A stretch of DNA of 64,000 nucleotides. Origin: Eledone cirrhosa. Its lineage: Eukaryota. The notes under the pieces are model-generated. The model saw only the letters and a program-made list of their open reading frames with translations. It searched no databases and was not told the origin of the DNA. Location of the stretch: NCBI GenBank assembly GCA_964016885.1, contig OZ024754.1, positions 24,242,001 through 24,306,000 on the forward strand, given 5' to 3'. Shown one piece after another: positions 1 through 64,000 of the stretch (its first letter is position 1; every line of letters starts with the position of its first letter). A program made the translations under genes and the position numbers.

Positions 1-160
1 CAGTCGGCCGCCCTCGAGTGGATTTTATCTGTTATATTCCTTTGTTATATTTTGAATACCTGATGATGTCACCGGATTCATACTGAACCCGGTCATTGAA
101 ATGATCATAGTATAATAAACCTTTCAAGGATTTACACCAGTCCAGCCTCCTGTTATTTTA
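1..160 (+). mobile_element. 3' end of a PLE-like pseudo-LTR, truncated by the window edge and running into an AT microsatellite
   Basis: HHR plus AATAAA, about 40 nt of extension, then an interrupted (TA)n at 159-257; same layout as the neighbouring elements. Confidence 0.55.
56..113 (+). ncRNA. Minimal type I hammerhead ribozyme, family A (long stem II, possibly degenerate)
   Basis: Stem I ATAC(56-59)/GTAT(110-113); core CTGATGA 60-66; long stem II with ACCGG/CCGGT and TTCA/TGAA; GAAA 98-101; palindromic stem III ATGATCAT 101-108; predicted cleavage after A109 (AUA triplet); AATAAA at 114-119. The base of stem II is non-canonical. Confidence 0.7.
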
Positions 161-222
161 TAATTATATATAAATATATATATATAAATATAAATATATA
201 TATATATAAATATATATATATA

Positions 223-257
<35 letters not shown>

Positions 258-384
258 GAATGTATATATAATGTATTTTGCAATACACTTTATGCTTAAT
301 TAAAAGCATTTTGAAGACCGTATGCTATTGTTTTAGAGTAGTGACAAACTCACTTACTTTAATCTCAGCAAACAAGGGGAGATA

Positions 385-429
385 AGCCGACAAGGCCTTG
401 TTTCGCATTTATTGATGCTTATCAAGGCT
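385..429 (-). ncRNA. Hammerhead ribozyme family B, inverted copy
   Basis: Exact reverse complement of 607-651. Confidence 0.85.
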
Positions 430-606
430 AACTACTCCCTCCTGTCTACTGAGATCACTGATGTTATATTCTTATAGAATTCTAGTAAATAATCAGGAAC
501 TGATTATACAGAGCGGTTGCCGGTCAGGCAGAAATAAAAAATTAGAATTGGAGCTCTGAAATAACAATATAACATCAGTGATCTCAGTAGACAGGAGGGA
601 GTAGTT

Positions 607-651
607 AGCCTTGATAAGCATCAATAAATGCGAAACAAGGCCTTGTCGGCT
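607..651 (+). ncRNA. Minimal type I hammerhead ribozyme, family B (U3-A8 core variant)
   Basis: Stem I AGCC(607-610)/GGCT(648-651); core TTGATAA 611-617; stem II GCAT-caataa-ATGC 618-631; GAAA 632-635; palindromic stem III ACAAGGCCTTGT 635-646; GUC triplet with predicted cut after C647. Confidence 0.85.
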
Positions 652-812
652 TATCTCCCCTTGTTTGCTGAGATTAAAGTAAGTGAGTTTGTCACTACTC
701 TAAAACAATAGCATACGGTCTTCAAAATGCTTTTAATTAAGCATAAAGTGTATTGCAAAATACATTATATATACATTCATATATATATTGCTATTTCAGA
801 ACTCCAATTCTA

Positions 813-857
<45 letters not shown>

Positions 858-872
858 AAAAAATGGGGAGAA

Positions 873-943
<71 letters not shown>

Positions 944-953
<10 letters not shown>

Positions 954-1346
954 TAAACGGAATAGAAAATGCTGACAAATTGTTCACAGTTGAAAAATGG
1001 TTTAATTAGGAATAAAAGAGTATTAGTGATTGTATGGGTTAGTATTCAGTTGTGGTTTTAAGTTTTTAAGTTTTTACCGGTTGCGCATTTCTAAATGCTT
1101 TTCAAAAATAATTTTGAGATAGAGTGTCCGAGATCTCAAAATTATTTTTGAAAAGCATTTAGAAATGCGCAACCGGTAAAAACTTAAAAACTTAAAACCA
1201 CAACTGAATACTAACCCATACAATCACTAATACTCTTTTATTCCTAATTAAACCATTTTTCAACTGTGAACAATTTGTCAGCATTTTCTATTCCGTTTAC
1301 CAATATATAATAACTTAATAACTTGTGTGTTACACCTCTATTCTTT

Positions 1347-1351
<5 letters not shown>
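944..1351. repeat. Long palindrome (177-bp arms, 12-nt loop) with a ~41-nt tail, between (TA)n tracts
   Basis: 944-1120 is the reverse complement of 1133-1309; loop AGAGTGTCCGAG; unpaired extension 1310-1351; (TA)n at 875-950 and 1351-1428. No HHR core seen. Confidence 0.9.
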
Positions 1352-1433
<82 letters not shown>

Positions 1434-1774
1434 GTGTGTGTATATATAATATATATATATAAACAGTATTCAAGAATGTCTTACTAATGCGGTTTCGTGT
1501 GGAACAGGACGTTAAGAGTTAAATAATTTTTGCCAATGCAGATCCCACTAGTTGAATAGAACTGTTTTTTTTATTTTATTTTATACTAAATGCAGATATG
1601 TTAATAATTACACGAGATCTTTTCATAGAAATATATACATAAGTAGATAAATAAATAACTAACGAACTAGTAAATGCGACATGTTCTGCACTCTCTTTTT
1701 CTTCTGTATTTACGTCTCGAACGATAACGATTCGCTGTTCCGGTTGTCAGCTGTTATGAATGAATAGCTGGTAT

Positions 1775-1901
1775 GAACACATACACACACATATATATTA
1801 CATAAATTCATACATACATGTACACAAACAGACACACACACATACTTACATACATATACATGCATGTACACAAACAAACACACGCTCACACACATATGTA
1901 A

Positions 1902-1967
<66 letters not shown>

Positions 1968-1992
1968 ATATACATATATGTGTGTGCGTGTT

Positions 1993-2028
<36 letters not shown>

Positions 2029-2107
2029 TGTATATAAATATATATGCATATATATAGATGTTTGTATACACACACACATCTACACACAGAGACACACATA
2101 CACACAC
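1775..2107. repeat. Compound (CA)/(TA)/(TG) microsatellite region
   Basis: Alternating purine-pyrimidine tracts, directly visible. Confidence 0.9.
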
Positions 2108-2155
2108 TAAGAAGATCACTACGTTAGGAAATCTGCTAATGTATGTATTTACTTA

Positions 2156-2208
2156 AGAAAGAAGGAAAGAAAGAAGGAAAGAAAGAAGGAAAGAAAGAAG
2201 GAAAGAAA
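2156..2208. repeat. Polypurine repeat with a 12-bp unit (GAAGGAAAGAAA), about 4 copies
   Basis: GAAGG recurs at 2161, 2173, 2185 and 2197. Confidence 0.85.
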
Positions 2209-2375
2209 CGGCAAAGAAAATCTTTACATTTTGTTTAAATTTATTTCGTTTACTTAGCAAAATACTAAGTACATTTTCAGCTATTCCTTAAAATATATTC
2301 CATATTTCCACAGACTTTCATTGAAACCAAAATCTTACACTCGAAAACCGGAAATTCAAATACGAACATTTTAGA

Positions 2376-2597
2376 AATAATAACGTTTTTTCTAATTTAG
2401 GCACAAGAACAGCAATATTGTGTGTGGGTGAGGATCGAAGAGGTGTGAGGGGTGTGTGGCATTACATCATCCTTTATGTTTTATGCTGGTACTTTATTAT
2501 ATCCATCCCCGAACGGAAAATTAAACTCTAGACGTAAAGAGTTGTAATTGAATATTGAAAAGAATTCTGCACGATGATCTAACGATTCACCCAATAT
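2376..2597 (-). mobile_element. Degenerate SINE copy, same family as 12016-12298
   Basis: Reverse-complement matches to the plus-strand copies: ctaatttaggcacaag vs cttgtgcctaaatcag, tactttattatatc vs gataaaataaagta, and a (TAA) tail. Confidence 0.6.
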
Positions 2598-2849
2598 TTC
2601 CCAATAGTATCGATTTCTAATTATAGTTTGAATTATATATAAGTGTTTAGTAACATATTTTAATGAATAATTTACTTCAATAATCTAACACAGTAGGAGT
2701 TCATACAAAATTGTTTTGAAAATATTATAGGTAGCCGTGTGTACAGTTTATTCCAATACATTATCGTATTTTGAGCTGATATAACTTTTTCACCTACAGC
2801 GTTCCAGTTTTTATATTTGAAAACGAATTTCTTTATATGTTTGTGTGTG

Positions 2850-2930
<81 letters not shown>

Positions 2931-3077
2931 GTTAAAATACTGGAGCGTATTGGAGTTAAACACCCTCTTCGTATTATAGAAATGACAGTAAAAGGTATAG
3001 CTCAATGTAGTTAAACAGAGCCGAAGAATTAAGAAAGTAAAACAAAGAAGCCTTCAATACATCAAAAGTCTTTATTA

Positions 3078-3115
3078 GCCGACAATGTTTCGTCCTATTA
3101 AGGACTCATCAGGGC
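3078..3115 (-). ncRNA. Hammerhead ribozyme family C, inverted copy
   Basis: Exact reverse complement of 4340-4377. Confidence 0.92.
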
Positions 3116-4339
3116 AATTAAAACAACAAGAAGTATTATCGGCCAATACAAGCCGGAAACTCCGAAGAATATGGAGTGTACATACACTAAAGTATTGCAA
3201 GATTATGGGTAAAAATATATAATAAAAATAATAAAAATATATAATAAAAATTACTAAGGAGGTGTATAACATTAAGAACCATATTACAAATATAGTCCAA
3301 AGCAAAAAACCCCTAGAGCTAAACAAAGGTGGTTATATAGAGCAGGAATTATATATAATACAATGTAATATAATATAATATACTTTACCAATATTAAAAT
3401 TACAATAAAAATTAAAAGGTACAATATACATATGTATATATGTACGCACACATACACATACATCAATACACATATCCATCTTCAACTGCACAAATTAAAC
3501 CTTATTAAGAGTTTAAATATAAATAAGCATGATAGGAATGAAAATAATAATAATAATAATAATACATATACCCAATATACATGAGGTAATAATATGATAT
3601 TATTATAAGTAGCACATATAATAAATAATAAACTATACAATTATATACTATATAATATAATATAATAGAATAGATAATCTCCGGTTAATTTACACAAACA
3701 ATATAGATGTCGCAATAATACTATAATAATAATATACTAACATTTATAATATACAATATATAATGGCATTCAAGTTAACAAATCAATTCATATAGAGTTA
3801 CAGAGTAGGTGAGGAAAAATAAATTGTACAATACCCAAAATTATGATGGTACAAAAATATAAACATCTTACATGATATATAAAGTTTAACATATCATAAT
3901 GTTACATATAATTAACGGTAAGTAATAAGGATCGATATTACAATAACAAATACAATATAATATAATATATTATATAAAATAATTAACATAATATAATATA
4001 TAATTACTTCTAATTACAAGGTTGGTAAACAGACGTGTATGTGGATGAGTGAGTAAGGGCCAGACAGTAAATATAATGCACAGTAGTATTACAAATAAAA
4101 TATAAAATATAAAATATAGAATAAAATAAATAAATAGAATCAACCGGAAATTAAAAAACAAAAACAAAAGTATACATTTAGGTCTCACATGCAGTTAAGT
4201 AAAAACTAAGGAAATAACCCCGGTAAATGACTCGAAAACCCTATTTGATAAATTAATATTAAAAATATTTAAAATATCCAATAAGGCAGTATAAGTTTCC
4301 GGCTTGTATTGGCCGATAATACTTGTTGTTGTTTTAATT

Positions 4340-4377
4340 GCCCTGATGAGTCCTTAATAGGACGAAACATTGTCGGC
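4340..4377 (+). ncRNA. Minimal type I hammerhead ribozyme, family C (canonical core)
   Basis: Stem I GCC(4340-4342)/GGC(4375-4377); CTGATGA 4343-4349; stem II GTCCT-taat-AGGAC 4350-4363; GAAA 4364-4367; quasi-palindromic stem III ACA-T-TGT; GUC triplet with cut after C4374; AATAAA 4379-4384. Confidence 0.92.
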
Positions 4378-4422
4378 TAATAAAGACTTTTGATGTATTG
4401 AAGGCTTCTTTGTTTTACTTTC

Positions 4423-4479
<57 letters not shown>

Positions 4480-4486
<7 letters not shown>

Positions 4487-4692
4487 AGAAAAAAAGAGAA
4501 TCACTGTTGCGACGAATGGAATTTATTGGACATATTACGATCGTAATAATATTGTAATATTATTATGATCGATTGTAATGTGTCCAATAAATTCCATTCG
4601 TCGCAACACTGATTCTCTTTTTTTCTGTGATATCATACTCTGCTCTATGAGAGCATCGAGTGCTCATACGGACGCTTTAAGCATCCAACACC

Positions 4693-4696
<4 letters not shown>
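4480..4696. repeat. Imperfect palindrome (4480-4633) with a ~63-nt tail, between (TA)n tracts
   Basis: ATATCACAGAAAAAAAGAGAATCA...TGATTCTCTTTTTTTCTGTGATAT arms pair to a centre at AATATT-gt-AATATT with a few mismatches and an indel; (TA)n follows at 4696-4759. Confidence 0.85.
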
Positions 4697-4767
<71 letters not shown>

Positions 4768-4769
4768 AT

Positions 4770-4997
4770 CATCCTACCATCTTATAATACCATCATTTGA
4801 TGACCAGGTTGACCACAAACTGTATTGACACAGCAATAAGATAGCTCTACCATCTAACCATTCATAATAAAAGACCAAGTGACCAAGAGCTGAATTAACA
4901 CAACTATAAGATAGCTCTACCATCCTACCATCCTACCATCATACCATCATACCATCTTACCATCTTACCATCTTACACCATCTTACACCATCTTACA
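4770..4997. repeat. Degenerate ACCATC-based tandem repeat with a 19-bp direct repeat
   Basis: ATAAGATAGCTCTACCATC at 4836 and 4906; ACCATCYT-like units at 4918-4996. Confidence 0.7.
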
Positions 4998-5159
4998 AGC
5001 GTTTCTAAATAAATACAATTAAATATTATAAACAATAGTTATGGTGTAGAAACCTGCTGCTAAGTTGGAGAAGAGATGAGTAACTTTCACTTCCATAATT
5101 TAAGCTGTCTACCCGAATTTCATATGTAAAATGACTTGCCATTATAATTTAGAAAGAAA

Positions 5160-5378
5160 ATCATCATCATTATCATCATCATCTTCTTCTTCTTCTTCTT
5201 CTTCTTCTTCTTCTTCTTCTTCTTCTTCTTCTTCTTCTTCTTCTTCTTCTTCTTCTTCTTCTTCTTCTTCTTCTTCTTCTTCTTCTTCCGCCCAATCGTC
5301 ATCACTTCAATCATCATCACCACCACCATCACCATCATCGTCATTATTACTACTATTATTATTATTGTTATTATTGTT
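5160..5378. repeat. Compound trinucleotide microsatellite (TCA)/(TTC)~35/(CCA)/(TTA)
   Basis: Directly visible; pure TTC tract at about 5182-5288. Confidence 0.95.
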
Positions 5379-5616
5379 TACTTACATGAGGATAAAAAAC
5401 AAACATCTTGAGTTCTCTCTTAAAAGGCATTAAAACACATTCTGACGCCGAGCTGTCGGCTTGCCTTCGCACGATGCTCATCTTAAACACATATTAAGAT
5501 ACGCTTAAATTCCAAATAAACTATTAATCCGAAGACGTGTGCAAGCCGACCATAATACTCAAGTGTGTGTATGTGTGTGTGGTACTCATATATATATGTT
5601 CTATACATATATGCAT

Positions 5617-5744
<128 letters not shown>

Positions 5745-6233
5745 ATATGTGTATATGTATCTATACATATAAAGTTGTAGTTCCTGTCTGTCTGTTTGTT
5801 CACGAACTCCTCCTATAGTTTTGGAGATGAGCCCCGTAACCATATATATTCTGAAACTACATTGCCCAGGGTACTTGGATAAGTATTTTTCCTTTTAATC
5901 AAAAGGCACAAACCCCCGCTGAAAATGTTTTCCCTTCGATTTATATGAAATCTAAACCATAGGTAAATGACAAGATATGATGCCTATTCAAAAAAGTTTT
6001 GAATTGATATTTTGAAAAAAATGATTTACAAGAAACAAAATAAGAATAAGATTTAATAATGTAATTTTGATTTGACATATTACAAAAAATAATGTTTTCC
6101 AATTTTTCATGCATTACATTTTACATTGAGTAATATTGAAATGCAGAGTTTTTCTCCATAAATTATATCACTGATTTAAAATCAATCATCATTTTCTTAC
6201 AAAAAAAAAAATATTGAAACGCACCAAGGCACG

Positions 6234-6235
<2 letters not shown>

Positions 6236-6306
<71 letters not shown>
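6236..6306. repeat. (TA)n(GA)n microsatellite
   Basis: Directly visible. Confidence 0.95.
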
Positions 6307-6509
6307 CAATTTCATCTTGTGATTTGAAGTTTTTCTTCACTATTCAAATAGAACTCACAACATTAAGTTCTTGTCTGAATATGTCACTATCTGTAAACCA
6401 ACTTTTGTATTTTATCTGATGAGGGCGTACCAAAATTTTGGTACCCTTGAAATATATATAATAAAATAAATATGGTTTTATAAAGATAGTTTCCATTTAT
6501 TAATATTAT

Positions 6510-6621
<112 letters not shown>

Positions 6622-6632
6622 GAAAAATGTAT

Positions 6633-7305
6633 GACCCCGACAGCAGAGATCAAGCCGTTTCGACGGCTATTTCCAGAAATATGTGACACCTGTAAAGAAG
6701 TCAACCAGGTATAACTGGAATGGGACCTCAGTGGAACTCCTGGTTCAAATGAGACCAGAAAGTTGATAACCACGTTATCAAGTGGAGGGCAGAAAACTAC
6801 AGTGTTTTAAATGTGGGAAAACACACACATAAAAGCATTCTGCTCAATGCTGAACGCAGAAAACCCGAACAAGATGTTGCTACCAACACCCAAACCTCAA
6901 CAGCAACACCCGAAAACCAAAAACACAACCCCAAAATCCTCAACATCCACCTCACCATCACAAACTACAAAAGACACCAAACCAAAAATTCCCCCGAATG
7001 ACTCTATCCTACCCCTTCCCCTTCTGTCTAACACTCTCACAAACGCACACACAAACATTCCACCACCACACAACATACCCCTTCCCCATACCTCCAATGA
7101 TAACACCTCAGACACAGGAACCTCTACATCTCCAAGTGAGGATGAAGAGGAACCCCCAAAAATCCAAGAAACAAAAAAGTAACAAAAGAAATACAAAAAC
7201 AAAAATATCCACCGTGTCTTGCTAAAAGGATTCCCTCCCTCCCCAAGCACTCCCAGTTTGGACATGGAGATCGAACAACCCGACCTCCAGCAAACTAAAA
7301 GGTAA
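6633..7305 (+). pseudogene. LINE ORF1 C-terminal remnant (gag-like, CCHC zinc knuckle, Pro/Thr/Ser-rich tail)
   Basis: VEGRKLQCFKCG/ENTHIKAFC at 6782-6843 forms CX2CX4HX4C across a frameshift; internal stop at 7180-7182; the frame ends at TAA 7303-7305. Confidence 0.75.
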
Positions 7306-7346
7306 GTGTTCCTGCCCTTTTCTCTCCCTAACTCTTCTTCACCAAC

Positions 7347-10300
7347 ATGGCGTCTATACAAGTTGGATGTTTGAATGTGCGTAGCCTGGGGATGTCCTGG
7401 AAATAGGGCCAATTTTTAAACGACCTCAGGTCACACTATATAAATGTGATAGCAGTCACTGAGTCCAGGATTCACGACAGGCAGCAGCTAACCCCCATGT
7501 TCGGTGACTTTGAGATCTACGTATCTCTCTGTCAGCCAGGAGGTGGAAGGGGAGTTGCTGTTTTGTTTCCAATAAAACCTGGGTTTCAAAGTACAGACAA
7601 TCTACTTGGACCTGGAGAGCAATTTGATTGTCCTAGACGTTAATGGTTGTGAAAGTGGAGCTTTCAGACTGGTTGCCGTAAATGCCCCAACTGGGACATC
7701 ACGACCAGAGTTCTTTAAGCGTTTTTAACGCTCTTTACTGTTAGAGTGGGACTGGAATGGTATCTTAGACACACGTTGGGACTATGTAGAGATATATGTT
7801 AGTAGAGAGCGTGTAATAGCCTCAAAAATCTTATCAGCCAATTCCAACTGGCTGATAGATATCGACTATATTTCCCAAGTGCACCATTGTGGACGTGGAG
7901 CAACCGCTCTGGGTCTTCTAGATTGTATTTAGACAGATTTCTAATTAGACAAAATGATAGGGAAACATTAAGCTGTTCACAAATGCACAGACAACAAATT
8001 AGACAGGGACCCGAATACTGGAAGCAAAACATGTCGCTCCCGACACGTAAATCCTACAGTAAACGGATTAGCACTTTAGTTAAACGTCAGTTGACGGGAG
8101 CCATCGTTAACAACAGATGGTGGTGCTCTCTCAAGAGAGCAATTACAGTAGAATCAATAGCATTTAGCAAGGAAGTAGCTTTAGAAAAGAACAAAACTGA
8201 AAAGGAGCTGGTAGCCAAAGTAGAAGAGGCACTTAGGAGTGGCAGTACAGCTGACATGCTAGCGGCGAGACCGGCATTAGACCAGTTCTTCAACGTGAAA
8301 CACGAAGGTTGTATTGTCAGAAGAAGAACACGTGTTCTGAGAAATGAGGGAGCGAAAGCTCTTAGCTGGGCCTGCGTGGCAGAGGCGAAAAGTGGCAACA
8401 AATCCACAATTTGGTCTTTGGATATTACTTGAATCCAAGCAGATGTGCACGGCCTTCCAGCAGCACTTTGCACAACTGTTCAGGCAGAGCGACTCTCGAA
8501 CACAGATGCGGAGAGCTGCGAAAGGCTGATCACAGCGGGCGAAATAGAAGACGCTCTAGGCCGCTGTGGGTAACGAAAATCCCCCGGTTTAGATGGTCTA
8601 CCTTATGAGTTTTACATAGCCATGCCAGACTTGTTTTCTGAGGTCCTCGAAGCAGTCTACTGCAACTGGTATCAGAACGGGAGAATTCCCAGTTCTGTAA
8701 GCAGAAGCGTAGTAACGCTGATCAGGAAAGATGAGAACAAAGGGGATGAGATAAGCAATTTCAGGCCCATAACTCTGCTCAACACAGTTGAAGATTTTGA
8801 CCAAGATATTAGCAATAAGACTGGCGCTCGTCGTCGAGAACCTGGTGGGGGAAGCGAAAACGTGTGCAATCCCGACCACGAAAACCTCCACCTCATGCGA
8901 TACATCATAGAGAGGGTAGGGTGTAAACCTGGCTTCGGTGGGGCTCTGATCAATTTAGATCAATCTAAGGCATTTGATAAGGTCAACCATCAATACTTGA
9001 AGCGGTTCTCAAGGCGGCCAGTTTCTGTCCCGTCTTCAGAGGCTGGATCGCTGCCATGCACGGCAACATCTGCTCGGCAGTCAAGGTGAATTGTTACCTA
9101 TCGGAGCCATTCCAAATCATGCGTTCCATCCACCAAGGATGCCCTCTCTCCTCCATTCTGTATGTGCTGACTCTCGAGCCACTACTGCGGAAGTTGGAGT
9201 CATTGCAGGGTATCCTGATAGAACCAGGACTGCGAAAAGCAGCATTGGCCTCTGCCGACGACGTGACCGTAATGGTGTCGAAAACCTCAGAAATCGGGGT
9301 AATCGGCAACCTATTACATGAATACGAAACGTTGACAGGAGCAAAACTAAAACCCGAACACGTCTGTCTGTTTGCAACTCGGCAAACCCATGTCGTCCGA
9401 TAACGTCGTTGGACGCTGGACGGAAGGGCCGGTGAAATTGCTCGGGATCTAGCTTGGTCTAGACCTCCAGGTAGACAAAAACTGGAATGAGGCCACGGCT
9501 AAGGTGTTTGCACTCACCCAGAAGTGGGCTGAGTACAAACAACTCTCCTTAAAAAGTCGAGCGGAGATGGCGAACACTTACATAGCGTCCGTCATCTACT
9601 ACCGCTTGACTGTCGTGCCTTGTCCCCGCGATCACCTCACCAAAATGGAACTTCAAGTTCCTTTGGAAGAAACAGGCTCCGTTGGTGAGGAGATCCATCT
9701 GCTGCCAATACCCTTCTAACGGAGGGTTGGGCATGCCGTGGCTGATAATGCGCAAACACGCGCTGAGGTTACGCCATCTCCAGATGTTCTTGACCGGTAA
9801 ACCGGTGTGGTTGTTGGTTGAGAGACGAGCTTTTCCACAACTCGTCTCGTTAACAGAGATGCAGTCCTGGGTAAAGCGAAGACCGAAAATGGGCGCCTGG
9901 CACCTCGAGTGCCTTTAGGCGCTCACAGCCCTCTACGAAGCTAAAACTCCACGTCGACATTCTATAGGGGATTAGTGGAGGATAAGTTCGACGACGTTCT
10001 CGGGGAAACACTAGGCATCGAAGAGGACGAACTGTTCGAGAGGACCTTCCATCCAGGGCCTATGGATAACTTCCAGAGGTCTCTGGCCTGGAAGTGCTAC
10101 CGAGGAGCTCTACCAGTTCGAGACAAAATCTACAGGCACGGACGCCCTGGCTGGGATCCTGCCATAAGGACCTGTCTAACATGCGAGCAGGACATTGAAA
10201 CCGTCCTGCACGCAATTGTTCAGTGCCCAGAGGTGTCCGACCTATGTCAAACAGCTACTGTCACGTGCGGGACGCATCCAGTTGTCAGCCGAGTCCATCG

Positions 10301-10580
10301 TGAGGATCACCCCGCCGCCTTCATTTAAGAATGAAGGAGAGGCGACTTTCCTCTGTCTGGCAGCTATGACGAAATGGTTAATATGGTGGATGAGGTTGAA
10401 AGGACTGAGGGCAAACACCTTTATTTCCGGACAACAACTTATCCCTTCTTTAAATACCACTTCAGAAGGAAGGTGAGAGTGGAGAGAGAGGTGCTACCCC
10501 CCAGTAAATTCGCTGAAAGGTGTGTGAATCTGGCGGAAATGGCCCGAGTGAATGGGCTTTCCCTGTATATAAACCTGTAG
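7347..10580 (+). pseudogene. LINE ORF2 (APE endonuclease, reverse transcriptase, zinc finger) with multiple stops, frameshifts and deletions
   Basis: APE: MASIQVGCLNVRSL, VIAVTESR, GRGVAVLF, GDWNGILD, WTWSN..LDRFLI. Linker: GPEYWKQN. RT: KSPGLDGLPYEFY, FRPITLLNT, LDQSKAFDKVNH, QGCPLS, ASADD (9248-9262). C-terminus: GGLG, CLTC..ETVLHAIVQC. Stop TAG at 10578-10580. Confidence 0.93.
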
Positions 10581-11624
10581 GTTGAGGAAGACGGGAACAC
10601 CTACAAAACGTGCTCCTGGTGTTGAGGGTTGTTCTATGTTCTATCTACTACTCTGCAGTAACGTTCCCCTATTGAGGATTTTGATTGTTATTTTATTTTA
10701 TATATTGTTTATTGTTATTATTAATGTTAAAGTTTACATAATTTTTATATAAAACCCCCGCCGTCACGTCTTGTAATGTCCCATTTCTTGTACGCCCTTG
10801 TGGCAAATAAAGAATATCTATCTATCTATATGCGTTTCTCTCTCTCTCCCCCTCTCTTTCTCTGTGCCTCACTATCCATATATCTCCCTGAACTGCCTGC
10901 ATGTCTGTCTACGGGAGGCACAGCAAATATTTCTAATATTTTTCATCTTGGATGTTCCTACCACAGGGATTTATTAGACAAACTGAGCTAAACAAGTACA
11001 CTGACGATTAGATAGGTAGACGAAAAATTTAGTTTACGATCACAACAGTGATGATACTTTCACAAGTATAAGGAAAACATTTTCAGGCACCCTGTAGCTA
11101 CATAAAAGTATTTAAGTATTAAACATATAATCGTATCTCCTGGGTACCAGAGTAATATATTAATATTTTCACAGGTGTAAGGCGAGCGTTCATGCAAGAG
11201 CTTAACTCTTGGCGAGTTGAGTTCGTGACCCGCTTTCAAATGTTGATTTTAGCTATTTCATACCCCTTTCCATGACTAATGCTATTCAGAAAGGCATGAT
11301 TGTCACCACAACAAACTCCTCTTCTTTTTTTTCTACAATCCTGAGCTTAATGTATCTATCGATGTGGAAATCAATATTTTGATATATTTTGTTGAACTAT
11401 TTCCACAAAAGAGTGAATCTGATGGCAAGACGTGTGAATAGAATAGTCTAACTTCGTTTTTTGTGTTGTCGCCATTCAACTTTAATCATATTACTCATAT
11501 TACTGTTCGTAAGAAAAGCACGAACACAACATCCCAATATATTCCTCAATAAATGTGTAACTTTGTGTTACTACAACTTCAAGTTAGAAGTCAATATTTT
11601 TACAGGTGTTGAAAAAAAAAGTTC

Positions 11625-11845
11625 TTCCGGAGGCAGTGTGTAGTAACTACAGAGGGACATATTTATTGAAACAAATTAAAATGTACCCAGGTATTCCTAC
11701 ATAATATCCAGGTCGTCCGGTGTAGCTACATAAGTGAACATGGTTACCAAAAACAACTTGATTACAATTTATCCAGGTGATGCAACAAAACTTTCAGGTC
11801 GTTCCGTGTAACTACATGAGGGAACATGACTGCCAAAACATTCAA
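11625..11845. repeat. Degenerate ~85-bp tandem repeat, about 3 copies
   Basis: CAGGTCGTCCGGTGTAGCTACATAAGTGAACATGGTTACCAAAA (~11709) vs CAGGTCGTTCCGTGTAACTACATGAGGGAACATGACTGCCAAAA (~11795), with a weaker copy GTAACTACAGAGGGACAT (~11644). Confidence 0.65.
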
Positions 11846-12015
11846 TGAAAACTTCGGCAAGTAATGTAGTAACAACATTTTATTCTGTGTTAGTATATAT
11901 ATAACAAAACATTAACTATGGAAACACCAAAGTGAAGAAACACAAAATCTTTCGTACATTCGATACAATTCGACAAGCCTGAGAATATACATCCTCATTG
12001 TTTCATGTGAGAGGA

Positions 12016-12298
12016 TGGTGGATTAGCAGTAACGGTAGAGCGTCAGACAACAGGGTGGTGGATTAGCAGTAACGGTAGAGCATCAGACAACAGGGTGGTG
12101 GATTAGCAGTAATCGGTAGAGGGTCAGACCTTTGCGGCATGTAGATGCGTCTCTTTATGTTCTGAGTTCAAATCCTGCCGAGGTTCATCCTTTCGGAGTC
12201 GATAAAATAAAGTACTAGTAACACACTGGGGCCGGTATAATTAATTTTCCTCCTCCCCACAAATTGTTGGCCTTGTGCCTAAATCAGAAACCTTTATT
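12016..12298 (+). mobile_element. tRNA-derived SINE with a triplicated 40-bp head
   Basis: A-box-like TGGTGGATTAGCAG at 12016, 12056 and 12096; B-box GAGTTCAAATCC at ~12164; body TTTCGGAGTCGATAAAATAAAGTAC...GGCCTTGTGCCTAAA shared with other copies in the window. Confidence 0.8.
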
Positions 12299-12321
12299 GT
12301 ATCATGTAACTGGGTGTATGA

Positions 12322-12467
12322 ATGGCGGACTCAGTAGAACGTTGAACAAAATGCATTGTAGCATTTAGTTACGTCCCTTTACGTTCTCAGTTCAATTTCA
12401 GCTGAAGTCAGTTTTATCTTTTATCCGTCCACGTTGATAAAGTAAAATACTGGCATCGATTTAATTG

Positions 12468-12470
<3 letters not shown>
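12322..12470 (+). mobile_element. Degenerate SINE copy interrupted by the RTE-type insertion
   Basis: Colinear with 12016-12298 (ctttacgttctcagttcaat, gataaagtaaa, atactggcatcgat). Confidence 0.65.
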
Positions 12471-12498
<28 letters not shown>

Positions 12499-12871
12499 CT
12501 TCTTCTTCTTCTTCTTCTTCTTCTTCCGCCCAATCGTCAGAGTGCGTAGCTCGGAGATCAAGGAGTCACTCCAGGTAGAGCCGCTACTTCTCCGAATTAA
12601 GAGATCACAGCACCGATAGTATCGGCATGTGGTTAGAATGTCGCGGGAAAGAATCGCTGGACAAATTTTACAGGCAAAACCAACCGGCAGGAGACCCAGT
12701 GGTAGACACCGAGCAAGATGGTTGGATAACATCCATGACTTTATCTGGAATCGCTTGGGGATCCAACCGGATCAGTTGGAGACGGTTGCTTCTGACAGGA
12801 ACTGTTGGAAGGTGTTTGAAGGCTCTGCCCTCACGACTATCTCAGGAATAAATGGGCGAAGAAGAAGAAGA
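12468..12871 (+). mobile_element. 3' fragment of an RTE-type LINE with a (GAA)n tail and an inverted tail copy at its 5' side
   Basis: Translation RVRSSEIKESLQVEPLLLRIKRSQHR*YRHVVRMSRER..GRRPSGRHRARWLD..ASDRNCW matches the C-terminal W.GHV.RM / GRP..RW.D / DR..W pattern of RTE-like ORF2; ends in TGGGCG(AAG)4. Confidence 0.85.
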
Positions 12872-13147
12872 CTTCCCAAAAACTCATAAAAAGTTTCCAA
12901 CAAACTAAATCTGCGATATGGCTTCGATCCTTAATCATAGCCATTTGAAGTCGTTGATATAACTAATGTCCTTGAGAAAAACATAAATACCATTTCTCAA
13001 TATATTATTTACACACACACACGCACACACGAGCGCGCGCACACACACACAAGTTGTACTGTAAACTGTCAATAAACAAGCTGCCATATTGCACTTCAGC
13101 AGCATTGCAGGGTAACATTCTTTATTGAACTGCTAATCAATAACATT

Positions 13148-13318
13148 GTATCGGTAGAGGGTCGGACGCCATGCTTTGACGCATAGAGTTACGGCCCTTG
13201 CCATTCTGAGTACAAATCCTGACGAGGTTAACTTTGCCTTTCATTCTTACGGGGTCGATAAAATAAAGTACAGTGGGTAATTGCTGACCTGTGCGAAAAG
13301 TAGAAACAATTATTATTA
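13148..13318 (+). mobile_element. Degenerate SINE copy immediately upstream of the satellite
   Basis: ATCGGTAGAGGGTCGGAC, TTCTGAGTACAAATCCTGACGAGGTT and GGGGTCGATAAAATAAAGTAC match 12112-12215. Confidence 0.8.
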
Positions 13319-13371
13319 GAACAAAATTAATAAATACACAAGGTTGGAAAAAAAAAGCATTCGTACTGACA

Positions 13372-16300
13372 CCAACTTCACAACACCATTAACAACACCA
13401 ACAACAAGACACAACCATTAACAACACCAACGACAACACACCACCATTAACAACACCAACAACAACACACCACCATTAACAACACCAACAAAAAGACACC
13501 ACCATTAATAACACCAACAACAACATACCACCATTAACAACACCAACAACAACACACCACCATTAACAACACGAACAACAACACACACCACCATTAATAA
13601 CACCAACAACAACACACCACCATTAACAACACCTGCAACAACAGACCACCATTAACAACACCAACAACAACACACCACCATTAACAACACCAACAACAAC
13701 ACACCACCATTAACAACACCTGCAACAACAGACCACCATTAACAACACCAACAACAACACACCACCATTAATAACACCAACAACAACAGACCACCAACAA
13801 CAACACACCAACAACATACCATCATTAACACCACCAACAACATCACACCACCATTAACACCACCAACAACAACACCACCAACAACAACACACCACCATTA
13901 ACAACACCAACAACAACACACCACCATTAACAACACCAACAACACACCACCATTATCAACACCACCAACAACACACCACCATTAACAACACCAACAACAC
14001 ACCACCATTGACAACACCAACAACAACACACCACCATTAATAACACCAAAAACAACACACCACCATTAACAACACCAACAACAACACACCACCATTAACA
14101 ACACCAACAACAACACACCACCATTAACAACACCTACAACAACAGACCACCATTAACAACACCAACAACAACACACCACCATTAACAACACCTACAACAA
14201 CAGACCACCATTAACAACACCAACAACAACACACCACCATTAACAACACCAACAACACATCACCAGTAACAACACCAACAACACACCACCATTATCAACA
14301 CCAACAACAACACACCACCATTAACAACACCAACAACACACCACCATTGACAACACCAACAACAACACACCACCATTAACAACACCAACAACAACACACC
14401 ACCATTAACAACACCAACAACACACCACCATTGACAACACCAACAACAACACACCACCATTAACAACACCAACAACAACACACCACCATTAACAACACCA
14501 ACAACACACCACCATTGACAACACCAACAACAACACACCACCATTAACAACACCAACAACAACAGACCACAATTAACAACACCAACAACAACACACCACC
14601 ATTAACAACACCAACAACACATCACCATTAACAACACCAACAACACACCACCATTATCAACACCAACAACAACACACCACCATTAACAACACCAACAACA
14701 CACCACCATTGACAACACCAACAACAACACACCACCATTAACAACACCAACAACAACACACCACCATTATCAACACCAACAACAACACACCACCATTAAC
14801 AACACCAACAACAACACACCACCATTAACAACACCACCAACAACACACCACCATTAACAATACCAACAACAACACACCACCATTAACAACACCAACAACA
14901 GACACAACCATTAACAACACCAACAACAACACACCAACAACAACACCACCAACAACAACACACCACCATTAACAACACAAACAACACACCACCATTAACA
15001 ACACCAACAACAACACACCACCATTATCAACACCAAAAACAACACACCACCATTAACAACACCAACAACAACACACCACCATTAACAACACCAACAACAA
15101 CACACCACCATTAACAATACCAACAACAACACACCACCATTAACAACACCAACAACAGACACAACCATTAACAACACCAACAACAACACACCAACAACAA
15201 CACCACCAACAAAAACACACCACCATTAACAACACAAACAACACACCACCATTAACAACACCAACAACAACACACCACCATTAACAACACCAACAACAAC
15301 ACACCACCATTAACAACACCAACAACACACCACCATTGACAACACCAACAACAACACACCACCATTAACAACACCAACAACAACAGACCACCATTAACAA
15401 CACCAACAACAACACACCACCATTAACAACACCAACAACACATCACCATTAACAACACCAACAACACACCACCATTATCAACACCAACAACAACACACCA
15501 CCATTAACAACACCAACAACACACCACCATTGACAACACCAACAACAACACACCACCATTAACAACACCAACAACAACACACCACCATTATCAACACCAA
15601 CAACAACACACCACCATTAACAACACCAACAACAACACACCACCATTAACAACACCACCAACAACACACCACCATTAACAATACCAACAACACACCACCA
15701 TTAACAACACCAACAACAGACACAACCATTAACAACACCAACAACAGACACAACCATTAACAACACCAACAACAACACACCAACAACAACACCACCAACA
15801 ACTACACACCACCATTAACAACACATACAACACACCACCATTAACAACACCAACAACAACACACCACCATTATCAACACCAAAAACAACACATCACCATT
15901 AACAACACCAACAACAACACACCACCATTAACAACACCAACAACAACACACAACCATTAACAATACCAACAACAACACACCACCATTAACAACACCAACA
16001 ACAGACACAACCATTAACAACACCAACAACAACACACCAACAACAACACCACCAACAAAAACACACCACCATTAACAACACAAACAACACACCACCATTA
16101 ACAACACCAACAACAACACACCACCATTAACAACACCAACAACAACACACCACCATTAACAACACCAACACCAACACACCACCATTAACAACACCAACAA
16201 CAACAAACCACCATTAACAACACCAACAAGACACACCACCATTAACAACACCAACAACAACACACCACCATTAACAACACCAACAACAACACACCACCAT

Positions 16301-19300
16301 TAACAACACCAACAACAACAAACCACCATTAACAACACCAACAACAACACACCACCATTAACAACACCAACAACAACACACCACCATTAACAACACCAAC
16401 AACAACACACCAACAACAACACCACCAACAACAACACACCACCATTAACAACACCAACAACAACACACCACCATTAACAACACCAACAACAACACACCAC
16501 CATTAACAACACCAACAACAACACACCACCATTAACAACACCAACAACAACACACCACCATTAAAAACACCAACAACAACACACCACCATTAACAACACC
16601 AACAACAACACACCAACAACAACACACCACCATTAACAACACCAACAACAACACACCACCATTAAAAACACCAACAACAACACACCACCATTAACAACAC
16701 CAACAACAACACACCAACAACAACACCACCAACAACAACACACCACCATTAACAACACCAACAACAACACACCACCATTAACAACACCAACAACAACACA
16801 CCACAATTAACACCACCAACAACAACACACCACCATTAACAACACCAACAACAACACACCACCATTAACAACACCAACAACACACCACCATTAACAACAC
16901 CAACAACATCACACCACCATTAACAACACCAACAACAACACACCACCATTAACAACACCAACAACAACACACCACCATTAACAACACCAACAACAACACA
17001 CCACCATTAACAACACCAACAACAACACACCACCATTAACAACACCAACAACAACACACCACCATTAAAAACACCAACAACAACACACCACCATTAACAA
17101 CACCAACAACAACACACCAACAACAACACAACACCATTAACAACACCAACAACAACACACCACCATTAAAAACACCAACAACAACACACCACCATTAACA
17201 ACACCAACAACAACACACCAACAACAACACCACCAACAACAACACACCACCATTAACAACACCAACAACAACACACCACCATTAACAACACCAACAACAA
17301 CACACCACAATTAACACCACCAACAACAACACACCACCATTAACAACACCAACAACAACACACCACCATTAACAACACCAACAACACACCACCATTAACA
17401 ACACCAACAACAACACACCACCATTAACAACACCAACAACAACACACCACCATTAACAACATCAACAACACACCACCATTAACAACACCAACAACAACAC
17501 ACCACCATTAACAACACCAACAACACACCACCATTAATACCACCAACAACAACACACCACCATTAACAACACCAACAACACACCACCATTAGCAACACCA
17601 ACAACAATACACCACCATTAACAACACCAACAACACACCACCATTAACAACAACACACCACCATTAACAACACCAACAACACACCACCATTAACAACAAC
17701 AATAACAACACACCACCATTAACAACTCCAACAACAACACACACCATTAACAACACCAACAACACACCACCATTAATAACGCCAACAACAACACACCCCC
17801 ATTAACAACACCAACAAGAACAAACCACCATTAACAACAACACCACCAACAACAACACACCACCATTAACAAAAACACAAACAACAAACCACCATTAACA
17901 AGACCAACAACACACACCACCATTAACAACACCAACAACAACAAACCACCATTAACAACAACACCACCAACAACAACACACCACCATTAACAACAACACC
18001 AACAACAAACCACCTTTAACAACACCAACAACAACAAACCACCATTAAAACACAACCAACAACAACAACACACCACCATTAACAACACCAACAACAACAA
18101 CAAACCACCATTAACAAGACCAACAACACACACCACCATTAACAACACCAACAATAACACACCACCATTAACAACACCAACAACGACATACCACCATTAA
18201 CAACAACAACAACAACACACCACCATTGACAACACCAACAACAACACACCACCATTAACAACACCAACAACAACACACCACCATTATCAACACCAACAAC
18301 AACACACCACCATTAACAACACCAACAACAACACACCACCATTAACAACACCACCAACAACACACCACCATTAACAATACCAACAACAACACACCACCAT
18401 TAACAACACCAACAACAGACACAACCATTAACAACACCAACAACAGACACAACCATTAACAACACCAACAACAACACACCAACAACAACACCACCAACAA
18501 CAACACACCACCATTAACAACACAAACAACACACCACCATTAACAACACCAACAACAACACACCACCATTATCAACACCAAAAACAACACACCACCATTA
18601 ACAACACCAACAACAACACACCACCATTAACAACACCAACAACAACACACCACCATTAACAATACCAACAACAACACACCACCATTAACAACACCAACAA
18701 CAGACACAACCATTAACAACACCAACAACAACACACCAACAACAACACCACCAACAAAAACACACCACCATTAACAACACAAACAACACACCACCATTAA
18801 CAACACCAACAAAAACACACCACCATTAACAACACCAACAACAACACACCACCATTAACAACACCAACACCAACACACCACCATTAACAACACCAACAAC
18901 AACAAACCACCATTAACAACACCAACAACACACACCACCATTAACAACATCAACAACAACACACCAACAACAACACACCCCCATTAACAACACCAACAAC
19001 GCACCACCATTAACAACACCAACAACAACACACGACCATTAACAACACCAACAACAACACACCACCATTAACAACACCAACAACACACACCACCATTATC
19101 AACACCAACAACAACACACCACCATTAACAACACCAACAACAACACACCACCATTAACAACACCAACAACAACACACCACCATTAACAACACCAACAACA
19201 ACACACCACCATTAACAACACCAACAACAACAAACCACCATTAACAACACCAACAACAACACACCACCTTTAACAACACCAACAACAACACACCACCATT

Positions 19301-22300
19301 AACAACACCAACAACAACACACCAACAACAACACCACCAACAACAACACACCACCATTAACAACACCAACAACAACACACCACCATTAACAACACCAACA
19401 ACAACACACCACCATTAACAACACCAACAACAACACACCACCATTAACAACACCAACAACAACACACCACCATTAAAAACACCAACAACAACACACCACC
19501 ATTAACAACACCAACAACAACACACCAACAACAACACCACCAACAACAACACACCACCATTAACAACACCAACAACACACCACCATTAACAACACCAACA
19601 ACAACACACCACCATTAACAACACCAACAACAACACACCACAATTAACACCACCAACAACAACACACCACCATTAACAACACCAACAACAACACACCACC
19701 ATTAACAACACCAACAACACACCACCATTAAAAACACCAACAACATCACACCACCATTAACAACACCAACAACACACACCACCATTAACCACACCAACAA
19801 CACACCACCATTAACAACACCAACAACACACCACCATTAACAACACCAACAACAACACACCACCATTAACAACACCAACAACAACATACCACCATTAACA
19901 ACATCAACAACGCACCACCATTAACAACACCAACAACAACACACCACCATTAACAACACCAACAACACACCACCATTAATACCACCAACAACAACACACC
20001 ACCATTAACAACACCAACAACACACCACCATTAGCAACACCAACAACAACACGCCACCATTAACAACACCAACAACACACCACCATTAACAACAACACAC
20101 CACCATTAACAACACCAACAACACACCACTATTAACAACTCCAACAACAACACACACCATTAACAACACCAACAACACACCACCATTAATAACGCCAACA
20201 ACAACACACCCCCATTAACAACACCAACAAGAACAAACCACCATTAACAACAACACCACCAACAACAACACACCACCATTAACAACAACACAAACAACAA
20301 ACCACCATTAACAAGACCAACAACACACACCACCATTAACAACACCAACAACAACAAACCACCATTAACAACAACACCACCAACAACACACACCACCATT
20401 AACAACAACACCAACAACAAACCACCTTTAACAACACCAACAACAACAAACCACCATTAACAACACCAACAACAACACACACCACCATTAACAACACCAA
20501 CAACAACAAACCACCATTAACAACAACACCACCAACAACAACACACCACCATTAACAACAACACCAACAACAAATCACCTTTAACAACACCAACAACAAC
20601 AAACCACCATTAAAACACAACCAACAACAACAACACACCACCATTAACAACACCAACAACAACAACAAACCACCATTAACAAGACCAACAACACACACCA
20701 CCATTAACAACACCAACAATAACACACCACCATTAACAACACCAACAACAACATACCACCATTAACAACAACAACAACAACACACCACCATTAACAACAC
20801 CAACAACAACACACCACCATTAACAACACCTGCAACAACAGACCACCATTAACAACACCAACAATAACACACCACCATTAACAACACCAACAACAACACA
20901 CCACCACTAACAACACCAACAACAACACAACACCATTAACAACACCAACAACAACAAACAACCATTAACAAGACCAACAACAACAAACCACCATTAACAA
21001 CACCAACAACAACAAATCACCATTAACAAGACCAACAACACACACCACCATTAACACCACTAACAACAACACACCAACAACAACAACACCACCAACAACA
21101 ACACACCACCATTAACAACACCAACAACAACACACCACCATTAACAACACCAACAACAACACACCTCCATTAACATCACCAACAATAACACACCACCATT
21201 AACAACACCAACAACAACACAACCACTAACAACACCAACAACAACACACCACCATTAACAACACCAACAACAACACACCACCATTAACAACACCAACAAC
21301 AACAAACCACCATTAACAAGACCAACAACACACACCACTATTAACAACACCAACAACAACACACCACCATTAACAACACCAACAACAACAAACCACCAGT
21401 AACAACACCAACAACACACACCACCATTAACAACACCAACAACAACACAACACCATTAACAACACCAACAACAACACACCACCATTAACAACAACACAAC
21501 CAACAACAACAGACCACCATTAACAACACCAACAACAACACACCACCATTAACAACACCAACAACAACACACCACCATTAACAACAACAACAACAACACA
21601 CCAACAACAACACCACCAACAACAACACACCACCATTAACAACACCAACAACAACACACCACCATTAACAACACCAACAACAACACACCACCATTAACAA
21701 CACCAACAACAACACACCACCATTAACAACACCAACAACAACACACCACCATTAAAAACACCAACAACAACACACCACCATTAACAACACCAACAACAAC
21801 ACACCAACAACAACACACCACCATTAACAACACCAACAACAACACACCACCATTAAAAACACCAACAACAACACACCACCATTAACAACACCAACAACAA
21901 CACACCAACAACAACACCACCAACAACAACACACCACCATTAACAACACCAACAACAACACACCACCATTAACAACACCAACAACAACACACCACAATTA
22001 ACACCACCAACAACAACACACCACCATTAACAACACCAACAACAACACACCACCATTAACAACACCAACAACACACCACCATTAACAACACCAACAACAT
22101 CACACCACCATTAACAACACCAACAACAACACACCACCATTAACAACACCAACAACAACACACCACCATTAACAACACCAACAACAACACACCACCATTA
22201 ACAACACCAACAACAACACACCACCATTAAAAACACCAACAACAACACACCACCATTAACAACACCAACAACAACACACCAACAACAACACACCACCATT

Positions 22301-25300
22301 AACAACACCAACAACAACACACCACCATTAAAAACACCAACAACAACACACCACCATTAACAACACCAACAACAACACACCAACAACAACACCACCAACA
22401 ACAACACACCACCATTAACAACACCAACAACAACACACCACCATTAACAACACCAACAACAACACACCACAATTAACACCACCAACAACAACACACCACC
22501 ATTAACAACACCAACAACAACACACCACCATTAACAACACCAACAACACACCACCATTAACAACACCAACAACAACACACCACCATTAACAACACCAACA
22601 ACAACACACCACCATTAACAACATCAACAACACACCACCATTAACAACACCAACAACAACACACCACCATTAACAACACCAACAACACACCACCATTAAT
22701 ACCACCAACAACAACACACCACCATTAACAACACCAACAACACACCACCATTAGCAACACCAACAACAATACACCACCATTAACAACACCAACAACACAC
22801 CACCATTAACAACAACACACCACCATTAACAACACCAACAACACACCACCATTAACAACAACAATAACAACACACCACCATTAACAACTCCAACAACAAC
22901 ACACACCATTAACAACACCAACAACACACCACCATTAATAACGCCAACAACAACACACCCCCATTAACAACACCAACAAGAACAAACCACCATTAACAAC
23001 AACACCACCAACAACAACACACCACCATTAACAAAAACACAAACAACAAACCACCATTAACAAGACCAACAACACACACAACCATTAACAACACCAACAA
23101 CAACAAACCACCATTAACAACAACACCACCAACATCAACACACCACCATTAACAACAACACCAACAACAAACCACCTTTAACAACACCAACAACAACAAA
23201 CCACCATTAAAACACAACCAACAACAACAACACACCACCATTAACAACACCAACAACAACAACAAACCACCATTAACAAGACCAACAACACACACCACCA
23301 TTAACAACACCAACAATAACACACCACCATTAACAACACCAACAACGACATACCACCATTAACAACAACAACAACAACACACCACCATTGACAACACCAA
23401 CAACAACACACCACCATTAACAACACCAACAACAACACACCACCATTATCAACACCAACAACAACACACCACCATTAACAACACCAACAACAACACACCA
23501 CCATTAACAACACCACCAACAACACACCACCATTAACAATACCAACAACAACACACCACCATTAACAACACCAACAACAGACACAACCGTTAACAACACC
23601 AACAACAGACACAACCATTAACAACACCAACAACAACACACCAACAACAACACCACCAACAACAACACACCACCATTAACAACACAAACAACACACCACC
23701 ATTAACAACACCAACAACAACACACCACCATTATCAACACCAAAAACAACACACCACCATTAACAACACCAACAACAACACACCACCATTAACAACACCA
23801 ACAACAACACACCACCATTAACAATACCAACAACAACACACCACCATTAACAACACCAACAACAGACACAACCATTAACAACACCAACAACAACACACCA
23901 ACAACAACACCACCAACAAAAACACACCACCATTAACAACACAAACAACACACCACCATTAACAACACCAACAAAAACACACCACCATTAACAACACCAA
24001 CAACAACACACCACCATTAACAACACCAACACCAACACACCACCATTAACAACACCAACAACAACAAACCACCATTAACAACACCAACAACACACACCAC
24101 CATTAACAACATCAACAACAACACACCAACAACAACACACCCCCATTAACAACACCAACAACGCACCACCATTAACAACACCAACAACAACACACGACCA
24201 TTAACAACACCAACAACAACACACCACCATTAACAACACCAACAACACACACCACCATTATCAACGCCAACAACAACACACCACCATTAACAACACCAAC
24301 AACAACACACCACCATTAACAACACCAACAACAACACACCACCATTAACAACACCAACAACAACACACCACCATTAACAACACCAACAACAACAAACCAC
24401 CATTAACAACACCAACAACAACACACCACCTTTAACAACACCAACAACAACACACCACCATTAACAACACCAACAACAACACACCAACAACAACACCACC
24501 AACAACAACACACCACCATTAACAACACCAACAACAACACACCACCATTAACAACACCAACAACAACACACCACCATTAACAACACCAACAACAACACAC
24601 CACCATTAACAACACCAACAACAACACACCAACAACACACCACCAACAACAACACACCACCATTAACACCACCAACAACAACACACCAACAACAACACCA
24701 CCAACAACAACACACCACCATTAACAACACCAACAACACACCACCATTAACAACACCAACAACAACACACCACCATTAACAACACCAACAACAACACACC
24801 ACAATTAACACCACCAACAACAACACACCACCATTAACAACACCAACAACAACACACCACCATTAACAACACCAACAACACACCACCATTAACAACACCA
24901 ACAACATCACACCACCATTAACAACACCAACAACACACACCACCATTAACCACACCAACAACACACCACCATTAACAACACCAACAACACACCACCATTA
25001 ACAACACCAACAACAACACACCACCATTAACAACACCAACAACAACATACCACCATTAACAACATCAACAACGCACCACCATTAACAACACCAACAACAA
25101 CACACCACCATTAACAACACCAACAACACACCACCATTAATACCACCAACAACAACACACCACCATTAACAACACCAACAACACACCACCATTAGCAACA
25201 CCAACAACAACACGCCACCATTAACAACACCAACAACACACCACCATTAACAACAACACACCACCATTAACAACACCAACAACACACCACTATTAACAAC

Positions 25301-28300
25301 TCCAACAACAACACACACCATTAACAACACCAACAACACACCACCATTAATAACGCCAACAACAACACACCCCCATTAACAACACCAACAAGAACAAACC
25401 ACCATTAACAACAACACCACCAACAACAACACACCACCATTAACAACAACACAAACAACAAACCACCATTAACAAGACCAACAACACACACCACCATTAA
25501 CAACACCAACAACAACAAACCACCATTAACAACAACACCACCAACAACACACACCACCATTAACAACAACACCAACAACAAACCACCTTTAACAACACCA
25601 ACAACAACAAACCACCATTAACAACACCAACAACAACACACACCACCATTAACAACACCAACAACAACAAACCACCATTAACAACAACACCACCAACAAC
25701 AACACACCACCATTAACAACAACACCAACAACAAATCACCTTTAACAACACCAACAACAACAAACCACCATTAAAACACAACCAACAACAACAACACACC
25801 ACCATTAACAACACCAACAACAACAACAAACCACCATTAACAAGACCAACAACACACACCACCATTAACAACACCAACAATAACACACCACCATTAACAA
25901 CACCAACAACAACATACCACCATTAACAACAACAACAACAACACACCACCATTAACAACACCAACAACAACACACCACCATTAACAACACCTGCAACAAC
26001 AGACCACCATTAACAACACCAACAATAACACACCACCATTAACAACACCAACAACAACACACCACCACTAACAACACCAACAACAACACACCACCATTAA
26101 CAACACCAACAACAACAAACAACCATTAACAAGACCAACAACAACAAACCACCATTAACAACACCAACAACAACAAATCACCATTAACAAGACCAACAAC
26201 ACACACCACCATTAACACCACTAACAACAACACACCAACAACAACAACACCACCAACAACAACACACCACCATTAACAACACCAACAACAACACACCACC
26301 ATTAACAACACCAACAACAACACACCTCCATTAACATCACCAACAATAACACACCACCATTAACAACACCAACAACAACACACAACCACTAACAACACCA
26401 ACAACAACACACCACCATTAACAACACCAACAACAACACACCACCATTAACAACACCAACAACAACAAACCACCATTAACAAGACCAACAACACACACCA
26501 CTATTAACAACACCAACAACAACACACCACCATTAACAACACCAACAACAACAAACCACCAGTAACAACACCAACAACACACACCACCATTAACAACACC
26601 AACAACAACACACCACCATTAACAACACCAACAACAACACACCACCATTAACAACAACACAACCAACAACAACAGACCACCATTAACAACACCAACAACA
26701 ACACACCACCATTAACAACACCAACAACAACACACCACCATTAACAACAACACAACCAACAACAACACACCACCATTAACACCACCACCAAGAACACACC
26801 ACCATTAATAATACCAACAACAACACACCACCATTAACAACAACACAACCAACAACAACACACCACCATTAACAACACCAACAACAACACACCACCATTA
26901 ATAACACCAACAACACACACCACCATTAACAACACCAACAACAACACACCAACAACAACACCACCAACAACAACACACCACCATTAACAACACAAACAAC
27001 ACACCACCATTAACAACACCAACAACAACAAACCACCAGTAACAAGTCCAACAACAACACATCACCATTAACAAGACCAACAACACACACCACCATTAAC
27101 AACACCAACAACAACACACCACCATTAACAACACCAACAACAACACACGACCATTAACAACAACACAACCAACAACAACACACCACCATTAATAACGCCA
27201 ACAACAACACACCACCATTAACAACACCAACAACACACCACCATTAACAACACCAACAAGAACAAACCACCATTAACAACAACACCACCAACAACAACAC
27301 ACCACCATTAACAACAACACAAACAACAAACCACCATTAACAACACCAACAACACACATCACCATTAACAACAACACAACCAACAACAACACACGACCAT
27401 TAACACCACTAAAAACAACACACCAACAACAACACCACCAACAACAACACACCACCATTAACAACACCAACAAAAACACACCACCATTAACAACAACACC
27501 ACAAACAACAACACACCACCATTAACAACAACAACAACACACACACCACCAATAACATCACTAACAACAACACACCAACAACAACACCACCAACAACAAC
27601 ACACCACCATTAACAACACCAACAACAACACACCACCATTAACAACACCAACAACAACACACCAACAACACACCACCAACAACAACACACCACCATTAAC
27701 ACCACCAACAACAACACACCAGCATTAACAACACCAACAACAACACACCACCACTAACAACACCAACAACAACACACCACCATTAACAACACCAACAACA
27801 ACACACCACCATTAACAACACCAACAACAACAAACCACCATTAACAAGACCAACAACACACACCACTATTAACAACACCAACAACAACACACCACCATTA
27901 ACAACACCAACAACAACAAACCGCCAGTAACAACACCAACAACACACACCACCATTAACAACACCAACAACAACACACCACCATTAACAACACCAACAAC
28001 AACACACCACCATTAACAACAACACAACCAACAACAACAGACCACCATTAACAACACCAACAACAACACACCACCATTAACAACAGCAACAACAACACAC
28101 CACCATTAACAACAACACAACCAACAACAACACACCACCATTAACACCACCAACAAGAACACACCACCATTAATAATACCAACAACAACAAACCACCATT
28201 AACAACACCTACAACAACACACCACCATTAACAACAACACAACCAACAACAACACACCACCATTAACAACACCAACAACAACACACCACCATTAATAACA

Positions 28301-31300
28301 CCAACAACACACACCACCATTAACAACACCAACAGCAACACACCAACAACAACACCACCAACAACAACACACCACCATTAACAACACCAACAACACACCA
28401 CCATTAACAACACCAACAACACACTACCATTAACAACACCAACAACACACCACCATTAGCAACACCAACAAAAACACACCACCATTAACAACACCAACAA
28501 CACACCACCATTAACAACACCAACAACACACCACCATTAACAAAACCAACAACACACCATCTTTAACAACAACAACAACAACACACCACCATTAACAACT
28601 CGAACAACAACACACCACCATTAACAACACCAACAACACACCACCATTAATAACGCCAACAACAACACACCCCCATTAACAACACCAACAAGAACAAACC
28701 ACCATTAACAACAACACCACCAACAACAACACACCACCATTAACAACACCAACAACAAACCACCATTAACAAGACCAACAACAACAAACCACCATTAACA
28801 ACAACACCACCAACAACAACACACCACCATTAACAACACCAACAACAAACCACCTTTAACAACACCGACAACAACAACAAACCACCATTAACAAGACCAA
28901 CAACACACACCACCATTAACAACACCAACAATAACACACCACCATTAACAACACCAACAACAACACACCACCATTAACAACAACAACAACAACAACACAC
29001 CACCATTAACAACACCAACAACAACACACCACCATTAACAACAACACCACAAACAACAACACACCACCATTAACAACAACAACAACACACACACCACCAA
29101 TAACACCAGTAACAACAACACACCAACAACAACACCACCAACAACAACACACCACCATTAACAACACCAACAACAACACACCACCATTAACAACACCAAC
29201 AACAACACACCAACAACACACCACCAACAACAACACACCACCATTAACACCACCAACAACAACACACCAGCATTAACAACACCAACAACAACACACCACC
29301 ACTAACAACACCAACAACAACACACCACCATTAACAACACCAACAACAACACCAACAACAACAAACCACCATTAACAAGACCAACAACACACACCACTAT
29401 TAACAACACCAACAACAACACACCACCATTAACAACACCAACAACAACAAACCACCAGTAACAACACCAACAACACACACCACCATTAACAACACCAACA
29501 ACAACACACCACCATTAACAACAACACAACCAACAACAACAGACCACCATTAACAACACCAACAACAACACACCACCATTAACAACAGCAACAACAACAC
29601 ACCACCATTAACAACAACACAACCAACAACAACACACCACCATTAACACCACCAACAAGAACACACCACCATTAATAATACCAACAACAACAAACCACCA
29701 TTAACAACACCAACAACAACACACCACCATTAACAACAACACAACCAACAACAACACACCACCATTAACAACACCAACAACAACACACCACCATTAATAA
29801 CACCAACAACACACACCACCATTAACAACACCAACAACAACACACCAACAACAACACCACCAACAACAACACACCACCATTAACAACACAAACAACACAC
29901 CACCATTAAGAACACCAACAACACACTACCATTAACAACACCAACAACACACCACCATTAGCAACACCAACAAAAACACACCACCATTAACAACACCAAC
30001 AACACACCACCATTAACAACAACAACAACACACCACCATTAACAACACCAACAACACACCACCTTTAACAACAACAACAACAACACACCACCATTAACAA
30101 CTCCAACAACAACACACCACCATTAACAACACCAACAACAAACCACCTTTAACAACACCGACAACAACAACAAACCACCATTAACAAGAACAACAACACA
30201 CACCACCATTAACAACACCAACAATAACACACCACCATTAACAACACCAACAACAACACACCACCATTAACAACAACAACAACAACACACCACCATTAAC
30301 AACACCAACAACAACAAACCACCATTAACAACACCAACAACAACAAATCACCATTAACAAGACCAACAACACACACCAACATTAACAACACCAACAACAA
30401 GACACCACCATTAACAACACCAAAAACAACACACCGCCATTAACAATACCAACAACAACAAACCACCAGTAACAACACCAACAACAACACACCACCATTA
30501 ACAAGACCAACAACACACACCACCATTAACAACACCAACAACAACACACCGCCATTAACAACACCAACAACAACAAACCACCATTAACAACACCAACAAC
30601 AAGACACCACCATTAACAACACCAACAACAACACACCGCCATTAACAAGACCAACAACAACAAACCACCATTAACAACACCAACAACAACACACCACCAT
30701 TAACAAGACCAACAACACACACCACCATTAACAACACCAACAACAACACACCACCATTAACAACACCAACAACAACACACCACCATTAACAACAACACAA
30801 CCAACAACAACACACCACCATTAACAACACCAACAACACACCACCATTAACACCACTAACAACAACACACCAACAACAACACCACCAACAACAACACACC
30901 ACCATTAACAACACCAACAACAACACACCACCATTAACAACACCAACAATAACACACCACCATTAACAACACCAATAACAACACACCACCATTAACAAGA
31001 CCAACAACAACACCAACAACAACACACCACCATTAACAACACCAACAACAACACACCACCATTAACAACACCAACAACAACAAACCACCATTAACAAGAC
31101 CAACAACAACACACCACCATTAACAACACCAACAACAACACACCACCATTAACAACACCAACAACAACAAACCACCATTAACAACACCAACAACAACAAA
31201 TCACCATTAACAAGACCAACAACAACACCAACAACAACACACCACCATTAACAACACCAACAACAACACACCACCAGTAACAACACCAACAACAACAAAC

Positions 31301-34300
31301 CACCATTAACAAGACCAACAACACACACCACCATTAACAACACCAACAACAACAAACCACCAGTAACAAGACCAACAACAACACACCACCATTAACAAGA
31401 CCAACAACACACACCACCATTAACAACACCAACAACAACACACCACCATTAACAGCACCAACAACAACACACGACCATTAACAACAACACAACCAACAAC
31501 AACACACCACCATTAACACCACCAACAAGATCACACACCATTAATAATACCAACAACAACAAACCACCATTAACAACACCAACAACAACACACCACCATT
31601 AACAACACCAACAACACACCACCATTAACAACACCAACAACACACCACCATTAACAACAACAACAAAAACACACCACCATTAACAACTCCAACAACAACA
31701 CACCACCATTAACAACACCAACAACATACCACCATTAATAACGCCAACAACAACACACCACCATTAACAACACCAACAACACACCACCATTAACACACCA
31801 ACAAGAACAAACCACCATTAACAACAACACCACCAACAACAACACACCACCATTAACAACAACACAAACAACAAACCACCATTAACAACACCAACAACAC
31901 ACACCACCATTAACAACAACACAACCAACAACAACACAGCACCATTAACACCACTAAAAACAACACACCAACAACAACACCACCAACAACAACACACCAC
32001 CATTAACAACACCAACAACAACACACCACCATTAACAACAACACCACAAACAACAACACACCACCATTAACAACAACAACACACACACCACCAATAACAC
32101 CACAAACAACAACACACCAACAACAACACCACCAACAACAACACACCACCATTAACAACACCAACAACAACACACCACCATTAACAACACCAAAAACAAC
32201 ACACCAACAACACACCACCAACAACAACACACCACCATTAACACCACCAACAACAACACACCATCATTAACAACACCAACAACAACACACCACCACTAAC
32301 AACACCAACAACAACACACCACCATTAACAACACCAACAACAACACACCACAATTAACAAGACCAACAACACACACCACTATTAACAACACCAACAACAA
32401 CACACCACCATTAACAACACCAACAACAACAAACCACCAGTAACAACACCAACAACACACACCACCATTAACAACACCAACAACAACACACCACCATTAA
32501 CAACACCAACAACAACACACCACCATTAACAACAACACAACCAACAACAACAGACCACCATTAACAACACCAACAACAACACACCACCATTAACAACAGC
32601 AACAAAAACACACCACCATTAACAACAACACAACCAACAACAACACACCACCATTAACACCACCAACAAGAACACACCACCATTAATAATACCAACAACA
32701 ACAAACCACCATTAACAACACCAACAACAACACACCACCATTAACAACAACACAACCAACAACAACACACCACCATTAACAACACCAACAACAACACACC
32801 ACCATTAATAACACCAACAACACACACCACCATTAACAACACCAACAACAACACACCAACAACAACACCACCAACAACAACACACCACCATTAACAACAC
32901 AAACAACACACCACCATTAACAACACCAACAACACACTACCATTAACAACACCAACAACACACCACCATTAGCAACACCAACAAAAACACACCACCATTA
33001 ACAACTCCAACAACAACACACCACCATTAACAACACCAACAACACACCACCATTAATAACGCCAACAACAACACACCCCCATTAACAACACCAACAAGAA
33101 CAAACCACCATTAACAACAACACCACCAACAACAACACACCACCATTAACAACAACACCAACAACAAACCACCATTAACAAGACCAACAACACACACCAC
33201 CATTAACAACACCAACAACAACAAACCACCATTAACAACAACACCACCAACAACAATACACCACCATTAACAACACCAACAACAAACCACCTTTAACAAC
33301 ACCGACAACAACAACAAACCACCATTAACAAGACCAACAACACACACCACCATTAACAACACCAACAATAACACACCACCATTAACAACACCAACAACAA
33401 CACACCACCATTAACAACAACAACAACAACACACCACCATTAACAACACCAACAACAACAAACCACCATTAACAACACCAACAACAACAAATCACCATTA
33501 ACAAGACCAACAACACACACCAACATTAACAACACAAACAACAAGACACCACCATTAACAACACCAACAACAACACACCGCCATTAACAACACCAACAAC
33601 AACAAACCACCAGTAACAACACCAACAACAACACACCACCATTAACAAGACCAACAACACACACCACCATTAACAACACCAACAACAACACACCGCCATT
33701 AACAACACCAACAACAACAAACCACCATTAACAACACCAACAACAAGACACCACCATTAACAACACCAACAACAACACACCGCCATTAACAACACCAACA
33801 ACAACAAACCACCAGTAACAACAACACAACCAACAACAACACACCACCATTAACACCACCAAAAGCAACACACTACCATTAATAATACCAACAACAACAA
33901 ACCACCATTAACAACACCAACAACAACACACCACCATTAACAACAACACAACCAACAACAACACACCACCATTAACAACACCAACAACACACCACCATTA
34001 ACACCACTAAAAACAACACACCAACAACAACACAACCAACAACAACACACCACCATTAACAACACCAACAACAACACACCACCATTAACAACACCAACAA
34101 TAACACACCACCATTAACAACACCAACAACAACACACCACCATTAACAGCACCAACAACAACACACCACCATTAACAACACCAACAACAACAAATCACCA
34201 TTAACAAGACCAACAACAACACCAACAACAACACACCACCATTAACAACACCAACAACAACACACCACCATTAACAACACCAACAACAACAAACCACCAT

Positions 34301-37300
34301 TAACAAGACCAACAACACACACCACCATTAACAACACCAACAGCAACAAACCACCAGTAACAAGACCAACAACAACACACCACCATTAACAAGACCAACA
34401 ACACACACCACCATTAACAACACCAACAACAACACACCACCATTAACAACACCAACAACAACACACGACCATTAACAACAACACAACCAACAACAACACA
34501 CCACCATTAACACCACCAACAAGAACACACCACCATTAATAATACCAACAACAACAAACCACCATTAACAACACCAACAACAACACACCACCATTAACAA
34601 CACCAACAACACACCACCATTAACAACACCAACAACACACCACCATTAACAACAACAACAACAACACACCACCATTAAAAACTCCAACAACAACACACCA
34701 CCATTAACAACACTAACAACACACCACCATTAATAACGCCAACAACAACACACCACCATTAACAACACCAACAACACACCACCATTAACAACACCAACAA
34801 GAACAAACCACCATTAACAACAACACCACCAACAACAACACACCACCATTAACAACAACACAAACAACAAACCACCATTAACAACACCAACAACACACAC
34901 CACCATTAACAACAACACAACCAACAACAACACACCACCATTAACACCACTAAAAACAACACACCAACAACAACACCACCAACAACAACACACCACCATT
35001 AACAACAACACCACAAACAACAACACACCACCATTAACAACAACAACAACACACATACCACCAATAACACCACTAACAACAACACACCAACAACAACACC
35101 ACCAACAACAACACACCACCATTAACAACACCACCAACAACACACCACCATTAACAACACCAACAACAACACACCAACAACACACCACCAACAACAACAC
35201 ACCACCATTAACACCACCAACAACAACACACCAGCATTAACAACACCAACAACAACACACCACCATTAACAACACCAACAACAACACACCAACAACACAC
35301 CACCAACAACAACACACCACCATTAACACCACCAACAACAACACACCACCATTAACAACACCAACAACAACACACCACCATTAACAACACCAACAACAAC
35401 ACACCAACAACACACCACCAACAACAACACACCACCATTAAAAACACCAACAACAACACACCACCATTAACAACACCAACAACAACTCACCACCATTAAC
35501 AACACCAACAACACATCACCATTAACAAGACCAACAACACACACCAACATTAACAACACAAACAACAAGACACCACCATTAACAACACCAACAACAACAC
35601 ACCGCCATTAACAACACCAACAACAACAAACCACCAGTAACAACACCAACAACAACACACCACCATTAACAAGACCAACAACACACACCACCATTAACAA
35701 CACCAACAACAACACACCGCCATTAACAACACCAACAACAACAAACCACCATTAACAACACCAACAACAAGACACCACCATTAACAACACCAACAACAAC
35801 ACACCGCCATTAACAACACCAACAACAACAAACCACCAGTAACAACAACACAACCAACAACAACACACCACCATTAACACCACCAAAAGCAACACACTAC
35901 CATTAATAATACCAACAACAACAAACCACCATTAACAACACCAACAACAACACACCACCATTAACAACAACACAACCAACAACAACACACCACCATTAAC
36001 AACACCAACAACACACCACCATTAACACCACTAAAAACAACACACCAACAACAACACAACCAACAACAACACACCACCATTAACAACACCAACAACAACA
36101 CACCACCATTAACAACACCAACAATAACACACCACCATTAACAACACCAACAACAACACACCACCATTAACAGCACCAACAACAACACACCACCATTAAC
36201 AACACCAACAACAACAAATCACCATTAACAAGACCAACAACAACACCAACAACAACACACCACCATTAACAACACCAACAACAACACACCACCATTAACA
36301 ACACCAACAACAACAAACCACCATTAACAAGACCAACAACACACACCACCATTAACAACACCAACAGCAACAAACCACCAGTAACAAGACCAACAACAAC
36401 ACACCACCATTAACAAGACCAACAACACACACCACCATTAACAACACCAACAACACACACCACCATTAACAACACCAACAACAACACACGACCATTAACA
36501 ACAACAACAACAACACACCACCATTAAAAACTCCAACAACAACACACCACCATTAACAACACTAACAACACACCACCATTAATAACGCCAACAACAACAC
36601 ACCACCATTAACAACACCAACAACACACCACCATTAACAACACCAACAAGAACAAACCACCATTAACAACAACACCACCAACAACAACACACCACCATTA
36701 ACAACAACACAAACAACAAACCACCATTAACAACACCAACAACACACACCACCATTAACAACAACACAACCAACAACAACACACCACCATTAACACCACT
36801 AAAAACAACACACCAACAACAACACCACCAACAACAACACACCACCATTAACAACAACACCACAAACAACAACACACCACCATTAACAACAACAACAACA
36901 CACATACCACCAATAACACCACTAACAACAACACACCAACAACAACACCACCAACAACAACACACCACCATTAACAACACCACCAACAACACACCACCAT
37001 TAACAACACCAACAACAACACACCAACAACACACCACCAACAACAACACACCACCATTAACACCACCAACAACAACACACCAGCATTAACAACACCAACA
37101 ACAACACACCACCATTAACAACACCAACAACAACACACCAACAACACACCACCAACAACAACACACCACCATTAACACCACCAACAACAACACACCACCA
37201 TTAACAACACCAACAACAACACACCACCATTAACAACACCAACAACAACACACCAACAACACACCACCAACAACAACACACCACCATTAAAAACACCAAC

Positions 37301-40300
37301 AACAACACACCACCATTAACAACACCAACAACAACTCACCACCATTAACAACACCAACAACACATCACCATTAACAACACCAACAACACACCACCATTAA
37401 CAACGCCAACAACAACACACCACCATTAACAACACCAACAACACACCACCATTGACAACACCAACAACAACACACCACCATTAACAACACCAACAACACA
37501 CCACCATTGACAACACCAACAACAACACACCACCATTAACAACACCAACAACAACACACCACCATTAACAACACCAACAACAACACACCACCACTAACAA
37601 CACCAACAACCACACACCACCATTAACAACACCAACAACACACCACCATTGACAACACCAACAACAACACACCACCATTAACAACACCAACAACAACACA
37701 CCACCATTATCAACACCAACAACAACACACCACCATTAACAACACCAACAACAACACACCACCATTAACAACACCAACAACAACACACCACCATTAACAA
37801 TACCAACAACAACACACCACCATTAACAACACCAACAACAGACACAACCATTAACAACACCAACAACAACACACCAACAACAACACCACCAACAACACAC
37901 CACCATTAACAACACAAACAACACACCACCATTAACAACACCAACAACAACACACCACCATTATCAACACCAACAACAACACACCACCATTAACAACACC
38001 AACAACAACACACCACCATTAACAACACCAACAACAACACACCACCATTAACAATACCAACAACAACACACCACCATTAACAACACCAACAACAGACACA
38101 ACCATTAACAACACCAACAACAACACACCAACAACAACACCACCAACAACAACACACCACCATTAACAACACAAACAACACACCACCATTAACAACACCA
38201 ACAACAACACACCACCATTAACAACACCAACAACAACACACCACCACTAACAACACCAACAACAACAAACCACCATTAACAACACCAACAACACACACCA
38301 CCATTAACAACACCAACAACAACACACCACCATTAACAACACCAACAACAACACACCACCATTATCAATACCAACAACAACACACCACCATTAACAACAC
38401 CAACAACAGACACAACCATTACCAACACCAACAACAACACACCAACAACAACACCACCAACAACAACACACCACCATTAACAACACAAACAACACACCAC
38501 CATTAACAACACCAACAACAACACACCACCATTAACAACACCAACAACAACACACCACCATTAACAACACCAACAACAACACACCACCACTAACAACACC
38601 AACAACAACAAACCACCATTAACAACACCAACAACACACACCCCCATTAACAACACCAACAACGGACCACCATTAACTACACCAACAACAACACACGACC
38701 ATTAACAACACCAACAACAACACACCACCATTATCAACACCAACAACAACACACCACCATTAACAACACCAACAACAACACACCACCATTAACAACACCA
38801 ACAACAACACACCACCATTAACAACACCAACAACAACAAACCACCATTAACAACACCAACAACAACACACCACCATTAACAACACCAACAACAACACACC
38901 ACCATTAACAACACCAACAACAACACACCAACAACAACACCACCAACAACAACACACCACCATTAACAACACCAACAACAACACACCACCATTAACAACA
39001 CCAACAACAACACACCACCATTAACAACACCAACAACAACACACCACCATTAACAACACGAACAACAACACACAACCATTAACAACACCAACAACAACAC
39101 ACCACCATTAACAACACCAACAACAACACACCAACAACAACACCACCAACAACAACACACCACCATTAACAACACCAACAACACACCACCATTAACAACA
39201 CCAACAACAACACACCACCATTAACAACACCAACAACAACAAACCACCATTAACAACACAAACAACAAACCACCATTAACAAGACCAACAACACACACCA
39301 CCATTAACAACACCAACAACAACAAACCACCATTAACAACAACACCACCAACAACAACACACCACCATTAACAACAACACAAACAACAAACCACCTTTAA
39401 CAACACCAACAACACACACCACCATTAACAACACCAACAATAACACACCACCATTAACAACACCAACAACAACACACCACCATTAACAACAACAACAACA
39501 ACACACCACCATTAACAACACCAACAACAACAAACCACCATTAACAACACCAACAACAACAAATCACCATTAACAAGACCAACAACACACACCAACATTA
39601 ACAACACAAACAACAAGACACCACCATTAACAACACCAACAACAACACACCGCCATTAACAACACCAACAACAACAAACCACCAGTAACAACACCAACAA
39701 CAACACACCACCATTAACAAGACCAACAACACACACCACCATTAACAACACCAACAACAACACACCGCCATTAACAACACCAACAACAACAAACCACCAT
39801 TAACAACACCAACAACAAGACACCACCATTAACAACACCAACAACAACACACCGCCATTAACAACACCAACAACAACAAACCACCAGTAACAACAACACA
39901 ACCAACAACAACACACCACCATTAACACCACCAAAAGCAACACACTACCATTAATAATACCAACAACAACAAACCACCATTAACAACACCAACAACAACA
40001 CACCACCATTAACAACAAAACAACCAACAACAACACACCACCATTAACAACACCAACAACACACCACCATTAACACCACTAAAAACAACACACCAACAAC
40101 AACACAACCAACAACAACACACCACCATTAACAACACCAACAACAACACACCACCATTAACAACACCAACAATAAAACACCACCATTAACAACACCAACA
40201 ACAACACACCACCATTAACAGCACCAACAACAACACACCACCATTAACAACACCAACAACAACAAACCACCATTAACAACACCATCAACAACAAATCACC

Positions 40301-43300
40301 ATTAACAAGACCAACAACAACACCAACAACAACACACCACCATTAACAACACCAACAACAACACACCACCATTAACAACACCAACAACAACAAACCACCA
40401 TTAACAAGACCAACAACACACACCACCATTAACAACACCAACAGCAACAAACCACCAGTAACAAGACCAACAACAACACACCACCATTAACAAGACCAAC
40501 AACACACACCACCATTAACAACACCAACAACAACACACCACCATTAACAACACCAACAAGAACACACCACCATTAATAATACCAACAACAACAAACCACC
40601 ATTAACAACACCAACAACAACACACCACCATTAACAACACCAACAACACACCACCATTAACAACACCAACAACACACCACCATTAACAACAACAACAACA
40701 ACACACCACCATTAACAACTCCAACAACAACACACCACCATTAACAACACCAACAACACACCACCATTAATAACGCCAACAACAACACACCACCATTAAC
40801 AACACCAACAACACACCACCATTAACAACACCAACAAGAACAAACCACCATTAACAACAACACCACCAACAACAACACACCACCATTAACAACAACACAA
40901 ACAACAAACCACCATTAACAACACCAACAACACACACCACCATTAACAACAACACAACCAACAACAACACACCACCATTAACACCACTAAAAACAACACA
41001 CCAACAACAACACCACCAACAACAACACACCACCATTAACAACACCACCAACAACACACCACCATTAACAACACCAACAACAACACACCAACAACACACC
41101 ACCAACAACAACACACCACCATTAACACCACTAACAACAACACACCAGCATTAACAACACCAACAACAACACACCACCATTAACAACACCAACAACAACA
41201 CACCAACAACACACCACCAACAACAACACACCACCATTAACACCACCAACAACAACACACCACCATTAACAACACCAACAACAACACACCACCATTAACA
41301 ACACCAACAACAACACACCAACAACACACCACCAACAACAACACACCACCATTAACAACACCAACAACAACGCACCACCATTAACAACACCAACAACACA
41401 TCACCATTAACAACACCAACAACACACCACCATTATCAACACCAACAACAACACACCACCATTAACAACACCAACAACACACCACCATTGACAACACCAA
41501 CAACAACACACCACCATTAACAACACCAACAACAACACACCACCATTAACAACACCAACAACAACACACCACCACTAACAACACCAACAACCACACACCA
41601 CCATTAACAACACCAACAACACACCACCATTGACAACACCAACAACAACACACCACCATTAACAACACCAACAACAACACACCACCATTATCAACACCAA
41701 CAACAACACACCACCATTAACAACACCAACAACAACACACCACCATTAACAACACCAACAACAACACACCACCTTTAACAATACCAACAACAACACACCA
41801 CCATTAACAACACCAACAACAGACACAACCATTAACAACACCAACAACAACACACCAACAACAACACCACCAACAACACACCACCATTAACAACACAAAC
41901 AACACACCACCATTAACAACACCAACAACAACACACCACCATTATCAACACCAACAACAACACACCACCATTAACAACACCAACAACAACACACCACCAT
42001 TAACAACACCAACAACAACACACCACCATTAACAATACCAACAACAACCCACCACCATTAACAACACCAACAACAGACACAACCATTAACAACACCAACA
42101 ACAACACACCAACAACAACACCACCAACAACAACACACCACCATTAACAACACAAACAACACACCACCATTAACAACACCAACAACAACACACCACCATT
42201 AACAACACCAACAACAACACACCACCATTAACAACACCAACAACAACACACCACCACTAACAACACCAACAACAACAAACCACCATTAACAACACCAACA
42301 ACACACACCACCATTAACAACACCAACAACAACACACCACCATTAACAACACCAACAACAACACACCACCATTAACAATACCAACAACAACACACCACCA
42401 TTAACAACACCAACAACAGACACAACCATTAACAACACCAACAACAACACACCAATAACAACACCACCAACAACAACACACCACCATTAACAACACAAAC
42501 AACACACCACCATTAACAACACCAACAACAACACACCACCATTAACAACACCAACAACAACACACCACCATTAACAACACCAACAACAACACCCCACCAC
42601 TAACAACACCAACAACAACAAACCACCATTAACAACACCAACAACACACACCCCCATTAACAACACCAACAACGGACCACCATTAACAACACCAACAACA
42701 ACACACGACCATTAACAACACCAACAACAACACACCACCATTAACAACACCAACAACAACACACCACCATTATCAACACCAACAACAACACACCACCATT
42801 AACAACACCAACAACAACACACCACCATTAACAACACCAACAACAACACACCACCATTAACAACACCAACAACAACAAACCACCATTAACAACACCAACA
42901 ACAACACACCACCATTAACAACACCAACAACAACACACCACCATTAACAACACCAACAACAACACACCAACAACAACACCACCAACAACAACACACCACC
43001 ATTAACAACACCAACAACAACACACCACCATTAACAACACCAACAACAACACACCACCATTAACAACACCAACAACAACACACCACCATTAACAACACCA
43101 ACAACAACACACAACCATTAACAACACCAACAACAACACACCACCATTAACAACACCAACAACAACACACCAACAACAACACCACCAACAAGAACACACC
43201 ACCATTAACAACACCAACAACACACCACCATTAACAACACCAACAACAACACACCACCATTAACAACACCAACAACAACAAACCACCATTAACAACAACA

Positions 43301-46300
43301 CAAACAACAAACCACCATTAACAAGACCAACAACACACACCACCATTAACAACACCAACAACAACAAACCACCATTAACAACAACACCACCAACAACAAC
43401 ACACCACCATTAACAACAACACCAACAACAAACCACCTTTAACAACACCAACAACACACACCACCATTAACAACACCAACAATAACACACCACCATTAAC
43501 AACACCAACAACAACAACAACACAACACCATTAACAACACCAACAACAACAAACTACCATTAACAACACCAACAACAACAAATCACCATTAACAAGACCA
43601 ACAACACACACCACCATTAACACCACTAACAACAACACACCAACAACAACACCACCAACAACAACACACCACCATTAACAACACCAACAATAACACACCA
43701 CCATTAACAACACCAACAACAACACACCACCATTAACAACACCAACAATAACACACCACCATTAACAACACCAACAACAACACACCACCATTAACAACAC
43801 CAACAACAACACACCACCATTAACAACACCAACAACAACACACCACCATTAACAACACCAACAACAACAAACCACCATTAACAAGACCAACAACACACAC
43901 CACTATTAACATCACCAACAACAACACACCACCATTAACAACACCAACAACAACAAACCACCAGTAACAACACCAACAACAACACACCACCATTAACAAC
44001 AACACAACCAACAACAACAGACCACCATTAACAACACCAACAACAACACACCACCATTAACAACACCAACAACAACACACCACCATTAACAACAACACAA
44101 CCAACAACAACACACACCATTAACACCACCGACAAGAACACACCACCATTAATAATACCAACAACAACAAACCACCATTAACAACACCAACAACAACACA
44201 CCACCATTAACAACAACACAACCAACAACAACACACCACCATTAACAACACCAACAACAACACACCACCATTAATAACACCAACAACACACACCACCATT
44301 AACAACACCAACAACAACACACCAACAACAACACCACCAACAACAACACACCACCATTAACAACACAAACAACACACCACCATTAACAACACCAACAACA
44401 CACCACCATTAACAACACCAACAACAACACACCACCATTAACAACACCAACAACACACCACCATTAACAACACCAACAACAACACACCACCATTAACAAC
44501 ACCAACAACACACCACCATTAATACCACCAACAACAACACACTACCATTAACAACACCAACAACACACCACCATTAGCAACACCAACAAAAACACACCAC
44601 CATTAACAACACCAACAACACACCACCATTAACAACACCAACAACACACCACCATTAACAACACCAACAACACACCACAATTAACAATAACAACAACAAC
44701 ACACCACCATTAACAACTCCAACAACAACACACCACCATTAACAACACCAACAACACACCGCCATTAATAACGCCAACAACAACACACCCCCATTAACAA
44801 CACCAACAAGAACAAACCACCATTAACAACAACACCACCAACAACAACACCCCACCATTAACAACAACACCAACAACAAACCACCTTTAACAACACCAAC
44901 AACAACAAACCACCATTAACAACACCAACAACAACACACACCACCATTAACAACACCAACAACAACAAACCACCATTAACAACAACACAAACAACAAACC
45001 ACCATTAACAAGACCAACAACACACACCACCATTAACAACACCAACAACAACAAACCACCATTAACAACAACACCACCAACAACAACACACCACACATTA
45101 ACAACAACACCAACAACAAACCACCTTTAACAACACCAACAACAACAAACCACCATTAACAACACCAACAACAACACACACCACCATTAACAACACCAAC
45201 AACAACAAACCACCATTAACAACAACACCACCAACAACAACACACCACCATTAACAACAACACCAACAACAAACCACCTTTAACAACACCAACAACAACA
45301 AACCACCATTAAAACACAACCAACAACAACACACCACCATTAACAACACCAACAACAACAGCAAACCACCATTAACAAGAACAACAACACACACCACCAT
45401 TAACAACAACAACAACAACACAACACCATTAACAACACCAACAACAACAAACCACCATTAACAACACCAACAACAACAAATCACCATTAACAAGACCAAC
45501 AACACACACCACCATTAACACCACTAACAACAACACACCAACAACAACACCACCAACAACAACACACCACCATTAACAACAACAACACACCACCATTAAC
45601 AACACCAACAACAACACACCACCATTAACAACACCAACAATAACACACCACCATTAACAACACCAACAACAACACACCACCATTAACAACACCAACAACA
45701 ACACACCACCATTAACAACACCAACAACAACACACCACCATTAACAACACCAACAACAACAAACCACCATTAACAAGACCAACAACACACACCACTATTA
45801 ACAACACCAACAACAACACACCACCATTAACAACACCAACAACAACAAACCACCAGTAACAACACCAACAACACACACCACCATTAACAACACCAACAAC
45901 AACACACCACCATTAACAACACCAACAACAACACACCACCATTAACAACAACACAACCAACAACAACAGACCACCATTAACAACACCAACAACAACACAC
46001 CACCATTAACAACACCAACAACAACACACCACCATTAACAACAACACAACCAACAACAACACACCACCATTAACAACACCAACAACAACAACAACACAAC
46101 ACCATTAACAACACCAACAACAACAAACTACCATTAACAACACCAACAACAACAAATCACCATTAACAAGACCAACAACACACACCACCATTAACACCAC
46201 TAACAACAACACACCAACAACAACACCACCAACAACAACACACCACCATTAACAACACCAACAATAACACACCACCATTAACAACACCAACAACAACACA

Positions 46301-49300
46301 CCACCATTAACAACACCAACAATAATACACCACCATTAACAACACCAACAACAACACACCACCATTAACAACACCAACAACAACACACCACCATTAACAA
46401 CACCAACAACAACACACCACCATTAACAACACCAACAACAACAAACCACCATTAACAAGACCAACAACACACACCACTATTAACAACACCAACAACAACA
46501 AACCACCAGTAACAACACCAACAACAACACACCACCATTAACAACAACACAACCAACAACAACAGACCACCATTAACAACACCAACAACAACACACCACC
46601 ATTAACAACACCAACAACAACACACCACCATTAACAACAACACAACCAACAACAACACACACCATTAACACCACCGAAAAGAACACACCACCATTAATAA
46701 TACCAACAACAACAAACCACCATTAACAACACCAACAACAACACACCACCATTAACAACAACACAACCAACAACAACACGACACCATTAACAACACCAAC
46801 AACAACACACCAACAACAACACCACCAACAACAACACACGACCATTAACAACACAAACAACATACCACCATTAACAACACCAACAACACACCACCATTAA
46901 CAACACCAACAACAACACACCACCATTAACAACACCAACAACACACCACCATTAACAACACCAACAACAACACACCACCATTAACAACACCAACAACACA
47001 CCACCATTAATACCACCAACAACAACACACTACCATTAACAACACCAACAACACACCACCATTAGCAACACCAACAAAAACACACCACCATTAACAACAC
47101 CAACAACACACCACCATTAACAACACCAACAACACACCACCATTAACAACACCAACAACACACCACAATTAACAATAACAACAACAACACACCACCATTA
47201 ACAACTCCAACAACAACACACCACCATTAACAACACCAACAACACACCGCCATTAATAACGCCAACAACAACACACCCCCATTAACAACACCAACAAGAA
47301 TAAACCACCATTAACAACAACACCACCAACAACAACACCCCACCATTAACAACAACACCAACAACAAACCACCTTTAACAACACCAACAACAACAAACCA
47401 CCATTAACAACACCAACAACAACACACACCACCATTAACAACACCAACAACAACAAACCACCATTAACAACAACACAAACAACAAACCACCATTAACAAG
47501 ACCAACAACACACACCACCATTAACAACACCAACAACAACAAACCACCATTAACAACAACACCACCAACAACAACACACCACACATTAACAACAACACCA
47601 ACAACAAACCACCTTTAACAACACCAACAACAACAAACCACCATTAACAACACCAACAACAACACACACCACCATTATCAACACCAACAACAACAAACCA
47701 CCATTAACAACAACACCACCAACAACAACACACCACCATTAACAACAACACCAACAACAAACCACCTTTAACAACACCAACAACAACAAACCACCATTAA
47801 AACACAACCAACAACAACACACCACCATTAACAACACCAACAACAACAGCAAACCACCATTAACAAGACCAACAACACACACCACCATTAACAACAACAA
47901 CAACAACACAACACCATTAACAACACCAACAACAACAAACCACCATTAACAACACCAACAACAACAAATCACCATTAACAAGACCAACAACACACACCAC
48001 CATTAACACCACTAACAACAACACACCAACAACAACACCACCAACAACAACACACCACCATTAACAACACCAACAACAACACACCACCATTAACAACACC
48101 AACAACACCACACCACCATTAACAACACCAACAATAACACACCACCATTAACAACACCAACAACAACACACCACCATTAACAACACCAACAACAACACAC
48201 CACCATTAACAACACCAACAACAACACACCACCATTAACAACACCAACAACAACAAACCACCATTAACAAGACCAACAACACACACCACTATTAACAACA
48301 CCAACAACAACACACCACCATTAACAACACCAACAACAACAAACCACCAGTAACAACACCAACAACACACACCACCATTAACAACACCAACAACAACACA
48401 CCACCATTAACAACACCAACAACAACACACCACCATTAACAACAACACAACCAACAACAACAGACCACCATTAACAACACCAACAACAACACACCACCAT
48501 TAACAACACCAACAACAACACACCACCATTAACAACAACACAACCAACAACAAAACACCACCATTAACACCACCAACAAGAACACACCACCATTAATAAT
48601 ACCAACAACAACAAACCACCATTAACAACACCAACAACAACACACCACCATTAACAACAACACAACCAACAACAACACACCACCATTAACAACACCAACA
48701 ACAGCACACCACCATTAATAACACCAACAACACACACCACCATTAACAACACCAACAACAACACACCAACAACAACACCACCAACAACAACACACCACCA
48801 TTAACAACACAAACAACACACCACCATTAACAACACCAACAACACACCACCATTAACAACACCAACAACAACACACCACCATTAACAACACCAACGACAC
48901 ACCACCATTAACAACACCAACAACAACACACCACCATTAACAACACCAACAACACACCACCATTAATACCACCAACAACAACACACTACCATTAACAACA
49001 CCAACAACACACCACCATTAGCAACACCAACAAAAACACACCACCATTAACAACACCAACAACACACCACCATTAACAACACCAACAACACACCACCATT
49101 AACAACACCAACAACACACCACAATTAACAACAACAACAACAACACACCACCATTAACAACTCCAACAACAACACACCACCATTAACAACACCAACAACA
49201 CACCACCATTAATAACGCCAACAACAACACACCCCCATTAACAACACCAACAAGAACAAACCACCATTAACAACAACACCACCAACAACAACACACCACC

Positions 49301-52300
49301 ATTAACAACAACACCAACAACAAACCAACATTAACAAGACCAACAACACACACCACCATTAACAACACCAACAACAACAAACCGCCATTAACAACAACAC
49401 CACCAACAACAACACACCACCATTAACAACACCAACAACAAACCACCTTTAACAGCACCGACAACAACAACAAACCACCATTAACAAGACCAACAACACA
49501 CACCACCATTAACAACACCAACAATAACACACCACCATTAACAACACCAACAACAACACACCACCATTAACAACAACAACAACAACACACCACCATTAAC
49601 AACACCAACAACAACAAACCACCATTAACAACACCAACAACAACACACCACCATTAACAAGACCAACAACACACACCAACATTAACAACACCAACAACAA
49701 GACACCACCATTAACAACACCAACAACAACACACCGCCATTAACAACACCAACAACAACAAACCACCAGTAACAACACCAACAACAACACACCACCATTA
49801 ACAAGACCAACAACACACACCACCATTAACAACACCAACAACAACACACCGCCATTAACAACACCAACAACAACAAACCACCATTAACAACACCAACAAC
49901 AACACACCACCATTAACAACACCAACAACAAGACACCACCATTAACAACACCAACAACAACACACTGCCATTAACAACACCAACAACAACAAACCACCAG
50001 TAACAACACCAACAACAACACACCACCATTAACAAGACCAACAACACACACCACCATTAACAACACCCACAACAACACACCACCATTAACAACACCAACA
50101 ACAACACACCACCATTAACAACAACACAACCAACAACAACACACCACCATTAACACCACCAAAAACAACACACTACCATTAATAATACCAACAACAACAA
50201 ACCACCATTAACAACACCAACAACAACACACCACCATTAACAACAACACAACCAACAACAACACACCACCATTAACAACACCAACAACACACCACCATTA
50301 ACACCACTAACAACAACACACCAACAACAACACCACCAACAACAACACACCACCATTAACAACACCAACAACAACACACCACCATTAACAACACCAACAA
50401 TAACACACCACCATTAACAACACCAACAACAACACACCACCATTAACAACACCAACAACAACACACCACCATTAACAACACCAACAACAACAAACCACCA
50501 TTAACAACACCAACAACAACAAATCACCATTAACAAGACCAACAACAACACCAACAACAACACACCACCATTAACAACACCAACAACAACACACCACCAT
50601 TAACAACACCAACAACAACAAACCACCATTAACAAGACCAACAACACACACCACCATTAACAACACCAACAACAACAAACCACCAGTAACAAGACCAACA
50701 ACAACACACCACCATTAACAAGACCAACAACAACACACCACCATTAACAACAACACAACCAACAACAACAACACACCACCATTAACAACAACACCACCAA
50801 CAACAACACACCACCATTAACAACACCAACAACACACCACCATTAACACCACTAACAACAACACACCAACAACAACACCACCAACAACAACACACAACCA
50901 TTAACAACACCAACAACAACACACCACCATTAACAACACCAACAACAACACACCAACAACACACCACCAATAAAAACACACCACCATTAACAACACCAAC
51001 AAGAACACACCACCATTAACAACAACACAACCAACAACAACACACCACCATTAACAACACAAACAACACACCACCATTAACACCACTAACAACAACACAC
51101 CAACAACAACACCACCAACAACAACACACCACCATTAACAACACCAACAACAACACACCACCATTAATAACACCAACAACAACACACCACCATTAACAAC
51201 ACCAACAACACACACCACCATTAACAACACCAACAACAACACACCACCATTAACAACACCAACAACAACACACCAACAACACACCACCAATAACAACACA
51301 CCACCATTAACAACACCAACAAGAACACACCACCATTAACAACACCAACAACAACAAATCACTATTAACAAGACCAACAACACACACCAACATTAACAAC
51401 ACCAACAACAAGACACCACCATTAACAACACCAACAACAACACACTGCCATTAACAACACCAACAACAACAAACCACCAGTAACAACACCAACAACAACA
51501 CACCACCATTAACAAGACCAACAACACACACCACCATTAACAACACCAACGACACACCACCATTAACAACACCAACAACAACACACCACCATTAACAACA
51601 CCAACAACACACCACCATTAATACCACCAACAACAACACACTACCATTAACAACACCAACAACACACCACCATTAGCAACACCAACAAAAACACACCACC
51701 ATTAACAACACCAACAACACACCACCATTAACAACACCAACAACACACCACCATTAACAACACCAACAACACACCACAATTAACAACAACAACAACAACA
51801 CACCACCATTAACAACTCCAACAACAACACACCACCATTAACAACACCAACAACACACCACCATTAATAACGCCAACAACAACACACCCCCATTAACAAC
51901 ACCAACAAGAACAAACCACCATTAACAACAACACCACCAACAACAACACACCACCATTAACAACAACACCAACAACAAACCAACATTAACAAGACCAACA
52001 ACACACACCACCATTAACAACACCAACAACAACAAACCGCCATTAACAACAACACCACCAACAACAACACACCACCATTAACAACACCAACAACAAACCA
52101 CCTTTAACAACACCGACAACAACAACAAACCACCATTAACAAGACCAACAACACACACCAACATTAACAACACCAACAACAAGACACCACCATTAACAAC
52201 ACCAACAACAACACACCGCCATTAACAACACCAACAACAACAAACCACCAGTAACAACACCAACAACAACACACCACCATTAACAAGACCAACAACACAC

Positions 52301-55300
52301 ACCACCATTAACAACACCAACAACAACACACCGCCATTAATAACACCAACAACAACAAACCACCATTAACAACACCAACAACAACACACCACCATTAACA
52401 ACACCAACAACAAGACACCACCATTAACAACACCAACAACAACACACTGCCATTAACAACACCAACAACAACAAACCACCAGTAACAACACCAACAACAA
52501 CACACCACCATTAACAAGACCAACAACACACACCACCATTAACAACACCCACAACAACACACCACCATTAACAACACCAACAACAACACACCACCATTAA
52601 CAACAACACAACCAACAACAACACACCACCATTAACACCACCAAAAACAACACACTACCATTAATAATACCAACAACAACAAACCACCATTAACAACACC
52701 AACAACAACACACCACCATTAACAACAACACAACCAACAACAACACACCACCATTAACAACACCAACAACACACCACCATTAACACCACTAACAACAACA
52801 CACCAACAACAACACCACCAACAACAACACACCACCATTAACAACACCAACAACAACACACCACCATTAACAACACCAACAATAACACACCACCATTAAC
52901 AACACCAACAACAACACACCACCATTAACAACACCAACAACAACACACCACCATTAACAACACCAACAACAACAAACCACCATTAACAACACCAACAACA
53001 ACAAATCACCATTAACAAGACCAACAACAACACCAACAACAACACACCACCATTAACAACACCAACAACAACACACCACCATTAACAACACCAACAACAA
53101 CACACCACCATTAACAACACCAACAACACACCACCATTAACACCACTAACAACAACACACCAACAACAACACCACCAACAACAACACACAACCATTAACA
53201 ACACCAACAACAACACACCACCATTAACAACACCAACAACAACACACCAACAACACACCACCAATAAAAACACACCACCATTAACAACACCAACAAGAAC
53301 ACACCACCATTAACAACAACACAACCAACAACAACACACCACCATTAACAACACAAACAACACACCACCATTAACACCACTAACAACAACACACCAACAA
53401 CAACACCACCAACAACAACACACCACCATTAACAACACCAACAACAACACACCACCATTAATAACACCAACAACAACACACCACCATTAACAACACCAAC
53501 AACACACACCACCATTAACAACACCAACAACAACACACCACCATTAACAACACCAACAACAACACACCAACAACACACCACCAATAACAACACACCACCA
53601 TTAACAACACCAACAAGAACACACCACCATTAACAACACCAACAACAACAAATCACTATTAACAAGACCAACAACACACACCAACATTAACAACACCAAC
53701 AACAAGACACCACCATTAACAACACCAACAACAACACACTGCCATTAACAACACCAACAACAACAAACCACCAGTAACAACACCAACAACAACACACCAC
53801 CATTAACAAGACCAACAACACACACCACCATTAACAACACCCATAACAACACACCACCATTAACAACACCAACAACAACACACCACCATTAACAACACCA
53901 ACAACACACCACCATTAACACCACTAACAACAACACACCAACAACAACACCACCAACAACAACACAACAAACATTAACAACACCAACAACAACACACCAC
54001 CATTAACAACACCAACAACAACACACCAACAACACACCACCAATAAAAACACACCACCATTAACAACACCAACAAGAACACACCACCATTAACAACAACA
54101 CAACCAACAACAACACACCACCATTAACAACACAAACAACACACCACCATTAACACCACTAACAACAACACACCAACAACAACACCACCAACAACAACAC
54201 ACCACCATTAACAACACCAACAACAACACACCACCATTAACAACACCAACAACACACACCACCATTAACAACACCAACAACAACACACCACCATTAACAA
54301 CACCAACAACAACACACCAACAACACACCACCAATAACAACACACCACCATTAACAACAACACAACGAACAACAACACACCACCATTAACAACACCAACA
54401 ACACACCACCATTAACACCACTAACAACAACACACCAACAACAACACCACCAACAACAACACACCACCATTAACAACACCAACAACAACACACCACCATT
54501 AACAACACCAACAATAACACACCACCATTAACAACACCAACAACAACACACCACCATTAACAACACCAACAACAACACACCACCATTAACAACACCAACA
54601 ACACACACCACCATTAACAACACCAACAACAACACACCACCATTAACAACACCAACAACAACGCACCACCATTAACAACACCAACAACAACACACCACTA
54701 TTAACAACACCAACAACAACACACCACCATTAACAACACCAACAACAACACACCACCATTATCAACACCAACAACAACACACCACCATTAACAACACCAA
54801 CAACACACACCACCATTAACAACACCAACAACAACACACCAACAACAACACCACCAACAACAACACACCACCATTAACAACACCAACAACACACTACCAT
54901 TAACAACACCAACAACAACACACCACCATTAACAACACCAACAATAACCCACCACCATTAACACCACCAACAACAACACACCACCATTAACAACACAAAC
55001 AACACACCACCATTAACAACACCAACAACAACACACCACCATTAACAACACCAACAACACACACCACCATTAACAACACCAACAACAACACACCAACAAC
55101 AACACCACCAACAACAACACACCACCATTAACAACACCAACAACACACCACTATTAACAACACCAACAACAACACACCACCATTAACAACAACACAACCA
55201 ATAACAACACACCACCATTAACAACACCAACAACACACCACCATTAACACCACTAACAACAACACACCAACAACAACAACACCAACCACAACACAGCACC

Positions 55301-58300
55301 ATTAACAACACCAACAACACACACACCACCATTAACACCACTAACAACAACACACGAACAACACCACCACCAACAACAAAACACCACCAACAACAACACC
55401 CCACCATAAACAACAACAACAACAACACACCACCATTAACCACAACAACAACAACACACCACCATTAACAACACCAATAATACACCACCATTAACAACAC
55501 CAACAACAACACACCACCATTAACAACAACAACAACAACACCACACCACCATTAACAACAACAACACACCACCATTAACACCACCAACAACACACCACCA
55601 ATAACAACACACCACCATTAACAACACCAACAACAAGACACCACCATTAACAACACCAACAACAACACACCACCATTAACAACACCAACAAAAAGACACC
55701 ACCATTAACAACACCCACAACAACACACCACCATTAACAACACCAATAACAACATACCACCATTAACAACACCAACAACAACACACCACCATTAACAACA
55801 CCAATAACAACACGCCACCATTAACAACACCAATAACAACACACCACCATTAACAACACCCACAACAACACACCTCCATTAACAACACCAATAACAACAC
55901 ACCACCATTAACAACACCAACAACAACACACCACCATTAACAACACCAATAACAACACACCACCATTAACAACACCAACAACAACACACCACCATTAACA
56001 ACACCAACAACAACACACCAACAACACACCACCAATAACAACACACCACCATTAACAACACCAACAAGAACACACCACCATTAACAACACCAACAACAAC
56101 AAATCACTATTAACAAGACCAACAACACACACCAACATTAACAACACCAACAACAAGACACCACCATTAACAACACCAACAACAACACACTGCCATTAAC
56201 AACACCAACAACAACAAACCACCAGTAACAACACCAACAACAACACACCACCATTAACAAGACCAACAACACACACCACCATTAACAACACCCATAACAA
56301 CACACCACCATTAACAACACCAACAACAACACACCACCATTAACAACACCAACAACACACCACCATTAACACCACTAACAACAACACACCAACAACAACA
56401 CCACCAACAACAACACACAACCATTAACAACACCAACAACAACACACCACCATTAACAACACCAACAACAACACACCAACAACACACCACCAATAAAAAC
56501 ACACCACCATTAACAACACCAACAAGAACACACCACCATTAACAACAACACAACCAACAACAACACACCACCATTAACAACACAAACAACACACCACCAT
56601 TAACACCACTAACAACAACACACCAACAACAACACCACCAACAACAACACACCACCATTAACAACACCAACAACAACACACCACCATTAACAACACCAAC
56701 AACACACACCACCATTAACAACACCAACAACAACACACCACCATTAACAACACCAACAACAACACACCAACAACACACCACCAATAACAACACACCACCA
56801 TTAACAACAACACAACGAACAACAACACACCACCATTAACAACACCAACAACACACCACCATTAACACCACTAACAACAACACACCAACAACAACACCAC
56901 CAACAACAACACACCACCATTAACAACACCAACAACAACACACCACCATTAACAACACCAACAATAACACACCACCATTAACAACACCAACAACAACACA
57001 CCACCATTAACAACAACAACACACCACCATTAACAACACCAACAACACACACCACCATTAACAACACCAACAACAACACACCACCATTAACAACACCAAC
57101 AACAACACACCACCATTAACAACACCAACAACAACACACCACTATTAACAACACCAACAACAACACACCACCATTAACAACACCAACAACAACACACCAC
57201 CATTATCAACACCAACAACAACACACCACCATTAACAACACCAACAACACACACCACCATTAACAACACCAACAACAACACACCAACAACAACACCACCA
57301 ACAACAACACACCACCATTAACAACACCAACAACACACTACCATTAACAACACCAACAACAACACACCACCATTAACAACACCAACAATAACCCACCACC
57401 ATTAACACCACCAACAACAACACACCACCATTAACAACACAAACAACACACCACCATTAACAACACCAACAACAACACACCACCATTAACAACACCAACA
57501 ACACACACCACCATTAACAACACCAACAACAACACACCAACAACAACACCACCAACAACAACACACCACCATTAACAACACCAACAACACACCACTATTA
57601 ACAACACCAACAACAACACACCACCATTAACAACAACACAACCAATAACAACACACCACCATTAACAACACCAACAACACACCACCATTAACACCACTAA
57701 CAACAACACACCAACAACAACAACACCAACCACAACACAGCACCATTAACAACACCAACAACACACACACCACCATTAACACCACTAACAACAACACACG
57801 AACAACACCACCACCAACAACAAAACACCACCAACAACAACACCCCACCATAAACAACAACAACAACAACACACCACCATTAACCACAACAACAACAACA
57901 CACCACCATTAACAACACCAATAATACACCACCATTAACAACACCAACAACAACACACCACCATTAACAACAACAACAACAACACCACACCACCATTAAC
58001 AACAACAACACACCACCATTAACACCACCAACAACACACCACCAATAACAACACACCACCATTAACAACACCAACAACAAGACACCACCATTAACAACAC
58101 CAACAACAACACACCACCATTAACAACACCAACAAAAAGACACCACCATTAACAACACCCACAACAACACACCACCATTAACAACACCAATAACAACATA
58201 CCACCATTAACAACACCAACAACAACACACCACCATTAACAACACCAATAACAACACGCCACCATTAACAACACCAATAACAACACACCACCATTAACAA

Positions 58301-61300
58301 CACCCACAACAACACACCTCCATTAACAACACCAATAACAACACACCACCATTAACAACACCAACAACAACACACCACCATTAACAACACCAATAACAAC
58401 ACACCACCATTAACAACACCAACAACAACACACCACCATTAACAACAGCAACAACAACACACCACCATTAACAACACCAACAACAACACACCACCATTAA
58501 CAACACCGACACCAACACACCAACAACAACACCACCAACAACAACACACCACCATTAATAACACCAACACACCAACAACAACACCACCAATAACAACACA
58601 CCACCATTAATAACACCAACAACAACACACCAACAACAACAACACCAACAACAACACACCACCATTAACACCACCAACAACAACACACCAACAACAACAC
58701 CAGCAACAACAACACACCACCATTAACAACACCAACAACAACACACCGCCATTAACAACACCAACAACAACACACCACCATTAACACCACCAACAACAAC
58801 ACACCAACAACAACACAACCAACAACAACACACCACCATTAACACCACCAACAACACCACACCACCATTAACAACACCAAACCAACACACCACCATTAAC
58901 AACACCAACATCAACACACCACCATTAACAACACCAACAACAACACACCAACAACAACACACCACCATTAACAACACCAACAACAACACACCACCATTAA
59001 CAACACCAACAACACACCACCATTAACAACACCAACAACAACACACCACCATTAATAACACCAACAACAACACACCACCATTAACAACAACAACAACAAC
59101 AACACACCACCATTAACAACAACAACAACAATACACCACCATTAACAACACTAACAACAAGACTCGACTATTAACAACACCAATAACAACACACCACCAT
59201 TAACAACACCAACAACAACACACCACCATTAATAACACCAACAACAACAAACCATCATTAACAACAACACCAACAACAGCACACCACCATTCATAACACC
59301 AACAACATACACCACCATTAACAACAACAACAACAACACACCACCATTAACAACACCAACAACAACACACCACCATTAACAACACCAACAACAACACACC
59401 ACCATTAACAACACCAACAACAACACACCAACAACAACACCACCAACAACAACACACCACCATTAACAATAACAACACACCACCATTAACACCACCAACA
59501 ACACACCACCATTAACAATAACACCACCAATAACAACACACCACCATTAACAACACCAACAACAACACACCACCATTAACATCACCAACAACACACCACC
59601 ATTAACAATAACACCACCAATAACAACACACCACCATTAACAACACCAACAACAAGACTCCACCATTAACAACACCCACAACAACACACCACCATTAACA
59701 ACACCAATAACAACAGACCACCATTAACAACACCAACAACAACACACCACCATTAACAACACCAACAATAAGACACCACCATTAACAGCACCAACAACAA
59801 CACACCACCATTAACAACACCAAGAACAAGACACCACCATTAACAACACCAACAACAACACACCACCATTAACAACACCAACAACACACCACAATTAACA
59901 ACACCACCAACAACACACCACCATTAACAACACCAACAACAACACACCACCATTAACAACACCAACAACAACACACCACCATTAATAACACCAACAACAA
60001 CACACCACCATTAACAACAACAACAACAACAACACACCACCATTAACAACAACAACAACAATACACCACCATTAACAACAACACCAACAACAACACACCA
60101 CCATTCATAACACCAACAACATACACCACCATTAACAACAACAACAACAACACACCACCATTAACAACACCAACAACAACACACCACCATTAACAACACT
60201 AACAACAACACTCGACTATTAACAACACCAATAACAACACACCGCCATTAACAACACCAACAACAACACACCACCATTAACAACACCAACAACAACACAC
60301 CAACAACAACACCACCAACAACAACACACCACCATTAACAATAACAACACACCACCATTAACACCACCAACAACACACCACCATTAACAATAACACCACC
60401 AATAACAACACACCACCATTAACAACACCAACAACAACACACCACCAGTAACAAGACCAACAACAACACACCACCATTAACAAGACCAACAACAACACAC
60501 CACCATTAACAACAACACAACCAACAACAACAACACACCACCATTAACAACAACACCACCAACAACAACACACCACCATTAACAACACCAACAACACACC
60601 ACCATTAACACCACTAACAACAACACACCAACAACAACACCACCAACAACAACACACAACCATTAACAACACCAACAACAACACACCACCATTAACAACA
60701 CCAACAACAACACACCAACAACACACCACCAATAAAAACACACCACCATTAACAACACCAACAACAACACACAACCATTAACAACACCAACAACAACACA
60801 CCACCATTAACAACACCAACAACAACACACCAACAACACACCACCAATAAAAACACACCACCATTAACAACACCAACAACAACACACCACCATTAACAAC
60901 ACAATCAACACACCACCATTAACACCACTAACAACAACACACCAACAACAACACAACCAACAACAACACACCACCATTAACACCACCAACAACACCACAC
61001 CACCATTAACAACACCAAACCAACACACCACCATTAACAACACCAACATCAACACACCACCATTAACAACACCAACAACAACACACCAACAACAACACAC
61101 CACCATTAACAACACCAACAACAACACACCACCATTAACAACACCAACAACAACACACCACCATTAATAACACCAACAACAACACACCACCATTAACAAC
61201 AACAACAACAACAACACACCACCATTAACAACAACAACAACAATACACCACCATTAACAACACTAACAACAAGACTCGACTATTAACAACACCAATAACA

Positions 61301-64000
61301 ACACACCACCATTAACAACACCAACAACAACACACCACCATTAATAACACCAACAACAACACACCATCATTAACAACAACACCAACAACAGCACACCACC
61401 ATTCATAACACCAACAACATACACCACCATTAACAACAACAACAACAACACACCACCATTAACAACACCAACAACAACACACCACCATTAACAACACTAA
61501 CAACAAGACTCGAATATTAACAACACCAATAACAACACACCGCCATTAACAACACCAACAACAACACACCACCATTAACAACACCAACAACAACACACCA
61601 ACAACAACACCACCAACAACAACACACCACCATTAACAATAACAACACACCACCATTAACACCACCAACAACACACCACCATTAACAATAACACCACCAA
61701 TAACAACACACCACCATTAACAACACCAACAACAACACACCACCATTAACATCACCAACAACACACCACCATTAACAATAACACCACCAATAACAACACA
61801 CCACCATTAACAACACCAACAACAAGACTCCACCATTAACAACACCAATAACAACAGACCACCATTAACAACACCAACAACAACACACCACCATTAACAA
61901 CACCAACAATAAGACACCACCATTAACAGCACCAACAACAACACACCACCATTAACAACACCAAGAACAAGACACCACCATTAACAACACCAACAACAAC
62001 ACACCACCATTAACAACACCAACAACACACCACAATTAACAACACCACCAACAACACACCACCATTAACAACACCAACAACAACACACCACCATTAACAA
62101 CACCAACAACAACACACCACCATTAATAACACCAACAACAACACACCACCATTAACAACAACAACAACAACAACACACCACTATTAACAACAACAACAAC
62201 AATACACCACCATTAACAACAACACCAACAACAACACACCACCATTCATAACACCAACAACATACACCACCATTAACAACAACAACAACAACACACCACC
62301 ATTAACAACACCAACAACAACACACCACCATTAACAACACTAACAACAACACTCGACTATTAACAACACCAATAACAACACACCGCCATTAACAACACCA
62401 ACAACAACACACCACCATTAACAACACCAACAACAACACACCAACAACAACACCACCAACAACAACACACCACCATTAACAATAACAACACACCACCATT
62501 AACACCACCAACAACACACCACCATTAACAATAACACCACCAATAACAACACACCACCATTAACAACACCAACAACAACACACCACCATTAACATCACCA
62601 ACAACACACCACCATTAACAATAACACCACCAATAACAACACACCACCATTAACAACACCAACAACAAGACTCCACCATTAACAACACCCACAACAACAC
62701 ACCACCATTAACAACACCAACAACAACAGACCACCATTAACAACACCAACAACACACACCACCATTAACAACACCAACAACAACAAACCACCAGTAACAA
62801 GACCAATAACAACACACCACCATTAACAAGACCAACAACAACACACCACCATTAACAACAACACAACCAACAACAACAACACACCACCATTAACAACAAC
62901 ACCACCAACAACAACACACCACCATTAACAACACCAACAACACACCACTAACAACAACACACCAACAACAACACCACCAACAACAACACACAACCATTAA
63001 CAACACCAACAACAACACACCACCATTAACAACACCAACAACAACACACCAACAACACACCACCAATAAAAACACACCACCATTAACAACACCAACAACA
63101 ACACACCACCATTAACAACACAAACAACACACCACCATTAACACCACTAACAACAACACACCAACAACAACACCACCAACAACAACACACCACCATTAAC
63201 AACACCAACAACAACACACCACCATTAATAACACCAACAACAACACACCACCATTAACAACACCAACAACACACACCACCATTAACAACACCAACAACAA
63301 CACACCACCATTAACAACACCAACAACAACACACCAACAACACACCACCAATAACAACACACCACCATTAACAACACCAACAAGAACACACCACCATTAA
63401 CAACACCAACAACAACAAATCACTATTAACAAGACCAACAATACACACCAACATTAACAACACCAACAACAAGACACCACCATTAACAACACCAACAACA
63501 ACACACTGCCATTAACAACACCAACAACAACAAACCACCAGTAACAACACCAACAACAACACACCACCATTAACAAGACCAACAACACACACCACCATTA
63601 ACAACACCCATAACAACACACCACCATTAACAACACCAACAACAACACACCACCATTAACAACACCAACAACACACCACCATTAACACCACTAACAACAA
63701 CACACCAACAACAACACCACCAACAACAACACACCACCATTAACAACACCAACAACACACACCACCATTAATAACACCAACAACAACACACCACCATTAA
63801 CAACACCAACAACACACACCACCATTAACAACACCAACAACAACACACCACCATTAACAACACCAACAACAACACACCAACAACACACCACCAATAACAA
63901 CACACCACCATTAACAACAACACAACGAACAACAACACACCACCATTAACAACACCAACAACACACCACCATTAACACCACTAACAACAACACACCAACA
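13372..64000. repeat. Satellite array with 29-bp consensus monomer CATTAACAACACCAACAACAACACACCAC; continues past the window end
   Basis: Period of 29 measured directly (CATT at 16501 and 16530); common 26- and 28-bp and longer variants; single orientation; G almost absent from the plus strand; roughly 1,700 monomers by length divided by period. Confidence 0.98.

Follow-up and report, generated by a model that had tools for sequence, protein, structure and literature searches.

The left end of the window (the whole 64,000-nucleotide stretch of DNA analysed here) holds five units, each adjoined on both sides by (TA)n tracts and each with one arm flush with the TA and an extension on the other arm. 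A first-pass annotation, made from the sequence alone, had recognised this plan in the four complete units, and it extends to unit 1, which is a foldback too, its partner arm and tail lying just upstream of the window. The inverted arms are identical in unit 2 (248-475 and 561-788, 228 nt, 100%) and unit 3 (944-1120 and 1133-1309, 177 nt, 100%) and match at 99% in unit 4 (3028-3161 and 4294-4427, 134 nt), while unit 5 is self-inverted over 4477-4637 (89.6%). BLAST finds no significant similarity between any of the five, three of which (those with ribozymes) the first pass had called otherwise unrelated, and all five are multi-copy: first-look candidates for units 1 to 5 number 1229, 2123, 26, 1751 and 1693, counts that exclude chance as their origin.

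In all families, two fixed 3' ends are seen, an inner end (A) and an outer end (B, 26-142 nt beyond A), both joined to (TA)n. The right part of unit 1 (1-164, + strand) consists of the end of its B-arm (1-18, antisense) and its A-arm (19-164), and its hammerhead ribozyme (HHR; core 60-66, +) is predicted to cut after 109. Upstream of the window, the B-arm continues with its 142-nt tail for ~340 nt. A degenerate (TA)n target tract (165-257) separates units 1 and 2. In unit 2, the A-arm (258-571, - strand), which exceeds the B-arm and runs into the tail of the preceding monomer, carries a mirrored U3-A8 HHR core (425-419, -), and the B-arm (561-815, +; tail 789-815) carries the type I HHR itself, of the same U3-A8 variant (core 611-617, +, predicted cut after 647). 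Unit 3 has an A-arm at 950-1120 (-) and a B-arm at 1133-1350 (+, tail ~40 nt), the latter with a degenerate HHR-like motif (U3-A8 core 1148-1154, +; GCA for GAA at 1169-1171). The much longer B-arm of unit 4 (2927-4294, -) corresponds to the terminal 1.37 kb of the 3' UTR in an autonomous Penelope-like element (PLE) of the Hydra clade, with a mirror HHR core at 3112-3106 and a 101-nt tail at 3027-2927 (both -), and its A-arm is an inverted truncated copy (4294-4426, +) with the core at 4343-4349 and a predicted cut after 4374. A (TA)28 tract (4427-4482) is common to units 4 and 5. Unit 5 (4483-4695) runs from an A-arm (-, from 4483) through an AT-rich junction to a B-arm (+, ~4570-4695, tail ~60 nt), and a (TA)32 target tract (4696-4759) follows it.

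Unit 4 is 96% identical to the region downstream of an RT and GIY-YIG reading frame in another copy (L033), which provides the link between arm and PLE frame that the first pass had proposed to look for. Unit 4 is thus a 5'-truncated copy, restricted to the 3' UTR, of an autonomous PLE, which its protein motifs assign to the Hydra clade. Among five long copies of the family that were fetched, three have open RT and GIY-YIG frames of 885-896 aa, which are 96-97% identical. In the 896-aa frame can be recognised (i) the RWK motif in the variant form RWR, at 38, and ADKT at 128 (DKG to DKT), (ii) QFDI at 264 and YRDD at 360, (iii) a linker of the CxCX5C type (CNCRVSANC, 747), (iv) YIG at 781 and (v) CNLC-ILE at 845 and LNRKSE..CPH at 863, which correspond to CxxC and CxH flanking the conserved E and N. 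The likeness of these motifs to Hydra-1_Obim was judged by eye. Pfam detects GIY-YIG weakly in a truncated frame (E 0.003) and gives no match for the full frame at E 0.05; a search of solved structures with the protein profile gave no match, and 8000 scored candidates include 991 homologues. A pseudo-LTR ending at B stands directly upstream of the ORF in six of 15 loci (L187, L189, L190, L195, L197 and L199), two more have a tail piece before the ORF, and the others are truncated or have inverted pieces only. The expected enrichment of TA in the flanks is evident: of 43 distinct ends of type A or B, 41 are followed by TA. Membership of Naiad, a candidate prompted by the TA target, is ruled out by the C-terminal EN and the presence of HHRs.

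The other four families are non-coding. Unit 1 belongs to a family of 2.08-kb tandem monomers in which none of 20 loci has a PLE protein match within the monomer (one match, at L216, lies outside it), and unit 5 to one in which none of 17 loci examined has such a match within the element (one, at L234, lies outside). The unit 3 family is low-copy and, by eye, non-coding, with longer copies of ~1.1 kb. Like these, which combine the lack of an ORF with PLE-type ends (A/B, inverted copy, TA), the unit 2 family ends in A and B, and it is retrozyme-like in that its tandem monomers are non-coding, fall within the range of 150-400 nt and each contain a type I HHR: the monomer is 319 bp (HHR-to-HHR period 319 nt; 310 bp in a sister family) and has a predicted circular fold of -84 kcal/mol (-53 +/- 5.5 in 40 shuffles). 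An autonomous partner was sought for units 1, 2, 3 and 5 and none was found, nor did any of six further Hydra-like EN fragments, inspected at their 3' ends, match the unit 1, 3 or 5 families. These four units are probably mobilised in trans by PLEs such as Hydra-clade elements. The first-pass view of non-autonomous or truncated PLE/retrozyme families is supported as to origin, although the unit 4 family is itself autonomous. That the non-coding units might instead be MITE-like DNA transposons, with TIRs and insertion into TA, is suggested by their inverted termini, TA flanks, want of an ORF and high copy number. This is very unlikely and was rejected, because the arms are unequal and variably truncated on their inner side, only one end has a tail, direct tandem monomers and HHRs are also present, and the RT-encoding unit 4 family follows the same plan.

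All three type I HHRs of the first pass (units 1, 2 and 4) are there as predicted ribozymes, with the core C3UGANG8A..GAAA..UH and three stems, canonical in units 1 and 4 and of the U3-A8 variant in unit 2, but unit 1 has a long stem II, so not all are minimal. Their number also needs amending, since unit 3 contributes a fourth, degenerate motif (GCA replaces GAA), predicted to be inactive, and the unit 5 family has an HHR-like motif with a long stem II, of which truncation has left the window copy only a 3' piece. An Rfam scan of the whole window detected HHRs in unit 4 only (Hammerhead_1, 31.7 bits, E 6e-4, below the gathering score of 34). Unit 2 resembles HH9 weakly (19.5 bits, E 0.079), and unit 1, which has no Rfam match, was recognised by pattern and fold only. 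Rfam matches to miRNAs are microsatellite or hairpin artefacts. Covariation, which the first pass had asked for in other copies, is seen: position 3 of stem II shows four pair types among 10 compact stem variants, and in background DNA the core pairs C3-G8 (36/160) and U3-A8 (15/369) are favoured over C3-A8 (5/206) and U3-G8 (1/215). Palindromic stem III (51/51) is a consequence of the search descriptor and was not counted as evidence. In tandem transcripts the predicted HHR cuts lie ~50-130 nt upstream of A, and the ribozymes probably act as dimers; PLE HHRs are poor at cleavage in vitro (PMC4209133). An HHR seems dispensable in cis for the spread of a copy, because GAAA failed in all 31 own-family motifs counted in the unit 3 family.

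The two arms of a foldback nearly always end at different fixed points. Among 45 two-armed units, 43 join one A to one B, one is A+A, none is B+B and one is unclassified (A+B in 41 of 42 classifiable units once two doubtful calls are removed). Separate sets picked by position gave A+B in 17/18 units of the unit 4 family, in 10/13 of the unit 2 family (three unclassifiable, hence 10/10) and in both of two tandem arrays. The exceptions are L107 (A+A) and three apparent B+B units (L053, L058 and L077), which come from sets biased to B; a further 31 units have a single arm within the sequence examined. Neither this pairing rule, together with the common source variant of both arms, nor tandem retrozyme-like arrays with an A/B signature were found in the literature searched. 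The least likely explanation is that they are artefacts of assembly or of the library, a suspicion raised by the 100% identical arms of units 2 and 3. It was rejected because a fixed, family-specific A/B asymmetry recurs on many contigs, because arms carry private mutations in 17 of 18 units of the unit 4 family and because insertions built in this way have been published from other genomes.

The arms of one unit are alike. They differ by 3.6 within units against 11.3 between units, and none of 5000 re-pairings was as close, although within equals between among the youngest, score-selected copies of two families (0.88 vs 0.88; 3.50 vs 3.48), and likeness could also reflect gene conversion between arms. 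Two separate insertions, of two RNAs and possibly at different times, placed back to back in one TA tract would be in keeping with tracts that are hit again (nested insertions at L107 and L134) and with L245, whose arms resemble two different relatives. We regard this as improbable, for there is no TA between arms, A is nearly always with B, and both arms are of the same subfamily variant. Slightly better placed, but still unlikely, is fold-back copying, whereby the first cDNA would turn back on itself (or DNA repair would act) and be copied until it rejoins the target through AT microhomology at site A. Source variants common to both arms, the short AT/TAAT run at site A in all five families and several junctions that are perfect palindromes speak for it. 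However, a copy cannot exceed its template, and the arms are truncated independently, at variable inner points: among the 43 A+B units, as called automatically, the A-arm is longer in 19, including unit 2 of the window, and the B-arm in 17. In nine credible units the B-arm stops within the tail, short of A (in two of them by 6 nt or less), which contradicts such copying for those units as it does for the longer A-arms, and A ends also occur in single-armed copies. Pure fold-back copying was rejected.

The descent of both arms from one source variant, together with A+B pairing, points to twin priming. The reading that we favour, with a probability of about three in four, is that unit 4 is a truncated Hydra PLE, that units 1, 2, 3 and 5 are non-coding elements mobilised in trans, and that the foldbacks arose by twin priming on one RNA. 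The GIY-YIG endonuclease would nick each strand of the (TA)n tract, reverse transcription on the same source RNA would be primed at B by one DNA end and at A by the second, and the two cDNAs, halting at different points, would then be joined head to head. Every insertion would leave TA on both sides, so that tracts could be hit again and clusters accumulate. In the Poseidon PLE, both strands are cut and extended and two start sites on the RNA define the tail (PMC11167929), although the start site was not seen to differ by strand in vitro, which was counted against strict pairing (Frangieh 2024, PMC11167929).

The locus, described in the first pass as a cluster, is dense without being exceptional: 38 arbitrary 10-kb stretches contain 24 comparable foldbacks (~0.6 per 10 kb genome-wide, at most four in one), and a special hotspot was rejected because foldbacks are so common in the background. 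In a census of 3.0 Gb, two hammerhead-core patterns were matched exactly 129,880 times in all, a rough number because units 1 and 4 escaped the strict descriptor and unit 1 escaped even a relaxed one. No report of these ~130,000 matches was found in the literature searched, and reported counts reach 120,000 in axolotl, ~5000 in a mussel and >6000 in a coral. This suggests a large class of repeats, which annotation pipelines may be classing as MITEs or leaving as unknowns. We would give even odds to the fuller proposition that two-site (A/B) twin priming is obligate, perhaps through one RNP, possibly a dimer, using both sites on one transcript, that it also inserts retrozyme arrays, and that this genome is among the most ribozyme-dense known. 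If so, the inserted tandem arrays would show directly, from the genome itself, that animal retrozymes are mobilised by Hydra PLEs, and the 3-Gb genome would hold at least ~130,000, perhaps 200,000-600,000, hammerhead motifs. How inverted PLE structures form and why microsatellites are preferred are listed as open mechanistic questions by Craig et al. (2021, PMC8557442). From the one-A-one-B rule follows a specific prediction that suits the in vitro assay already established for PLEs, the genome offers elements with open frames and thousands of recent insertions, and the PLE ends of retrozyme-like arrays are further structural evidence on the mobiliser of animal retrozymes.

The foldbacks recall L1 twin priming, in which an inversion results when the second end of the target is extended from an internal position on the same RNA. 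In L1, however, that position varies and there is no overlap between the two cDNAs, whereas here the second site is fixed in each family and the arms usually overlap. The closest relatives of the unit 4 family are in the Hydra clade, to which Craig et al. (2021, PMC8557442) assign Hydra-1_Obim (Octopus bimaculoides) and Penelope-13_HM, the latter having a 5' copy that is inverted. Shared are a single RT and GIY-YIG ORF with DKT, the CxCX5C linker and CxxC and CxH around E/N, a canonical pseudo-LTR HHR, (TA)n insertion, an inverted truncated copy and a tail. The unit 4 family differs in (i) its length, ~4.8 kb from HHR to HHR (e.g. 4755 bp) with a 2-kb 3' UTR, against generally <3 kb (a descriptive, not a diagnostic, trait), (ii) a tail of 101 nt against 30-40 bp, (iii) RWR for RWK, (iv) a long insert of low complexity that separates RT from EN and (v) likely non-autonomous partners, none being listed for Hydra in the available part of that paper (PMC8557442). 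Poseidon PAc of Anolis (PMC11167929) likewise has two internal RT start sites that define a tail, an AT-rich target and cutting and extension of both strands, but it belongs to another clade, and one-A-one-B pairing per insertion is unreported there. In Chlamys PLEs such as MRC1, there are also non-coding derivatives, pseudo-LTRs and head-to-tail copies, but these elements are algal, mostly without HHRs, and their derivatives resemble the autonomous partner at the 3' end (PMC8557442), a likeness that was not found for the families described here. Metazoan non-LTR retrozymes, in the parts of the reports available (Cervera and de la Pena, 2020, PMC7229834; Li et al., bioRxiv 10.64898/2026.07.22.740005), are similarly non-coding tandem monomers of 150-400 nt (the unit 1 monomer, at 2.08 kb, is far longer) with a type I HHR in each, and they coexist with PLEs, to which co-occurrence and phylogeny link them. 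The inverted copy, the tail, the HHR and (TA)n targeting are thus already published for PLEs (Craig 2021; Frangieh 2024), while the retrozyme-like arrays seen here, unlike published retrozymes, are TA-flanked foldbacks with A/B ends.

The five foldbacks within window positions 1..4760 keep the plan originally described for them: four lie complete between (TA)n tracts, and of the fifth only the right half falls within the window. When the arms were searched genome-wide, as the first-pass annotation had proposed (window G000:C14:24242001-24306000; 3.0 Gb of genome), all five units proved multi-copy, with 1229, 2123, 26, 1751 and 1693 first-look candidates for units 1 to 5, respectively. Among the best 40 candidates scored per unit (all 26 for unit 3), most matches listed were 95-100% identical for units 1-4 and 79-100% for unit 5. 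The 26-nt hammerhead ribozyme (HHR) motifs of units 4 and 2 have 2461 and 527 exact genome matches, with 0 for each reversed control. These foldbacks are real and young, and are largely accounted for by the known biology of Penelope-like elements (PLE), their content being a new Hydra-clade family with several probable non-autonomous riders. Our analysis adds a rule for how the ends pair, PLE hallmarks on arrays that resemble retrozymes, and the ribozyme load of the genome.

The PLE is unit 4, whose sense strand is the minus strand of the window. In longer copies, the window sequence is linked to a reverse transcriptase (RT) plus GIY-YIG endonuclease (EN) frame, and the link once sought between arms and such an ORF was found in L033, which is 96% identical to unit 4 across 1391 nt lying 3' of the frame. 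The proposal of a non-autonomous or truncated PLE thus holds for the window copy, which is only the last 1.37 kb of 3' UTR with a 133-nt inverted arm, but not for the family. Three of five fetched long copies have open frames (896, 891 and 885 aa) that are 96-97% identical. Among 15 loci with the N-terminal region, the family 3' end, stopping at outer end B, lies directly before a short 5' UTR and the ORF in six, two more have a tail piece upstream of the ORF, and the remainder are truncated or have inverted pieces only. The best named homologue of the protein is from Argonauta hians. In the open-frame copy L224, a long Asn/Ser/Gly-rich insert occupies ORF residues ~480-640, between RT thumb and EN linker, and close homologues align across only about half of the protein.

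The other four families are non-coding. That of unit 1 is a 2.08-kb head-to-tail monomer, with a longest stop-free stretch of ~125 codons and no PLE protein match inside it in 20/20 loci. The unit 2 family repeats a 319-bp monomer in tandem, each carrying a single HHR; this fits the description of non-LTR retrozymes, and the monomer has a predicted circular fold of -84 kcal/mol vs -53 +/- 5.5 for 40 shuffles. Unit 3 belongs to a low-copy family that contains microsatellites and reaches ~1.1 kb, and unit 5 to a short one, most copies of which begin ~30 nt 5' of an HHR-like motif with a stem II region of 63 nt. None of the four matched the 3' end of any of six further Hydra-like EN fragments inspected, and we infer their mobilisation in trans from the insertion plan that they share with unit 4.

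Three units had been credited with minimal HHRs. Their cores stand, canonical in units 1 and 4 and a U3-A8 variant in unit 2, but unit 1 is not minimal, owing to its long stem II; it also has a U-U pair adjoining the core, a feature of many entries in the published Hydra list (PMC8557442 supplement). The unit 4 HHR scores 31.7 bits on Rfam Hammerhead_1 (gathering score 34), and that of unit 2, where U3 and A8 replace C3 and G8, only 19.5 bits on HH9. The HHR-like motif of unit 3 has a U3-A8 core, a 4-bp stem II and GCA in place of GAA in 31/31 own-family motifs counted; A13 of the hammerhead core is essential. In an unrelated-looking family this motif reads GAA, with a compensatory change in a stem. 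In a background sample of 38 arbitrary 10-kb stretches, the share of raw cores that gave structured hits was 36/160 for C3-G8, 15/369 for U3-A8, 5/206 for C3-A8, 1/215 for U3-G8 and 4/156 for G3-U8, with at most one structured hit for each of the other eleven combinations. A TA tract lies ≤300 nt downstream of 28/51 predicted cut sites, vs 19.5% of random positions. Hydra-like elements at L222 ~3700 and L223 ~2850 have an HHR-like core C-C-G-A-N-G-A (U4C) with stems otherwise paired.

In the 38 stretches, 24 TA-flanked foldbacks were counted, a mean of 0.63 per 10 kb (bootstrap range 0.34-0.95, at most 4 in one stretch); relaxed HHR hits numbered 52, vs 1, 7 and 6 in shuffles. At five units in ~5.1 kb, the locus is well above mean density, but this is compatible with a patchy spread of foldbacks and repeated, nested insertion. 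The idea of repeated insertion at one TA-rich locus survives in that form, but at these background numbers the locus is not special. Extrapolation from these stretches, picked by hand and not proportional to contig size, gives roughly 100,000-280,000 foldbacks and 180,000-600,000 HHR motifs genome-wide. A firmer floor comes from exact whole-genome matches to two non-overlapping patterns that do not require pairing (60,353 and 69,527; controls 0 and 170). Other methods have given up to 120,000 HHRs in axolotl, ~5000 in mussel and >6000 in coral (PMC7229834); for minimal HHRs, the counts in Schistosoma, coelacanth and Xenopus are 2000-9000 (PMC4209133); in the more recent, openly accessible literature searched, we found no cephalopod census.

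Other repeats lie in and near the window. A further HHR unit at 6380-6512 (core 6416-6422) adjoins (TA)21; its motif class is the one with 60,353 exact pattern matches, and a member in L221 lies 3' of a Hydra-like EN and 3' UTR. Positions 6623-6678 are the end fragment of a different foldback family with TA flanks (also in L107, L125 and L132), which lies beside a Hydra-like EN in L157 and in which no canonical HHR core was recognised. They are followed by a broken LINE ORF2 at ~7350-10800 (+) (RVT_1, E 1e-5; zf-RVT, E 3e-5), presumably L1/Tx1-like from its appearance, by (CTT)n and an apparent RTE-type LINE 3' fragment at 12469-12870 (similar start at 5182-5300), and by a 29-bp satellite, AAC/ACC-rich and extremely strand-skewed, that extends over >50 kb (13380-64000). 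TA-flanked foldbacks of other families occur ≤20 kb upstream of the window (L034:1570-1856, 5005-5421 and last 600 nt; L184:7764-8975).

Copies of every family end at either of two points, A on the inside and B on the outside, which bound a tail of 142, 26, 33, 101 and 58 nt (reference copies, units 1 to 5 in order). In three families, queried upstream of A, 45 two-armed units comprised 43 A+B, 1 A+A, 0 B+B and 1 unclassified (31 further entries had a single arm within the extracted sequence); dropping two A+B calls with a second arm of zero length (L012, L103) leaves 41/42. Separate sets were drawn from the first 100 listed motif matches. For unit 4, all 18 opposite-strand pairs ≤6 kb apart gave 17 A+B and one A with an end 54 nt past B; for unit 2, 13 of 14 close pairs (the other being already in use) gave 10 A+B, with 3 that could not be classified by eye. 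The A+B combination also holds for two tandem arrays of a 310-bp monomer, which have 14 and 15 HHRs and are inverted mid-array. These arrays (L267, C1:1239300-1244900; L268, C1:5388200-5393200) have their ends in TA, a tail related to unit 2 and a C3-G8 core. The exceptions seen by eye (L053, L058, L077) come from sets biased to B.

Among the 43, the A-arm is longer in 19, the B-arm in 17 and neither in 7, arm lengths varying independently of each other; the B-arm ends inside the tail in 9 credible units, ≤6 nt from A in L003 and L144. Both arms of one unit have subfamily variants in common, differing by 3.6 within vs 11.3 between units for unit 4 and by 6.7 vs 10.3 for unit 2 (0/5000 re-pairings as close in either), a difference absent from score-selected young sets of both families. 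Conversion between arms is a possible alternative explanation of these common variants. If one arm were copied from the other, no A-arm could exceed its B-arm in length, and if insertions were independent, A and B of a single variant would not be joined. The simplest reading is twin priming on a single source RNA, each enzymatic step of which we infer for these elements. In L245:1304-1656, two arms that resemble different relatives meet at the usual 5' point, possibly a two-template event.

In the same openly accessible, more recent literature, we found no statement of the A+B rule; PMC8557442, in the part consulted, places the tail only as often at one end. Its supplement lists an octopus member of the Hydra clade, gives (TA)n as the insertion site of 26/27 Hydra families and describes Penelope-13_HM as carrying an inverted 5' copy, and its section 11 defines the clade by motifs that our unit 4 family protein has (ADKT, RWR, CxCX5C, CxxC-E and N-CxH), so that the family resembles the clade in protein motifs, (TA)n target and inverted copy. 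Penelope families are described as recently active in Octopus vulgaris (PMC13282606). For Poseidon, PMC11167929 reports a protein, predicted to be a dimer, that cuts and extends both strands, starting at two internal RNA sites that bound the tail, with no difference in start site seen between the strands and HHR cleavage dispensable. Twin priming in Eledone cirrhosa would agree with Poseidon, as far as described there, in using both strands and in having two start sites that bound the tail.

What the first reader, a model, noticed from the sequence alone, without database searches (positions are those of the whole stretch)
538..816. Second-order inversion: a 33-nt terminal tail copies the sequence just inside the right arm
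Seen: 784-816 (TATATTGCTATTTCAGAACTCCAATTCTAATTT) is the reverse complement of 538-570 with 2 mismatches, and the inner end of the large inversion (470/566) falls within this segment. Established: Penelope-type elements have a 30-40 nt reverse-complementary tail at the pseudo-LTR 3' end. Inference: the tail-paired stem may define where template switching or self-priming made the inverted arm. This is independent support for a PLE origin.
Basis: partly seen in the sequence, partly recalled or inferred. Interest (0 to 1): 0.7.

Follow-up and report, generated by a model that had tools for sequence, protein, structure and literature searches.

The report
Penelope-type insertion with a doubled tail
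This is a small ribozyme-carrying jumping-gene insertion of a known type, and its end matches an inner stretch backwards most likely because the end piece was copied twice in opposite directions, not because it is a built-in folding signal.

Summary
The match is real but off by one base: 784-816 pairs with 539-571 at 31/33, and the tail proper (789-816) with 539-566 at 26/28. The 223-nt inverted arm (248-470 / 566-788) is exactly the loop this stem closes.

The insertion is Penelope-type (PLE): it has a U3-A8 type I hammerhead at 607-651, (TA)n flanks, head-to-head arms and a one-sided tail. But the papers read define the PLE tail as an optional extension, not a reverse complement. The tails of five other candidate elements in the window pair with nothing upstream, so the match is not independent support for a PLE origin.

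Best reading (0.5): on the minus strand, 566->248 is tail + 68 nt + arm, one permuted 319-nt non-autonomous unit. The 'complement' is then the previous tandem unit's tail on the opposite strand. Main rival (0.3): an inherited stem that fixes both breakpoints. The stem has 0 G-U pairs on the ribozyme strand, unlike the helix next to it. No second copy was available to decide between them.

The parts
153..257 (.). Left (TA)n-type microsatellite flank, merging with the outer end of the left arm
   Evidence: AT-only run 153-257
248..470 (-). Left arm: tail-less copy of the pseudo-LTR-like segment, sense on minus
   Evidence: 223/223 complementary to 566-788
385..429 (-). Hammerhead motif, left copy
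   Evidence: descriptor scan
471..538 (.). 68-nt unique spacer; its sense strand is what separates the two main models
   Evidence: no other match in 1-13400; fold tests do not fix its strand
539..566 (-). Second copy of the tail (tail'), read on minus; 26/28 identical to 789-816
566..571 (.). 6-nt AT microhomology shared by the arm start and the arm/tail boundary; the inverted junction in the best model
   Evidence: three-way comparison
566..788 (+). Right arm
575..686 (+). Long G-U-containing helix that carries the hammerhead
   Evidence: duplex -40.7 kcal/mol on plus versus -24.2 on minus; 6 G-U among 32 pairs of the MFE fold at 579-616
607..651 (+). Type I hammerhead motif, U3-A8 core variant, 4-bp stems I and II, palindromic 12-nt helix III; predicted cut after 647
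   Evidence: 0 of 2000 arm shuffles match the descriptor; Rfam HH9 only 19.5 bits, E 0.9, below the gathering score
779..788 (+). Internal (AT)5 run at the arm/tail boundary; inferred internal priming site for a (TA)n target end
   Evidence: sequence; function inferred
789..816 (+). Tail proper, 28 nt, present after one arm only
817..854 (.). Right (TA)n flank

Best explanation
248-816 is one young retro-insertion of a small, non-coding, hammerhead-bearing element mobilised by a (TA)n-targeting Penelope-like RT/endonuclease. The donor was a partial tandem (arm-tail'-spacer-arm-tail, unit 319 nt). Both ends of the cut (TA)n target primed cDNA. The left end primed internally at the (AT)5 run and copied arm, spacer and the upstream unit's tail' (248-566), stopping at the upstream AT run. 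The right end primed at the tail end and copied tail plus arm (816-566). The two cDNAs were joined head-to-head through the 6-nt AT microhomology at 566-571. The 'second-order inversion' is then two direct-repeat tails of the donor that now lie on opposite strands. SHOWN: geometry, hammerhead motif, microhomology, mismatch distribution, strand asymmetry. INFERRED: the donor tandem, the sense strand of the spacer, two-ended priming and the joining route.
For: (1) In PLE tandems the tail is simply what follows the pseudo-LTR and runs into the next unit (PMC3846280; PMC11167929). A tail followed by more unit is therefore expected, and it explains why the match runs to the tail's last base. (2) The A. 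carolinensis PLE protein cuts and extends both strands, starts internally at two sites that bound the tail, and uses mostly uncleaved RNA. (3) Arms 223/223 but tails 26/28 (P=0.012 if uniform) fits an older upstream unit. (4) The tail stem has 31 Watson-Crick and 0 G-U pairs, with two C-A type mismatches on the ribozyme strand, and is stronger on minus (-44.5 versus -35.9). The neighbouring helix shows the opposite, evolved-RNA pattern. (5) 0 of 5 other candidate elements have a complementary 3' end. (6) Hammerhead tandem units of 150-450 bp, proposed to use PLE machinery, are described (PMC7229834). The 319-nt unit folds as a circle at -83.1 versus shuffles -53.7 +/- 4.9, though most of this comes from the arm. 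(7) By eye only: the minus-strand spacer holds a degenerate form of a bulged hairpin seen at Hydra-clade unit starts and tails.
Against: No second copy of the family was found, so the tandem donor is unobserved. The junction must fall exactly at the upstream arm/tail boundary, and the microhomology is not rare (57 inverted 6-mer pairings within the unit). Fold tests do not fix the spacer's strand: shuffling it weakens both readings (2/150 and 3/150; 11/1000 plus, 19/1000 minus). The loose hairpin descriptor also hits the plus strand at 553 and is at chance level (9 hits, shuffle mean 2.9). The plus frame of the spacer loosely resembles a Hydra endonuclease C-terminus (21 of 5000 shuffles), which would favour the rival. 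In element 2938-4427 the long copy carries the tail, as the rival predicts here. The G-U argument rests on two positions.
Confidence: 0.5

Rival explanations
1. Inherited stem (closest to the first reader). The element reads plus from 471 to 816 and its tail has long paired with 539-566, closing the ribozyme domain. A cDNA started at the AT run (779-788) stalls where the still-paired stem begins (566). A cDNA started at 816 unzips the stem and reads on to 471. A variant has the minus-strand cDNA or an antisense RNA fold back at the stem top. Either way one structure fixes both ends of the inverted arm.
For: The arm equals the loop of the stem at both ends. The stem forms in the predicted folds of both strands (z about -10) and as single-stranded DNA (z -8.1). 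On minus it is 33/33 with two wobbles, which suits the antisense self-priming proposed in PMC3846280. A loose Hydra-like peptide ends at a stop at 557-559, about 48 nt before the ribozyme.
Against: No G-U pairs, and both mismatches are disruptive on the ribozyme strand. The feature is absent from the 5 other elements. The strict Hydra motif is not met, the loose motif was chosen after seeing the peptide, and it needs two indels plus loss of the invariant Asn and His. Protein searches gave nothing relevant. It needs a separate earlier event to create a complement spanning exactly the tail.
Confidence: 0.3
2. Single-event double template switch. One cDNA folded back at 466-471 and copied itself (making the right arm), then jumped through the AT run to 567-571 and copied 566->539 as a de novo tail before joining the target.
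For: It explains identical arms, both breakpoints and the AT microhomologies at both switches.
Against: It predicts an identical tail; 2 of 28 differ while 0 of 223 do (P=0.012). One-sided tails occur in neighbouring elements with no internal template.
Confidence: 0.1
3. 539-816 is a MITE with 33-bp terminal inverted repeats, later partly duplicated in inverted form.
For: 278 bp, non-coding, inverted ends.
Against: No target-site duplication of 2-10 bp (0 of 9 lengths), an internal hammerhead, and no second copy bounded at 539/816.
Confidence: 0.04
4. Sequencing or assembly fold-back artefact between TA runs.
For: Arms are 100% identical here and at 944-1309; both lie between self-complementary TA runs.
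Against: There is a 95-nt non-palindromic interval, a diverged tail pair and a ribozyme in the sense orientation expected for PLEs. The same layout at 4480-4695 has arms only about 90% alike.
Confidence: 0.05

Closest known systems
EN+ Penelope-like element insertions with inverted pseudo-LTR and tail (Pen2a_Av, PMC3846280; general scheme in PMC8557442 Fig. 2 legend)
   Same: Head-to-head inverted terminal copies, a ~30-nt extension on one end only, and a hammerhead in the repeat.
   Different: No RT or GIY-YIG ORF, and no palindrome at the junction. A second copy of the tail sits at the junction on the opposite strand, which the passages read do not describe.
Hydra-clade PLEs (PMC8557442)
   Same: (TA)n targets and a hammerhead 100-200 nt from the 3' end. 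By eye, a short TA run follows the ribozyme, and some of the consensi end at it.
   Different: U3-A8 core, not seen in the listed Hydra motifs. The strict C-terminal motif is not met, and this element's tail has no strict bulged hairpin.
Poseidon element PAc of Anolis carolinensis (PMC11167929)
   Same: Two apparent 3' ends separated by a tail; AT-rich target; copies on both strands.
   Different: PAc initiates without homology to the cut DNA, whereas here the tail-less end coincides with a 10-nt AT run that could pair with the target. PAc is autonomous.
Metazoan non-LTR retrozymes (PMC7229834)
   Same: A 150-450 bp, low-GC, self-paired unit with a type I hammerhead (319 nt under the best model).
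   Different: Those occur as head-to-tail multimers with canonical ribozymes and circular RNAs. Here there is a head-to-head insertion, a PLE-type core variant, and no observed tandem or RNA.
Schistosoma Cercyon min-HHR U3-A8 variant (PMC4209133)
   Same: Same core covariation, G10.1-C11.1 pair and palindromic helix III; paired motifs on opposite strands 100-700 bp apart are described there.
   Different: Stem II is 4 bp rather than 7-8, and helix III is longer.

Membership tests
Penelope-like element (EN+) | ORF with PLE-type RT and GIY-YIG endonuclease | tested here: not met
   No ORF of 120 aa or more in 248-816; peptide searches negative. At most a non-autonomous or truncated derivative.
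Penelope-like element (EN+) | Type I hammerhead motif in the terminal repeat | tested here: met
   607-651; 0 of 2000 shuffles; variant core described for PLEs. Rfam score is below threshold.
Penelope-like element (EN+) | Inverted (head-to-head) terminal copy | tested here: met
   248-470 / 566-788, ribozyme sense pointing outward
Penelope-like element (EN+) | 30-40 bp tail at one end only | tested here: met
   28 nt unique, 33 with the shared AT bases; definition
Penelope-like element (EN+) | Insertion in (TA)n or AT-rich target | tested here: met
Penelope-like element (EN+) | Dispersed multi-copy family; direct tandem pseudo-LTRs | not testable with these tools
   No eukaryote genome collection; single copy in the window
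Penelope-like element (EN+) | Ribozyme self-cleavage | not testable with these tools
   The monomer MFE fold pairs the core away; activity as a dimer is inference
Hydra clade | C-terminal E-x4-C-x-H-x2-K motif of the endonuclease | tested here: not met
   strict motif in 0 of 6 frames; loose motif in 1, post hoc
Non-LTR retrozyme | 150-450 bp self-paired unit with type I hammerhead | tested here: inconclusive
   holds only under the best model; fold
Non-LTR retrozyme | Head-to-tail multimers and circular RNA | not testable with these tools
   no tandem ribozymes in the same orientation in the window; no RNA data
MITE | Terminal inverted repeats | tested here: met
   539-571 / 784-816
MITE | Target-site duplication | tested here: not met
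   0 of 9 lengths (2-10 bp) match

The most novel reading that the evidence does not exclude
In this family the PLE tail is one strand of a 28-33-bp clamp that closes the whole ribozyme domain. The clamp, acting on the RNA or on the minus-strand cDNA where it is perfectly paired, sets both the start and the stop of the inverted copy. That would be a structural cause for two unexplained PLE hallmarks at once, the optional tail and the head-to-head inversion, and it could be tested with stem-breaking and compensatory templates.
Probability: 0.25. Interest if true: 0.65.

Novelty: new member of a known kind. Interest (0 to 1): 0.27.

Why it matters
How PLEs make their tails and inverted ends is still open: PMC8557442 names it as a task, and PMC11167929 explains the tail only as two start sites. 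This locus gives two sharply different predictions. Under the best reading it records two-ended priming of a tandem, retrozyme-sized, non-autonomous unit, which is useful but expected. Under the rival, an RNA or cDNA stem dictates both breakpoints, which would be new. One alignment of family copies decides between them.

Tried and rejected
Other copies: none in the window. Two scans of bacterial and archaeal genomes gave 0 hits and 2 hits; both hits match only the pattern itself.

Coding remnant in the spacer: no usable Atlas hit; 0 Pfam families for 3 peptides; 0 of 5 candidates scored. The one library hit was a repeat of an unrelated zinc-finger protein.

A local helix 491-504 / 553-566 that favours the tail' bases looked promising but is not significant (168 of 2000 shuffles; 47 of 378 double transitions weaken it as much). 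A 9-nt word shared with another element's tail reached 26 of 2000 in one of 10 comparisons, so it was not used.

Host identification through the neighbouring LINE failed: 112 hits, none named. MITE and artefact readings are rejected above.

Literature: listings of searches, and the passages read, showed no description of a PLE tail that is the reverse complement of the pseudo-LTR start. Most subscription papers, including the original Penelope tail papers, are outside the library. The figure supplements of PMC11167929 (including its RNA fold) and its GenBank file could not be read and may bear on this.

Full report
OBSERVATION. The match is real. It is beyond chance (E 2.2e-7; 0 of 1000 shuffles; 0 of 100). 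The large arms are exact over 248-470 / 566-788 (223 nt). Bases 784-788 belong to the arm, so the tail proper is 789-816 (28 nt, 26/28 to 539-566). The order on plus is: TA run, inverted arm, 68-nt spacer (471-538), tail complement (539-566), arm, tail, TA run. The duplicated arm is exactly the loop enclosed by the tail stem. The outer coincidence is partly definitional, because the tail is whatever the other arm lacks, and it is blurred by the AT run 779-788.

WHAT THE ELEMENT IS. Each arm holds a type I hammerhead motif (607-651 plus, 429-385 minus): 4-bp stems I and II, a palindromic helix III and a U3-A8 core. The descriptor is met in 0 of 2000 arm shuffles, although Rfam scores it weakly (19.5 bits, E 0.9). 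PMC4209133 (parts 1-2 of 4 read) reports this core covariation, the G10.1-C11.1 pair, palindromic helix III, and paired motifs on opposite strands in PLEs. The ribozyme sits on a long helix that is much more stable on plus and contains G-U pairs, which fixes plus as sense for the right arm. Head-to-head copies, a one-sided 30-40 bp tail and (TA)n targets are listed PLE traits (PMC8557442 passages; section 11). There is no ORF, so this works like a PLE insertion but is at most a non-autonomous or truncated derivative. The region looks like an invertebrate genome, possibly cephalopod; that is recalled from repeat content and was not tested (one search gave no names).

The passages read define the tail as an optional extension, not a reverse complement. 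PMC3846280 (passages; Discussion) says it extends the pseudo-LTR into the ORF. PMC11167929 (parts 1-2 of 4) equates it with the stretch between two internal RT start sites. PMC8969392 (passages) calls it a short 3' extension. Reverse-complement ends appear in these passages only as the telomeric stretches of endonuclease-less PLEs. Within the window, three other TA-flanked inverted elements with one-sided tails (944-1351, 2938-4427, 4480-4695) and two single ribozyme remnants (1-160, 6307-6511) were tested. None of the 5 has a 3' end complementary to its body (922, 548, 327, 458 and 684 of 1000 shuffles as good). The complementarity is therefore a peculiarity of this copy or family, not a PLE signature.

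TWO READINGS OF ONE SEQUENCE. Model B: read on minus, 566->248 is tail' + spacer + arm, a permuted 319-nt unit, and the head-to-head junction is at 566-571, where arm start and tail start share 6 AT bases. The complement is then the upstream unit's tail. Model A: the element reads plus from 471, the stem is inherited, and it stops or folds back the second cDNA.

FOR MODEL B. It follows from the published tandem layout, and it explains why the match ends at the tail's last base. Both differences lie in the tail pair and none in the arms (P=0.012); A also allows this, but same-event copying does not. The stem has 31 Watson-Crick pairs, no G-U and two disruptive mismatches on the ribozyme strand, and is stronger on minus (-44.5 versus -35.9 kcal/mol), the reverse of the adjacent helix (-24.2 versus -40.7). 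Units of this size are described as non-LTR retrozymes possibly moved by PLEs (PMC7229834, part 2 of 6 and passages).

FOR MODEL A. One structure accounts for both ends. The stem is predicted on both strands and as DNA. Perfect pairing on minus suits the antisense self-priming idea. The plus frame loosely resembles a Hydra endonuclease C-terminus (21 of 5000 shuffles, post hoc; strict motif absent).

NOT DISCRIMINATING. Spacer shuffles, folds of 471-566, the local helix (168 of 2000) and the loose hairpin descriptor (hits on both strands). I put B at 0.5, A at 0.3, same-event switching at 0.1, and MITE and artefact at about 0.05 each. That the locus is a PLE-type retro-insertion at all I put near 0.9.

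MECHANISM (best model). A PLE protein in trans cuts (TA)n on both strands, and both ends prime, as shown in vitro for PAc. One end starts at the internal AT run and gives a tail-less copy; the other starts at the tail end. The cDNA ends anneal at the AT microhomology and are repaired. The geometry and motifs are shown; every enzymatic step here is inferred by analogy.

NOVELTY. This is a new member of a known kind. The searches (listings only, apart from the six papers named) showed no report of a tail complementary to the pseudo-LTR start. The older Penelope papers are outside the library, and the figure supplements of PMC11167929 were unreadable. Of the PMC8557442 supplement, parts 1, 2, 52 and 53 of 59 and two term searches were seen; the ribozyme motif is not in it. 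With one copy and a simpler explanation available, interest is modest (0.27). The clamp reading would merit 0.65 if family copies bear it out.

Noticed in passing
window 944-1351: Second fold-back element between TA runs: 177/177 arms, 12-nt spacer, 42-nt one-sided tail, and a degenerate U3-A8 hammerhead near 1148-1180 with the same stem II arms as the element studied.
   Followed up: partly
window 2928-4427: PLE-type element on minus: 134-nt inverted copy (1 mismatch), 1.1-kb T-rich body, canonical hammerhead at 4337-4381 and 3074-3118 (Rfam Hammerhead_1, 31.7 bits, E 1.3e-4, gathering 34), and a ~100-nt tail.
   Followed up: partly
window 3021-3029 and 3162-3170: A 9-nt direct repeat, found only twice in the window, flanks both ends of the duplicated arm of that element, so tail-start sequence again lies at the inner breakpoint. 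Unexplained.
   Followed up: partly
window 4480-4695: Older fold-back element (arms about 90% alike) with a 62-nt one-sided tail and no hammerhead found.
   Followed up: partly
window 3021->3000 (-) and 4637-4661 (+): Both tails start with the same hairpin design (4-bp foot, 2-nt 3' bulge, inner stem) with a two-sided change in the foot. These are the only 2 strict hits in 13.4 kb (10 of 200 shuffles reach 2). By eye the same design follows the TA run in three Hydra consensi and opens a fourth. Candidate RT-binding or start signal.
   Followed up: partly
window 1-160 and 6408-6468: Two further single hammerhead-like motifs ending near TA runs; probable truncated PLE 3' ends.
   Followed up: partly
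window ~6600-10810: Decayed L1/Tx1-like non-LTR retrotransposon on plus, with frameshifts and stops; RVT_1 and zf-RVT matches below the curated cut-offs.
   Followed up: partly
window 12012-12450 and 13150-13271: Three related short repeats, 68-77% alike, that look like SINE copies; the label is recalled, not tested.
   Followed up: no
window 13379-63997: A 50.6-kb satellite of a 29-nt CA-rich unit, 1747 copies, 85% matches, extreme strand skew.
   Followed up: no
window 11675-11838: Local direct repeat of about 78 nt at 76% identity.
   Followed up: no
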